NCBI GenBank assembly: GCA_035084275.1 | Contig: CM068743.1 | Coordinates: forward strand, 74,400,001 to 74,464,000 | Source of the DNA: Hydrolagus colliei | Taxonomy: Eukaryota | DNA: 64,000 nucleotides | Direction: 5' to 3' | In this document: positions 1 to 64,000 of the stretch, in pieces | Position numbering within the stretch: position 1 is the first letter of the stretch | How the letters are laid out: each line of letters starts with the position of its first letter | Made by a program: the position numbers and the translations under genes | Notes under the pieces: model-generated | Seen by the model: the letters and a program-made list of their open reading frames with translations, nothing else | Told to the model about the DNA's origin: nothing | Database searches by the model: none

Positions 1-1089
1 CTGGATTGTCAGACTACATTGTGAATATCATGTATGTCCTTGCCTAGTTGAATAAATCATTGGATTTGTTAAATCTCCGATTGGTAAATGGAGATTGATT
101 TGAGATCTTGAATGTTCGATTTTTCTAATAATTAAAAGTAATATTTAGAAAGTTTAGTTTGAATAGTCTCAGCATTCCTGACATTCATTTTCTCTTTAAT
201 ATATTTTATTCAGATTAATAGCACAGCTCCTTTCTGTTATTTTTCCTTGTACTGTAATTTGCTGTTGTCTTACTGTGTTTCCCCGAGTCTTTATTCATGC
301 TGCCTTTCACATTTCAGTTTCTGGTTCATTAATTCTTTAATTGGTATTACTTTCTAATTGCTCTGGGGGATTCTCTTCTGACATCCCCTTAAAACTGCTT
401 GTCTGTTGATGTTTGGGTCCCACTGTGACAAATGTTCTTTGGATCATGAAAGAGAGAAAATTATTTCCAGGTTACGGATGGGGGAAAATCATTGAGGCTT
501 ATTTTGCTCCATATGATAAATTCATTAGAATAGGGTAAGATTGATTCTGCCCCAATAGACAAACTTCACCAATTTGATCTCATACTCTTATAAATAATAA
601 TATAATAATAATCTTTGCATTTTATATACCACCTTATCACGTCATTGTGATGTCTCAAACTGCTTCACGAAATATATTGTAAAGTGGATTTTCTGTGTAT
701 TTTGTGGGTCAAAACCTAATCTAATGTCATTTTGACCAGCATTGTTAATGCAAGAGTAAATGTAAAATTGCTTTGGGGTTATTTATGGAAGCAAATGAGC
801 ATATTCTCTGAGTTGAGGAGAATAGCTAGCTGACAAGTTGTTGCTTGCAGTACCTGGGGGAAGCCACAACAACTTCATGCACATGTGTCCTGAGGCACAA
901 AACAATGGAGGGATTGGATTTGAGCAGGGAATAGGGGGAAATGACTATAGACCCAGTGGAAAAGGTAGGTGCTTAGGTGGAATTTAGAAGGTCTAACCTT
1001 TTAGCTGGCAGAACTAAGTCAACCATGCCACTCAGCAGCCTCCTCAGTATTTTGAACAGTAAAAGGTGCTGTCTCTTTTTGCACACTAG

Positions 1090-1234
1090 GTTTGAAATTA
1101 GGTGTGGAACAAGATACCTGGGTGATGATCTCTGAAAAGGGAGAGAAGCTCTATCAAATGATGTGCAAACATGGCAACTTAATCAAGGATCGGAAACGGA
1201 AACTCAGCACTTTTCCGAAATGCTTCTTGGGCAG
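1090..1234 (+). CDS. PREX2: PREX2 exon (~exon 10), start of DEP1: (G)[47 protein letters not shown](S)
   Basis: Acceptor cactag|GT, donor GGCAG|gtaatt; 145 nt, open frame. Confidence 0.95.
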
Positions 1235-1539
1235 GTAATTTTGCTGTGTGCTTTATCAATAAAATTGTAGACAATCTTTCTGTTCAGAAACAAAATAAAA
1301 TTAATTAGGGTTTGTTGACTGCAGTATTTTGTTGTGGGGTATACTTGCATAACATAGTGACTACCACACTGGGGTGTGCCTACGTTCCTCTTTATATTAC
1401 AAGTATGTTTAGAAAAATGCATTGATTATATTGTGAGCTGCCAACATTCCTATATGGAAACTGTGAGCTCATCCTGAGCAGTTCAGTTGGTTGATCCGTG
1501 TTTATGTTTTCAATCGCATTTAAATTGGATGCACCTCCC

Positions 1540-1819
1540 CTTAAAAGCGTGAGACCTGTGTTCGAATCCAGGCAGTTCATGCCAAAACTTTGGGCAAGCT
1601 TCCTTACTCCACACACCTAATAATAATCCATCCCCAAAAAACCACAATAATGAAAATTGGTCATTTCAATCCACAATTGTTTGTGGGACACTGCTGTGCG
1701 CAATTGGCTGCCGCATTCCGCCCACAAATATACAGTCAATTCACTTTACAGTACATTCTGTGAAGTGCTTTGAGTTGATAAGATGTGAAAAGCGCTATAT
1801 CAAACACAAGGATTATTAT
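1540..1819 (+). mobile_element. tRNA-derived SINE (young family), 5' head partly lost
   Basis: B-box GTTCGAATCC, body shared with more than 10 copies in the window, tail ...GCGCTATATCAAA..AAGGATTATTAT. Confidence 0.85.
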
Positions 1820-1947
1820 AATTTGAGGGTGCCTCCTCTGCAAAAAGGTCTGAGCTTGATTTCTTTATCCGAAAGGACCTTGTGATCTTGTGAAGTGATG
1901 GTACTCAGAATGTGTGTTCCTGTTCCTTCCTTATTTTGCCTCAATAG

Positions 1948-2048
1948 TGAATTTGTCGCCTGGTTGATGGAAATCAAAGAGATCAGTAAGCCCGAAGAAG
2001 GAGTTCACCTCGGACAGGCACTGCTAGAGAATGGGATCATCCACCATG
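1948..2048 (+). CDS. PREX2: PREX2 exon (~11), DEP1: [33 protein letters not shown]
   Basis: tcaatag|TGAA ... CATG|gtgagt; 101 nt. Confidence 0.95.
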
Positions 2049-2596
2049 GTGAGTCACTGCAGGCTTCAATTCATACTGTTGGGGGTAAGAAATATCTATA
2101 TCACTTTACCCACAAAATATAGTCAATTTGCTTTATGGTACATTATGTGAAGTGCTTTGACAGGTCTTAACTACATAATAAGGTGCTATATCAAATGCAA
2201 GGATTATTAATATAGACAGACACGATGGGCTGAATGGTCTCCTTCTGTGCTGTATAGTTCTATGATTCTATGATACAGGTAACGCACTGTGTGGAAACTT
2301 GCTTGTACGAGAAGTTTTCCTAACTTGTTTAGTGGTTTGTTCCGTGAGCACTGACATTTGCGAGATACATCAGATTAGTGATGCAACCAACACTGCTCAT
2401 CCCTCCTGTACTCACCAGCCTCTGTGTATACAATATATATAATACATATATAATGTATGTATCCTGGCAGAGTATCTATTGTATGATGTGGACTTGTTTA
2501 CCGTTTAGCCGATTTCCGTCCTGGTTCATCTTTAGGCAATTTATATTTCTATTTGAATTAAAATCCACCTCTTTATCTCTCTAGTTAACGATGGAG

Positions 2597-2987
2597 AGGA
2601 TCAACTTCAAGATCCTCCCTCAGTCTTGTGTTTAAATCCCTCCACTCCTTTGCACCCCCTTACCTCTCCGACCTCTCCTCAAACAAGAACCTGTTGCCTT
2701 CACTTCACCGGGTCTGGCCTCCTCCTTGTCCCCCGAATCCTCTGCTCAACATTGGCGGCCTTCAGACAATACGCCTCGAGGCACTGGAACTCCCTTCCTC
2801 ACTCCCTTCGCCTCGCCCCCTCTCTTCCCAGTTTCAGGTCTCAGCTAAAGACCTTTCTCTTCGACCGCGCCTTTGGTCACCTTTCTCCTCCTGCCCCTGG
2901 CTTGGGCCCGGAATCCGTTATTGTGAAGCGCTCTGAGACACTGTCCGGTGTGGAGGTCGATATGTAAATCAAAGTTGTTGTTGTTGT
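2597..2987 (+). mobile_element. L2 LINE 3' fragment (tail type B)
   Basis: Degenerate ORF2 C-terminus (WNSLPHSLRLAPSLPSFRSQLKTFLF) and (GTT)n tail. Confidence 0.85.
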
Positions 2988-5792
2988 TATTCCCCCTCCC
3001 CCTAGCATGGCTTCGTGCTCCTCTATTGTTCAATAATAAAATTGATCATTTCAATCCACGACTGTTTGTGGGACACTGCTGTGCGCAATTGGCTGCTGCA
3101 TTTCTCCCACAAATTCCACAATTCACTTTACGGATGTTCTGTGAAGTGCTTTGAGTCGTCTAGAAGACGTGAAAAGCGCTATATCAAATCCAATGATTAT
3201 TATTATTTTTATTATAGTATCTCCTGTATGCCTTTTTTACTTTTTTAATGTTGTGGTTCTTGAGGCTCTGCAGTACAGAAAGACGGAGTATCGTGGGTGA
3301 AACAATTTCAGGATTGCCTGTTCCCGCTGGACATTAAAGGTCTCATGTCACAATTTGGAAGGAGAAGGGAGTTTCTCCCCATGTCCTGGTCAACAATACC
3401 TCAAATAAAATTAGTCATTTACTTCACAGCTGCTAGTAGGACATTAATGTGTGAAAATTGACTGCCCTTTTGCCTACAAAAACTCTCTACACTTTACAGT
3501 GAATCCTGTGAGGGTCTTTCAGATGGCCTACTGATGTGAAGGCTGTATCAATTGCATAATTATTATTTTGTGGAGGCAGCTCCGATTCAACTCTTTGAGT
3601 GGGGTTGTGCCGGATATGAAGCTGGCAAAACTGGCTGCTATATATCACTAGCTGCCTCTGGTGACAGGCTTGCCTAGGAGACCTGCCAGTAATGTAAAAG
3701 CATTATTAAATTGCTGGGAATGAGGCTGACATTTTATTGGAAATCTACAACATTGTCTTGTTGGCAGTTGGTTCAGGAAGATTGCCACAGTTTGCGAGAT
3801 TGAAGATATCATCGGGAATGTAAAGTTCCCCTATTATCCTCAGGAAAGATTCATTCTGTAGTCTCAACTTGGTCTGTAGGAAGTAATTCATCATCTGCAG
3901 CGATGAGAACAATTCAGTGATTTAAAAAAAATACTAACAAATTGGGAGTATGTTTACAGATTAAAGCAATGTGCATGCTGGTGTGCCTTTGCAGTAATGT
4001 TGAGGATGATGTAGTTGGCTCCTGATGACCGATGGGATGACAAAAACTGTCTGCTGCCATTTAATATTCAATCATCAACATACTTAGGAGAAAACTTGAT
4101 ACAAACAGGAGGTAGAAGGCAAATAGAGGTAGAGTGGGAATAGGTTGGAGGCTCATGTTGTGTATAAATACTGACACAGACACTTTGGGCCAAATACAAT
4201 ATAACTTGTACTTGCGATGTGCCTTTCACATCAGGAGGATATCTCAAAGCTCTCGCCAAAGTTTCCTTATATCATTTTGTGTAATTCTATGGAGAAAAAA
4301 GTGTCCTTTGTAAAATGTTTTTGGGCTACCTCAACCCAGTTCTGAACAACCGATATTTCCCTTGTAATCAAGAGGTTTGTGCTTTTAGCACCGTCGACCT
4401 TTCTTCTACTTTTACACGTTTTGTATGAGGCATTGGGGATATTGCTGCTCAGATCTCACACACTTTGACCTTTGTTCCTGCTAGCTTTCCCTACTTTACG
4501 TTCGCAGATTTTAATTTTAAAACAAAATATTGCAAAGCAATGTTTGAAAGCCACAAAGAATCTCACACTTTGATTATAGTGTAAAATAAAAATCCTTGAA
4601 TTTCATTGTGCTTTACTTGGCCACATCGTTGAGACATCTCAAAGCATTTCACAGGGTATACTGTAAAGTGGTGTGACTGTGCATATTTTGTGGTCAAAAA
4701 TAGGTACATTTGTCTCTTGGTTTGATATACCAAGAAATCTTTTGTCCCAATACAAAGTTGGAAGCAAAGATTGTGCTCTCTTGTGCCCAAATAAATGTGT
4801 ATATTCGAGTTCATATCCATATAAATGTGCAATGTTTGACTTCTAATCAGAATTTTCATTTATTCTTTGCTGTTGGCTGTGAATCCCACGACTTCCCAGC
4901 AGGAGTTCAGATACAAAGCAATCATAGACTCTGAGGTTGACTGAGATTGCATGGGAAGCAGTTTTTATTACCCCTGCAGCACACAAAAGGCCCCTGTATG
5001 ATATTTATATGTTTAAAGAGTTAACCATATGGATTTTAAACCTATTAAGTATCCGATAGCGACTACCCTACTTATGTTACCTAAATGGATCTAACATTTC
5101 CAAGAGGTTTTTCGTAAATAATAATAGTATTCCTTGCATTTGATAAAGTGATTTATTAATTTGTTGAGATGTGTTAAAGCCCATTTAAGGGATATATTGT
5201 AAAGTGTATTACCTGTACGCGTTGTGGGCGAAACACGGAAGTCAATTGCGCACAGATGCCAAATAACACAAAATGAAACAAAAAATGTTGCATAAGATGA
5301 TATTTAAAAAAGAAACTGAGCTCCACCCACTGAGACTTCCAGATGCCACTCGTGCCACTGCTCCCCTAGCGCCCCCCAATAATCGCCGTAACGCCACCCG
5401 CCATTGGTTTGCTCACCCCAATCCACACAGCAAGATCCACCGGTTGGTCACTGTGCCGGGTAACAATGCTGTCTCCCGAGCAAACTTACTCTAACTCAGG
5501 TGAGCGAGACAATCGTGGGTGGCATTACAGCAATTGGAAAGCTTTGGGACACATCCCATCATGAAGTGCGCTACATAAATCCAAGTTGTTGAGTGGGGGG
5601 TGGGGGGGGGGGTGGGTGGGTGGGTAGGGGGTGACTGACAGCAGAATCAGCTTCTGGAAAGCTCGGAAGGAGTCACTAGTTGTAGTTGGAGCTAAGAAAA
5701 ATTTAACTTAGAAACAAGGAAGAAGACAAGCTGAAGTAACTTTACACTTACTATGCTCTTGTTTGACTGATTCCCTCTGCGGTTGATTTCAG

Positions 5793-5896
5793 TAACAGAC
5801 AAGCACCAGTTTAAACCGGAGCACATGCTGTACAGGTTTCGATACGATGATGGGACGTACCATCCAAGAAGTGAAATGCAAGATGTTATCTCCAAG
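5793..5896 (+). CDS. PREX2: PREX2 exon (~12), end of DEP1: (V)[34 protein letters not shown]
   Basis: atttcag|TAAC ... CAAG|gtactg; 104 nt. Confidence 0.95.
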
Positions 5897-7377
5897 GTAC
5901 TGACCTGCCTGTGTAAAATATCTACTTACAATCTGTGCAACAACCAGCACTATATAAATGCATATTGTTGTTGTTTATTTATTTGGATAGAATACAATGT
6001 AATTGGCTTTTTTATTGCACCTTTCATGTCGAGAGGATGTCTCCAAGCACTTGATCTTATTGGCTGGGCACGCGAGGTGAGGCTTGGCAGGCGGGGAGGG
6101 AAAATTATGTTAATTGGAACTCTTTTATGATTGAGGAGAAATTGATCTCATAATCTTCAGCCAGCTGAAACTCGTTGGGGACTTGTCATACTGGATATCA
6201 CCAAACGATCAGAGCTGCAACAATAATGCTGTATATGCAAATAGACCATCAGTGATTGATTGTAGAAGTATGGATTGGCAGTCTTCCTGATCCTAGACAC
6301 TGTGCTCAGAGTTTCAATGCAACTTTAGCAGTCAAAATCTGAGAATTATTGTCAATTCTCCATATGAGTGCGATTAGTTGAAGTGGAAATGACAAACTGA
6401 GGAGACGGAGAGGCCACAATGAGTTGGTGGTCCGTTCTTTCACCTCTGGGACCCGGACCGTTTTGCAGCCCAGAAAATGCCTCCAATTTCACTGCCTGTA
6501 ACTGCGTGCTTCAGTTAATGGCTTTTCCCTTTCTATTCTTCTTATCCCTTAATATCCTTATTGATATTGCCAACCCCCAAGGAAATTTAATTTTTTTTTG
6601 ACATAGTTGTAATAATAATAAAATTGGAACATTAGAATGGGAGAAAGCTATTCAGACTATGAAGCGCCTAGATCCCACTTATTCCATTTCCCAGTCTTTT
6701 TTTCATATCTGTTAATATATTTAATTATAGTTCCACTAAACACAAGAACCATCTTATCCAAAACCTTGCTGACTGTATATTGTCATTTCCCTCTACCTTG
6801 TCATCTTGTCCCTCTATATGAATCCCTCCAGTTACCTCACCTTGTCCCTTGTTCAGCATTTGCACCGTCCCTATGAAGCGCTCAGACATGTTAGCCTATA
6901 TGAAGAGCACTATATAAGTGCAAATTTTTGTTGTATTAATTCTTGCACTGATCAACTATCTCTCTCTGAAATGCATCAATCAACTGCATCTATGGCCTGG
7001 TCTGTACCTTATTCTGACGACTTTTGGTGTAAACACTTTTTTCTGGACTCCCATTTTACTGGCTCAATTTGTCCTGGATTCCCCAACTAGAGTAAAATGC
7101 TCCTCACTGTTCACCTTGTCAATGCTCTTCATTATTTTAAGCTCCTCAATTTGATCACACCATGATTTCAACCCCAATGAATTTAACCTCAGTTTACTCA
7201 GCCTCTGCATGAAATAGTTCTGGTAGTTTAACCTTGATGAATAACATTTTTTGTTCATTGTTTTAGCCTTATTGGGCATGCAACACAAAATGAACAGTAA
7301 TCAACAGTTATTTTACTCTGATTACTGGAAACTGATTTTTTTTGCTGTATTTATCAAGCGAATCCTATTATTTTATA

Positions 7378-7678
7378 GTCCTGTAGCTCAGTGGTTAGAG
7401 CCTTACAAGCGTGAGACCTGTGTTCGAATACAGGCAGGTCAGGGTGAAACCTTGGGCAAGTTTCCTTACGCCATACGCCTAATAATCCCTCCAAACAAAA
7501 CACAATAATAAAATTGGTCATTTCAATCCTTGACTGTTTGTGGGACACTGCTGTGCGCAATTGGCAGCCGATTTACTTTACAGTAATTGTCAGTTCACTT
7601 TACAGTATATTCTGTGCAGCTCTTTGAGACATCTAGAAGATGTGAAAAGCGCTATATCAAATGCAAGGATTATTATTA
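7378..7678 (+). mobile_element. tRNA-derived SINE, near full length
   Basis: A-box TAGCTCAGTGG, B-box-like GTTCGAATAC, shared body, 3' stem-loop and (TAT)n tail. Confidence 0.9.
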
Positions 7679-8726
7679 AATAATATATATATAATAATTA
7701 TTTTTTAAATAAATAATTATAAAGTCACAAGTTTGATAGAAATTTTAAGATAGTTGCTTCTATATGGAGTGAATTATATAATATATAATTATTTTGTTCA
7801 TTTTGTTATGGATTACTTTCTGAATTTTTTCATTGCAAATTTTGTAGCACTGCATGATAGAAGACCAAATTAATGTTTCCACCAGGAGTAAACATGAGAC
7901 GATATTTTCTTCCTCCCAGCGCAGCAGATCTGTAGAACAGATTATCAAACAGAATCGCAGAAAAGCGACTTCAAAGTTAAGACTGTACTCAACCATTTGC
8001 CAAACTCTGGATACCCTAAAGTACTATGAAAACAGAGTAAATCTAGATCCTGATGGAATTTGTTCCCCAAAATGGTTTAACAAGCCAAGACTGGATGGTA
8101 GTTTGGAAATCTGGAAGATTAGGTTATGGGGGGATCTCTAGATTTCTGTGAATACCAGAATATTATATTGTCGTCCATATAATAGCAAATTGTGAATTAA
8201 TTAATTTAATGACAAATTAAGTTATTTAGAATTTTGCTCAAATACCATTGGGCTCAAGAAAAAATGTTAGAGATTTACTTTTTGAGAAGCTTCATTTTTT
8301 TTCATCTCCCTCCAGAGACGAGGTAATTTGTAGAATAGATTATCAAACAGAATTGCAGAAAAAAGCTGTAGAGTCCATGATGCTGCATACTGTATAAGTC
8401 TTTTGGAAGAAAGAGGTCCCTAATGGATTGAATGATCTATAGATCTTTAAGATAAATTAGTTCATGAGCTAATTACTTGGTAACACAGCATGGGATGACT
8501 TAATGTGGTTGAATGTTGTCTGTCAGGTTGGAGAAGAGGTCCCAAAGGTCACAATGATGCATATTTGGTTACTGGCAGAATTTAAACTATGAATCTTTTC
8601 ACAGACCCCTTTTATGGATCATCCTATTCAGTAAGGCTTTGGCTTGCAAGGAGAATGTGAGTGGGAAGAATCCCTACTCTCAGTGATCCGTCTGCACCCC
8701 CCTCCGGCCAACTTGCTACAGCTGAA

Positions 8727-9345
8727 TGTTTGACCATCGACTGGCCTTTCTCCTCCATGTCCATGCCATGACTCGCTCTATCTTCCTCCACCTCCCCAAC
8801 GTTGCCCAACTCCTCCACCTTTTCATCCCTCACGCTACCAAAACACTCACACAGGCATTTGTCACCTCAAGGCTCAACTACGGAAACTCCTTCTTGTCGG
8901 CCTCCCCAGTTCTTCCCTCCACAAGTTGCAGGTCACCCAGAACTCGGCAGCTTGTGTTGTCTCCCACACCAGGCTCCATGACCCCATCACCCCACCCTCG
9001 CCCGGCCTCATCCCTCAGAGATAGAATTGAAAATCCTGAACCTCACCTTATGCCTCCACTGCCTCGACACCTTCTACCTCTCTGACCCGCCCCTACCATA
9101 GCTGGGCTTTCAGTCCCCTCTCTGCCCCCACTTTTTGGAACTCCATCCCACAATCCCTTTACCTTTCTCCCTCTCTTGCCTCCTTCAAGGCATGTCTTTA
9201 AGACCCTCCTTTTTGACTGCCTTCAGGCATCCACCTACCGCCTCTGCCCCCCCTCATCCCAACTCTGGCCCCACACGATCAGGTCCTGATCCCTTGGGAT
9301 GTCCTGCCAACCTGAAAGACGCTTTACAAATGTAATTTTGTTGTT
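8727..9345 (+). mobile_element. L2 LINE 3' fragment (tail type A)
   Basis: AFVTSRLNYGNS motif; tail gaaagacgctttacaaatgtaattttgttgttg. Confidence 0.85.
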
Positions 9346-10941
9346 GCTGATGAGTAAACTAGTCTGTGAGGATAATAATTATAATAATAATAATCCTTGC
9401 ATTTGATATGGTGCCTTTTTACGTCTTATAGACGTCTCAAAGCGCTTTGCAGAATATACTGCAAAGTGAATCGGCTGTATATATATGTGGGAGAATAATA
9501 ATAAATAATAATAATGTCATGTGCCCTGGAGTATATTTTAGACCTGCCTGGTTCAGGAACCAGATGACCGAGACCTCCACAGAGGGCTGGCTCGATTCCG
9601 ACATTCTGTAGCCAAGCACATTGTCTCAGAGCCAATACAGCTCCAAGCTGACCCTCCTAACCTGCTTCTCTGCCAACAAAGCTAGACACTAATTGGTCAG
9701 TTCATTGACAGACCCCCATTCACAACCAGTTTGACAGATAACCGGCAGCTCTTGAACCCTGAAGTGAAAACTGCGATGTGAAAGATTGAGCGGTGTGCTT
9801 TGTGTTGAAAAAGTGTTAAACATGTTCTCCTGGTAAAGAAGAAAGCACAAAACTGAGTCACACACTGCAGGCTCCTTGTTAAGTCGGTGCCAGCAGGGCA
9901 GAGATGGAACACTGTTAGCTCCTTGTCACTGAGAGTTGAAAGTTACACTGGAGCCAATGTAAAGTCAAAGGGCTATGTGACCTGCCTTGGAGGTGGTCTC
10001 AAACTGTGTCTCTGAATTGGAAATGGAGCGACTAAATCTACATGGTTTGCATCGGTTCAGTGAAGCAGTATAACTAGCCTATTGCATCCTGTTGCATGCT
10101 GGTCCCAAGGATCCAAGCTGTTTTACTGGATCACGAGGATGACTGCCATGTACATGTGTACAGTTAAGCATAGGCAAATGAATAAAAGAATTACTGTCTC
10201 CAAGGGAAGAAGGAGCCCTTCAAACACAACCACAGTTTGATGGCCTGTGCAGACTGCTCAAACGTCTGGTTTTATTGCGGGAAGGCGCTACATATTTATT
10301 TCCTTTAGCAAAGGTGAGCAAGGAATAACTAACATGTGCTTGGCACGTGATCAAATAACTGCTAGTAGAAATGCCATGAAAGGTAGCAGATATTGTTGCG
10401 AAGATTGAGTTAAAAGGGCAAGATTGGAGGCACCATCCTTTGGTTGGGATGTTCAATTGTCTGCCTATTCAGGTGGGCTTTAAAGATTCCATGGCAGTAT
10501 TTGAAAGGGAAGGGAGTTTCTCCCAATATCCTGGTCAACAACCCACCCCCAACCCCAATATAATTGGTCATTCATAGCTGTTTAAGGGGATGTTGCTGTG
10601 CACAAAGTTGGCTACTGACAAAATTCTACAGTAAAACCTGTCAAGTGCTTTGAAATGTGCTCCTTGTGTGAAAGGTGCTATATTAAATGCAAGCATTATT
10701 ATTAGTAAGATAGATAAATGGATTTAAGCTGCAAGGGAAGCTCAAGGTAAAATGGGCCAGTAAAGCCAGAATCCAAGAGCTGGGATTGAAAGGCCACATA
10801 AGAGGGCCTTAATATTTTATACAAAAAAAAAGCTATTGGATATTGATAAATACTGTTCCATGAACACAGTTTTGATATACTGTTGATTCTCTGCCAGTTA
10901 AAAACTGATTGAGCAATTGATTATTTTTCTTTTACTTTCAG

Positions 10942-10991
10942 GGTGTCAGACTTTACTACCGGCTCCACAGTCTATTCACTCCTGTGATCAG
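10942..10991 (+). CDS. PREX2: PREX2 exon (~13): GVRLYYRLHSLFTPVI(R)
   Basis: tttactttcag|GGT ... ATCAG|gtgagt; 50 nt. Confidence 0.93.
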
Positions 10992-11044
10992 GTGAGTAGC
11001 ACAATAAGCACCTTTAAATACATCCTCTGTAATCTACCCGGTCT

Positions 11045-11785
11045 GCCTGGCTCACTTGGTATCTCTCTCACCTTTTAACTAGAAGATTGTGGATTCAAGC
11101 CACACGTCAGGGTTTTGACACTCCAATACGATGGTGGGAGAACTCTGCATTGTTGGAAGTGACGTCCTTCAGATAAAAAAATAAACTGAAGTCCTGTCTG
11201 TTGGACATACACTTATACAAGTGCAATTTGTTGTTGTTGTTGGTTCGGGTGGAGGTTAAAGATCATATTACACTAATCGAAAAGAGAAAGAAGTTTCTTT
11301 CCAGGATCAACAGTCCTCAAATATAATTGGTCATTCACTTTGTGGTTGTTTGGAGGACATTGCTGTGTGCAAACTAGCTGCTGCGAGTTCACCTACAAAA
11401 TACATGATATTTAACAGTAAATAATTTGAAGCATTTTGAAATGTCTCAACGATGTGATTCGGAACAACAACTTGTACCAATTTACGATGTTTCTATTTAC
11501 ACTGTTTCGATTTGCCGAACATAATTTTTTAACACCTTTTTATCAATATACGACATTTGGTTTCGTTTTAACAACAAAAAAATTTGGTGCATCTGTTTTG
11601 TGCATGCGCAGTACATGGTGTATTTTGTGGGATCACACGGGAAACCGCATTTCGATTTACGACGTTTCCATTTACGTGATGTTTTTCAGGAACGCAACCC
11701 TGTCGTAAAGCGTATTTACATAGCGCCCATCATGCAGAGTTGCGTCCCAGGGTGCTTATATCAATTGCAAGCATTAATATTATTA
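11045..11785 (+). mobile_element. Old Deu-domain SINE (SacSINE1/AmnSINE1-like), tail interrupted by a Tigger-like fragment
   Basis: tRNA-like head plus degenerate Deu motifs (gacactcca..., ctgcattgttggaagtgacgtccttcagat, aaagatcat). Confidence 0.7.
11458..11715. mobile_element. Tigger/pogo-like DNA transposon fragment
   Basis: CpG-rich; ends ttcgatttacgacgtttcc...caggaacgcaaccctgtcgtaaagcg, resembling Tigger subterminal sequence (recalled similarity). Confidence 0.55.
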
Positions 11786-13442
11786 CTTTAATTTGATAAT
11801 TACAACCTTGAATTGGAATTTGATCCTCCAAGCCTCCAGTTGTGAGGCAGGAATTTAGCAGTTTGAATGGGAAATGCCAAATTCTGGAACAGGCTAGCCA
11901 TGAAGTCAGCAAAACTATTTCCACCTTTGGCGCAGTTTCAGGGACAAAGCACTGGTACTATAGCAGGACATCCGTCACATTGATATAGAGTACTGTATTT
12001 AGAGAGTGTAATTTATTGCTGCATATATTTAATTGTTTCTGGTTCCACAGAACTGGAGCCAGACCTACATAGCAATGGAATCTGGACATAGTTAGATCCA
12101 AGTTAAGCAGTTTAACTCTGTTGCTGACCTATGGTGTTTCCTGAAAAGCCCCAGTTTCAGCCCTCGTTTATTATAGTTTGCAAAATTGCAGTGTTTTCTT
12201 TGACTATCTTTGGATCTGTAATATATTAGTGTTTCCATTGAATTAAATCTTCTGTACATGCAGCATAGAATTCATCTCAGTTCCTGAGCCTTTTAAAAAA
12301 AGGCTCTTTATTGCTGTCCCAATAAAATCATATGTAGACAAAAACCTGATATTCACACTATTTGGGACTGAATATATTGTAGATATGAAACAGTGTGGAT
12401 AACAGGCTATTGTGTGAAATGCAACATACCAATGCACTAACCCAAACCTTACACATAACACACGTTTCCCACATATTACTCTTTTTATTACTTTCTTTCC
12501 ATTTCTATCTGACGTGTATATGTTTGTGTGTGTGTGATGTTTGTGTGTGTCTAGGGTGTAAGATAAGGGAGGAGCGCTCTGCAACACTACACCATGCGAA
12601 ATGCGCTATATAAATACAAGTCATTGTTGTTGAGGAGGAATAAGGTGGTCGCATGCTAAAGACTATGACTTTTGGAAATATTTTTTTTTCCAAACTATCC
12701 TGCCATACAATATGTTATCTCATGCATCTCCTCCCCATCCCCTCCACTCTGGTGGGGTAAAAAAGCTGCAGCATAGTCAGCCTCTCTTCAAATGCACATT
12801 GTCTCGCAGTCGATATCATCCAAGTGGATCTGGGCTGTACCCTCTTCATCTCTATGACATCCTTCCTGTGTCAGAGGTCCCAAAAACTGAATGCAATATT
12901 CCAACTGCGACCTAACAATGCATCCTTTACGATTCTATTGCAACATCCCTACTTTTTTTTCAATATTCAATTTACATTACAGATCCAAGTACACCATTTT
13001 GTTCTCTTAATAGTTTTATAAACCTGTTGCCCCAATTTTGGTGTTTATGTGACTAGAAAGAGGCACAATTAAAAAGGAATTTCCTTACTGCTTTAAATGA
13101 AGGAACCCCTGCTTCAATTGATGAATCAACTTCAGTTTCCTGCGAATAGAATAAAAGTCAATCTTAGCAGAACGTGGGTCATGTAGAGGAAGGCCCATAT
13201 TTACAAAATGTTTCGACAATGTAGCCTAATCCTCGCCTTCCTGTGAAATGAAAAAACTTTCTGGAGTGAGGTAATGCTGACATGACCATCCTGTGTAGCG
13301 TGGCAGCATCCAGAGACAAAAAATAATGCTGGTACATTCTCTGTGATAGAAAGACTTGTTTAAAAAGTTACATGACTAAACATTTGCTAAAAATAAAAAG
13401 CATGCGTTTGGTACTAGTTTTAAGTACTATTTTTTTTTAAAT

Positions 13443-13568
13443 AGAGGGATTAAGGGATATGGGGATAGGGCAGATAATTAGAGTTAGGTCAGAAGATCAG
13501 CCTTGATCTTATCAAATGGCGGGGCAGGCTCGAGGGGCCGAATGGCCTACTCCAATTCTTATGTCTTA
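13443..13568 (+). mobile_element. CR1-type LINE 3' end
   Basis: ggcggggcaggctcgaggggccgaatggcctactcc...ttcttatgtcttatg tail. Confidence 0.8.
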
Positions 13569-16500
13569 TGTACAGCCATGCTGAAGTGTCTCAAAGTCCT
13601 CCATGGATTTTCCTGTGAAGTGAAACAAACTCAAAACAAATTTATTTGAGCATGAATGCTGCAGCCAATTTACCCACAGCAAACAAGCTTTTAAGCTACA
13701 GTACGGATTGAACCAAGTCTTTGTGTTTCTACTGAGGCCTGCCTGGAACACTAATTGAATCCCATTTTCATTACATAATGGTTGGGGAAACGTAATTGAA
13801 TTGCTAACCAAATTCAATTTACTTGAACCCTCAGAGGGTCACCTATCCCATTTATATATAATTCTGTCTGTGCACTGCAAGTTATTTTTCTTTTGCATCA
13901 GTGCATCAGTGGAGGTGATAATCACCTTGCCGTTCAGTATAGCCACTTCTTCCTCCTAATTCAGTGGCGTAACTAAAATTCCACTCTGATGGTTTCAAGG
14001 GACAAAATATTAAGAGCCGTCTAAATAGATTTGAGTCATGCCTGCTCCTGATGGTCCACACTCCTTGATCAATATAATTTTAGGGAATAAAGTTTGTAGC
14101 ATTCCTTTAGTACCAGTTTAAACTGCTGTCAACAAAATAACATCTCACCTTTTGAGGTAAATGTTTCTCATTTTCTGGTATCAATACCCCAAATTTGACC
14201 TGATGGTTATTGCTTTTGTAAATTTGAGGCCCTATATCGGACTCTGAGTTGCTTAGATCTACATAGACTTTTTTCGCACAGAAACATGCCATTCGGCCCA
14301 ACTAGTTTGTGCCTGTATTCATACTCCACACGAGGCTTCATTTCCTGAAGAACGTATTCTTTCCAACAGAGAGTTGTTGAGATTTGGAACACCTTGCCAA
14401 GTGAGGGGATAGAGACAGATTGGGTTTGAAGAGCGAAGTTGATAAGTACCATATATGAATATTTTACTGAACAGCCTGTTCAATCCGTAAAACATTACTT
14501 TTTCGGTTAAGAATACAAATATCGCTCTACCATGGCAGAAACAACGCCGGAAGATAAATATTCAACAAGACCATTTACTTGCACTCTGATGTAGTGCCTA
14601 AAATTTACACAAAGAAAAATTGCCCATCCTACAGATTGAATAAAAATGGCAGAATAAAACTTGCAAACCACTTGCATTAAAGGGTGAGCTGGTAAGTGAC
14701 AGTCAATGTTAGCGTAACTTAAGAAACACCGCCAATTTTACCCTGAATGTATCTTTCAGATCATGATCTGCAGAAATCAGGCTTCAAAGTTAAGACTTGA
14801 TTCAAGAGTTTGCAAAATTCTGGACACCATAAAGTGTTACATAAATATCATAAATCTTTGACACTCTAATTTCTTTGATAGGCAGAAGTGCTGCTATTCT
14901 CATGATCTTTGATGCTAATTGCTTAATATCTTGAATGTCATAGAACATGTCAGTCCATTTCCGCCCGAACCTCATGCTAACCACCTCTAGCTATCTGCAA
15001 TGTGACCTGCGTAAGTAATGGCAGTAAGCACTGTTTGATATTTTGTTCAAGTAGGAGCTGCCTGTTCACAGATTTAATCAGAATATCACTCTTAATCATC
15101 CTTGCCTAGTGCAAATTGCATAAATATCAAATCACATAAATGCATTATTAAAGATTTTTAAGAAGGCTTCAGGACAGGAAAATCCATCAAGAGTGAAACA
15201 GATATTTTGCACTGGTGGTAGTCAAACGGTCATTCCATCTACATTGGTGTGACAAGAAAGTGCTCTTATTTTATTCCATATCACTGAGGTTTCTTGTTAT
15301 CGAAGATCAAAGTGTTGAAACCAATTCTGCATGAACAGTGGAAACCAGTTTACAGGTCCATTTTGATCAGATTGCAGTACTGTAAATTAATCCTGCTCTA
15401 CATATGAAATATGAGGAATTATTTTGTTCCCAGTGTTCAGTGCAGCAAATTATTTAATGTGGGCTAATTGGTTTTCTTTACAAAATCCAGCAAACAACAA
15501 CACATTACATTTATATTGTGCTTTTTCTGTCTGAAGAAAGTCCCAAGATGCTGGATAGTTAAGGGTTTGCACCCAAGCTGGGAGTTGGAATGAGGAAGGT
15601 GGGGGAACTAGGGGTGGAATAAACTAATTTGCCCCATGCACATATGATTATAATGCAATGCTGCATCTTATTGTTTCATTTGATTTATAAAGTCATTATA
15701 TTTTCAGTTGAAGTACACTAACTTACCAACACATTTTGGCAACTTTGCTAACCTCAATAAAACACAGCAAAGAAGTGCTGAATCCCCCCAAATTTGCTAC
15801 AGGGTTGGATAACCTCTTTGTACCTTTAAATACTAACATTGAACATTAAACCAGTGGTTACCATTTCCAAGAGAGTTCCTGCAAGAAGAAATGAAACATA
15901 TCTCTTCACAGTAGATCCATATTAAATTGCTTCGTGTCAATTATCCCAGGTTCCATCACCAACAACAACAACATAATTACATTTATAGAGCGCCTTTCAT
16001 GTCGGGAGATCGTCCCAAAGTGTTGACCAGCCAATCTACTCTGTTTAAATTCCAGATTCCTAATTACCGAACTATTTTTTGCTCTTTGTAGTTAACAGTT
16101 TCTTTATAAAATTGGCAAAGGGAACAAACAAAAAGCCTAAAAAGGCCTTGAAGATGATTTACATGTAAATTACATACAATAATGATCATCATGATATCAT
16201 CACTGCACTTTACAGAAAATTGAGACATCCTTGTTCCTTTTTGATCATGCCTTCTTCTGCACTCCGACCTCTCTCCCTCTCCTCCAGTCTACCTTGCCCC
16301 TCCCCCATGCTTGAGTCCCAACCCCAGCGCCTTGGGACGTCCTCCCGACATGAAAGGCTCTCTGTAAATGTAATTTTACTGTTGTTGTTGTTGTTGTGAG
16401 CAGTCTTGATTTGGTGATTCAGTGCAACTAGCTGTGCCAGATCTTAAAACTTTATATGCCAGTTAAAAAGTAATACCTCTAATACCTTTGCCATGTTAAA

Positions 16501-16712
16501 TGTTGGTGCGCAATTTGGCTGCCACGTTTCGCCCACTAATATACAGTTACTTTTCCTACTATTCTTCATCCTGCCCTGATCCTTCCCACCCTGCTCTTGT
16601 CCTACCTAACTACAGCGCCTTGGGACGTCCTCTCGATGTGAAAGGCGCTATATAAATGTAAGTTTTGTTGTTGTTGTGTAATTTTCCCGGGATTTGACAT
16701 TGTCATACACAG

Positions 16713-16788
16713 AGATAAAGACTATCATCTTCGAACTTATAAGTCAGTGGTGATGGCAAACAAGCTGATCGACTGGCTAATCGCGCAG
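16713..16788 (+). CDS. PREX2: PREX2 exon (~14), DEP2: [25 protein letters not shown]
   Basis: tacacag|AGAT ... GCAG|gtaagg; 76 nt. Confidence 0.95.
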
Positions 16789-17011
16789 GTAAGGTGATCA
16801 ACATCAGACACTCTTTCTCATGTTGTGTAGCCCTCTGGTGAGATCGCTCATTTGGTTCGGTTGTTTGATGTGTTTTACATACAAAGAAAGATGCCAATAA
16901 AGTGTATTTGCTGGCAAATGTGGAGTGAGTGTAAATATTGTATACAGTATGCACAGTGGTCAAGTACTCGTGAATTATTTTTGTGGTCACTGCAGTTTGT
17001 GTATTCCACTT

Positions 17012-17350
17012 GAGCTCCTGTGGCTCAGTGGTTAGAGCACTTGTCTTGCAAGCTGGGGAGACCAAGCTGGGGAGACCTGTGTTCGAATCCGGGCAGGTCA
17101 GGGCGAAACCTTGGGCAAGTTTCCTTACTCCACATGCCTAATAATAATCCCTCCAAAAAAACCCACAATAGTAAAATTGGTCATTTCAATCCACGACTGT
17201 GTGTGGGACACTGCTGTGCGCATATGGCTGCCGCGATTCGCCCACAAATATATACAGTCAATTCACTTTACAGTATATTCTGTGAAGCGCTTTGGGACGT
17301 TGATAAAATGTGGAAAGCACTATATCAAATGCAAGGATTATTATTATTAT
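17012..17350 (+). mobile_element. tRNA-derived SINE, full length, with a small internal duplication (caagctggggagac x2)
   Basis: A/B boxes, shared body, (TAT)n tail. Confidence 0.9.
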
Positions 17351-18320
17351 AGTTTGCTTCCAGTGGCAGAGTGGACCTTGAGTTGAGTAAATATATGTAG
17401 TTGAACCACAGGGATGCATGTTAATCGGATACCAAGAGGAAAGATGCTTAGATCTAGATTTCAGATAGAGTAGAATGGAGAGGCAATTGAATGTAAATCA
17501 GTGCTGGTGAGCTACATTGAGAAGATATCAAGCAGAAGACTGACAGAGCACTGATTATATACATGCATGAGAACAGGAGGAATGAAACTTGGGTTAAGTG
17601 AATTAAATCTCTGGTTCGTAATGAATTAGGGGCAAGTTCTGGGATTGATGCATGGTAAATTGGAGCCAGTGTATGAATTATTTGGAGGGAAGAGAATGAA
17701 TTTATGCTCTTCAGTTTAAGGGTGAAGCTGAGATTTAGTGCATTTTATTGCTGATCATAAACTAGAGTCATTCTGGATATTGGTTTTGTGAAAAGTACAT
17801 CTAACAATGTACACCATTAGAGCATTTGCCAGCTGTTTAAACTTTTTAAAATCTAAAATAACATTTCATCACTAATCCTTGACTGTGCTTGAAATTGCAC
17901 AGACTTTAAAAACTATCTGAATTTGCCCAATGTTCATTATACAACTCCTGAGAAAAAGAACTTTACTCATGTATTAATGTTCCCTTTAATCATATTGTGA
18001 AGCAATTGTGACAGTGTGCTTGGAGCTGTTTCCCAAATGAAGGCATCAAGTGATGTGAGAAAATAAAGAAGTTGCATTGTATTTATTAAACTTAAACACT
18101 GATTTCAAAAAGATTGCAATTCCGTTGCCCTTTTTCAAGTGCAAACTTGAATCTATATGAACTAAATTAGAATTCTCTTGCAATGAAACATTTGAATATT
18201 TGCCCTTTTTGATAATAGAGTGCCTTTTGATAATCAGCACCTTATGTCCTACTGACGTGAAAGGCGCTGTACAAATGTAATTTTGTTGTTGATGTTGTTT
18301 CCATTTTGGGGAACTTGTGT

Positions 18321-18721
18321 GGAGTCCTGTAGCTCAGTGGTTAGAGCACTTAGCTCGCAAGCAAGAGACCTGGGTTTGATTCCCGGCAGGGCGAGATCTT
18401 GGCAAGTATCCTTACTGCACACTCCTAATAATTCTCAAAAAAATAACATAAAATAAATTGGTCAGTCAATCCAGGACTGTTTGTGGGAAACAGCTGTGTG
18501 CAATTGGCTGTGGCATTTTACCCATAAAATATAGTCAATTATTGTTTTCTGACGAAGGGTTGTAGACCCGAAACGTTGACTCTTCTTCCTTTCTCCATGG
18601 ATGCTGCCTGACCTGCTGAGTTTCCCAGCAACTTCTGTTTTGTTTCACTTTACAGTATACTCTGTGAAGCGCTTTGAGACATCAAGAAGATGCAATTACC
18701 AAATAATAAGGATTATTATTA
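18321..18721 (+). mobile_element. tRNA-derived SINE interrupted by a Penelope-like fragment
   Basis: A/B boxes; SINE consensus agtcaatt|cactttacag is split by an insert of about 105 nt. Confidence 0.85.
18541..18646 (+). mobile_element. Penelope-like retroelement terminal fragment with a minimal hammerhead-ribozyme-like core
   Basis: CTGACGA-A-GGGT-tgtag-ACCC-GAAACGTT followed by tctccatggatgctgcctgacctgctgagt...ttctgttttgtttc. Confidence 0.7.
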
Positions 18722-19200
18722 GGCATTGCATTGTAGAGTGGAAGGTGACTGTTCCTCCACTCCCCAGCCCCTTTAACAAATGTATTTATTGGAGAATATT
18801 TAAAACACTTTCTGACCAAGGAGTATGTCCGGTTTTATTAAGGCATTGAAACAAAATGGTACTTTTCTCATAAGGGAAAAAAAATCACAAAAGATACACT
18901 GTAATCTGCACCATAGTTGAATTATAATTTATTTCAGTTGGTTATTTCAATTGGTCATTTCAATCCATGACTGTTTGTGGGACACTGCTGTACACAATTG
19001 GCTGCTGCGTTTCGCCACATATACAGTCAATTCACTTTACAGTATATTATGTGAAGTGCTTTGAGACACCTAGAAGACGTGAAAAGCGCTATATCAAATG
19101 CAAGGAATATTATTATTATCATGTATTATGTTTCGAATAGAATTGTCTTTCTTGCCTTGTTAGAACCTACAATTTAGCATGTCTGTTATTTTGTTACCAG

Positions 19201-19273
19201 GGGGACTGTAGAACTAGAGAGGAAGCAATAATCCTGGGCGTGGAACTGTGTGATAATGGTTTTATGCACCACG
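19201..19273 (+). CDS. PREX2: PREX2 exon (~15), DEP2: [24 protein letters not shown]
   Basis: ttaccag|GGG ... CACG|gtaagg; 73 nt. Confidence 0.95.
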
Positions 19274-19795
19274 GTAAGGTTCAATTCAGTGCATGATTCG
19301 AATTTAAGTCTTAAAATAGTATTACAGTACAAATGTCTGTGTTGAGTCTCAGTCATAGGTGCTGAATGACAAAGGCTATAAGGGGTTCACTCAGCCTGAT
19401 TCCCCTCAAAAAATATTTTCACTCATTGCAAATGGTCTCGGTGTTGCTGCATTCTAACATGTTGTGTACTATATAATTTAAATTGCCAATTTTCCTGAAT
19501 ATATATAATAATATGTATACTATACATATAATATATGACATTCAAATTTATCGTCTGTCCAATTGTCACATCCCATAACACTGCTCTGACATTAACCTCC
19601 GTCCTACATTAATGTGGTAAAAATGTTTCATCCAAAACTTTGCTTCTGGCTAATTTAAGGTGTGCTGAGTCTAGATAACTCATAATCATTGGATGCCTTT
19701 TAAAGTCTTTAAATAGAAGTCAGTTGTTACAGTAGGTGATGTACTTTGACTTGATTTAGAGATTGATGCAGCACTTCACAATGTTTCCCCTGCAG

Positions 19796-19938
19796 TTTTG
19801 GAAAAAAGTGAATTTAAGGATGAACCTCTCTTATTCCGTTTTTTTGCTGACGAAGAAATGGAGGTTTCAAACGGGAGGCAGAGGCACACTCGGCATGACT
19901 TGAAGATCGTTGAAAATGTCATAGCCAAGTCATTGCTG
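19796..19938 (+). CDS. PREX2: PREX2 exon (~16): (V)[47 protein letters not shown]
   Basis: cctgcag|TTTTG ... GCTG|gtgagt; 143 nt. Confidence 0.95.
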
Positions 19939-20042
19939 GTGAGTAGAGTTGATTCGTTGCAATAGGAAACCAATGGAAATATTGTGAATATGTGCGAGTC
20001 TGATATAGGTTTCCTGTACAGTGTCAATGATGAAAAATTAAT

Positions 20043-20332
20043 GGAGTCCTGGAGCTCAGTGATTAGAGCACTCGCCTTGCAAGCAAGAGATCAGGGTTCA
20101 ATTCCATGCAGAGCGAAACCATGGGCAAATTTCCTTACTCCACATGCCTGATAATAATTCCTAAAAAAATAAAATAATTTAGCTATTTCAATCCATGACT
20201 GTTTTGTGGGATTAGCTGCCACATTTCACCCACAAAATATAGTAATTTAATTTTAAAGTATATTCTGCAAAATGCTTTGAGACATCCAGAAGACATGAAA
20301 AGCGCTATATCAAATGCGAGGATTATTATTAT
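20043..20332 (+). mobile_element. tRNA-derived SINE
   Basis: A/B-box head, shared body and tail. Confidence 0.85.
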
Positions 20333-21039
20333 AAGTCTCATAACCTATTTTGTTATAACGTGGGTTTGCTTAGAAATTTACAACACAGCAGGAGGTTGTT
20401 AGGCCCATTGTATCACTTGGAGATTGGGTGCTCTGAGGACCTGTCACCAACTTCCTGTAGACCAGCTGAAGAATACTGCTCTACAGTTATCTGACAGCCA
20501 TTTGGCCCCCTCCATTAAAAACCGGTTTGGGGTTTTACTGTAACCCCAACTGATACTGCATTTAAGACAGGACTCTACTGCATTTCTTAGCAGTATTCAT
20601 TTTGTTATGTATTCGTTCAGTCATCAAATTTATTTAACCAATCATCTTGAACTCCTTGTCTCAATCCTTGCCTCTGGCCCTATCTTTGTCTATCTTCAAA
20701 TCATACTTGAAGACTTTCCTTTTCAACCGCACCTTTGGTCGCCTGGTGACAGTATGCGCTCTCTTTCAAAGTATATTGATTTACTTTTCAAGTATAGTGT
20801 TTAACTACATTTATCACATTTCTTGCAAGGAAATTCAATTGTAAATGGATTATTGCAATTATAGTTTTAAATCATTAACTAACGTCAATTGAAAAATGGT
20901 CATTAGTCATGCAGGCCTTCAATTACTTTCAGGATTTATGAATATTGTTGCTGAATTAATGTGAAATGTGTAATACTAAAACATTAATAATATATGGAGT
21001 AACTGATAAGCCAGGTCTTTTGTACAGTGTGGTGTTTGA

Positions 21040-22320
21040 ACAACAAGAACAACAAAATTACATTTATAGAGTGCCTTTCACATCGGGAGGATGTCCCAAG
21101 GCGCTGAACAGTCAGGACGGGACCCAAGCAAAGGAGAGGGGCAGGGAGGGGGGAGGGGCGGGAGAGAATTAGGACGGGAGGGAGAGAGTTGGGAGTAGGG
21201 TCCGGCGATATATTGATATATCGCTGAAACCCGTATATCGCTGAAAACCGATATCATTTTCATATTGATACGCCGATATAGGCATTTCAAAAATATCGAT
21301 ATATCGAAAAAGTCGATATATTGAGGGAAAAAATCGGAATGCGCGCACACTGAACTACAAGACCCAGAATGCTCATCTCTATGCACAATGCACAGATCGA
21401 GGTGCAAAGCCACCATATTGTATTCATAGTACTCGAATACAATATACAGGTATGCAAGGGGTGGTGGGGGAGAGAGAGACGGCATGGGGTGATGGTGGGA
21501 GAGAGGGACGGCGGCGGGATGGGGAGGAGAGAGGGACGGCGGCAGGGGGTGGGGGGGTGGGGGGAGAGACGGGGTGGATGTGATACTATACAGATAGATA
21601 GAGATGGGGGGGATGTGAGAGAGGAGAGAGACACAGAGACACAGACAGAAAAACACAGAGATGGAGAGAGTGAGTGTGAGACATACAGAGAGAGAAAGAT
21701 ATTTCTCTCTCGGGGAGATAGGCCCCGAATGCGCGCGCGGGCGCATGCGCAGTATAAAAATCCTGAAAATATCGATATTTTGGTATATCTTGATATGAGC
21801 CCATCGATATATCTAAATCGGAAAATTTCCATATCGACGGACCCTAGTTGGGAGGGCAGCAGAAGGCACAGTTGAAGAGGAGGGTCTTGAGACCGGCCTT
21901 GAAGGAGGGAGGGAATGAGGCAAAGGGCCTGTGTGATGGAGTTCCAGAGTTTGGGGACAGAGATGCTGAATGCTCGGCCGCCGATGGTAGGGCAGGTCGG
22001 GCAAGGGACATGGAGCAGGCCTGAACTCGCTGAACGGAGGAGGTGGGGAGGTTCATAGGGGGACAGCAAGTTGAAGAGGTAGTGGTGGAGGGGCAAGGCC
22101 GTAAATGCCTTTGAAGGTGAGGACGAGTATCTTGAATTCGGTCTTCTGGGAATGGGGAGCCAATGGTGGGAGAGGGTGGGAGTGATGTGGTCGCGGAGCT
22201 TGGTGCAGGTGAGGACACGAACTGCAGAGTTCTGGATGATCTGGTGTTTGTGAAGGTAAGAACCAGGAAGGCCGATGAGGAATGAATTTCCATAGTCGAG
22301 CCTTGATGTAATGAATGCGT
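21040..22320 (-). mobile_element. L2 LINE 3' fragment interrupted by a hAT MITE
   Basis: FKILVLTFK and KLWNSI motifs; highly similar to the copy at 33072. Confidence 0.88.
21196..21846. mobile_element. hAT-type non-autonomous element (MITE), 651 bp
   Basis: TIR TAGGGTCCG(G/T)CGATAT, 15/16 match; perfect 8-bp TSD GTTGGGAG at 21188-21195 and 21847-21854. Confidence 0.9.
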
Positions 22321-22586
22321 GAAGCTATCATAATACAAATCGTTACACATGAGAAGCACCTTATAATGTCAAAACATTTCAAAGTGCTTCTTGGATTTGC
22401 TGTGTATTTTGTAGGTAAAAGTGACAGCCCATAAACAGTGATGAAGTAAATGATCATATTTTACTGGGAGAAACATCCTTCTCTTTCACCTTTAATGGGA
22501 CGTCTTCTTTATTGAAAGGCGCTATACAAATGTAATTGTGTTGTTGTTAATGTCCACAGGAATAGATAGACAGGACGTTTTGTAGA

Positions 22587-22910
22587 ATTATAGAATATTA
22601 TAGCACAGACAGAATCCATTTGTGCTCTTTGGAAGAGCTACCCAATCTCCTACTCTTTCCCCATATCCTTGCAAAGGTTTCCTCTTCAAGTACCTATCCA
22701 ATTCCCTTTTGAAAGGTGTTCTTGAAGCTGTTTCCACCACACATTCAGGCATTGCATTCCAGACCATAATAACTCTCAGCGTTAAAAACAACTTCTCCTC
22801 GTCTCCCCAAATTCTTTTGCCGATTATCTTGAATCTATGTCCCCTGTTACTGACTCACCTGTATGTGGAAACAGTTTCTTCCTATCTACTCTTAACAAAA
22901 CCCCATATAA
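22587..22910 (-). mobile_element. CR1 LINE 3' fragment
   Basis: RVIMVWNAMPECVVETAS...FKRELDRYL motif. Confidence 0.85.
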
Positions 22911-23147
22911 TTTAATATTTGATTTAATGTTTTATCTGACAGACTGCACCTGTGACAATCACAGCTCCCTCAGCAATGCATTGGAGTGTCAGCCTATAGG
23001 TTTAAATTTTTGATATGGGTTTGAAAATGTAACCTTCTAACTTAGAGAGGCAAGCTGGCTATCAGCTGAGCTAGGCTGAGTTACTAATAGATCAATAGAA
23101 GGAGTGGTAGAGTAAGGTTACTTGAAAATATAGGTTTCAAATATATA

Positions 23148-23440
23148 CAACAACAATTTCGATTTTTATAGCGCCCTCCACGCCAGACGGCGTCTCAAAG
23201 CGCTTTACAATAACGGATTCTAGGACCGAGCCAGGGGCAGGGGCAGAAAGGTGACCAAAAGCACAGTCGAAGAGAAAGGTCTTCAACTGTGACCTGAAAC
23301 TGAGAAAAGAGGAGGCGAGGCAAAGAGAGTGAGGAAGGGAGTTCTAGAGCCTCGGGGTGTAGTGGCTGAAGGCACGGCCGCCGAGGGTGGAGCGGAGGAT
23401 TTGGGGGACATGGAGGAGGCCGGATCCTGAGGAGCGAAGG
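23148..23440 (-). mobile_element. L2 LINE 3' fragment (tail type B)
   Basis: Reverse complement closely matches 2710-2987. Confidence 0.85.
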
Positions 23441-23724
23441 AATACCAGGAATTTGAGAATACTGTCTTGGGTTCTTAAATACCTCCCCTGAATATTAGGA
23501 GTGATGTGTAGTACTGGAAGATGAATACTCCATGGCTGCGTGTGTTAGATGAAAGCATTCAACAAATCTGCTGAAAGCAATGCCAGCATGAGTTTGATAC
23601 CTGAAAAAGTTGCCCTCAGGCAGGAGATCCTTAATACTACTACTGAGGTTTATCAATATTGTAATGAAATGGGGGTAGAAGTCTATTTGAAGACAAGCTC
23701 GCAGTAATTGGAACAAAGAAGGTT

Positions 23725-24070
23725 GACAAATGACCTGATAGACATCTTTGTAATTATAGGGAGAAATTATTAGTGAATCAGTGACTGGAGGGCATCAATT
23801 TAGGATAGTTAGCAAACAAGCAAATGGGGGAGGTTATGAGTCGTTTTTTCACACGGAGTAGTTAGGAATATGGAATGCCTTGAAGGAGCGAAGGTTGAGG
23901 CAGAATTCATACGAGCTTTCAAAAGGGAACAAGATAAATACCTGTAAAAGCTGTAAACTACAGAGGTGTTGGGAAAGGTCATGAAAATGGGATTGAAATA
24001 ACTGCTCTTAATAGAGCCAGCATATATACGATGTACTGAGTGGCCTCCTTTTTTGCTGTCAATTTCTATG
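23725..24070 (+). mobile_element. CR1 LINE 3' fragment (degenerate)
   Basis: tttttcacacggagtagttaggaatatggaatgcc; ttctatggttcta tail. Confidence 0.75.
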
Positions 24071-24397
24071 GTTCTAGTTGCAATATTCATGTTTAACATA
24101 TTGTACAAACCCTGCTGCTGAAATAATTTTTTTACCTTTGCCACCAAATCTTCAGCGATATCTGCGCTGTTAGACAGATATTGAGATAATAATAATCTTT
24201 GCATTTGATATAGCGCCTTTTCTCGAAGCACTTCACAGATTATAATGTGAAGTAAATTGTATGTATATTTTGTGGGTGAGATAATAGGATTTTCATTCAA
24301 GCCTTGTTAACATTTTGCTTCCTTACTTCTAATTTGTAAAAACTGAATGTTGATAGATTTATGGCACTAAGTTTCCTTATTCATGCCACCAATGTGT

Positions 24398-24624
24398 GGA
24401 GTCCTGCAGCTCAGTGGTTAGAGCACTCGCCTTATAAGCGTGAGACCTGTGTTCGAATCCAGGCAGGTCAAGGTCAATCCAGGACTGTTTGTGGGATACT
24501 GCTGTGCACAATTGGCTGCCGCGTTTCGTACAGTCAATTCACTTTACAGTATATTCTGTGAAGTGCTTTGAGATTTCTAGAAGACGTGAAAAGCGCTAAA
24601 TCAAATGCAAGGATTATTATTATT
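24398..24624 (+). mobile_element. tRNA-derived SINE with an internal deletion
   Basis: Head joins directly to ggtcaatccaggactgtttgtggg; tail intact. Confidence 0.85.
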
Positions 24625-26275
24625 AAACAAATAGAGGAATGCAATGCACAGGAGGGGCCCGAGGATCATAGACGGTAACACACAGATGGTGGATCTTTTA
24701 ATATCTTTGGGGAAGCCTCTCACTCAGAGGATGGATGAACCAATTAACCAAATTGCCAATGATGAATTTTCAAAGGTAGTGCAGCACCGAATGATGGACT
24801 GACACAGTTGTTTCACTGCACCACAGTGACATCAGTGGTGACCCCCATGAGATTGGCTGTATCTCAGCACAGGAAGATGCCCAGATTTCTGGCACATGTG
24901 CAGAGCATTCACCGCTCATGTGATCGGAAACATTGTCCTGAATCATTGTCGTTCTCGCTCTCTCGTGTTGTCTTTGCCTGCCATAAACTTAAGCCGTTGA
25001 ATCATTTCCATTCAAACAGAAAAGAAAACAAATGATTCCACAGATGGAATCAGACATTTGCGGTCACCTTGCCTTGTACTTAAATGATTAAAAGCAGAGT
25101 TAATTCACATTCAGATGTTGTTTGAAATTGTGAGCTCTTTGTTGTGATCAAAGATCATTTATGTCTGACATTATAATCCAGGGTTGGGTGGGGGTGGAGG
25201 GGGGGTTGTTTTTGTACATGTGGAAAAATGTACTTTTCCACAATTCTTCTATAAAGGACATCTTTAAAACATTTCTTCTTAATTAAACTCAGCAGTTCCC
25301 TTAGATTGGGAGATATTCTATAATAATTTCATTGTCTTTGTGCACGTGAAGCACTTTGAGGCTTTTTGACGTGGTTCCGACAACACCAATTTGCATTTAT
25401 ATAGCACTCTTCATGTGGGGTAGCATCTCTGAGCGCTAAATAATAAGACACAATAAAAATGTAAGTTGTATCTTAATTCCCTGAATTTTCAGACTTGGCA
25501 AAAGTCTAGTGAGTATCTGAATAGCAGGAGAGTACAGCACCTCACCAAGGTGTTACTCACTGGATAATGACTATTGGGTGATGACCATGGTGGGGATTGG
25601 AGCTTATCTTAGCCAACAGTGAAACACACTTCACCAAATGACAACCAGGGACAACCAGGGCTGCTTTTTCATCTTTCTGACCAAGCACTGAGGGTTTTAG
25701 CTGCAGTCTTTGGCTATTGTGAGTTCAGGTAACTCAGCAAAGGCCAATAAACAAACCTTGGATCTTCCTCTCTCTGAATGGCTCAATTGCACAGAAACTG
25801 TTGCCACCCGAGCCACCCGAGCTCCGAGGAGAATTTTTTCAACAGTAGATAAACCTTAGAGTGTTTGGAAATACTACATGCTCCCATGATATCAGCATCA
25901 AGCTCGACCTTAATCTAAACACTTTTGAATCATCTCAGAAGGAATAGATCTGAAACGTATCCATGTCTGAAAATCCAGCTGGAATGGCTGTGTGTCCTGG
26001 CCAACAAAATATACCGTCAGTTCACTTCACAGTATATTTCTGTGAAGTGTTTTGATCCGTCTAGAAGACATGAAACGTGCGATATCAAATGCAAGGATTA
26101 TTATCACAGTTTTATCATCACCTTTTTCTTTGCTTATTATTGGCCATGTTAATGCATTGAAGAGGAAGAGCGAGATATACAAACACGTGAGGAGAAGGGA
26201 ATAGAAGGGTCGAGAGGGATTAAGGGAATAAGGAGTAGGTGGGGAGTCATCTGGAGTATAAACATTGCAGCATGC

Positions 26276-26663
26276 CATAGATTCATAGATTCATAGAATT
26301 TTACGGCACAAAAGGAGGCCATTCGGCCCATCTAGTCTGTGCCGGCTCTTTGAAAAGAGCGATTCAATCCCATTGCCCTGCCCGCTCTCCATAGCCTAAT
26401 AGACCTGTTCTCCCTAAATAAAGATCTAATTCCCTTTTAAAAGTTGTTATCAAATCAGCCTCCACCACCTTTTCACGCAATGCATTCCAGATTCGAACAA
26501 CTCGCTGAGTGAAAAAATTTATCCTCAGCTCCCCTCTGCTTCGCCTTGAAACTATTTTAAATCTGTGATCACGAGTCACAGATTCGCCCACGAGTGGAAA
26601 TAGTTTTTCTCTTATTTGCCCTGTCGAAACCCTCATGATCTTATAAACCTCTATTAGGTCTCC
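26276..26663 (-). mobile_element. CR1 LINE 3' fragment
   Basis: FFTQRVVRIWNALREKVVEADLITTFKRELDLYL motif; (TCTATGAA)n tail. Confidence 0.9.
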
Positions 26664-26666
26664 TAG

Positions 26667-26785
26667 GTGTAGATTTACATGCTACATGTAAATCTACACA
26701 GAATGCTGGATGGGCTTCTAAACTGGTGCATGACATCCACCCTGTTTGTATTACATTAATATCCACCCTGTTTGTATTACATTAA
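26667..26785. repeat. Perfect 15-bp hairpin (26667-26699) plus a 25-bp tandem duplication (26735-26785)
   Basis: gtgtagatttacatg-cta-catgtaaatctacac; atccaccctgtttgtattacattaa x2. Confidence 0.9.
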
Positions 26786-27479
26786 CGTCACAGATGAATT
26801 TATGTTAAAGAAGCCAATCTCCAGTTGCAGAGGAAGAGGTTCTCAAAAGAATGTTTTCAGGAAAGACAGTTCACTCCACATGAGGTCCTGGGAAACTTGT
26901 GTAAACATTTACTATGGAAGAAGCAAGTCAGATGTGAATGTGAGAGGGTCCAGGGAAATGCAGTAAAACACCCACACAATAACCTGCTGAATTTTGCTGT
27001 AGACTAATACGAGTGCACAAATCCACCACTGCTGTTTTCCTTATGATTGGAATATTTGTCAGTTGGGGTTTTATTGAAATCTGAGCCTTTATTGGGAGTG
27101 AAATGTAATTATGGCTCTACATAGTGTGAGAGACTTGCTCAACCTGAGGAGATAAAAGTGTATTACTACTGAGCAAGATCGACGAAAATCTTATTATGTT
27201 TTTCTCATAAGCTTGGCAGCAATTTTGATATCAATACACTTTAGACTTAACTGAAAATTAAATAAACATCTGGTGGGCAAATTCAGTTTGTTTGCATAGC
27301 TGATTATTTTAATAATCTATAAGGGGGCTACAAAATGCAATGTGTGATGTGCTAATTATCACAGGTGTTTGACTGGTCACATCAAAACCAGGCAATCAAT
27401 TAACTATGGTTTTGGACCTGAATTTTTGGGCATAATTATCACAACAACTGCATGAAGAAATTGCAATTATATAGTGCCT

Positions 27480-27785
27480 TAATAATAATGATAAGCCTTG
27501 CATTTGATATAGCACTTTTCATGTCTTCTAGATGTCTCTAAGCGCTTCACAGAATATAATGGTAAAGTGAATTGACTGTATACATGTGGGCAAAATGTGG
27601 CTGCCAATTGTGCACAGCAGTGTCCCACAAACAGTCATGGATTGAAATGACCCATTTTATTTTTGCAAGGAATTATTAGGCCTGTGGAGTAAGTTAAACT
27701 TGCCCAATGTTTCGCCCCGCCTGGAATTGAACCCAGGTCTCTCGCTTGTAAGGCGAGTGCTTTAACCATTGAGCTACAGGGCTCC
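27480..27785 (-). mobile_element. tRNA-derived SINE, antisense
   Basis: Reverse complement of the family, from the (ATA)n tail to gagctacagggctcc. Confidence 0.85.
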
Positions 27786-28392
27786 ACACCCCTTTTACTT
27801 TGGAACGATGTCCTAAGTCGCTGGACAATCAAAGGTGTGCACCTGAGCTGGGAGTTTGGATACCATAGGGGTGGGGACCAAGGGAGGAGTGGTGAGGGTG
27901 GGAAGATGACAAATGGTGCGGACAAAGGGGAAGGTCTTGAAGAACCTTGTAAGAGATGGGGAAAAGGGGCAAATGGAAGGAATTCAGGAATGAAGTTCCA
28001 AAGAGTGGGGGCAAAAAAGCTAAAAGCATGACCACTGATAGTGGGATGGGTAGGGTGGGGGACTTGAGGCAAGCCAGTGCCTACATTTTTATTATTGCAT
28101 TTTTCCTCTCCTATATTTTCTTAAGAAAGAACATTCCACTACACAGATGATTAAATTCAACCTTTGTTGCTTAACCTGTAGCTTTAACATTGAATAAAAA
28201 TCTCAAGACATTTCTTGTTGATTGCACCTTTAGTCATCTCCCCTCCGCATCCCACCTCACTGCGTTCCCTACCCCTAACTCAGATTCTCCCACAACTTAG
28301 ATTCCAAGACTGTTATGCATTTTGGGATGTCATGAAAGGCATTATATAAATGTAAATTGGTATTGTATTGTAACTATATCCTCTGTCTATAG

Positions 28393-28485
28393 ATCAAAGC
28401 TCACGAGGGCAGCTATGGTTTTGCACTTGAGGAGAGGAACAAGGTACCTATTGTGAAGTCTGTGGAGAAGGGATCTTATACTGAG
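28393..28485 (+). CDS. PREX2: PREX2 exon (~17), PDZ1: [31 protein letters not shown]
   Basis: tctatag|ATC ... TGAG|gtaagt; 93 nt. Confidence 0.95.
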
Positions 28486-29976
28486 GTAAGTGTTTTATTG
28501 AATTCCTTGGGACGTCCTCCCGACCTGAATGGCACTATACAAATATAATTTTTTCCGAGTTGTTGTTTTGAATTCCTTTTGGGTTAGATTGAGAAGCGTT
28601 CTGAATGTCCACAGTTTTGTTAAGTGAGAAATTATTTAGTTTCAGGGAGAAATTCCATCCTGGTGTAGATGTACTCTTTATTTATTACCATTTCTGTTCT
28701 GACTCTGCACCCCATGTCCTCTCCTATATCAGGGCCCGTTCACTCCTTTCCTTGTTTGGCTTCCCCGGCACCTGATCGCCCAGCGGATCAAATTCTTGCT
28801 ATCACATTCAAATCACTTGTCCCACCTGACCTCTATGATCTCCTGCAACCCTACCTACCTGGCCACTCCATCTGCTCAGCGAATACTGACCTCCATCATA
28901 TCCCTGGTTGAAAGCCCCACTAACGGTGGGTGAACTTTCAGCATTTTGGCCCTGCTTTCTCAAACCCCTCACCTTGATTTCCTCACACACCAGTTATAAA
29001 GCCCGCTTCTTTAATTCCAATATGACTGTAAAGATATGCTGTATTGTGCCTCAGCACTTCCAGAATCTTTGCAAATTGCTGAATTCGATCAATCTTTCAA
29101 GGCGCTTTTCTGCAGTTCTTAATAGTAGGTTAAGGAAAACCAACTTCATAAATTAGATTTAATTTAAGATTGGCTAAATTCTGGACTGTTAATTCCAACA
29201 TCAATCGAGCAAATCTCGATCCAGGTGGAATTTCTCCTCCCTAGTGTGTCGCGCTTTGGATGTTCATTCAAGGTCCAGATGCTCTCCTGGGTTGAAGGCC
29301 AGTGTATAATTACATGTTCTAGATTTTATACAGAATACAGTGTACACTCAGGGTCAAAATGACAGAAAGTTCAACCACCATGAGTGGAGGGTATCAGCCA
29401 GGGGAAATGAAGCAGATCATTGTTCTCCGAGCAGAGGAAGTGGGCGGGTTGATATCTAATAGCAGATAGCTAATATTAGTTACTGGCGGTTGAGGGTACT
29501 GCCTATTATTTCCCTATCCCACTTGCTGACTGTGACTTCAATTAACTGACTCGAAGAGATTACATATGGTTGTGATTAAATTACAGTTTCTATTTCTTGA
29601 GTATCAGTGTCAACACACATTGAAGGCACTGGCAATTGATGTCTGCCATGACAGTCACTGCCAGTCACCATTCTTAACTGATTAAAATAAAGTTCACGAT
29701 CTTCACAGGGTTCTATATCTCTTAAAATAATAACTGCTGGAGTAATTTAATGCTCTAATTTCATAACCTCAATTCAGGGTTCAAATAATGGTCATAGAGC
29801 ACTTTAACTTTGGTTTACAATGATATCTGATCCCCAAGTTAAGATTATTGGCCTGTAATTGCTCTATTCATCATTTGCTTATCCTCTATATAGTTCAGGA
29901 TGATCCAGTCATCAATGAGTGCTGGAGGAATTATTTACTTAATGTCACTGCAAGTGTTATATCTTTTCAGGTGATG

Positions 29977-30332
29977 TAATCCTGTAGCATATTGGTTAAG
30001 AGCATTCGCCTCCAAAACGAGAGGATCTGAGTTCAATTTCTTGGCAAGGTGAAGCATTAGGCAAATTTATTTGCTCCACACCCCCCTGTTTACCTAGCAG
30101 TAAGTAGGAACCTTGTTGTTGGTCGATTGATGAATCGCTTTTCCGGGGGTAATAATCTCTTTTTAAAAAATTAAGTTAAAAATATTTGGTCACTTGATCC
30201 ATAACTTTGTGGGACACTGTCATGTGCAATTGGCTGCCACATTTTGAACATAAAATATACAGTCAACTCACTTTACAGATATGTCTGGAAGACATGATAA
30301 GGCGCAATATCAAATGCAAGAATTATTATTAT
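29977..30332 (+). mobile_element. tRNA-derived SINE, long variant
   Basis: Extra segment ctgtttacctagcagtaagtaggaacc...gatgaatcgcttttccgggggtaataatc, also seen in the copies at 50228 and 57474. Confidence 0.8.
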
Positions 30333-31740
30333 ATTCACTCACTCCCCATCATTATTCATGTTCGTATTGATAATCCTTTCATTTGAGATAATATTGCCTT
30401 TCATGCAAGGAACTCTCAGTGTGCTTCACAGGATGCACTCTAAAATGGTTAGTGCCTGTGAAGTTTTGTAGACAAATAAAGCAGCCGATTTGGGCACAGG
30501 TATGCTCCGCAAAAAGCCTTGAAGCGATTGACCAATTTTATTTTGGGGAATTACGTAAAAACAACAAATTACATTTGTATCGTGCCTTTCATGTCAGGTG
30601 GATGTTTCAAGGCTTTGGACAGTCAGCGATCCGCGCCCAGGCTGGTGGGTGGAATCAGGTGGGGTAGGAGGGTAGGGGTAGGAGGGTGACATCCACATTT
30701 AAAGTATAAATCATTAGTGATGAGTGTGAACCAAGGAAACTGAGTTTGTTTCATACGTCCTAACTGAATAACAACAGCTTGTAATGCTATAATGGCTGTC
30801 CTGCAGGGATAGCACGTCAGTGCACTGCAATACACGTATACCTATGCTCAGTTCAACAAACAATATTGGTGATGGCAATGAACCATTTAAGAAAGGGTAT
30901 ATTTTGGTGAGAATGCAGTTAATGTGAAGCTTATATGCATGGCTAGAAAGAATGGGGATGCAGCATGTTGAAGCTCCAATGTCCTGTTGGTTCATGGGTT
31001 TGGAACATGGGTTTGTGATTGATTCTCTGTTGACTTGTTACCAACCTCAGCCACTGTGGAGATGTGCCCAGCAGGGATCAATTTTCTTTCCTCTCAAAGA
31101 GGAAATCGGAGGAAGAGTGAATGACAATGGGCTTATCTCACCAACCTTACAGCTCGCAGTTACAGAGTGGTCTGGAAGTGAGCTGAAATCAGATATTCTG
31201 CACACCCTCTCTGCAAAGCATAAAGTGTGGGATGAGGTTCGAGCACCTTGTGATGTCATTCTGACATGAAAGTTCCTATACAAATGTAATTTTTTGTTGT
31301 GAGGGGTGATTGAGTTTCGAACCAGGAAGGCAGAAAATAAGCACCAATAGTTCTGAGAAAAGTAAATTCTTGCAAAAACAACCTCTTTACTAGAAAGTTT
31401 TTTTAAAGCTATGATGGAGAGTTTGAACTATGCAAGAATTTTTAGTGTGCATTGTGAAGAAAATATGTAAACATTGCGAAAGCACGCAGGATGCTAAAAA
31501 TAGCACACTTTCCTGAATAAAATTTAAAAATTCCTGAAAGATTAGTAGAAAAGGTCATTACATCCCCATTGGTTTACTTTAGAGCTAATATGTAGGATAA
31601 AATAAATGCCTTTACCTACAGAAATATACTCTTCTTTTGATGGCTTTAAAAGTTGAGCATTAATCTCTTGCTTATTTACATAACAATTGCTTCTGACGAA
31701 TATGACCTCTGTGCATTAAAGCTTCTGTGATTTTGCCCAG

Positions 31741-31889
31741 ATGGCAGGTCTGGAGGTCGGGAAAAAGATTTTTGCTATCAATGGAGACCTGGTTTTCCTA
31801 CGACCCTTTCAGGAAGTGGAGTGTTTCCTGCAGCAGTGCTTCAATAGCAAGAGGCCTCTGAGGGTTCTTGTGAACACAAAGCCACGAGA
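31741..31889 (+). CDS. PREX2: PREX2 exon (~18), PDZ1: [49 protein letters not shown](E)
   Basis: tgcccag|ATG ... CGAGA|gtaagt; 149 nt. Confidence 0.95.
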
Positions 31890-32212
31890 GTAAGTCATGT
31901 GTCATGTTACAGCTCAGGTTTAATATCTGAAGGATTATCACTTTAAGTCGCTTCTGATGATGCAAAAGGATCAATTGTCATTGAAAGCACCACTGCAGTA
32001 TAAGGCTGCACAACCCTTGAGTATTCATTGGAAAAATGGTCTGACTAATTAATTATTGTTAAATTGTCAGATTAAAAAAAATTAACTCTGTTAATTTGCA
32101 CCATCATTTTTGTATGTCCTATGTCCCAGATTAGACTCAAACCACAATACTTGCTGTTATTCTGCTAAATTCAGTGAAGGGCTGAACTGTGAGTGTTGGG
32201 GGATGGGGGGAC

Positions 32213-32480
32213 GGTTACCGCTCGGTAGTCCGAAGGTTCTTTAGTCCGAAGCTTCCCCTAGCCCTAACCCTAACCTTAACCCTAACCTTTGGACTAATGA
32301 ACCTTCGGACTATCGCACCAAATGTTCGGATTAACAAACCGTATTTCATTGTCGGTTCGGACTATCGAGCGGTAACCACGGTAACTGCCCCAGGTATAGG
32401 AAATTTGTGTGTTCGGACTATCGAACCTTTGGACTAATGAACCTTCAGACTATCGAACCTTTGGACTATCGAGTGCCCCC
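32213..32480. mobile_element. Foldback/MULE-like non-autonomous element, 268 bp
   Basis: 9-bp direct repeat TGGGGGGAC at 32204-32212 and 32481-32489; GG...CC ends; inverted arrays of ~15-bp TAGTCCGAAGGTTC(G/T); internal (CCCTAA)n. Confidence 0.75.
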
Positions 32481-32738
32481 TGGGGGGACTGTTGGAGGTG
32501 TGTGGAAACAGAGGACATGCAATATGCAAAGTGATAATAATAATTCTTGCATTTGATAATTATCACCTGTGATGATTTTTGAAGGCTAAAGTTTAAATAA
32601 TTACATCAATTTGCTACTCGCTTCCCATTTTATTGTAAAATCTCATTTTAAGTATGGAAAAAGTCTTTGGAGATCTAGTTTGTTGGCTGTACTTCCGTCC
32701 TCCCGATGTGAAAAACAACAACAGCAAAATTACATTTC

Positions 32739-32739
<1 letters not shown>

Positions 32740-32769
<30 letters not shown>

Positions 32770-33071
32770 TTTTGCATTTGATATAGCGCTTTTCACATCT
32801 TATCGACGTCCCAAAGCACTTCACAGAATATACTGTAAAGTGAATTGACTGTATATATTTGTGGGCGAATCGCGGCAGCCAATTGCGCACAGCAGTGTCC
32901 CACACACAGTCATGGATTGAAATGACCAATTTTATTATTGTGGTTTTTTTGGAGGGATTATTATTAGGCATGTGGAGTAAGGAAACTTGCCCAAGGTTTC
33001 GCCCTGACCTGGCTGGATTCGAACACAGGTTTCCCCAGCTTGCAAGATAAGTGCTCTAACCACTAAGCCAC
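32740..33071 (-). mobile_element. tRNA-derived SINE, antisense, long (AAT)n tail, inserted in an L2 tail
   Basis: Very similar to the 17012 copy; splits the L2 tail tttcta|tagaggcgcc. Confidence 0.9.
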
Positions 33072-33833
33072 ATAGAGGCGCCTTTCACGTCGGGAGGACA
33101 TCCCAAGGCGCTGAACAGTCAGGTCGGGACCCGAGCAAGGGTAAGGGGCAGGGGAGGGGGGAGGTATGAGGGGATGGAGAGAGTTGAGAGGGCAACAGAA
33201 GGCACAGTTGAAGAGGAGGATCTTGAGACCGCCTTGAAGGAGGCGAGGGAAGGAGCGTTGAAGGGACTATGGGATGGAGTTCCAGCTTGGGGGCAGAGAG
33301 GCTGAAAGCCTGTCCGCCGATGGTAGGGCGGGTTGGGCGGGGACATAGAGCAAGCTATGAGCCTGCTGAACTGAGAGGGTGGGGAGATTCATAGGGGGAC
33401 AGCAGGTTGGAGAGGTAAGGGGGTGGGGTCAAGGCCATGAATGGCCTTGAAGGTGAGGATGAGCATCTTGAATTTGATCCTCTGGGGATGGGTGCCAATG
33501 CATCCGGGCGAGGGTGGAAGTGATGTGGTTGCGGAGCTTGGTGCGGGTGAAGACATGAGGTCCAGAGTTCTGGATGATATGAAGCTTCTGAAGGGAAGAA
33601 CCAGGAAGGCCGACGAGGAGGGAGTTTCCATAATTGAGCCTTGATGTGACGAATGCATGGACAAGGGTTTTGGCAGCCTGAGGAGTGAGGCAGTGGCGGA
33701 GTTCGGTGATGTTGCGAAGGTGGTGGAAGACAGTACTGGCCATGTCGCAAATGTGGGGCTGGAAGGACAGTTCAAGGCGAAACAAGACGCCCAGGTTCCT
33801 GACTTGCTTATAGAGGTGGAGAGTGCAGCCTTG
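33072..33833 (-). mobile_element. L2 LINE 3' ~0.8 kb with frameshifted ORF2 C-terminus
   Basis: VRNLGVLF...LVHAFVTSRLNYGNSLLVGLP...LHIIQN; the end of its tail lies at 32714-32740. Confidence 0.9.
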
Positions 33834-34364
33834 GAAAGGCACTCTATAAATATAATTTTGTTGTTATTGTTGTTGTACTGACTGCTTTGAATCTCAGAAG
33901 ATGGGACAAATAGGGACTAACTATTTCCCTTACATAAAGGAAATGAACAATGGGGACAAGCATTCTAAAGGTCATTCTCAGAAAGCCTTTTGAAAGCTGT
34001 TCCAATAGTAACCTTGGGGAGAGGCTGTTTGTCTTCCTCCTAAGTAGTTGAATGGTAAGATGCCCTGAAACCCCCAAAGAAGAGCAAAATGACAAATGAA
34101 GCACAAATAATAAAGGACAATGCCTTGTACAAAATCAGTGTCTTTTCCACTTACTCAGTGAAATTGCTTTCAGTTGTCAGAATGTTGCCGAATAAATTAA
34201 ACAGTTGGCTGATTTATATTCAACAGACAGCATTTAAATGGTCTCCTTAATTCAAACCCACAGGTATGTATTCTTTCAGCCACTATGCTGCCACCCTCTG
34301 GAATTCCCTTCCTCTACTCCTCCATATCACCCCCTCTCTATCTGTCTTCAAAAGACACTTATAA

Positions 34365-34658
<294 letters not shown>

Positions 34659-35582
34659 TAAACAGATGGCTGACAGCTGTGCTTGGAGGCCAGTCAAAGG
34701 TAGATTATATTCACATGGCTACTGTTTTAAACCAAATGCAATGCTATGGATAGTGATGCTTTTTCTTTGCATTTTGCAGGTGTTAATTTATACTCAGTAT
34801 GTGTACTGTATACAAGTGGCCAATATTTATTAGTTTTAAAGACTTGCTGTCAATGAGAGAACAAACCTAATTTGTTGTAGGCAGAAGACCATACAACACA
34901 CAAACCAATATTTTTCGGCAAACGTGCCACTTCAGCAAAGATCCATCTATTCTCACATAATGGATGCTTGTTCTTCAAACAAACAGTTGTGATTTTTTTT
35001 GTGAATAAGCAGCCAGTGACATGTGGCGGTAGTTGAGACGATCGATTGAGTCACAAAATATATAGTTAACAGCTGTTGAAAATTGGATTTTCTGTGGTAC
35101 AATTTACAATCAACCAAATAATGCAGTGATTTTAATATCGAAGGGAAACATTTCTAAGGAATCTTAATTCATCAATGAATTGCATGTTCATTAATTTAGT
35201 TGCGGTCGTTGAGTACTCGTCTTTTTAGCAAACTGTTGACAGTTCTGGATCCAGAGTCCGCTCGTCGTGGCTCATTTAGTCTCATCTGTTTGCAGTTCGG
35301 CTGTTGGATCGAGGGTGTAACGCACCTCAGCATTTATGAACATATTGATAGAGTCTGAGGAACACCCTCTTGTGGTGGTTGAGCATGGGGACTATTTAAG
35401 GTCTGACAGGTAGACTCTTATGCTTGTTTTGGTTGAGGTAAAATAAACACAATAATCTTTTTCTTGGGAGAAATGTTATATGTGGTGTGCAGGTGTGGGT
35501 GCCTATCTCAAGGCTCAAGAATGTACCAGAATTCGGTAGAGAGTGTGAAACAATCTGAAGCATCATTTCAACCAGGATAATA

Positions 35583-35830
35583 TTGGCCTCAGTCAGTAGC
35601 ACTCAGGTCAGAAGTTGGTGAATTCAAGCCCCATGTCATGGTTTGAACTCATACTCTACTGACTGACTCTCCAGTGCAGTGCTGGGGGAGTCTTTGCATT
35701 GTCAGAAGTGATGTCCTTTGGAATAGACTGTGGTGCTGTTTCCTTTCTCTCAAGTGGGTGCTGAAGATCCTGTGATACTATTTGAAGAGAGGTTTTCAAT
35801 AATGTCCTGACCTATAATCCTCCCATTGAA
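35583..35830 (+). mobile_element. Old Deu-domain SINE fragment
   Basis: ctccagtgcagtgctgggggagt..tgcattgtcagaagtg..., aagatcctgtgatactatttgaaga. Confidence 0.7.
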
Positions 35831-36052
35831 TTAATCATTCACCTCTTACACCGCAGCCCCAAAACAAGGAGAAAAATGTGGAATTCAGTGTACTTCCTTA
35901 TCCAACCTCAAAGGTCAAGGACCGTTGCAAATACAGTAGCTTTTAAATGCTTCTAAACTCTCGCTGGGGTGTGGTTTGGTTTGGATAGATGCCCTTGGCC
36001 ATTGTACCTAGAACTTGGTGCAAAGTGCAATAACAAACCCATCAATCTTTTG

Positions 36053-36101
36053 ACTTTACATGAAACATGCTTAAAAATAACTTTACACGAAACATGCTTA
36101 A
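36053..36101. repeat. 22-bp near-tandem duplication
   Basis: actttaca(t/c)gaaacatgcttaa x2 with a 5-nt spacer. Confidence 0.85.
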
Positions 36102-38582
36102 CCTCTCCAAGAGAGTTATTGTCTAAAGGAATACTTTCAGTTTACCACAGTGTGCTTCTTATGTACACTGATCCATATCAGTAAAAGATGCACATCTCTG
36201 TCTCATCTGTTTTCTGCCCTTAATGTCACCAGCCGTGCTGAGCCATGCTCATTGGCAAAGTGTCAAACAGCTTAGGTTTCACTTGTTCGAGCAGCTAATT
36301 AGAATTTAAATAACATCTGATCAAATGCCTTCGCTTACAGTCTTGAGTTTAAGGTGGCAGTGGAGTGGTGCCACATGTTTGCTTGAATGTGCAAAGACCT
36401 TCACTGTCATCACTCTAAACGTATGAGGATGAGAACAACCAAATGATTACTAAGATCTATCGCTCGTTGATCACTGAAACAAATATATAAAACTGATACT
36501 TTTTAGTGATCTACAGTAAATAGATCCCAGTTACAGCCTGCCTGTTTTTAGATGGTTGGAATAACACATTATTTAATTATCAGATATTTGCTACTGCTTC
36601 TCTCCAGGCAGCGGCTCTCGAGGTTTGTCTCAACTGGAATTTCCCACTGCTCTCTTCCCTTCTTTAAATCCTAAGAAAAGCCTTGGACAAGCTGCTCATG
36701 TAACTTGTTGAACTCTGGCCATTGGCTTTTGTTTTTAAAATATTAAAATCATTCTCACTCATAAAATCTGTCTGGAGGAGCATATATTGGTCAACGATGT
36801 AATTTTCAAGTGTCTTTTAGTAGACAGTGTCTCCGCCTCCTCCTCATCCTGATGGTACACAGCACTAGAACACAACCCTCTGTACTTTAATTCAAAGGGC
36901 AAACAATGAAGTCTCTCACTCCTCGGAAATTGCATGCCAAGAAATGACTGGAAAAGCTTCCAACTGTCAAACCTTTGGCACAGTGCAAATAAATCTGCCT
37001 TTCTAACCCTCTGGCACTTAGGCTGTCCATTTAAAGGTTTCTTCCTCCATTTCATTAGTTTGATCATATTTCTCTTCAGAAATCAGATTGATTTCCAGGC
37101 ACCAGCCTCCTCCCTCCCCACCCCACCCCATCCCACCCCTTGTGATGGGCTCGGGAAACAAAACATCTAGACCTGCTTTTGAATTTGAATTTGGTGTATT
37201 CAAGGAGATACTGGTACTAACCTGGCCTGAGTGAGCTTTGGGCCTCCAGAGCAACGCAGCATTTATTAAACGCTCTTTTAACTGTTAGCAGGCGGGTCTC
37301 CCTTCCTTCCTAATCCATTCATATCACACTGATATACAGCTTTCATGACTCATGGGGAGATGTATTGCTCTCTTGTTAATTTTGTGACAAGTGACGTTTA
37401 ACCCCAATTATCTTGCAGTTGTTCCACTTGATTTCATTGGAGCAGTATGAAAGATTTCAAATGAGATTGAGAAAGTAAACCCAGAACAATGGTTTTGCAT
37501 GCACCAAGAGAGCTAAACAGGAGGACATATGGTTGCAAAGTACAATTTCGGAACAGACATAGGGATGTGTTTATTTACCCAGATCAAAATTAACAACAAT
37601 AACTTGCATTTATTTACCGTCCTTTAGGTGGGGCAGTGTCCTGGATCGCTACATAATTTTTTTTATGAAAGAAACAGATTGCCAGGAAGGGGCAGTTGAG
37701 GCCAGGGCACTGGACAAAAGTTGGATCAAAATGCAGAAATTACACAGCCATATCTTGGCTTGCAAGAACTTGGATTGTTTGCACAAAAATTCTGCCCTGC
37801 AAAATTGTGAGAGAAATTTCTGTCAATGACCGTCCAGCGCCTTGGACATCCTTCTGACGTGAAGGGAGTGTACTTTTGTTGTTGTTATTGTTGTCAATTA
37901 AAATCCCTCATTTCCAAATGCTCAGCTTATGCTGAATCATATGGTAGCTATTTATTCACTTCTTCAGTGATCATTAATAGAAATCTGATCCTCACAGAAA
38001 CATCCACTGGCAAGATGTGAAGAACTATGCAATAACAACAACAATGAAATTATACTTGTGTAGCGCCTTTCACATCAGGAGGACGTCCTAAGGTGCAATA
38101 CTCAGCCTTCAAGCTTTCAAACGATAATAATCTTTGAAGACTGATAATTGTCTCCATCAGTCTAAAATAGATCATCTTCCAAATTTCCATGCTGAAGCCT
38201 TTTTTTTCTTAAGATAGAACACTTAAACATTTAACTTAAGAAAGGCATGGAAACAAAACGTAATGAACTTGCTCACTCTGTTCGACCAAACGCTTACACA
38301 GAGTACCTTTCAATGCCTGGAGGGTACAGCACAGACACAGTGGAGGGAGCATTGTGTATGTGAGTACATGTAGTTATTTTTTAAAGTTGTAAACCACTTT
38401 GTAAGGGAGCAGTGTGGCAAGAAGGCTGCTGCAATGTCATTTCCTACAACAACAACAAAATTACATTTGTAGAGTGCCTTTCACGTCGGGAGGACGTCAG
38501 GAGGTGCTGCACATAAGCAGAAAGTGTCATCAAGTGAGCCTGCTCTAAGGGGCACATCGCTCTCACACTAACGGTAATATGT

Positions 38583-38903
38583 GGAGCTCCTGTAGCTCAG
38601 TGGTTAGAACACTCACCTTATAAGCGTGAAACTTATATTTGAATCCAGGCAGGTCAGGGCGAAACCTTGGGCAAGTTTCCTTACTCCACACGCCTTATAA
38701 TAATCAGTCCCTCAACAAAAACAACAATAATAAAAATTGGTCATTACAATCCACGACTGTTTGTGGGACACTACTGTGCACAATTGTGCTGTGTTCTGCC
38801 CACCAATTTACAGTCAATTCACTGTACAGTATATCCTTTGAAGCGCTTTGAAACGTCGATAAGATGTGAAAAATGCTGTATCAAATGCAAGGATTATTAT
38901 TAT
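38583..38903 (+). mobile_element. tRNA-derived SINE
   Basis: A/B boxes, shared body and tail. Confidence 0.88.
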
Positions 38904-40393
38904 CACCTTCTGTACATGTGGATGACAGCACCATCCTTTTATTACCACTTCCTTTAATAATTGCTACTTTTTTTTCAAACAAAATGCCTCTCAAATGTGG
39001 CCTTGTTGGAGGAAAGAAAAATCTACGTGCGCTGTTAATGAACAACAATTCGTAAACCAAGATATACTCCTGAAAACTTACAATGTATCTACAGTGGCCA
39101 ACAGGGCTGCACTGACATCCCTTTGGACACTCATGTGAACATATCATCAATACTGCACACAAGTGAGGGACAGAAAGTGACCATCAAAATAACAATGCTG
39201 AACTTCAAACTGGAAGAAAAACAATGTTTGCTTTCACAAACCAATGCACAGTTTCAACCTACACTGGGATACACTACCTCATTCCAACATTTCTTTTATG
39301 TAAATGGCACCAGGGCTATTATTGCCTGTCCTGGGACAGACATTTTGGCCTACCTAGAAACAATCAATTTCTGAAATGGACTTAAATTGAATTTACATTC
39401 TTTCTGCGTAAACTTCAAATTTAAGACAGTGGTCTGAATGCTAAAACTGAGAAATTTCGAGACCATGGTATGCAAGAGAAAAAACAGAAAGAAGTTCAGG
39501 GAAGTGCATCCTTTTAGGAGCATTATTTAGGAAACCAGTTAAACCAATTCCCTGAGCAATTGTGTTTAATTGCAGTTACCATCCAGTGAAACCTCCTTTT
39601 TATTTTTAGAGTATAAATCAAGCTGTCCTTAGCACTGAAATTAAATTATTCATCAGGTCTGTGTTAAATGCGAATGAAAAACGTCAGAGGTTGATTGCTG
39701 ATGTATTAAAATGCTGTCGTAGTTGGTGTGCTTCTAATTTGGAAATGTAACCTAATGTGAATATCTGGAACATGGATTCTGCCTAAATAACAATATTTCT
39801 GGCTTGTTTTTTGTATTGGAGAAGCAGTCCCTGGGCCCTTGAATGGCATCAGTATTTCAACTCTGCCTGTAATGATTAGATAAATGCGTCTTAATATTCT
39901 AGGTGAGGGACAGGAACGTTTGCTGACCAAAGAAGTTTTTATTGAAAGCAATCTCTGATTAAGGTAGAGAAAAGTCACAATGCTAGACATGGAACAAACT
40001 CCATTACCTTGTAGTTGTTGGCTTTCTGATTGGGATGTAATCAACCGGTCTGACTTTTATGTGGATATATGTCTGTTAATCATGGGTTCGCTCACTCATG
40101 CATTCGTCACATCAAGGCTTGACTACGGGAATTCACTCCTCGTCGGCCTTTCCAGCTCTTCCCTTCACAAGCTGCAGATCATCCAAAACACTGCATCCTA
40201 TGTCCTCTCCCGCACTAGGCTCTGCGACCCATCACTCCCACCCTTGCCTGGCTCCATCAGCTCCCATCCCCCAGAGGATCGAATTCAAGATCCTCAACCT
40301 CACTTTCATATAAAAACACTTATTGTTAGTGCCATGGTACAGAAATAACAGGCTGGAGTTATTTGAATATTTCAATAAATATTTACAATACTG

Positions 40394-40582
40394 AAAGGTG
40401 GTGGAGGCCGATTTGATAACAACTTTTAAAAGAGAGGTAGACATTTATTTGGGGAGGACGGGTTTGCATGGTTATGGGGAGGAAGCTGGGGAGTGGGATT
40501 GAATTGCTCTTTTCAATGAGCCAGCACAGACTCGATGGGCCAAATGGCCTCCTTTTGTGCTGTAAGATTCTATGATTCTATG
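40394..40582 (+). mobile_element. CR1 LINE 3' end
   Basis: gatgggccaaatggcctccttttgtgctgtaagattctatgattctatga. Confidence 0.85.
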
Positions 40583-40902
40583 AACACCACAATACTCCTT
40601 GCATTTGATTTTACGCCTTTCATATCATAAGAACAGAAGCTCTTCACATGTCATCAATTTCGGCACAATCCTACACATACATTCCAATAAAGACCTAAAA
40701 TGTAAATAAATGTTATGTATGTTTCTGTTAAACTAATAATTTGAGGTGTCACTCTGGCTCAGTTGGTATCCCTCTTGCTTCTAAATCAGAAAGTTGTGGG
40801 TTCATGTTTAAACTCATATAGTCTTGGTGTGCTATCCTTTAGATGAGACGTTAAACTGAGCTCTTGTCTGCTTGTTTAGTTGTACAGTAAAACCTGGATA
40901 AT

Positions 40903-41400
40903 CATGAAGTCCTGAGGCTCAGTGGTTAGAGTACTTGCCTTACAAGCGTGAGACCTGTGTTCAAATCCATGCAGGTCAGGTCGAAACCTTGGGCAAGTTT
41001 CCTTACTCCACATGCCTAATAATAATCCCTCCAAAAAAACACAATAATAAAATTGGTCATTTCAATCCACGACCATTTGTGGGACACTGCTGTGCACAAT
41101 TGGCTGCTGCGATTCGCTCACAAATATACAGTCAATTCACTTTACAGTATATTCTGTGAAGTGCTTTGAGACAGCACTAAAGCTAAACTATGCCTGAGCT
41201 CCACCCACAGCATCGAGTGACAGAGCAGCCATGCCAGGAACTACAAGCTGCTGTTCCAAATTTCAGGAGATTTGCTGGACATCGGAAAAAAATCTAATAG
41301 TGTTTTCATTTTTAAATCTTGCCGGTTATCGGAATGTCGAATTATCCAGGTTCTAGAAGACATGAAAAGCGCCATATCAAATGCAAGGATTATTCTTATT
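40903..41400 (+). mobile_element. tRNA-derived SINE inserted in a Tigger-like MITE, carrying an inverted flank copy in its tail
   Basis: Head at ~40908; ATAAT repeated at 40898-40902 and 41401-41405 (probable TSD). Confidence 0.88.
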
Positions 41401-41575
41401 ATAATTCGACATTCCGATAACCGGCAAGATTTTAAAATGAAAACACTATTAGATTTTTTTCCGATGTCCAGCAAATCTCCTGAAATTCAGAACAGCAGCT
41501 TGTAGTTCCTGGCATGGCTGCTCTTTCACTCGATGCTGTGGGTGGAGCTCAGGCATAGTTTAGCTTTAGTGCTGT
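41171..41575. repeat. 175-bp inverted repeat (41171-41345 / 41401-41575) with a 55-nt spacer
   Basis: Arms are reverse complements with about 4 mismatches by eye; the ORF track shows mirror ORFs at 41241..41474(-) and 41272..41505(+). Confidence 0.97.
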
Positions 41576-41855
41576 ATTTACAGCCCACGTGGTGTATGGG
41601 GCAGGGCTTCCCCAGCCATTTCTAGGTATGTTCTGAATACCGGCAAACTCAGGCAGGTGAGTGGGCCTGACCGTGCTGGATTATCAAGGTTTTACTGTAT
41701 TTTAAAGATCTCATCACACTATTCAGTAAAACAAGGGAGTTTCTCCTACTGCTGGCAAACTTTCCCCCAGATAATATTGGTCGTTCACTCCATGGTAAAA
41801 CTGTTAAGCGCACCAGGACGCTGTATGATGCTTTTTAAACACAAGTTAAGAGCAC

Positions 41856-42012
41856 AAGAACATAAGAATTAGGAGCAGGAGTAGGCCATTTGGCCCCTCA
41901 AGCTTGCCCCACCATTCAATAAGATTATGGCTGATCTTCTAATCTAACTCCACCTACCCGCCTTATCCCCATATCCCTTAATTCCTTTATCCACAAGAAA
42001 TCTATCAATCTC
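41856..42012 (-). mobile_element. CR1-type LINE 3' end
   Basis: aagaacataagaattaggagcaggagtaggccatt, the reverse complement of the 13443 family. Confidence 0.8.
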
Positions 42013-42282
42013 ATTTGTTGTCGATGGTGGTTGTTCAGCGCCTTGGGAAGTCCTCCCAACGTGAAAGGTGTTTTCTACAAATGTAATTTTGTTGTCATTG
42101 TTAGTGTTGTTGGTTACAGGACAACTAAGTGTACAGATTGGTTGCCGTGTAAGCATACAAAATATAGTCACTACAGTCATTACAATATATCACGTGAAGC
42201 GTTTTGAGACATTCTCCCTGATGTGAAAGATGCTATATCAAATGGAAGCATTATTATTATTTATTATTATTATGTTCTATAG

Positions 42283-42419
42283 GAACCGTGGCAGCAGTAG
42301 CTGGTCTGCATCCTGGCCAGTGCATCATCAAAGTAAACGGGATCAACGTGAGCAAAGAGAGTCACGCAAGTGTGATCGCTCATGTCACAGCGTGCAGAAA
42401 ATACAAACGCCCTTCTCAG
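42283..42419 (+). CDS. PREX2: PREX2 exon (~20), PDZ2: (G)[45 protein letters not shown]
   Basis: tctatag|GAACC ... TCAG|gtaagc; 137 nt. Confidence 0.95.
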
Positions 42420-43194
42420 GTAAGCCTTGGATCTGTTGTGTTTAATGTTGTGTTTTATTGTTTGAGGCAACTTATTCCATGTTTTAACCCGAGACAGTAC
42501 AGAACACTTTCTTTTAAATAAAAAGTAAACTGTTTAACATTTGAGGTCGAATAAGAAAATTGTTGTAGCTATTAAATTTTAATCAATAAAGTTTAATTGA
42601 ATATATAATCATTTTTCCCTTCCTCAACCCCCTTATAGGAATAATAATAATCCTTGCATTTCAGATAGTGCTTTTCACGTCTTCTAGACATCTCAAAGCG
42701 CTTCCCAGAATACACTGTATAGTGAATTGACTATATTTGTGGGCGAAACTTGGTTCCCACTCGCAACTCGGGTGCCAAGCCAAGGGATATGGGTGAATTG
42801 TATGGGAGAATGCATTTTCAGCCATCAAGATCAGGAGTAAAACCAGTGAATCACTCTGTATTTATCCATTCTTTGTAAATTTCATGTTTCTTCGTGAGTG
42901 GTTGATTGATCTGAAAAATATTTGGAAAGATCAGGTATGCCTCTACCTACTGCATATCAGTTACCAATTTGTCTTGCGTGTCTTCTGGCGCCTGTCGATT
43001 TTGCTTCAGATAATTTAATCGGTGAGTGAAGAACTGAATCAATAGTAGAATTGAAACCTGCGATGAGAAAGCAATTGCTTGAATTGAATTACAGGTACTT
43101 AAATCAGCAAGTTGTTGAGATGGGAGAGATGTCCACAAAATTGCAATAAAACCAGACTCTTTACTTAGAATGTGAGTCTACAATTAGGTGTTAG

Positions 43195-43520
43195 TCTGGC
43201 TCAGCTTGGAGCACGCTCACCTCTTGAGTCTAACGATTGTGGGTTTAAGCCCCATGACAGGACTTTTATATCTCACAGTCTAGCGTTACACTCCAGTGCA
43301 GTGCTGGGGGAGTGCTGCAATACCATCCTTTTAATGAGGCATTAACCTGAGGTCCCACCTGTCTGTTCAGGTAATCCCATGGCACTTATTGCAAATAGGA
43401 GGGAGTTTCTCCCAGTGATCTAGCTAACAATCGCCCAATTATAATTGCTTATTAATTTCATGGCTGTCCATGAGAAATACTGCAAAATACAGTTTGCAGT
43501 AAATTTTTTTAGAGACATCT
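43195..43520 (+). mobile_element. Old Deu-domain SINE
   Basis: ggctcagcttggagcacgctc head; actccagtgcagtgctgggggagtgctgca; gaggtcccacctgtctgttcagg. Confidence 0.75.
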
Positions 43521-44289
43521 AGAGACTATTTTTTATCAAAGTTCAAACAACATCAGTAAAACAAGGTTTTCCAGCTCAGTTTGCACATTATAACAATATA
43601 ATAATAACATTATTAATAATGAAAAACAATATTCACTAATACTAAATAATACTTACATTTTAAATAGCTCCTCATCACATTAAAATATGCTTCACAGAAT
43701 TTTTTCTGTAGCATACCCTTACTGTGTATTGCAGGAATTAGCAAATCTGTTTAAACTAAGTTGACTCTACAAATAGACAGACACTATATTTTACAGTGAA
43801 ATTCTGTGAATTGCTTTGCGTTGACCTCTGACACAATAATCAAAGGCAATTGTAGGCCTGCCCTACTTTACGTTTTTAGAAACCAAATTGTTTATTTTTG
43901 TGTTTGTTTGACTTTGTGAGCTGGTAAACCAATGGGCGTAGTTTCTGTATGGTATTCAGCACAGTGTTTGGCTGCTATTCTCTGCAGTATTCACATTATT
44001 GGTAATCTGCACTTCACAACTGATACGCTCTGGTAAGAATAATTATAATCTAAACAAACTGCTACTGTTAGCAGAAAAGAGTTCAAGATAAAAAAAAACA
44101 ATCTTAATTATTGCAGATGATGTTGGCGTACCCTGTTTTTATCCTGTGGAAAATTCCAGCTTGCTTTAAAGAAACAACCCTTTATGCAGGAAGAGAAAGT
44201 TATAGGGATTTAAAAAGCTCTATTATGGGGGGGAAAGGCAACTTTAATGTTGCTAATGTGCATTGTCAGTTCAGAACTCCATTGTAAAC

Positions 44290-45005
44290 TTTGATGGTCC
44301 CATTGGCAACTCCTAAACCACCCCCTTCCCTCCCCCCACCCATCCCCAGCTTGGGTCTGAAACAGTGACTGTCCAGCACCTTGGGACATCCTCCTGACAT
44401 GAAAGGCGCTTTGAAAGTGTCATTTTGTTGTTGATGTTTCCTGATATCCAAGGATGCTGTTCTGCCTGGACACCTTGGTGGAGAGGAGTTCTTGCTGGTC
44501 AACATACATGGGGTTCCCTGCAAGAGAGGCACTATACTTGATGTGCTTTTCAGGTTCAGCAACATCGACAGCAATTTGTACTGCTACAGGCACCTTGCAA
44601 CAACAACAACAACACTTTTATAGCGTCTTTCACATCAGGAGGAAGTCCCAAGGTGCTGGACAGTCATTGTTTCAGACCCGAGCTGGGGACAGGGAGGTTG
44701 GAGGAAAAGGAAGGGATTTGGAGTGGCCGATGGGACCGTCGAAGAAGAAGATCTTGAGGCGGGACTTGAAGGAGGCCAGGGTGGGGATGAGGCAGAGGGA
44801 CTGCAGGATGGAGTTCCAGAGGTTGGGGGCAGTGTGGCTGAAGGATAACCCGCCAATGGTGGGTCAGGTGGGGCGGGGGACGTGGAGCAGGCCGGAGCCT
44901 GCTGAGCAGAGGAGGTGGGCAGGTTGGTAGGAGGTCGCAGATGTAGGGTGTGGTGAGGCCATGGAGGGCTTTGAATGTGAGGACGAGGATCTTGAATTGG
45001 ATCCT
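44290..45005. mobile_element. Two tail-to-tail L2 3' fragments (+ at ~44290-44432, - at ~44598-45005)
   Basis: Mutually reverse-complementary tails; [18 protein letters not shown] on the - strand. Confidence 0.85.
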
Positions 45006-46230
45006 TTGCATAGACTTACATACAACAACAACAACATAAACAAACTTATCATTCATAGAATGATAAGGCCACACAAGTTTACACGCCACAAGAGCTTTGA
45101 AGCTTCAAATCCCCTCATTAACATCCCTCTGTTTTCTTTTCCTTTCACTTGTGCCTCAAACTTCCTCTTATATTGTTTCACCCACAAATATAGTCAATTC
45201 ACATTACAGTATATTCTGTGAAGTGCTTTGAGATGTCTAGAAGACGTGATATCAAGTGCAAGGATTATTTTTATTGTTATTTTATACATTGATGTGTTTT
45301 GTTTAAACCACAGTTTCCAGCAGTGTAATTAAGATTCTCTCCACCCTCTGTGTTAAGAAGAGAAAGGAGGCGAACATCTCAAATTACTTTGTAGAGGTGG
45401 AATGGGAGACAGTAGGGGGTGATAGGGTTAGGGTGGTGGGGTGTCGAGGAGAAAGGAGACGTGATTCGTAGCTTTATATCAAGTGGGCAAAAATAGAATA
45501 AGATACTGCTTTCTTGTGGTTTCTAAACTAACCAGTTGCTTCAATGGTATCAAACACTCCCATTATAATCATTGAAGTCCATTAGATTGATAGACATCAT
45601 TCATCACAAGTGACTAGGACATTAAGTTCCCATTGGTTCCAGTGGAGAGCTTTGCTGTTTGTACTTATAAGATTGACACTATCAATGAAAAGTCTGCCTG
45701 CTTCACTGCAACAGCCATGATAGTGATCTTCCCTTGAAAATTATTTTCGAAAGAAAAATAGTATTGTTATATTTTAAGAGCAGATAATTGACACGGGTTG
45801 GAACAGCTGTCAACCTCCCAGCCATCTTATTAGCAGCAGCTAAAACAATTTCTTCAGAGTGACTTTTTCCCTCTGTGACTGAACTGAAAGGTTGTTGATT
45901 CAAACCCCATGTCGAAAATTGGAATTTATGGGCTGGTTGGTGCTGGGGGGAAGGGCGGGGGAATGCGGAGGGTTGTATTGATGGAGGTGCTGTTTTTTTA
46001 AATGAATCATTATACCAAACTCTGTCTGCTTGTTCAAGTGGACTTTAAAGATTTGCAAAAAAAAACAGCAACCAACGATTGAAAGTAATCTCACCGATCG
46101 CTCCAGTGGTGTCGCCGCTCTGTGGCCAGTTGTCACAAGTATCAGCAGCACAAACAGTCACTCGTGCAAGGAGCCCCCGTGCCCTGAAATTGATCACGTT
46201 GAACCGTGCTATTTTGGTCATTCCTTACAG

Positions 46231-46354
46231 CACGATTCCATTCAGTGGGTGTACAACAATACTGAGAGTGGCCAGGAAGATACCCCCAAATCCAACCTGA
46301 AATCTCCAGGATCAGGAGGAAATGGTAATGATGTACAAGATGGATTTAATGAAG
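46231..46354 (+). CDS. PREX2: PREX2 exon (~21): HDSIQWVYNNTESGQEDTPKSNLKSPGSGGNGNDVQDGFNE
   Basis: cttacag|CAC ... GAAG|gtaagt; 124 nt. Confidence 0.92.
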
Positions 46355-47099
46355 GTAAGTCCACGACCGGTATCGGGGTTCATTTTGGCGAGGACATCCC
46401 ACTTGTTGATTGTGTGTTTCTTAGATGTGCTGGAGGAGAAGCCTGACATTGTTTTTAATGCCGATTAATGTCCACGAACCCAGGAGCCACTTCCTGGAGT
46501 CACCATTGAGAACAGTTGGGGGGTGGTGGGAGTGGGGGATGGTGGCATGAATCCCCTCCACTTATATTCAATGTGATAGTTGTCAAATGTGTTGCCAAAT
46601 TGATTCCATTCTGTTAACACTACCCAAATTCCAACACTATGGTACTAATGCATTCCTGTTTTGAAAAAAAATCTCTTTCTAGCTCAATCCCTTATACCCA
46701 GTCGGAGGTTTCCCTTATAACTCATGTCTCCTCAAATTTTCTTGGGTTTGGAAAGACTTGATAATCCACCACAGATGCCCTCAGTTAAATTCATCCGAGG
46801 CCTGGCCTTTCTTGTAGTCTTTTATGATCATTTCCCAAAATATTCTATAAATGAGAGTGTTGGGAGATGATTTCAAGAAATAAACAGGATTGTTAATGGG
46901 TTTGGAGATATGGGTGAGATCACTGGGTGACTCGTGTGAAGACAAACACTAATGTAAGGTGACCTTAGATTTCTGGAAGTCTTAATCTTTATATCGTTAA
47001 ATTATTTAAATTCAGAATCTTTAAAGCACGGATCATTAAATATTTTTTTAAAAGTAATAATCCTTGCATTTGGTTAAGCGCCTTTCATGCTAAGGATAA

Positions 47100-47510
47100 A
47101 ACAACAGCAACTTGCATTTTTATAGTGCCCTCCATGCTGGGTAGTGTCTCAGAGTGCTTAACAATAGTGGAGCCTGATTCCGAGCTGTGGGGTGAGGTGG
47201 GGGGAGGTTAGGTGGCCATAAGCATGGTCAAAGAGGAAGGTTTTCAGACAGGACTTGCAAAGCGGGAGACAGGTGGTAGGTGGAGGGATTGAGGGGAATG
47301 TTCCAGATTTTGGGGCATAGTGGGTGAAAGAGCAACCTACGATGGTGTGGCAGAGGGTGCAAAGGAGGGGGCCTGTGCCAGTCCAGCGGAGGCGCTGGGT
47401 GGTGGATTGGGGAGTGAGGTTGGAGAGATAGGGAGGTGCCAGGGAGTGAATGGCTTTAAACATGAGCGTGAGGATCTTGAAGTCGATTTGTTCTGTGATG
47501 GGGCCAATGG
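47100..47510 (-). mobile_element. L2 LINE 3' fragment (tail type B)
   Basis: FKAIHSLAPPYLSNL and LKTFLFDHAY motifs. Confidence 0.8.
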
Positions 47511-48295
47511 AGCCCGGCCAGAACTGACGAGATTTAGGTATGGAATTTGGTCCAGGTCAGTATGCAGGCCACACAATTCTGAATCAGCTGGATTGTTTGG
47601 ATGCTGGAGCTGGGGAGACTGGTGAGGAGTGAGTTGGAGCATGTCCCAAAGCACTTCACAGGATATACTGGAATGTGAAGCTTTGTGTTTGAGTGTGTGT
47701 ATGTGTATTTAATATGGATACATATACTGTATATTGAATTGCACAGAAAATTAATTATATTCTGTTGATGTGTTTCTCAGTTGAAGTGAGAAGTAAATGG
47801 ATTATTTGTTTTAAAATGAGAAACTATAATTCTCAATATAAATTCTGGAGAGAATAAAAAAACCTTTCTAAAGTTACTATAATTTCTCTGCGGGGATGAA
47901 TACTGGCAGCAAGCTGCTATCAATATTTAATTTGCAACCCCAGCAGCAGAACGAACTACACCAGGCAGGAAACAGTCCCATTAAATAACCATGAGAAATC
48001 TGTATCCGCTTGTGTTTTTAGGAAGCGAGTGCAATTTTGTCTGCCAGTCAAAAAATTACAATTTTCTGTTGTTGGCTTTCATGCATTCCTTGAGAAAGCT
48101 ATCACACATATCCAAACAAAGAGAGAAGACTGTAATCAGAATTTTCCGCACACAGTCTATTGGGAATGAGAGCGTGTAGTGTAACTTAAGGACTACCTGG
48201 ATGGTTCTTGAATTATGTACATTGTGCAAACTGGTTGTCGCTGGATGCATTTCCTTTTAAATGATTTATAAATGGTATGGTTTTCTTCCGAGTTG

Positions 48296-48780
48296 AACAA
48301 CAACAACAAAATTACACTTGTATAGTGCCTTTCACATCAGGAGGACATCCCAAGGCGACTGACTGCTTCAGACCCGAGCTGGGGACAGGTGTGCGAAGGG
48401 AAAGCGGGGTTTAGGAGTTGCCGAAGGGATCATCGAAGAGGAGGTTCTTGAGGCGGGATTTGAAGAGGTCAGGGAAGGCCAGGGCGAGGCAGAGGGACTG
48501 CGGGATGGAGTTCCAGAGGTTGGGGGCAGAGTGGCTAAAGGCTCTCCCACCAATGGTGGGGTGGGTGGGTTGGGGACATGGTGCAGGCCAGAGCCTGTTG
48601 ATAGGGTAGGTTGATAGGGAGTTAGAAGGTCACGGATGTAGGGTGGGACTGTGAGGGCATTAAATGTGGGGACCAGGATCTTGAATTGGATCCTCTGGTT
48701 GGGGAGCCAATGGAGTCAGGCGAGGATGGCAGAGATGGAGTCACAAAACTTGGAGCGGTAAAGGACACGGGCTGCAGAGT
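48296..48780 (-). mobile_element. L2 LINE 3' fragment (tail type A)
   Basis: (CAA)n tail; similar to 44598-45005. Confidence 0.85.
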
Positions 48781-48782
48781 TT

Positions 48783-49070
48783 AATAATGATAATAATCCT
48801 TGCATTTTGATTTGGCACTTTTCACATCTTCTGGACGTCACAGTAAAGTGAATTAACTGGGCGAAATGTGGCAGTCAATTGCACAAGGCGGTGTCCCACA
48901 TACAGTTGTGGATTGATTGACCAAATGATTTATTTATTTGTTTATTGTGAGAGATTAATACCAGGCATGTGGAGTAATGAAACTTGCCCAAGGTGTTTTG
49001 CCCTGCCTGGAATCGAAACCACGTCTTTTGCTTCTGAGGTGAGTGCTCTAACCACTGAGCTACAGGACTC
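48783..49070 (-). mobile_element. tRNA-derived SINE, antisense
   Basis: Reverse complement of the family, ending accactgagctacaggactcc. Confidence 0.85.
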
Positions 49071-49167
49071 CTATGTTGTCGTGTGTTGAAGGCAATAGTT
49101 AGATTTCCTCTGTTTTTATTTAAAGTGACATGATGTCAAGATGACGTCACAGTTTCTTTCTCCCCAG

Positions 49168-49352
49168 AAGTCTTTGATAAGTTCAATACAATGGCTTTAA
49201 TTGATGGAAAGAAGGATCATGTGAGTCTGACTGTGGATAATGTTCACTTGGAGTATGGTGTGGTGTATGAATACGATAGCACGGCTGGAACAAAATGCCG
49301 TGTGCTGGAGAAAATGAGTGAACCAAAGGGATTTTTCAGTTTAACAGCAAAG
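49168..49352 (+). CDS. PREX2: PREX2 exon (~22): (E)[61 protein letters not shown]
   Basis: tccccag|AAG ... AAAG|gtaagt; 185 nt. Confidence 0.95.
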
Positions 49353-49554
49353 GTAAGTTTGGAAGGATCACTGAGTTGTCCTGTGGTTAAATATCTGTTT
49401 TCTGCTTTCCTGACAAATCAACATCAGGCTTAAAATTTGTGTGGATCTTTATATAATTTGTAATGTACTCTCTTCCTTTCCTTTCCCCATCATTGTAGCA
49501 CTTCTTTGCTTACAATTATACTGTGGAGTAATTTGAATATTTTGCTAAATAAGC

Positions 49555-49925
49555 AATAATTCTTACATTTGTTATAGTGCCTATCACACTGGGATGACAT
49601 CTCAAATCCCTCCACAGTTAAATGTGTATTTTTGTTGAGGAACACGGCAGACCATTTGCACAAAGTTGCCAATTTTATTTGGTAATTGTTGGCCAGGATA
49701 CTGAGAGAAACTCACTTTCCAATTAGTCCTGTGAAATCTTTAACATCTACCTGAACAGGCAGGTGGGACCTCAGTTTGATGCCTCATCTGAAGGATGGTG
49801 GTTCCAACACTGCAGCGGGACCCCCAGTACTGAATTGCAAGCTTAGACTGTGAGTTCAAAGCCCTAACATGGGACTGGAACCCACAACCTTTTGAAACCG
49901 AAGTCAGAGTGCTACCAACTGATGT
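49555..49925 (-). mobile_element. Old Deu-domain SINE, antisense
   Basis: acctgaacaggcaggtgggacctcagtttgatgcctcatctgaagg is the reverse complement of the Deu segment. Confidence 0.75.
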
Positions 49926-50227
49926 AAAAATAACTAACAATATCTTATAAAAGACTGGAATATATTCATGGTTTTGAAATTTCTCTTGTGATATAAATGT
50001 TCAGGAAGTATTTGGATGATGTTTTATGTAAAACTCTCCGAAACTTCTGTCTAGGGGGGCTGCAATTCCCGGAGCTCTTTCAGAAGCCTGGGATTTCAGG
50101 ATTTTAATGCCCCAAATCACAGGATCTGAATGTTACAAGAATGCCTGATTCTCTAAACTAGCGAGATCAGCCTGATGGTGTACACTGCCTTAGAAAAGTA
50201 GCTGTTCAAATCTTCTGCTTCCAAATT

Positions 50228-50570
50228 GAAGTCCTGTGGCATAGTGGTTAGCGCACTTGCCTCGCAAACGAGAGAACCCAGGTTCGATTCCTGAGCAGGG
50301 CAAAACCTCCGCCAAGTTTCTTTGCTCCACACATTCATTTACCGAGCAGTACATAGGAACCCAGTTGTTAGCTGATTGGCAGATCACTTTCTGGGGGTAA
50401 TAATCTCCCCCAAAAAATCCACATCTGTCTGTGAGATAACGCTGTGTGCAATTGCCTGCCACAATTTGCCCACAAAATATAGTCAATACATACTTCACAA
50501 CCTATTCTGCAAAGCACTTTGAGACGCCTCAAAGAAGTGATCAGGCACCATATCAAGTACAAGGATTATT
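50228..50570 (+). mobile_element. tRNA-derived SINE, long variant
   Basis: A-box TGGCATAGTGG, B-box GGTTCGATTCC, extra internal segment, tail. Confidence 0.82.
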
Positions 50571-51589
50571 GTTAGCAGTGTTGTAAGTTTACCCTGTAAA
50601 TAAATGTTTGTACTTGCTTTCTTTTATTGAATGCACTTTATTTTCAATATTCCGAGCAAGAGGGCTGGCATTTTAAACAGAATCTTTAACTGAGAATGGT
50701 TTTCTTCAGACCATTAAAATATTCCTTAAATTTAATGTTCTGTGTTGTTTTTCTCTCTGGGCTTACGAAAGGCTTCTACTTGTCTCCAGTTTGGTCTTGT
50801 ATCTAAGCAGCTAAATGTGAGTTTTGAAAACCCACTCCTCCACTTGCTCCTCGACTTCCTTTGAAACCCAAGCGTCATTGCTGCTTGTTGTGCGTGTTAT
50901 TCAGTGTTTTGTTTTATTCGCTGCTCTGACTGCCAGAGAAAGTAAAGTTTCGGAGGAAAGGGTAGAAGAAAAATGTGTCGTGCATTACAAATGCTACCTT
51001 GTGCTTTTTAAATTGTATTTATTTTCTCTCCAGTTCAGGAGGAAAGTAAAAAGCCCCCCTCTCTCTTTAGCCTTTGCTCGCACATATAGTTGCCCATCTC
51101 AGAATGCAGGGCAGATTTTCTTGCTGCTTTGCAATCGACTGTTGGAACAACCCATGGTGACATGCATACCAATTTCTCCCTCTCTTTGGGCGCAGTGCCT
51201 GACCTCTGCTTATACCTCCTTTCACAGACAGGCCAAGATGAAGAGCTCGTCACATAGGAAATAGCTGCTGCAAACCCAAATTACATTACCGTCCAGAATA
51301 CCTTACTTCTAAATATGCTGCTGACTACTTGAGTTAGATTTCAGCTTGGCCCATTCTCTAGTACTCGTGTGTTTGGGTCAAGTGTTTCATGCTTGCATTT
51401 GATATAATGCCTAGTACGACAACACGTAGAATCATAGAATCTTACGGCACAAAAGGAGGCCATTTGGCCCATTGAAAAGAGCAATTCAATCCCACACACC
51501 AGCTCTCTCCCCATAACCGCGCAAACCCGTCCTTTAGAGTGTTTCCTGTTAAGTGCAATGACTGTGAATTTCAAATTAGTTTTCCACAC

Positions 51590-51785
51590 TTATTGGCCAG
51601 AACGCTGGGCGAGACTGCCTTCTCTTTTCAGATAGGACTTCAGTTTAACGTCTGAATGCAGAGTTCACTCACCCCCTGTGTTGGAGTGTCAGCCTAGACT
51701 ATGATTTTAGAGTCCTGCTGTAGGGCTTGAACTGACAACTTTCTGACTCAGAGGTGAGAGTGCGGCTGCCTGAGCCAGACTGAAA
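51590..51785 (-). mobile_element. Old Deu-domain SINE fragment, antisense
   Basis: ttggagtgtcagcctaga..., acaactttctgactcagaggtgagagtg. Confidence 0.65.
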
Positions 51786-52199
51786 CCTGCACTTTATAAA
51801 CTATTACTGCACTGCAGGTGTTGCAATCATTCCAGATAGATTTTGAACTGTGTTCCTGGCTGTCTGTGGAGGTGAATGTGGAAGTTCCTGTCACCCTATT
51901 TGACACAGCGGTTTCTCTGGTTGTTCTGGCCAACAATCCTCTGGATGAATTCATCGTATGTCTCATGGTTACCGTGGGAGCTTGTTGTCATTCAGCTGCA
52001 AACAGCCACTTGACACCACTTATCTGTGGAGAGTTTTCAGGGACAACAATGTGATACAATACCACAAAAATATAAGTCCTTTCTTTCCACATTGACCTCT
52101 CTATTTGTTTGCAGTTTCTCTGTGCCATATTCATGTGCCAATTGACTTCCCTGTCATGCTCCGCTCTACCTCTGTGACCTCTTAAAACCCGACCTAGCC

Positions 52200-52580
52200 T
52201 CTCCTCTCCCTCTGCTCTGTGAGCATTGGTCTGTTCCATGTCCTCCACCCTGCCCACTTCATCATTGCCGGTTGGGCCTTTAGACTTTCTGCACCACCCT
52301 CTGGGCCCCTCCACCTTGCCACCTTCATTGCCTCCTTCAAAGTCTACCTCAAGACCTTCCTCTTCAACCATGCCTTTGGTCATCTTCCTGTCCTGTCCTT
52401 CCTCTGAGATGCCGCCTGGCATGGAGGGCGCTATATAAATCAAAGTTGTTGTTGTTGCCCTTCACCCCCTTGCTTTCCACCACTCCAGCCCACAGCTTGG
52501 GTGCAAACCCCTGACTGTCGAGCACCTTGAGACGTCCTCCTGACGTGAAAGTCACCATATAAGTGCTATTTATTGTTATT
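52200..52580 (+). mobile_element. Two tandem L2 3' fragments (type B then type A)
   Basis: FKVYLKTFLFNHAFGHL; two successive tails. Confidence 0.75.
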
Positions 52581-52666
52581 CTGTGCCTTACCCTTCTTTC
52601 TCTTGTCCCTTGTTTGTGATGACTTGACAGCTAAGATCTCCTGTCTTAACATTTCTCATTCAACAG

Positions 52667-52828
52667 ATCCTTGAAAGCTTGGCTAAGAATGACGAGCAGT
52701 TTGTGGAGAACTGTGGCCGGCTGAGTTGTCTGAGCGAAGCAATGCCTCCTGAACTTCACTCAAAATTCAGCCGCATGTGCAGCGAAAAGCTCGAACGTAT
52801 TATCCGAAGGATCACCAACTACAAGAAG
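52667..52828 (+). CDS. PREX2: PREX2 exon (~23): ILESLAKNDEQFVENCGRLSCLSEAMPPELHSKFSRMCSEKLERIIRRITNYKK
   Basis: tcaacag|ATC ... GAAG|gtaagt; 162 nt. Confidence 0.94.
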
Positions 52829-55256
52829 GTAAGTAATTCCAGCCGCAGATCTTGTTAAAGCAAAGCTGTTAAAAATTCAAGGTAACCAACTTCCCAATGA
52901 ATACCATGAACTATTGCGGGCTGAATCTTGTTAATCTGACCAAAACCACTGAGCAACAGGCAGTGTGCCAATATTAAAGCCTGTGAAGGTACGTGACTCT
53001 AGGAAGCATCTCTGACAAAATGAAAACTCTAAACATGTGTTACATGGCTTCTGCTGATGATACAACAGTCACCTCTTTCCAGACCTCACTGCTTGCTTCA
53101 GTTTGTCTCCTGACATTTTGAGAGGAATGGGCGCAGATTACCTCATAAAAATCAGACCAGGTGCCTGGTCTCAAATGGACAAGAACAAGTCCATATGCGG
53201 GTGGGGTAAATATATTGTGTGTATTCACAGAGAAATGCTGGTATCCAGAAACATTATTTTGTTTTTTAAAGGCCAATTACAAGACACTGAATCTTAGTAG
53301 GGTCTGGAAACAATAATGGAGAGTTTGTTTGAAAGTTTGGTGCAAAAATATATTTATAGCAGACTTCTTTATAAACAAAGTGATTTTTTGAGAACAAAAC
53401 CTAACATTTTGATAAAGAGTGGGACATATTTTATCCCGAACTTAATTCTTTGGGGATTTTTTAACTTTAAAGATAACTTAGCTCTTCCACCAAGTGCAGC
53501 TTACTTCATATTTGCAAAGCAACAGCACAAATGTTTTCTTTTACGTTTCATTTCTGAAATGAAACTGACTGGTACGCTGCCTTCTGAGAAGTTCCTAACC
53601 AAAAACGAGCGGTGAGGTTTTAGTTTAACCTCCGTTAAATTTGCTGGATTTGTGCTAATTTCAGTTTGACCAAATGTGCAAGGTAAATGAATATTAAATG
53701 AGGTTCCATTGCATGTGTCTGCAAGGAATTAATTAGTCTTCTTTAGGTAAGAGCCATTTGCAAGGATTATAGGATTACCATTTAATGCTTGATGCAGCAG
53801 AAACTTGGTGCCACAGTATAACCACAACGTGTGGCAGAAATTCCATCCGGGACCGGATTTATTTTATTTGTGTACTCTTTCAGAATTTGGCAAATTATTA
53901 AATACAGACTTAATTTTGAAACTGACTTTTTATTTGTAAGTTCTTTTAAGAATTGCTTTATGTTACTTTGTTGAGAACTGTGAACTGCAATGTGTTATTA
54001 ATCACCTAGCATGCTGATTCACACTCACATTGTAATAAGACACTTTCTGCCAAATTAACCCATCGAATGAAGCCTGGATGTGCTGGAGAAAGATTTGCCC
54101 CCTCCTTCTCCCCACTCCTGCCTCCCCAACACACGCGTATACTTTGTTCCTAATCTGTATCAGGAAGCTGACAGGTCATGCAATGGACATGCTTATTGGA
54201 CTATGAATGAAATATTGATTTTACTCTGATTTATTTTGTTTTATTAGCCTGATATTCAGCGATCAAGCTCCTAATGGGATGATCCATGTGCCGGATGTTA
54301 GGCAGGTTACTTGCTGTAACCATTGAGAAAGGTGTTGAGGGTTGAGATAACAGATGATGTGTTAATTATCATAAGGATACTAATTTCAGTCTTAAATAGC
54401 ACTGTGGGTGTTGATTAACACAATACACATCATAATTTTTATCTTGGCCTACATGCTAGTGTGCCTGTGAAGTTTTTTAATGCACCTACTTTTGTTTTCT
54501 CCCTTTGAGTTTTTCTTTACGATGATTCCCATTTTCCCCATTCCTCCTGAATACTGTTGGATTTGGGGAGGAGGGACCTTCATTGCCTTAGACAATGGAC
54601 CATCTTCCCTATGTGAGTGAGCACAATGAGCGTGCAAACACCATCTAACCACTAGTTAGATAATCATCCTCATTAAATAATATTCTTACATATTGTACAA
54701 TTCAAAGGCTTTTTAGGTATAGCTCAGGAAAGCCAACATTGGCTGCTTTCTCCCATCACTAGGTTAGGAAAATTGAAGTCTCGCTTCTCCATTCCTCCAG
54801 CTCAGCTCAACTGACAGCTCAGACCAGACTGTTCTTTATTGTCTGATTGTATACGATTCTGTGCAGTATGTATGTGGAACTCTCTGCCTGATGCGATAAT
54901 TGAATCAGATAGGAAACATATAAGGGAGAGGGCAATAGAAGAGTAAGCAGTGGCTGGAGCTCATATGCAAGATAAACACAAATACAGACTAGATGGGCCA
55001 AATGGTGTGTTTCAGTGCGATATCAATTCAATGTAAATCAATGAATGGCTCAACACAAATCATGTATTTTTGTTGTTGTTGTATTTCCCTAACGAGCATC
55101 TTGGAGGAATCTGATGTTTCCATGTTTTTATTGCAAATTGTGGTATAATAATAATAATAATAAATTGAGGCATAGATGTGAGTATAGCTTTTAACCATGA
55201 TATTGCCAAGTATAAATTTTTGCCTCTTTTTATTAATTTTGTATTTTATGGTTTAG

Positions 55257-55479
55257 TTTTCACGAGTTCTGAAAAACCGTGCCTGGCCCACTTTCAAGCA
55301 AGCAAAGTCTAAGATTCCTCCACTGCACAGCAGTGATTTCTGCCCGACCAATTGCCACATAAATGTGATGGAGGTGTCTTATCCGAAAAATGCTGCCTCA
55401 CTGGGCAGTGCATTTGGTGTGCAACTGGACAGCAGGAAACAATCCACCAGTGACATTGACAGCAAGAACCAGGACCAAG
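55257..55479 (+). CDS. PREX2: PREX2 exon (~24): [74 protein letters not shown]
   Basis: ggtttag|TTT ... CAAG|gtaagg; 223 nt. Confidence 0.95.
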
Positions 55480-56838
55480 GTAAGGCTTTGACTCAGTCTG
55501 TCCAACATGGAGAGACCTGGAGAACCTATGTGCACATTTGAACTGCAACATCCAAACACACAAGTGGATGCGCAAGCTGTGTGATCACTGCTTACTCAGC
55601 CTTTAACAAGAAATGTTGTGGCAAATAAGCTTCTGAAGTAAAATTGTTTTGGGATAAGTGGTTGGCTTGGAGTGAAGGGGCTGGAGGAGAGGGACTGAGT
55701 GGGAGGGGCTGGGAGTGAAGAGGCTGAGGGGTGGGGGGGGGGCGGGGGTGAAGAGGTGGGGCGGGGCTGGGAGAGGAGCTGGAGGAAGTGACTCCATTCT
55801 CAGGAACTTTCAGTGCAAAATGTGCCTCTTGACCACATTCTCTTAAATGCCCTTGTCTGATTGCACAAGGATGCATGGTTCCCTGATCATATCAAACCTT
55901 GCCCAAAGCAATGCTGTATCCGTGAAAATCACTCGCATCTGTTTCTTGTACTTGAATGGAGGAATAGATTTGAAGGTTTTAATAGAATGTTACGGCACAG
56001 AAACAGCACATTTGGCCCAATCAGTCTGTGCTGGCATTTATACTCTACATGAATCTCTGCCCACTCCTTATTCCCTCTCTTACTCACCTATTCCTTTCTC
56101 CCTCAGGAGCCAGTAAACAACTACTGACTCCCAATAAAAGGTGAACCTGAGAACTCATTCTTTATTTCTAACTCGTAATTGCATATGAATGGTCTCTTAG
56201 TTCTACCTAGAGAGATAAAAACTCTGCAATAATATCAGACACTGGTTTCCGTCCCAACACCCACTCCCCCCCCCCCCCCCCCCCCACTCCCCCACCATGA
56301 CAAAAAAAATTTAAACTCTGCAAGTTTGTTCAGTGACTGAAATTGTACTTGTATTTGACAGATATTCAATGCAAACACTATTATTAAAGTACCATTTGAC
56401 AAATGTTAAATTGATTTGCTGCAAAACATATTCTCAATGTATCTCCTGATGCTGTTATTTGCCTAGAAAATGCGCAGTCACTGAACTTTACAGTAAATCG
56501 TATGAAGCGCTTTGAGACATCTTCTTGATGGGAAAGGTGCAAAATCTAATGAAGAATGAATTGCTGTGCAGTATTATTGTTATTGCAGGAAGCTCTGGAT
56601 AACTTGTCACTTCAAGGGTAAAAGGCTCAGTGACAAGCTATCTGACGTGACATGTTAGGCATTTATCTAAATATACAAATAAATGGGTTAGGGATATTAA
56701 TAATCATATTACTGACAGCATGAGTGGTAGTGAGAAGATTAAGTGGCTAAGCCAGGGTTGAGTTATCAGGAGTGTACTGTATTATACAAATAATAAGCAA
56801 CTGAGAGGTCCTAGGTTTGATTCCCGGGAGGGGGGGAA

Positions 56839-57472
56839 ACAACAACAACTTGGATTATATCGCGCCTTCTATGCCGCGCGGCATCCCAAAATACGTAAAA
56901 TTGGTGGTGCCCGAGGGCCAAGCCAGGGGGAAGGGGAAAGTGACCATTGGCATGGTCGAAGAAGAAGTTTTTCAAGCACGACCTGAAAATGTAGAAAGAG
57001 GGGGGCAATGCGGGAGCTGGAGGATTGACGGAGGAATTGAGGGAGGAATTTTCACAGCTTCTAGATGTAGTGGCTGATGGCATGATCGCCGATGGTGGAG
57101 TGGAGGATTTGAGGGACAACGAGGAAGCCAGAGTCTGCTGTGAGAAGAGATGAGGTTGGAGAGATTGGGGCATGCCAAGGCATGCAGGATTTAAACACAA
57201 GAGTGAGGATCTTGAAATCGATCCACTCTGTGACAGGGAGCCAGTGGAGTTTGGCAAGGACTGGGGTAATCAAGGTTTGTGGTTAGTGTGAATGAGAATG
57301 CAGGCAGCAGAGTTTTGGATGTTTTTGAATTGTGTGTATAGTGGAGGAGGGGAGACTGGCGAAGAATGCCCTTGAGTACTCCAGCTAAGAGGTGACAAAG
57401 GCCTAGATAAGGATTTCGGCAGCTTGTGGGGTGAGGTATTGTCGTTGACGGGCAATGTGGTGGAGGAAATGC
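56839..57472 (-). mobile_element. L2 LINE 3' fragment
   Basis: ITPVLAKLHWLPVTEWIDFKILTLVFK motif; (CAA)n tail. Confidence 0.85.
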
Positions 57473-57473
57473 A

Positions 57474-57876
57474 GGGCAAGTTTCCTTTCTGCACACACAC
57501 CTCTGTTTACCCAGCAAGTAAATCTGAATCTGGTTGTTAGCCTGAAACAAAAACAGAAATTGCTAAGCACACTCATCAGGTCAAGTAGCATCTATGGAGA
57601 AAGGAAAGTGAGTCAACGTTTGGGGTCCATGACCTTTCGTCAGAATGATTGATAGTTGATTGGCAGATCGCTTTTCCGGAGGTTAATACGCACTTAAAAA
57701 ATATATATATTTTGTCATTCATCCACAACTATGGAACACTGCTGTGCACAATTGGCTGCTGCATTTTGCCCACAAAATATACAGGCAATTCACTTTATAG
57801 TGTATTCTGTGAGGTGCTTTGAGACATCTCAATACCGTCATAAGGCGCTCCATGAAATGCAAGAATTATTATTATT
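57474..57876 (+). mobile_element. Long-variant SINE (head lost) with a nested Penelope-like fragment; its tail abuts the exon acceptor
   Basis: gggcaagtttcctt body through to gcaagaattattattatt. Confidence 0.8.
57542..57645 (-). mobile_element. Second Penelope-like fragment, hammerhead core mutated (GAAA to CAAA)
   Basis: Reverse complement ttctgacgaaaggtcatggaccccaaacgttgactc...ttctgtttttgtttcag; same extent as the 18541 copy. Confidence 0.7.
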
Positions 57877-57882
57877 CCACAG

Positions 57883-58090
57883 ACAAATTGGACCCAGTGG
57901 TGTATATCCAGCACTGCATCACCACCATGGCAGCTCCATCTGGACACAGCTTGGGGCAGCAGGATGGCCACGGACTTCGCTTCCTCCTGAAGGAAGAGGA
58001 CATGGAGACTCAGGATTCATATCAGAAGCTACTCAACAAACTACAGACAGTTGTAAAGGAATTGGAAACTTACATCTCACAGATTGACGA
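57883..58090 (+). CDS. PREX2: PREX2 exon (~25): (D)[68 protein letters not shown]
   Basis: tccacag|ACAAA ... GACGA|gtgagt; 208 nt. Confidence 0.95.
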
Positions 58091-58849
58091 GTGAGTAAAC
58101 TTTAAGGTTTTAATTGAATTCGAATTATGGTAATAATAAGCTTTACATTTGATATAGTGAAATTTATGCTGGGAGGATGGCTCAAAGTGGATTCACTTCA
58201 CTAGGACTAATGTAAATGTAGTGACTGTGTATGTGAGTTGGTTAAGGCATCGAGCATCTGGTTATATGGCTTTGCTTGGGGAAATTTCCTTACTGCACAC
58301 GCCTGATAATGATCCCTCCAAAAAAAAAAAAAAAAAATTGGTACTCTCAATCCATGACTGTCTGTGTGCAAAATGGCTGCCGCGTTTCACTCACACATAT
58401 ATAGTCAATTCACTTTTCCGTATATTCTGTGGATCTTAAAATTTGTGCTAGGCTGGTTAGAGGTGAATTCCAGAGAATTGTGGGCAAAGTGTCTGTAAGT
58501 TCATCTGCTATCAGTGAGGCTGAGCAGGTCACAGTTGGTAGAGCAGAGGGAATATCTGGGTAAATGGGTCACAGCAGATGGAAGCAGTAAGATGGGGCAA
58601 GACCATGGAAGCATTTGATGGTAAGAGTGAGGATCTTAAAGTTGTCTACTGGAGATAGGGAGCCAGTGGAGCTGGGCTAAGATGGTAGAAATTAGTTGTG
58701 GTTTAATGTCTGACAGACAGTGTGTGGGAGCATCAGTAAAGATGCGTTTTGTTGGTGTAAATATGGAAATGGACCTCATGTCTGCATAGGATATTTATCA
58801 ACTGGGGAAGCATGTAGATGAGGAAAAGGAGAGAGCAGAAGATGGAACC

Positions 58850-60000
58850 CTGGTGGTCACTGCACTTAACCTCACCAAGCCTAAGTGTCTTGTTCGATGT
58901 TCAACTCTTTTTCCTCTCCCACATCCAAGCCATGAGACACTGCCATCCCTCACCTCTGCAACATTGCCTAACTCAGCCACAGCCATTACCTCAGCTCTCA
59001 GGCTACTGAAACTCTCACAATGCCTTCTTCATGTCTAGGCTCGATTACGCCAATATCCTGCTTGTTGGCCTTCCACCTCCTCTCTCCATAGGCTGTAGAT
59101 CATCCAGAATCCTGCAGCCTGTGTCCTCTACTGTAGCAAGCTCCGCAACTCCATTACCCCATTCTCACCTGACTCCGTTGGCTCCCTATCACCCAGAGGT
59201 TTCAATTCAAGATCCCGGTCCTCACCTTTAAACAACAACAACAAAATTGCACTTATATAGAGCCTTGAAGGAGGAAAGGAGAAGTGAGGCGGAGGGGCTG
59301 CGGGATGGAGTTCCAAAGTGTGGGAGCAGAGAGGCTGAATCCCAGCCGCCGATGACTGGGCGGTTAGGGCAGTGGATGTGGAGCAGGCCTGGGTCCGCTG
59401 AACAGAGGTGCGGGCAGGCTGATAGGGAGACAGTAGATCAGAGAGATTGGTGGGGGCAAGGCTGTGAATGGCCTTGAAAGTGAGGACAAGGATCTTGAAT
59501 TCGATCCTCTGGGTGACGGGGAGCCAGTGGAGATGGGCAAGGGTGGGAATGATGTGGTCGCGAAGCCTGGTACGGGAGAGTACACGAGCTGCAGAGTTCT
59601 GAATGAAAGCCCTCCAAGGCCTTGCCCTATTCTACCTCTGGGATCTCCTAACCCTCTATCAACCTGCCCGCTTTCTCTGCTCAGTGGGCTTCGGCCTGCT
59701 CCACATCCCCTGGCTTGCCCACCCCACCATTGGCAGACAAGTCTTTAGCCACTCTGTCTCCAACCTCTGGAATTCCATCCCGTAATCCCTTTGCTTCGCC
59801 CCTCCCTCCTTCAAGACACTCCTCAAGACCCTCCTCTTCGACGGTCCCATTGGTCACCCCATCTCCCTTCCTTTCCCTCTACCCTCCCTGATCCTGATCC
59901 CAACCCCAGCTCGAGTCTGAAAACACTGACTGTCCAGTATCTTGGGACATCCTCCCGACATGAAAGGCATTCAACAAGTGTAATTTTGTTGTTGTTGTTG
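58850..60000. mobile_element. L2 (+) interrupted by an antisense L2 (~59232-59601)
   Basis: SRLDYANILLVGLP; ctcacctttaaa|...|aaagccctcca resumes after the insert. Confidence 0.85.
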
Positions 60001-62215
60001 TAAGGGGGGAAGAGAGAAGTCATCAGAGACGATGTAGTGATGGAACTTGGACAGGTAGGAGTTTGCGGGATGGGAGCGAGGTCAGAGGGAGAGGAAGGAG
60101 CGAAGTTGATTGAAGTGAGTGTATAACTAAGTTAATTTGTCCAAAGTCCTGGCCTACACATTGCACTATGCCTGTAGAAGCTTGGGATATCTTATCAGAA
60201 ACATCCAGCTGAATTTTTCGTGGTAAGTGTAATTGTTGCAAGCTGGGCAATTCGGCTGGATGCCTTAGTCAGCGTCCCAGCCAGGCTGTACCTGTAGAGC
60301 CTGGGAACCCTTACCAGCAAGACACTGCCAGATGTGAAACAGCCCCGTTTAACAGTTCACAGGTAGAAGAGTGAAGAGCTGGAACAAATACAGAGCAGGA
60401 GCCTCCAAACAGACAATTACTGTTTTGATCAAAGTGAACTAGCTGAATTTAAACGGATGGCAATGGGACAGAATCTGTGTGAATCGATTGTGATTCTAAA
60501 TGGAGCTATTTGGTGCTACAGCCAAATAAGTTGAGTGTGTGTTTTGTGTGTGTCTGTTTGTGCGTGTGTGTATTATACAGTCTGAAATTGAAGGTGGGAT
60601 AGTGGTAGTCTCTTTCAAGTATTGCAGTAGCAGAGAATGAGTATTGGGTGCCTGGATAGTAGGGATGCTTATTCTCATCTTCTCAGAATACACATTTTTC
60701 TTGTCAAATATACTGTAGTTATACTACTTCCTTTCCTCAGAGTCTAACCCCGCCACTGTGCAGCTCTCTGATGCGCTATCCTCCTTATGTAACGTGAAGG
60801 CTGTTACATAAATGCTTGTTGCTGTTTGTTGTGTTCAGGCTTGTCCGATTAGGTTTTTGTTTTTAATTTCACAGGATGATATTAATATTTATTTTACCTT
60901 GATTTGTTTCATTTTTTTTAGTATTGACTACAGGGAGCTGACATTAGTGGCACATTCCATGCATGTGCAGTGAACGACAAGCATTATTATTAGCATTATT
61001 ATTACAACAACAAAATTACATTTATAGAGCGCTTTCATGTCAGGAGGACGTCCCAAGTCCCAATAATTACTTATTATTAAGTTGGCCTTTTTTATTTCTG
61101 CAGTTTAGAGCAATAAAGTATGTGTGGTGGGGAAAAAGTGTTCGACGAAGGGAATTTTGCCCAAAATATAGTCAATTAATTTTACATGGTATTTGGCGAA
61201 GCACTTTGAGACATCTGGAAGATGTGAAAAGGGTTATATCAAATGCAAGGATCATTATACTTATTATTACCAATTTCTCTCAATTTAGAGAAAATGAGAA
61301 TAGTGATTAACATTAGAAATCGGCGAGTGTAAATACACTGTGTTGCAGAAATGTTTCCCCTTTGCAAAGACCATAAAACTGAAGGTCTTTACCAATAGTC
61401 AACCAATAAACCTGCCAGAATGCAGCCTCTGCGTAGTAGAAATTCTATTCTTGCTATATACAGCAATGCCATAAATTTTATTCAGGATTTACTTGCTGCA
61501 TGGTAAAGGCCTGTTGTGAAGAAGTATTGAATAGCACAGTCTGAGGGGAAAAAAAACTTGTGGTGAATCAGATATCCTTAAAAGAAAATTGCATTCTGGA
61601 AGCCATTGATAATTTGTTCTGAGAAAATTACCTTTGGAATATTTTACGAGCCTTGGAGAATCACCCCAGAAGAATTGATGTAATTTTATAAATGTGGATT
61701 ATTCCCAACCATATGTAACCCTGTGTGTAACTCAACACCATGAAAGAGAGTTAAGCGCCAAAGCATTATTGGAGAGTATGGTTACCTTCTAAATCACAAC
61801 AAAATGTTTTACCGTAGCTCCTTTTACATTGGGAGGATGTCTCAAGATGCTTCACAAGGTTTAATATCACATCTCTGTTTTGATCCCATATACCACATTT
61901 ATTAATGTAAAAAGGAATTTCATTATTGACTCAGTGACTGCGGCAAACACTTTCTCTCTCTCTCATTGCGTAAAGGTTCTCCAGCCCTTTATAAAACATG
62001 TGTGAGTGAATGGCATGCTGTAAAATGTAGAATGTCTTGCTGTTTCCAGTGGTCGAGGCAAGGTCTGTATTAACTTTCAAGAGGAAACTAGATAGATTAT
62101 AACCTGCAGTGGTGTGAGAAGGTAAATGGCCTCAAAGAATTGTTCTTTAAAAGTGCCAGCACACTGGATGGGCTGAATGGGGCCATATTTGTCCCTCTAC
62201 ATTTCTGCAGTTATA

Positions 62216-62488
62216 CAGTAAAACCTTGATAATCCAACATTCTGAAATTCGGCAACTCCCTAAAACCGGCAAGATTTCAAAATACATAAAGTATTGGATT
62301 TTTTCCGATGTCCTGCAAATCTTCCACAGTTCGGAACAGCTGCTTGTGGTCCCTGGAGTGGCCGCTCGTGGTGTATGGGGGGGAGGGGAGCTTTCTTAGA
62401 CATTTCTAGGTAGATTCTAAACACCGGAAAACTCGGAAATACTGGAGGGGAGTGGGCTCAACCGTGCCGGATTATCAAGGTTTTACTG
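62216..62488. mobile_element. Tigger/pogo-like MITE, 273 bp, same family as 40885
   Basis: Perfect 20-bp TIR CAGTAAAACCTTGATAATCC and TA TSD. Confidence 0.9.
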
Positions 62489-63202
62489 TATCATCCTATC
62501 TGACTACATAAGCTCATACACTGATGTGTACAGACTAGCACATTTTATTTCAAGGTGTTTACAAGACACATCCAAGTCCCTTTCAACAAAACACTTTTTT
62601 ACCATTTAAGAATTATTATTATTAATAATAATATATTGACCTTTGAATTCACAATCCAATCTCTCAACCTGAAGGTCAAAGTATCTTTAAGACTCTAGTG
62701 TGTGAGCATGAGGGTTAGCAATAAAGTTTAAGCTATTCCCTAAAGAATACAATGAAAGTTGCTAGGAGATACTTACCTCCTGGGTTTGTTCTTTATATTT
62801 CATGATTGAATATGTTCAATTTCACTTCTAAAATCAACTGGCATCTATTTTGACATAAGTGTAGGTTTTTTTCTTTTATCTAAAGTGGTCGGCAATCAAA
62901 GGAAACTGAGCGTTTGTCAGAACAATTACATAATCTACATTGAGCTGGTTAGATTCTTGATCGTTCATACATTTAGTGAGGTGGGAAAGGCCTTTTTTGC
63001 TTCGTTAAAATTTAAACCAAGACTGAATGTACTGCATCAACAGTATGAACACTCTAGGATCTTGCCTTTCCTGTCTGACTCGTACAGTTTAGTCCTCTGG
63101 GTAACCTGTTTCCTGTTGCGCACTACAACCCTTTCAAATAATTGAATTTGTATATATAAATGGGTCACAGGGGAGACCGAGGAAAAAACAGTACATGCTG
63201 TT

Positions 63203-63204
<2 letters not shown>

Positions 63205-63237
<33 letters not shown>
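63205..63237. repeat. (CA)n microsatellite
   Basis: Uninterrupted CA run of about 16 units. Confidence 0.95.
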
Positions 63238-63239
<2 letters not shown>

Positions 63240-63611
63240 GGATTGTGAAATGCATTTGTTGTCTTAGTGATGGTGTCTTCAACAACAGCTTTGAACAATT
63301 CCCTGTGGCTCCAGTGCTACAACACTCAGTTCCCAACACCAAATGGTACCCAGCCTTTCACCTCAGAGGAGGTTTGCCATATTTCAGGTGTACCACCAGA
63401 TGGTGCTCTATACTGCATTGGAGTTGTTCCATTTCATTGAGAGAAGATGGAGTCTGGTTGGATCTCTGCACAATGACCCTGTGATGATATGGTATTGATG
63501 CTACCAAGAAAAATCCTTTGCACTGGTTGGCAAATTGGTAACAAGTGGCAATGCAGAGTTACACAGGGGATGGTTGGAAGATTTAATTTAACATAAAGTT
63601 ATTAGAACAGA

Positions 63612-63990
63612 ACAATAATAATCCTTGTGAATGATATAGAGCCTTAGAATGTCGATTGCGATGTTTCAGAGCATGACACAGGATGTACTGTAAAATACTG
63701 TGATTGTCTGTGTTTTGAGGGCAAATGCAGCAGCCAGTTTCTTCGCAGCGATGTCCCACAAATAGCTATGAAGTGAGTGACTGGAGGATTGTTGGCCATT
63801 TTAGAGTAATGCCATGGGATTTTTAACTTGAACAGACAGACAGGACCTCAGTGTAACGTCTCAACTGAAGGTCAACCTTCAACAACGGTTCTCCCCCAGC
63901 AAAGCGTCAGCATAGACTATGTAGGTGCCAAGTCTCTTTGTATAAATTGAAATGACAACACAAACTTCTGACTCAAAGGCGAGAGAAACC
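63612..63990 (-). mobile_element. Old Deu-domain SINE, antisense
   Basis: (ATA)n tail, gtcccacaaatagc, tgccatgggattttt, cctcagtgtaacgtctca, ttctgactcaaaggcgaga. Confidence 0.7.
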
Positions 63991-64000
63991 ATTGGGATTA

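Follow-up and report, generated by a model that had tools for sequence, protein, structure and literature searches.

An Inverted Copy of Its Own Target Site inside a SINE in a PREX2 Intron: a Likely Copying Slip at Insertion

How can a SINE come to hold, near its own 3' end, an inverted copy of the very site it entered, and that site in the state it had without the SINE? The question is raised by a SINE of 320 nt situated in PREX2, within the window (the whole stretch of 64,000 nucleotides that was analysed). The insert is likely a rare copying slip made when the SINE was inserted; slips of this kind are known from human LINE-1.

The elements concerned lie in a 7.7-kb intron (34615–42282) between two + strand exons. 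The upstream exon (34529–34614, +; 86 nt, AG/GT), found by motif scan with splice sites taken from the sequence, has a PDZ-type GLGF motif and is putatively assigned to PREX2; the downstream PREX2 exon (42283–42419, +; 137 nt, AG/GT) was matched to PDB 9zq7_A with E 3.1e-22. A third + strand exon (28393–28485; AG/GT), with a PDZ-type motif as in 34529–34614, is likewise a putative PREX2 exon. The Pfam search, run on 42 of the 143 ORFs of the window, gave no match above the cut-off.

The target of the SINE was a non-autonomous DNA transposon (MITE, 40885–41697, no strand assigned; 310 bp when counted without the SINE) with terminal inverted repeats (TIRs), flanked by TA duplications at 40883–40884 and 41698–41699; the earlier note had put the SINE (40903–41400) inside a MITE, and the bounds found here bear this out. 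A second copy at 62216–62488, also with TA duplications, was used as outgroup; it is without a 65-bp segment and has 17 bp extra near its left end. MITEs of the Tc1/mariner type are short, with terminal inverted repeats and a TA duplication; both window copies agree with this description, and "Tigger-like" is a putative label. The TIR pattern gave two matches in metagenome contigs (20–28 nt each), dismissed as chance. On the PREX2 sense strand, adjoining the hairpin described below, a donor-like site (41654–41661) is located in the MITE and an acceptor-like site (41760–41770) just past it; both are candidate sites only.

The SINE entered the MITE 13 nt from the left end of the latter and is flanked by a 5-bp target-site duplication (TSD; 40898–40902 and 41401–41405, both +). 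It is divided into a 5' part (40903–41173, +), with a tRNA-derived head at 40908–40979 and first 2 nt that are probably extra bases, and a 3' part (41352–41400, +; 49 nt), which makes up the hairpin loop and consists of the remainder of the 3' stem-loop and an (ATT)n tail. The head scored 31.9 bits with the Rfam tRNA model (gathering score 29), tRNA alone among nine Rfam matches being above its gathering score; ARAGORN gave tRNA-Ala at two of its three hits in the window. Another 21 SINE pieces of at least 120 nt align in the window. One of the copies (24397–24624) has an internal deletion of ~80 bp, 24397–24475 corresponding to 40905–40982 and 24474–24573 to 41062–41171. The copies 32758–33072 (−) and 17011–17348 (+), 5.1% apart, form a distinct younger subfamily; in the tRNA head of the latter, 14 bp are perfectly duplicated in tandem (17049–17077).

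Between the two parts of the SINE lies the insert (41171–41352, −; 182 nt including both microhomologies, unique part 41174–41351), which forms the left arm of a hairpin. Its donor, the right arm, is the MITE segment 41401–41575 (+), as defined by the inverted-repeat alignment: arms 41171–41345 and 41401–41575, 175 nt, 98% complementary, spacer 55 nt. Among the 17 inverted pairs of the whole window (at least 30 nt, within 1.5 kb) this one is both the best matched and the longest, the other 16 being weaker. Three of these (44326–44706, 15954–16396 and 59158–59734; 60–95 nt, 73–83% complementary, 190–300 nt apart) are probably old MITEs or opposed repeat ends. At 32223–32472, near a 16-bp tandem array, a telomere-like CCCTAA run (32256–32287) separates the two arms of an inverted pair of 32 nt.

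The arms differ at four of the 175 positions (41221/41525, 41257/41489, 41258/41488 and 41313/41433), the second and third of which represent one CpG decayed reciprocally; the CG is kept in the MITE copy 62216–62488, so both arms have mutated independently. The inverted duplication of ~175 bp in the SINE tail, and the roughly four arm differences with one reciprocally decayed CpG, had been pointed out in the earlier note and stand, the number of differences being exactly four.

The insert is the reverse complement of 40891–40902 joined to 41406–41575, that is, of the target without the SINE. Its gap-free match to the present locus ends at 41345; beyond the 5-bp duplication it carries 7 nt more, identical in 7/7 positions to the left flank 40891–40897 (+), and therefore joins the two flanks of the insertion point directly, with no SINE between them. 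The probability of such a match by chance is 4.4e-5 (composition-weighted), or 1.5e-4 if the base shared with the SINE is excluded; between 40600 and 42000 this 7-mer occurs at two places only, the insert end and 40891–40897. The claim that the insert copies the uninterrupted pre-insertion target is thus upheld by the 7 nt running into the left flank. The right TIR was ruled out as origin of these bases (6/7 against 7/7 for the left flank), as was a simple foldback on the primer strand, which cannot supply them.

The SINE continues after the insert with 0–1 bases lost, and neither a duplication nor poly(A) was found around the insert; the sequence runs uninterrupted across the break site in 10/10 other motif-matched SINE copies. 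At the right junction the microhomology is 1 nt. At the left it may be 3 nt without loss, or 2 nt with one base lost or wobble-paired, because at 41173 G in place of A is frequent in the family (window copies: four CG, four CA, one TT); in contigs of the sequencing runs X1, X5 and X6, 41172 is joined to 41352 with G between. Of the earlier claim, ACA and T microhomologies without loss of SINE bases, the T is thus retained and the left half becomes 2–3 nt with 0–1 bases lost. The break site falls in the 5' arm of the inner stem of the 3' stem-loop predicted across 10 copies, a weakly supported structure in which one of 12 pairs shows a two-sided change. A recurrent composite family of SINE plus insert had been feared; the SINE–MITE join occurs once in the window and the loose ends found genome-wide at 41171–41173 continue as plain SINE, which speaks against such a family, although rare composites may exist.

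On this evidence the insert was probably formed as a templated insertion during retrotransposition, with the SINE's own target site as the template. The template switch onto the intact target that had been proposed is supported to the extent that local templated copying is the best explanation and that size and position agree with the class known from L1; its assignment to reverse transcription is weakened by arms that look three to five times younger than the SINE, and by a hop between TSD copies that gives the same letters without an empty allele. Formation at integration is favoured over later repair because of rough priors, both inferred from human data: ~0.6% per insertion for the templated class against ~1e-4 per 320-bp SINE for a later repair duplication, the latter resting on 0.19–0.65 per Mb of TE (PMC2671141) and taken before extra coincidences are counted.

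The course of a switch during retrotransposition might be as follows. The LINE enzyme would prime at the target and copy 49 nt, up to the inner stem of the SINE 3' stem-loop; the growing strand would then quit the SINE template, copy an uncut copy of the target and return to the next unpaired base, the register being held by the still-annealed hybrid. Integration would be completed normally, with the 5-bp duplication, and the arms would later diverge at four sites, perhaps slowed by arm-to-arm conversion. For a switch of the first strand the template would be the sister chromatid or the homologue: the insert has top-strand sequence on the cDNA strand, so that an intact bottom strand is required, and the bottom strand is the one nicked for priming. 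This restriction to sister or homologue, absent from the earlier note, would apply to the first strand alone, and a first-strand switch would moreover depend on 1 nt of microhomology, which counts against it. A second-strand switch would need an intact top strand, and could use the uncut top strand, the sister, the homologue or PREX2 pre-mRNA, the sense of which would fit. That the second strand jumped to the pre-insertion PREX2 pre-mRNA, or to the target strand before that strand was cut, and rejoined its SINE template at exactly the right base, leaving a frozen intermediate, is a tentative proposal of rather low probability.

A joint origin of SINE and insert would give both arms the age of the SINE itself; the arms, however, appear three to five times younger. 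The SINE shows 17, 15 or 11 changes from the window majority in 304 sites, depending on the counting scheme, and the arms 4 in 350 (SINE/arm ratios 4.9, 4.3 and 3.2; p 0.0017, 0.0051 and 0.041); the three schemes differ in doubtful sites, that with 11 changes leaving out four CpG calls in addition to two rows dropped before. For non-CpG changes alone the values are 6/274 and 2/326 (ratio 3.6, p 0.15); for CpG decay, 8/14 in the SINE and 2/12 in the arms (p 0.051). The window copy closest to this SINE is 7.1% away. Two escapes from the mismatch may be considered. SINE subfamilies outside the sample may be one: the copies ending at 33072 and starting at 17011 differ by 5.1%, less than either differs from the majority (6.4% and 8.1%, respectively), so that distance to the majority can overstate the age of a SINE. 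Homogenisation of the arms may be the second, template switching being described as homogenising the arms of inverted repeats (PMC8604942).

The younger arms are consistent with a later event in cis, the most credible of the rivals and nonetheless improbable: a break or stalled fork at the 3' stem-loop of the already fixed SINE would have been patched by copying the right flank backwards, the polymerase hopping from the right to the left TSD by their 5-nt homology, copying 7 nt and returning. A hop between the TSD copies rebuilds the "empty site", so no empty allele is needed. Of the 182 nt, 175 fit the 1-4-3-2 type of template switch, which accounts for 31% of human–chimp events (PMC5453318); the duplications left by repair in interrupted TEs have a mean length of 162 bp, and 20 of 1,136 are chimeras with two donors (PMC2671141), and multi-piece templated insertions are described at yeast breaks (PMC11724301). 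Three switches are needed, however, one of them exactly at an AT-only 5-mer that is found seven times on the + strand of 40600–42000, and the rough prior, as far as it can be inferred, is far under that of formation during retrotransposition.

Contigs were used to follow the locus in other material. Those of four of the 22 runs listed, which include no RNA run, were aligned to the one-arm stretch 40100–41400 at 90% likeness; the SINE family dominates these alignments (82,840–247,701 records per run). In organism D the stretch 41200–41331 is left uncovered, a gap that carries no weight either way. In organism A the SINE 5' junction is spanned unbroken by contigs from two individuals, one in each of two studies (X1, possibly the assembly's own sample, and X5), covering 40557–40948 (one difference) and 40557–40937 (no difference); the SINE is therefore present, and no empty allele was seen, in these two individuals. 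This bears on another rival, repair copied from the homologous chromosome at a time when the SINE still segregated as a presence/absence polymorphism, which is held to be unlikely. Such repair would offer a true empty-site template with just two switches, and homologue templates were proposed by the authors of PMC2671141. The polymorphic period is short, however, and the local organism A contigs differ from the window at 3 of 1,061 letters (four pieces), less than the clock gap, so that the age mismatch would be left in place; that the copy stops 7 nt from the site would have to be a coincidence; and the junction is unbroken in the contigs of both individuals, contigs being apt to drop rare variants.

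An origin from another, near-identical MITE copy elsewhere in the genome is given equally little credit. Other family members align on the arm at 90% likeness in contigs of X1, X5 and X6, and the comparison in full covers one other copy, 62216–62488 in the window. The insert is 97.7% identical to the local MITE copy, whereas the local and the second window copy mismatch in 52 of 248 columns. The insert has several features in common with the local copy: both carry G in the left TIR, at a position where T stands in 3/3 other TIRs of the window; both have T after the TSD; and relative to 62216–62488 both show a 17-bp gap and an additional 65-bp segment. Since other members exist at 90% likeness, these common features may be subfamily traits. 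A distant donor would have had to land 49 nt from an element of its own family and to cover the SINE site exactly, and is made improbable by this position. An assembly artefact, through a foldback read or mixed haplotypes, is scarcely credible: among the pieces listed for the four runs none bridges the insert junctions (41173, 41352) and the best-matching runs contain just 0.75–0.79 of the sampled words, but the arms differ at four sites, with the reciprocal CpG decay polarised by the outgroup MITE copy, a foldback would yield identical arms and would not split the SINE in register, and neither individual shows an empty allele; on such internal grounds the insert appears real and an artefact unlikely.

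The hairpin ends 708 nt before the downstream exon, in accordance with the ~700 nt noted earlier. The RNA is predicted to form a stem of 175 bp in which pairing is uninterrupted over stretches of 50, 35, 54 and 32 bp (−369 kcal/mol, z −39.5), and from this fold the hairpin is a candidate ADAR/Dicer substrate. In the Rfam search, the miRNA and sRNA matches were all below threshold and reflect the hairpin itself. Hairpins of miRNAs can arise by template switching (PMC10710096); the present one is probably a neutral by-product, for which no function is suggested.

One locus settles little, and templated insertions have already been described. In the integration of LINEs and SINEs it is still disputed whether the second nick precedes or follows second-strand synthesis. 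An insert that crosses the target site requires a template that is uncut while integration proceeds; a collection of such inserts would put limits on this order or reveal the use of sister chromatids or pre-mRNA. Genomes of this kind hold hundreds of thousands of related SINEs, which makes a genome-wide search cheap. Were the frozen-intermediate reading true, SINEs carrying their own pre-insertion site would be a class countable genome-wide, second-strand synthesis could start before the second nick, and long intronic hairpins would be seeded in one step.

Among known systems the nearest are the templated insertions of human L1, 22 of which were found among ~3,600 somatic insertions, with templates typically <250 bp and no more than 15 bp from the site; the model is credited there to earlier cell-culture work (bioRxiv 10.1101/2024.08.27.596794). 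As in that class, the present retroelement is a chimera with a copied genomic segment, here of 182 nt, spanning the site and ending 7 nt past the TSD. It works like the class, as what looks to be a fixed germline counterpart among SINEs, and is not a member of it: the element is a full-length tRNA-derived SINE of 320 nt and not L1, germline and common to two individuals; the template crosses the site and the SINE resumes in register. In the L1 class the insertions are somatic events in humans, mostly with 5' truncation. For the SINE insert the timing at integration is deduced. Three insertions whose extra sequence was copied from DNA close to the site are given in PMC11702581, and foldbacks of 52–220 bp together with one co-inserted nearby pre-mRNA at L1 sites in PMC10191854. 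The foldback inversions of these two sources resemble the present case as inverted target duplications of 52–220 bp tied to retro-insertion; as described, they lie at the 5' junction, whereas the SINE insert is internal, 49 nt from the 3' end. Zebrafish L2 elements are reported to add flank-templated extra nucleotides (PMC4760211). The SINE itself resembles, by description alone, the CmiSINEs SINE2-1_CM and SINE2B-1_CM (PMC5499810), a very abundant family with an Ala-tRNA-like head and an L2-derived tail, and this likeness is a lead.

Interrupted TEs commonly contain repair-mediated duplications (824 proximal human cases, mean 162 bp; PMC2671141). The locus shares with them a TE interrupted by at least 50 bp, a comparable insert size, a donor within 5 kb, microhomology and the lack of TSD and poly(A) at the insert; unlike theirs, the donor here adjoins the TE and skips it, and the gap of ~50 nt equals their exclusion limit. 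As set out in that source, the class asks for a genome-unique donor and an uninterrupted orthologous TE; the donor here is in a multi-copy MITE. The 1-4-3-2 switch (PMC5453318) is alike in that the strand leaves, copies the opposite strand downstream, returns and makes an inverted repeat; it differs in that a single fragment of the present locus cannot yield the last 7 nt. In the literature covered, which leaves most subscription journals outside, no SINE case spanning its own empty site was found. Judged by these comparisons, the germline SINE with a templated insert crossing its own target site looks like a variant of the known class of templated insertions.
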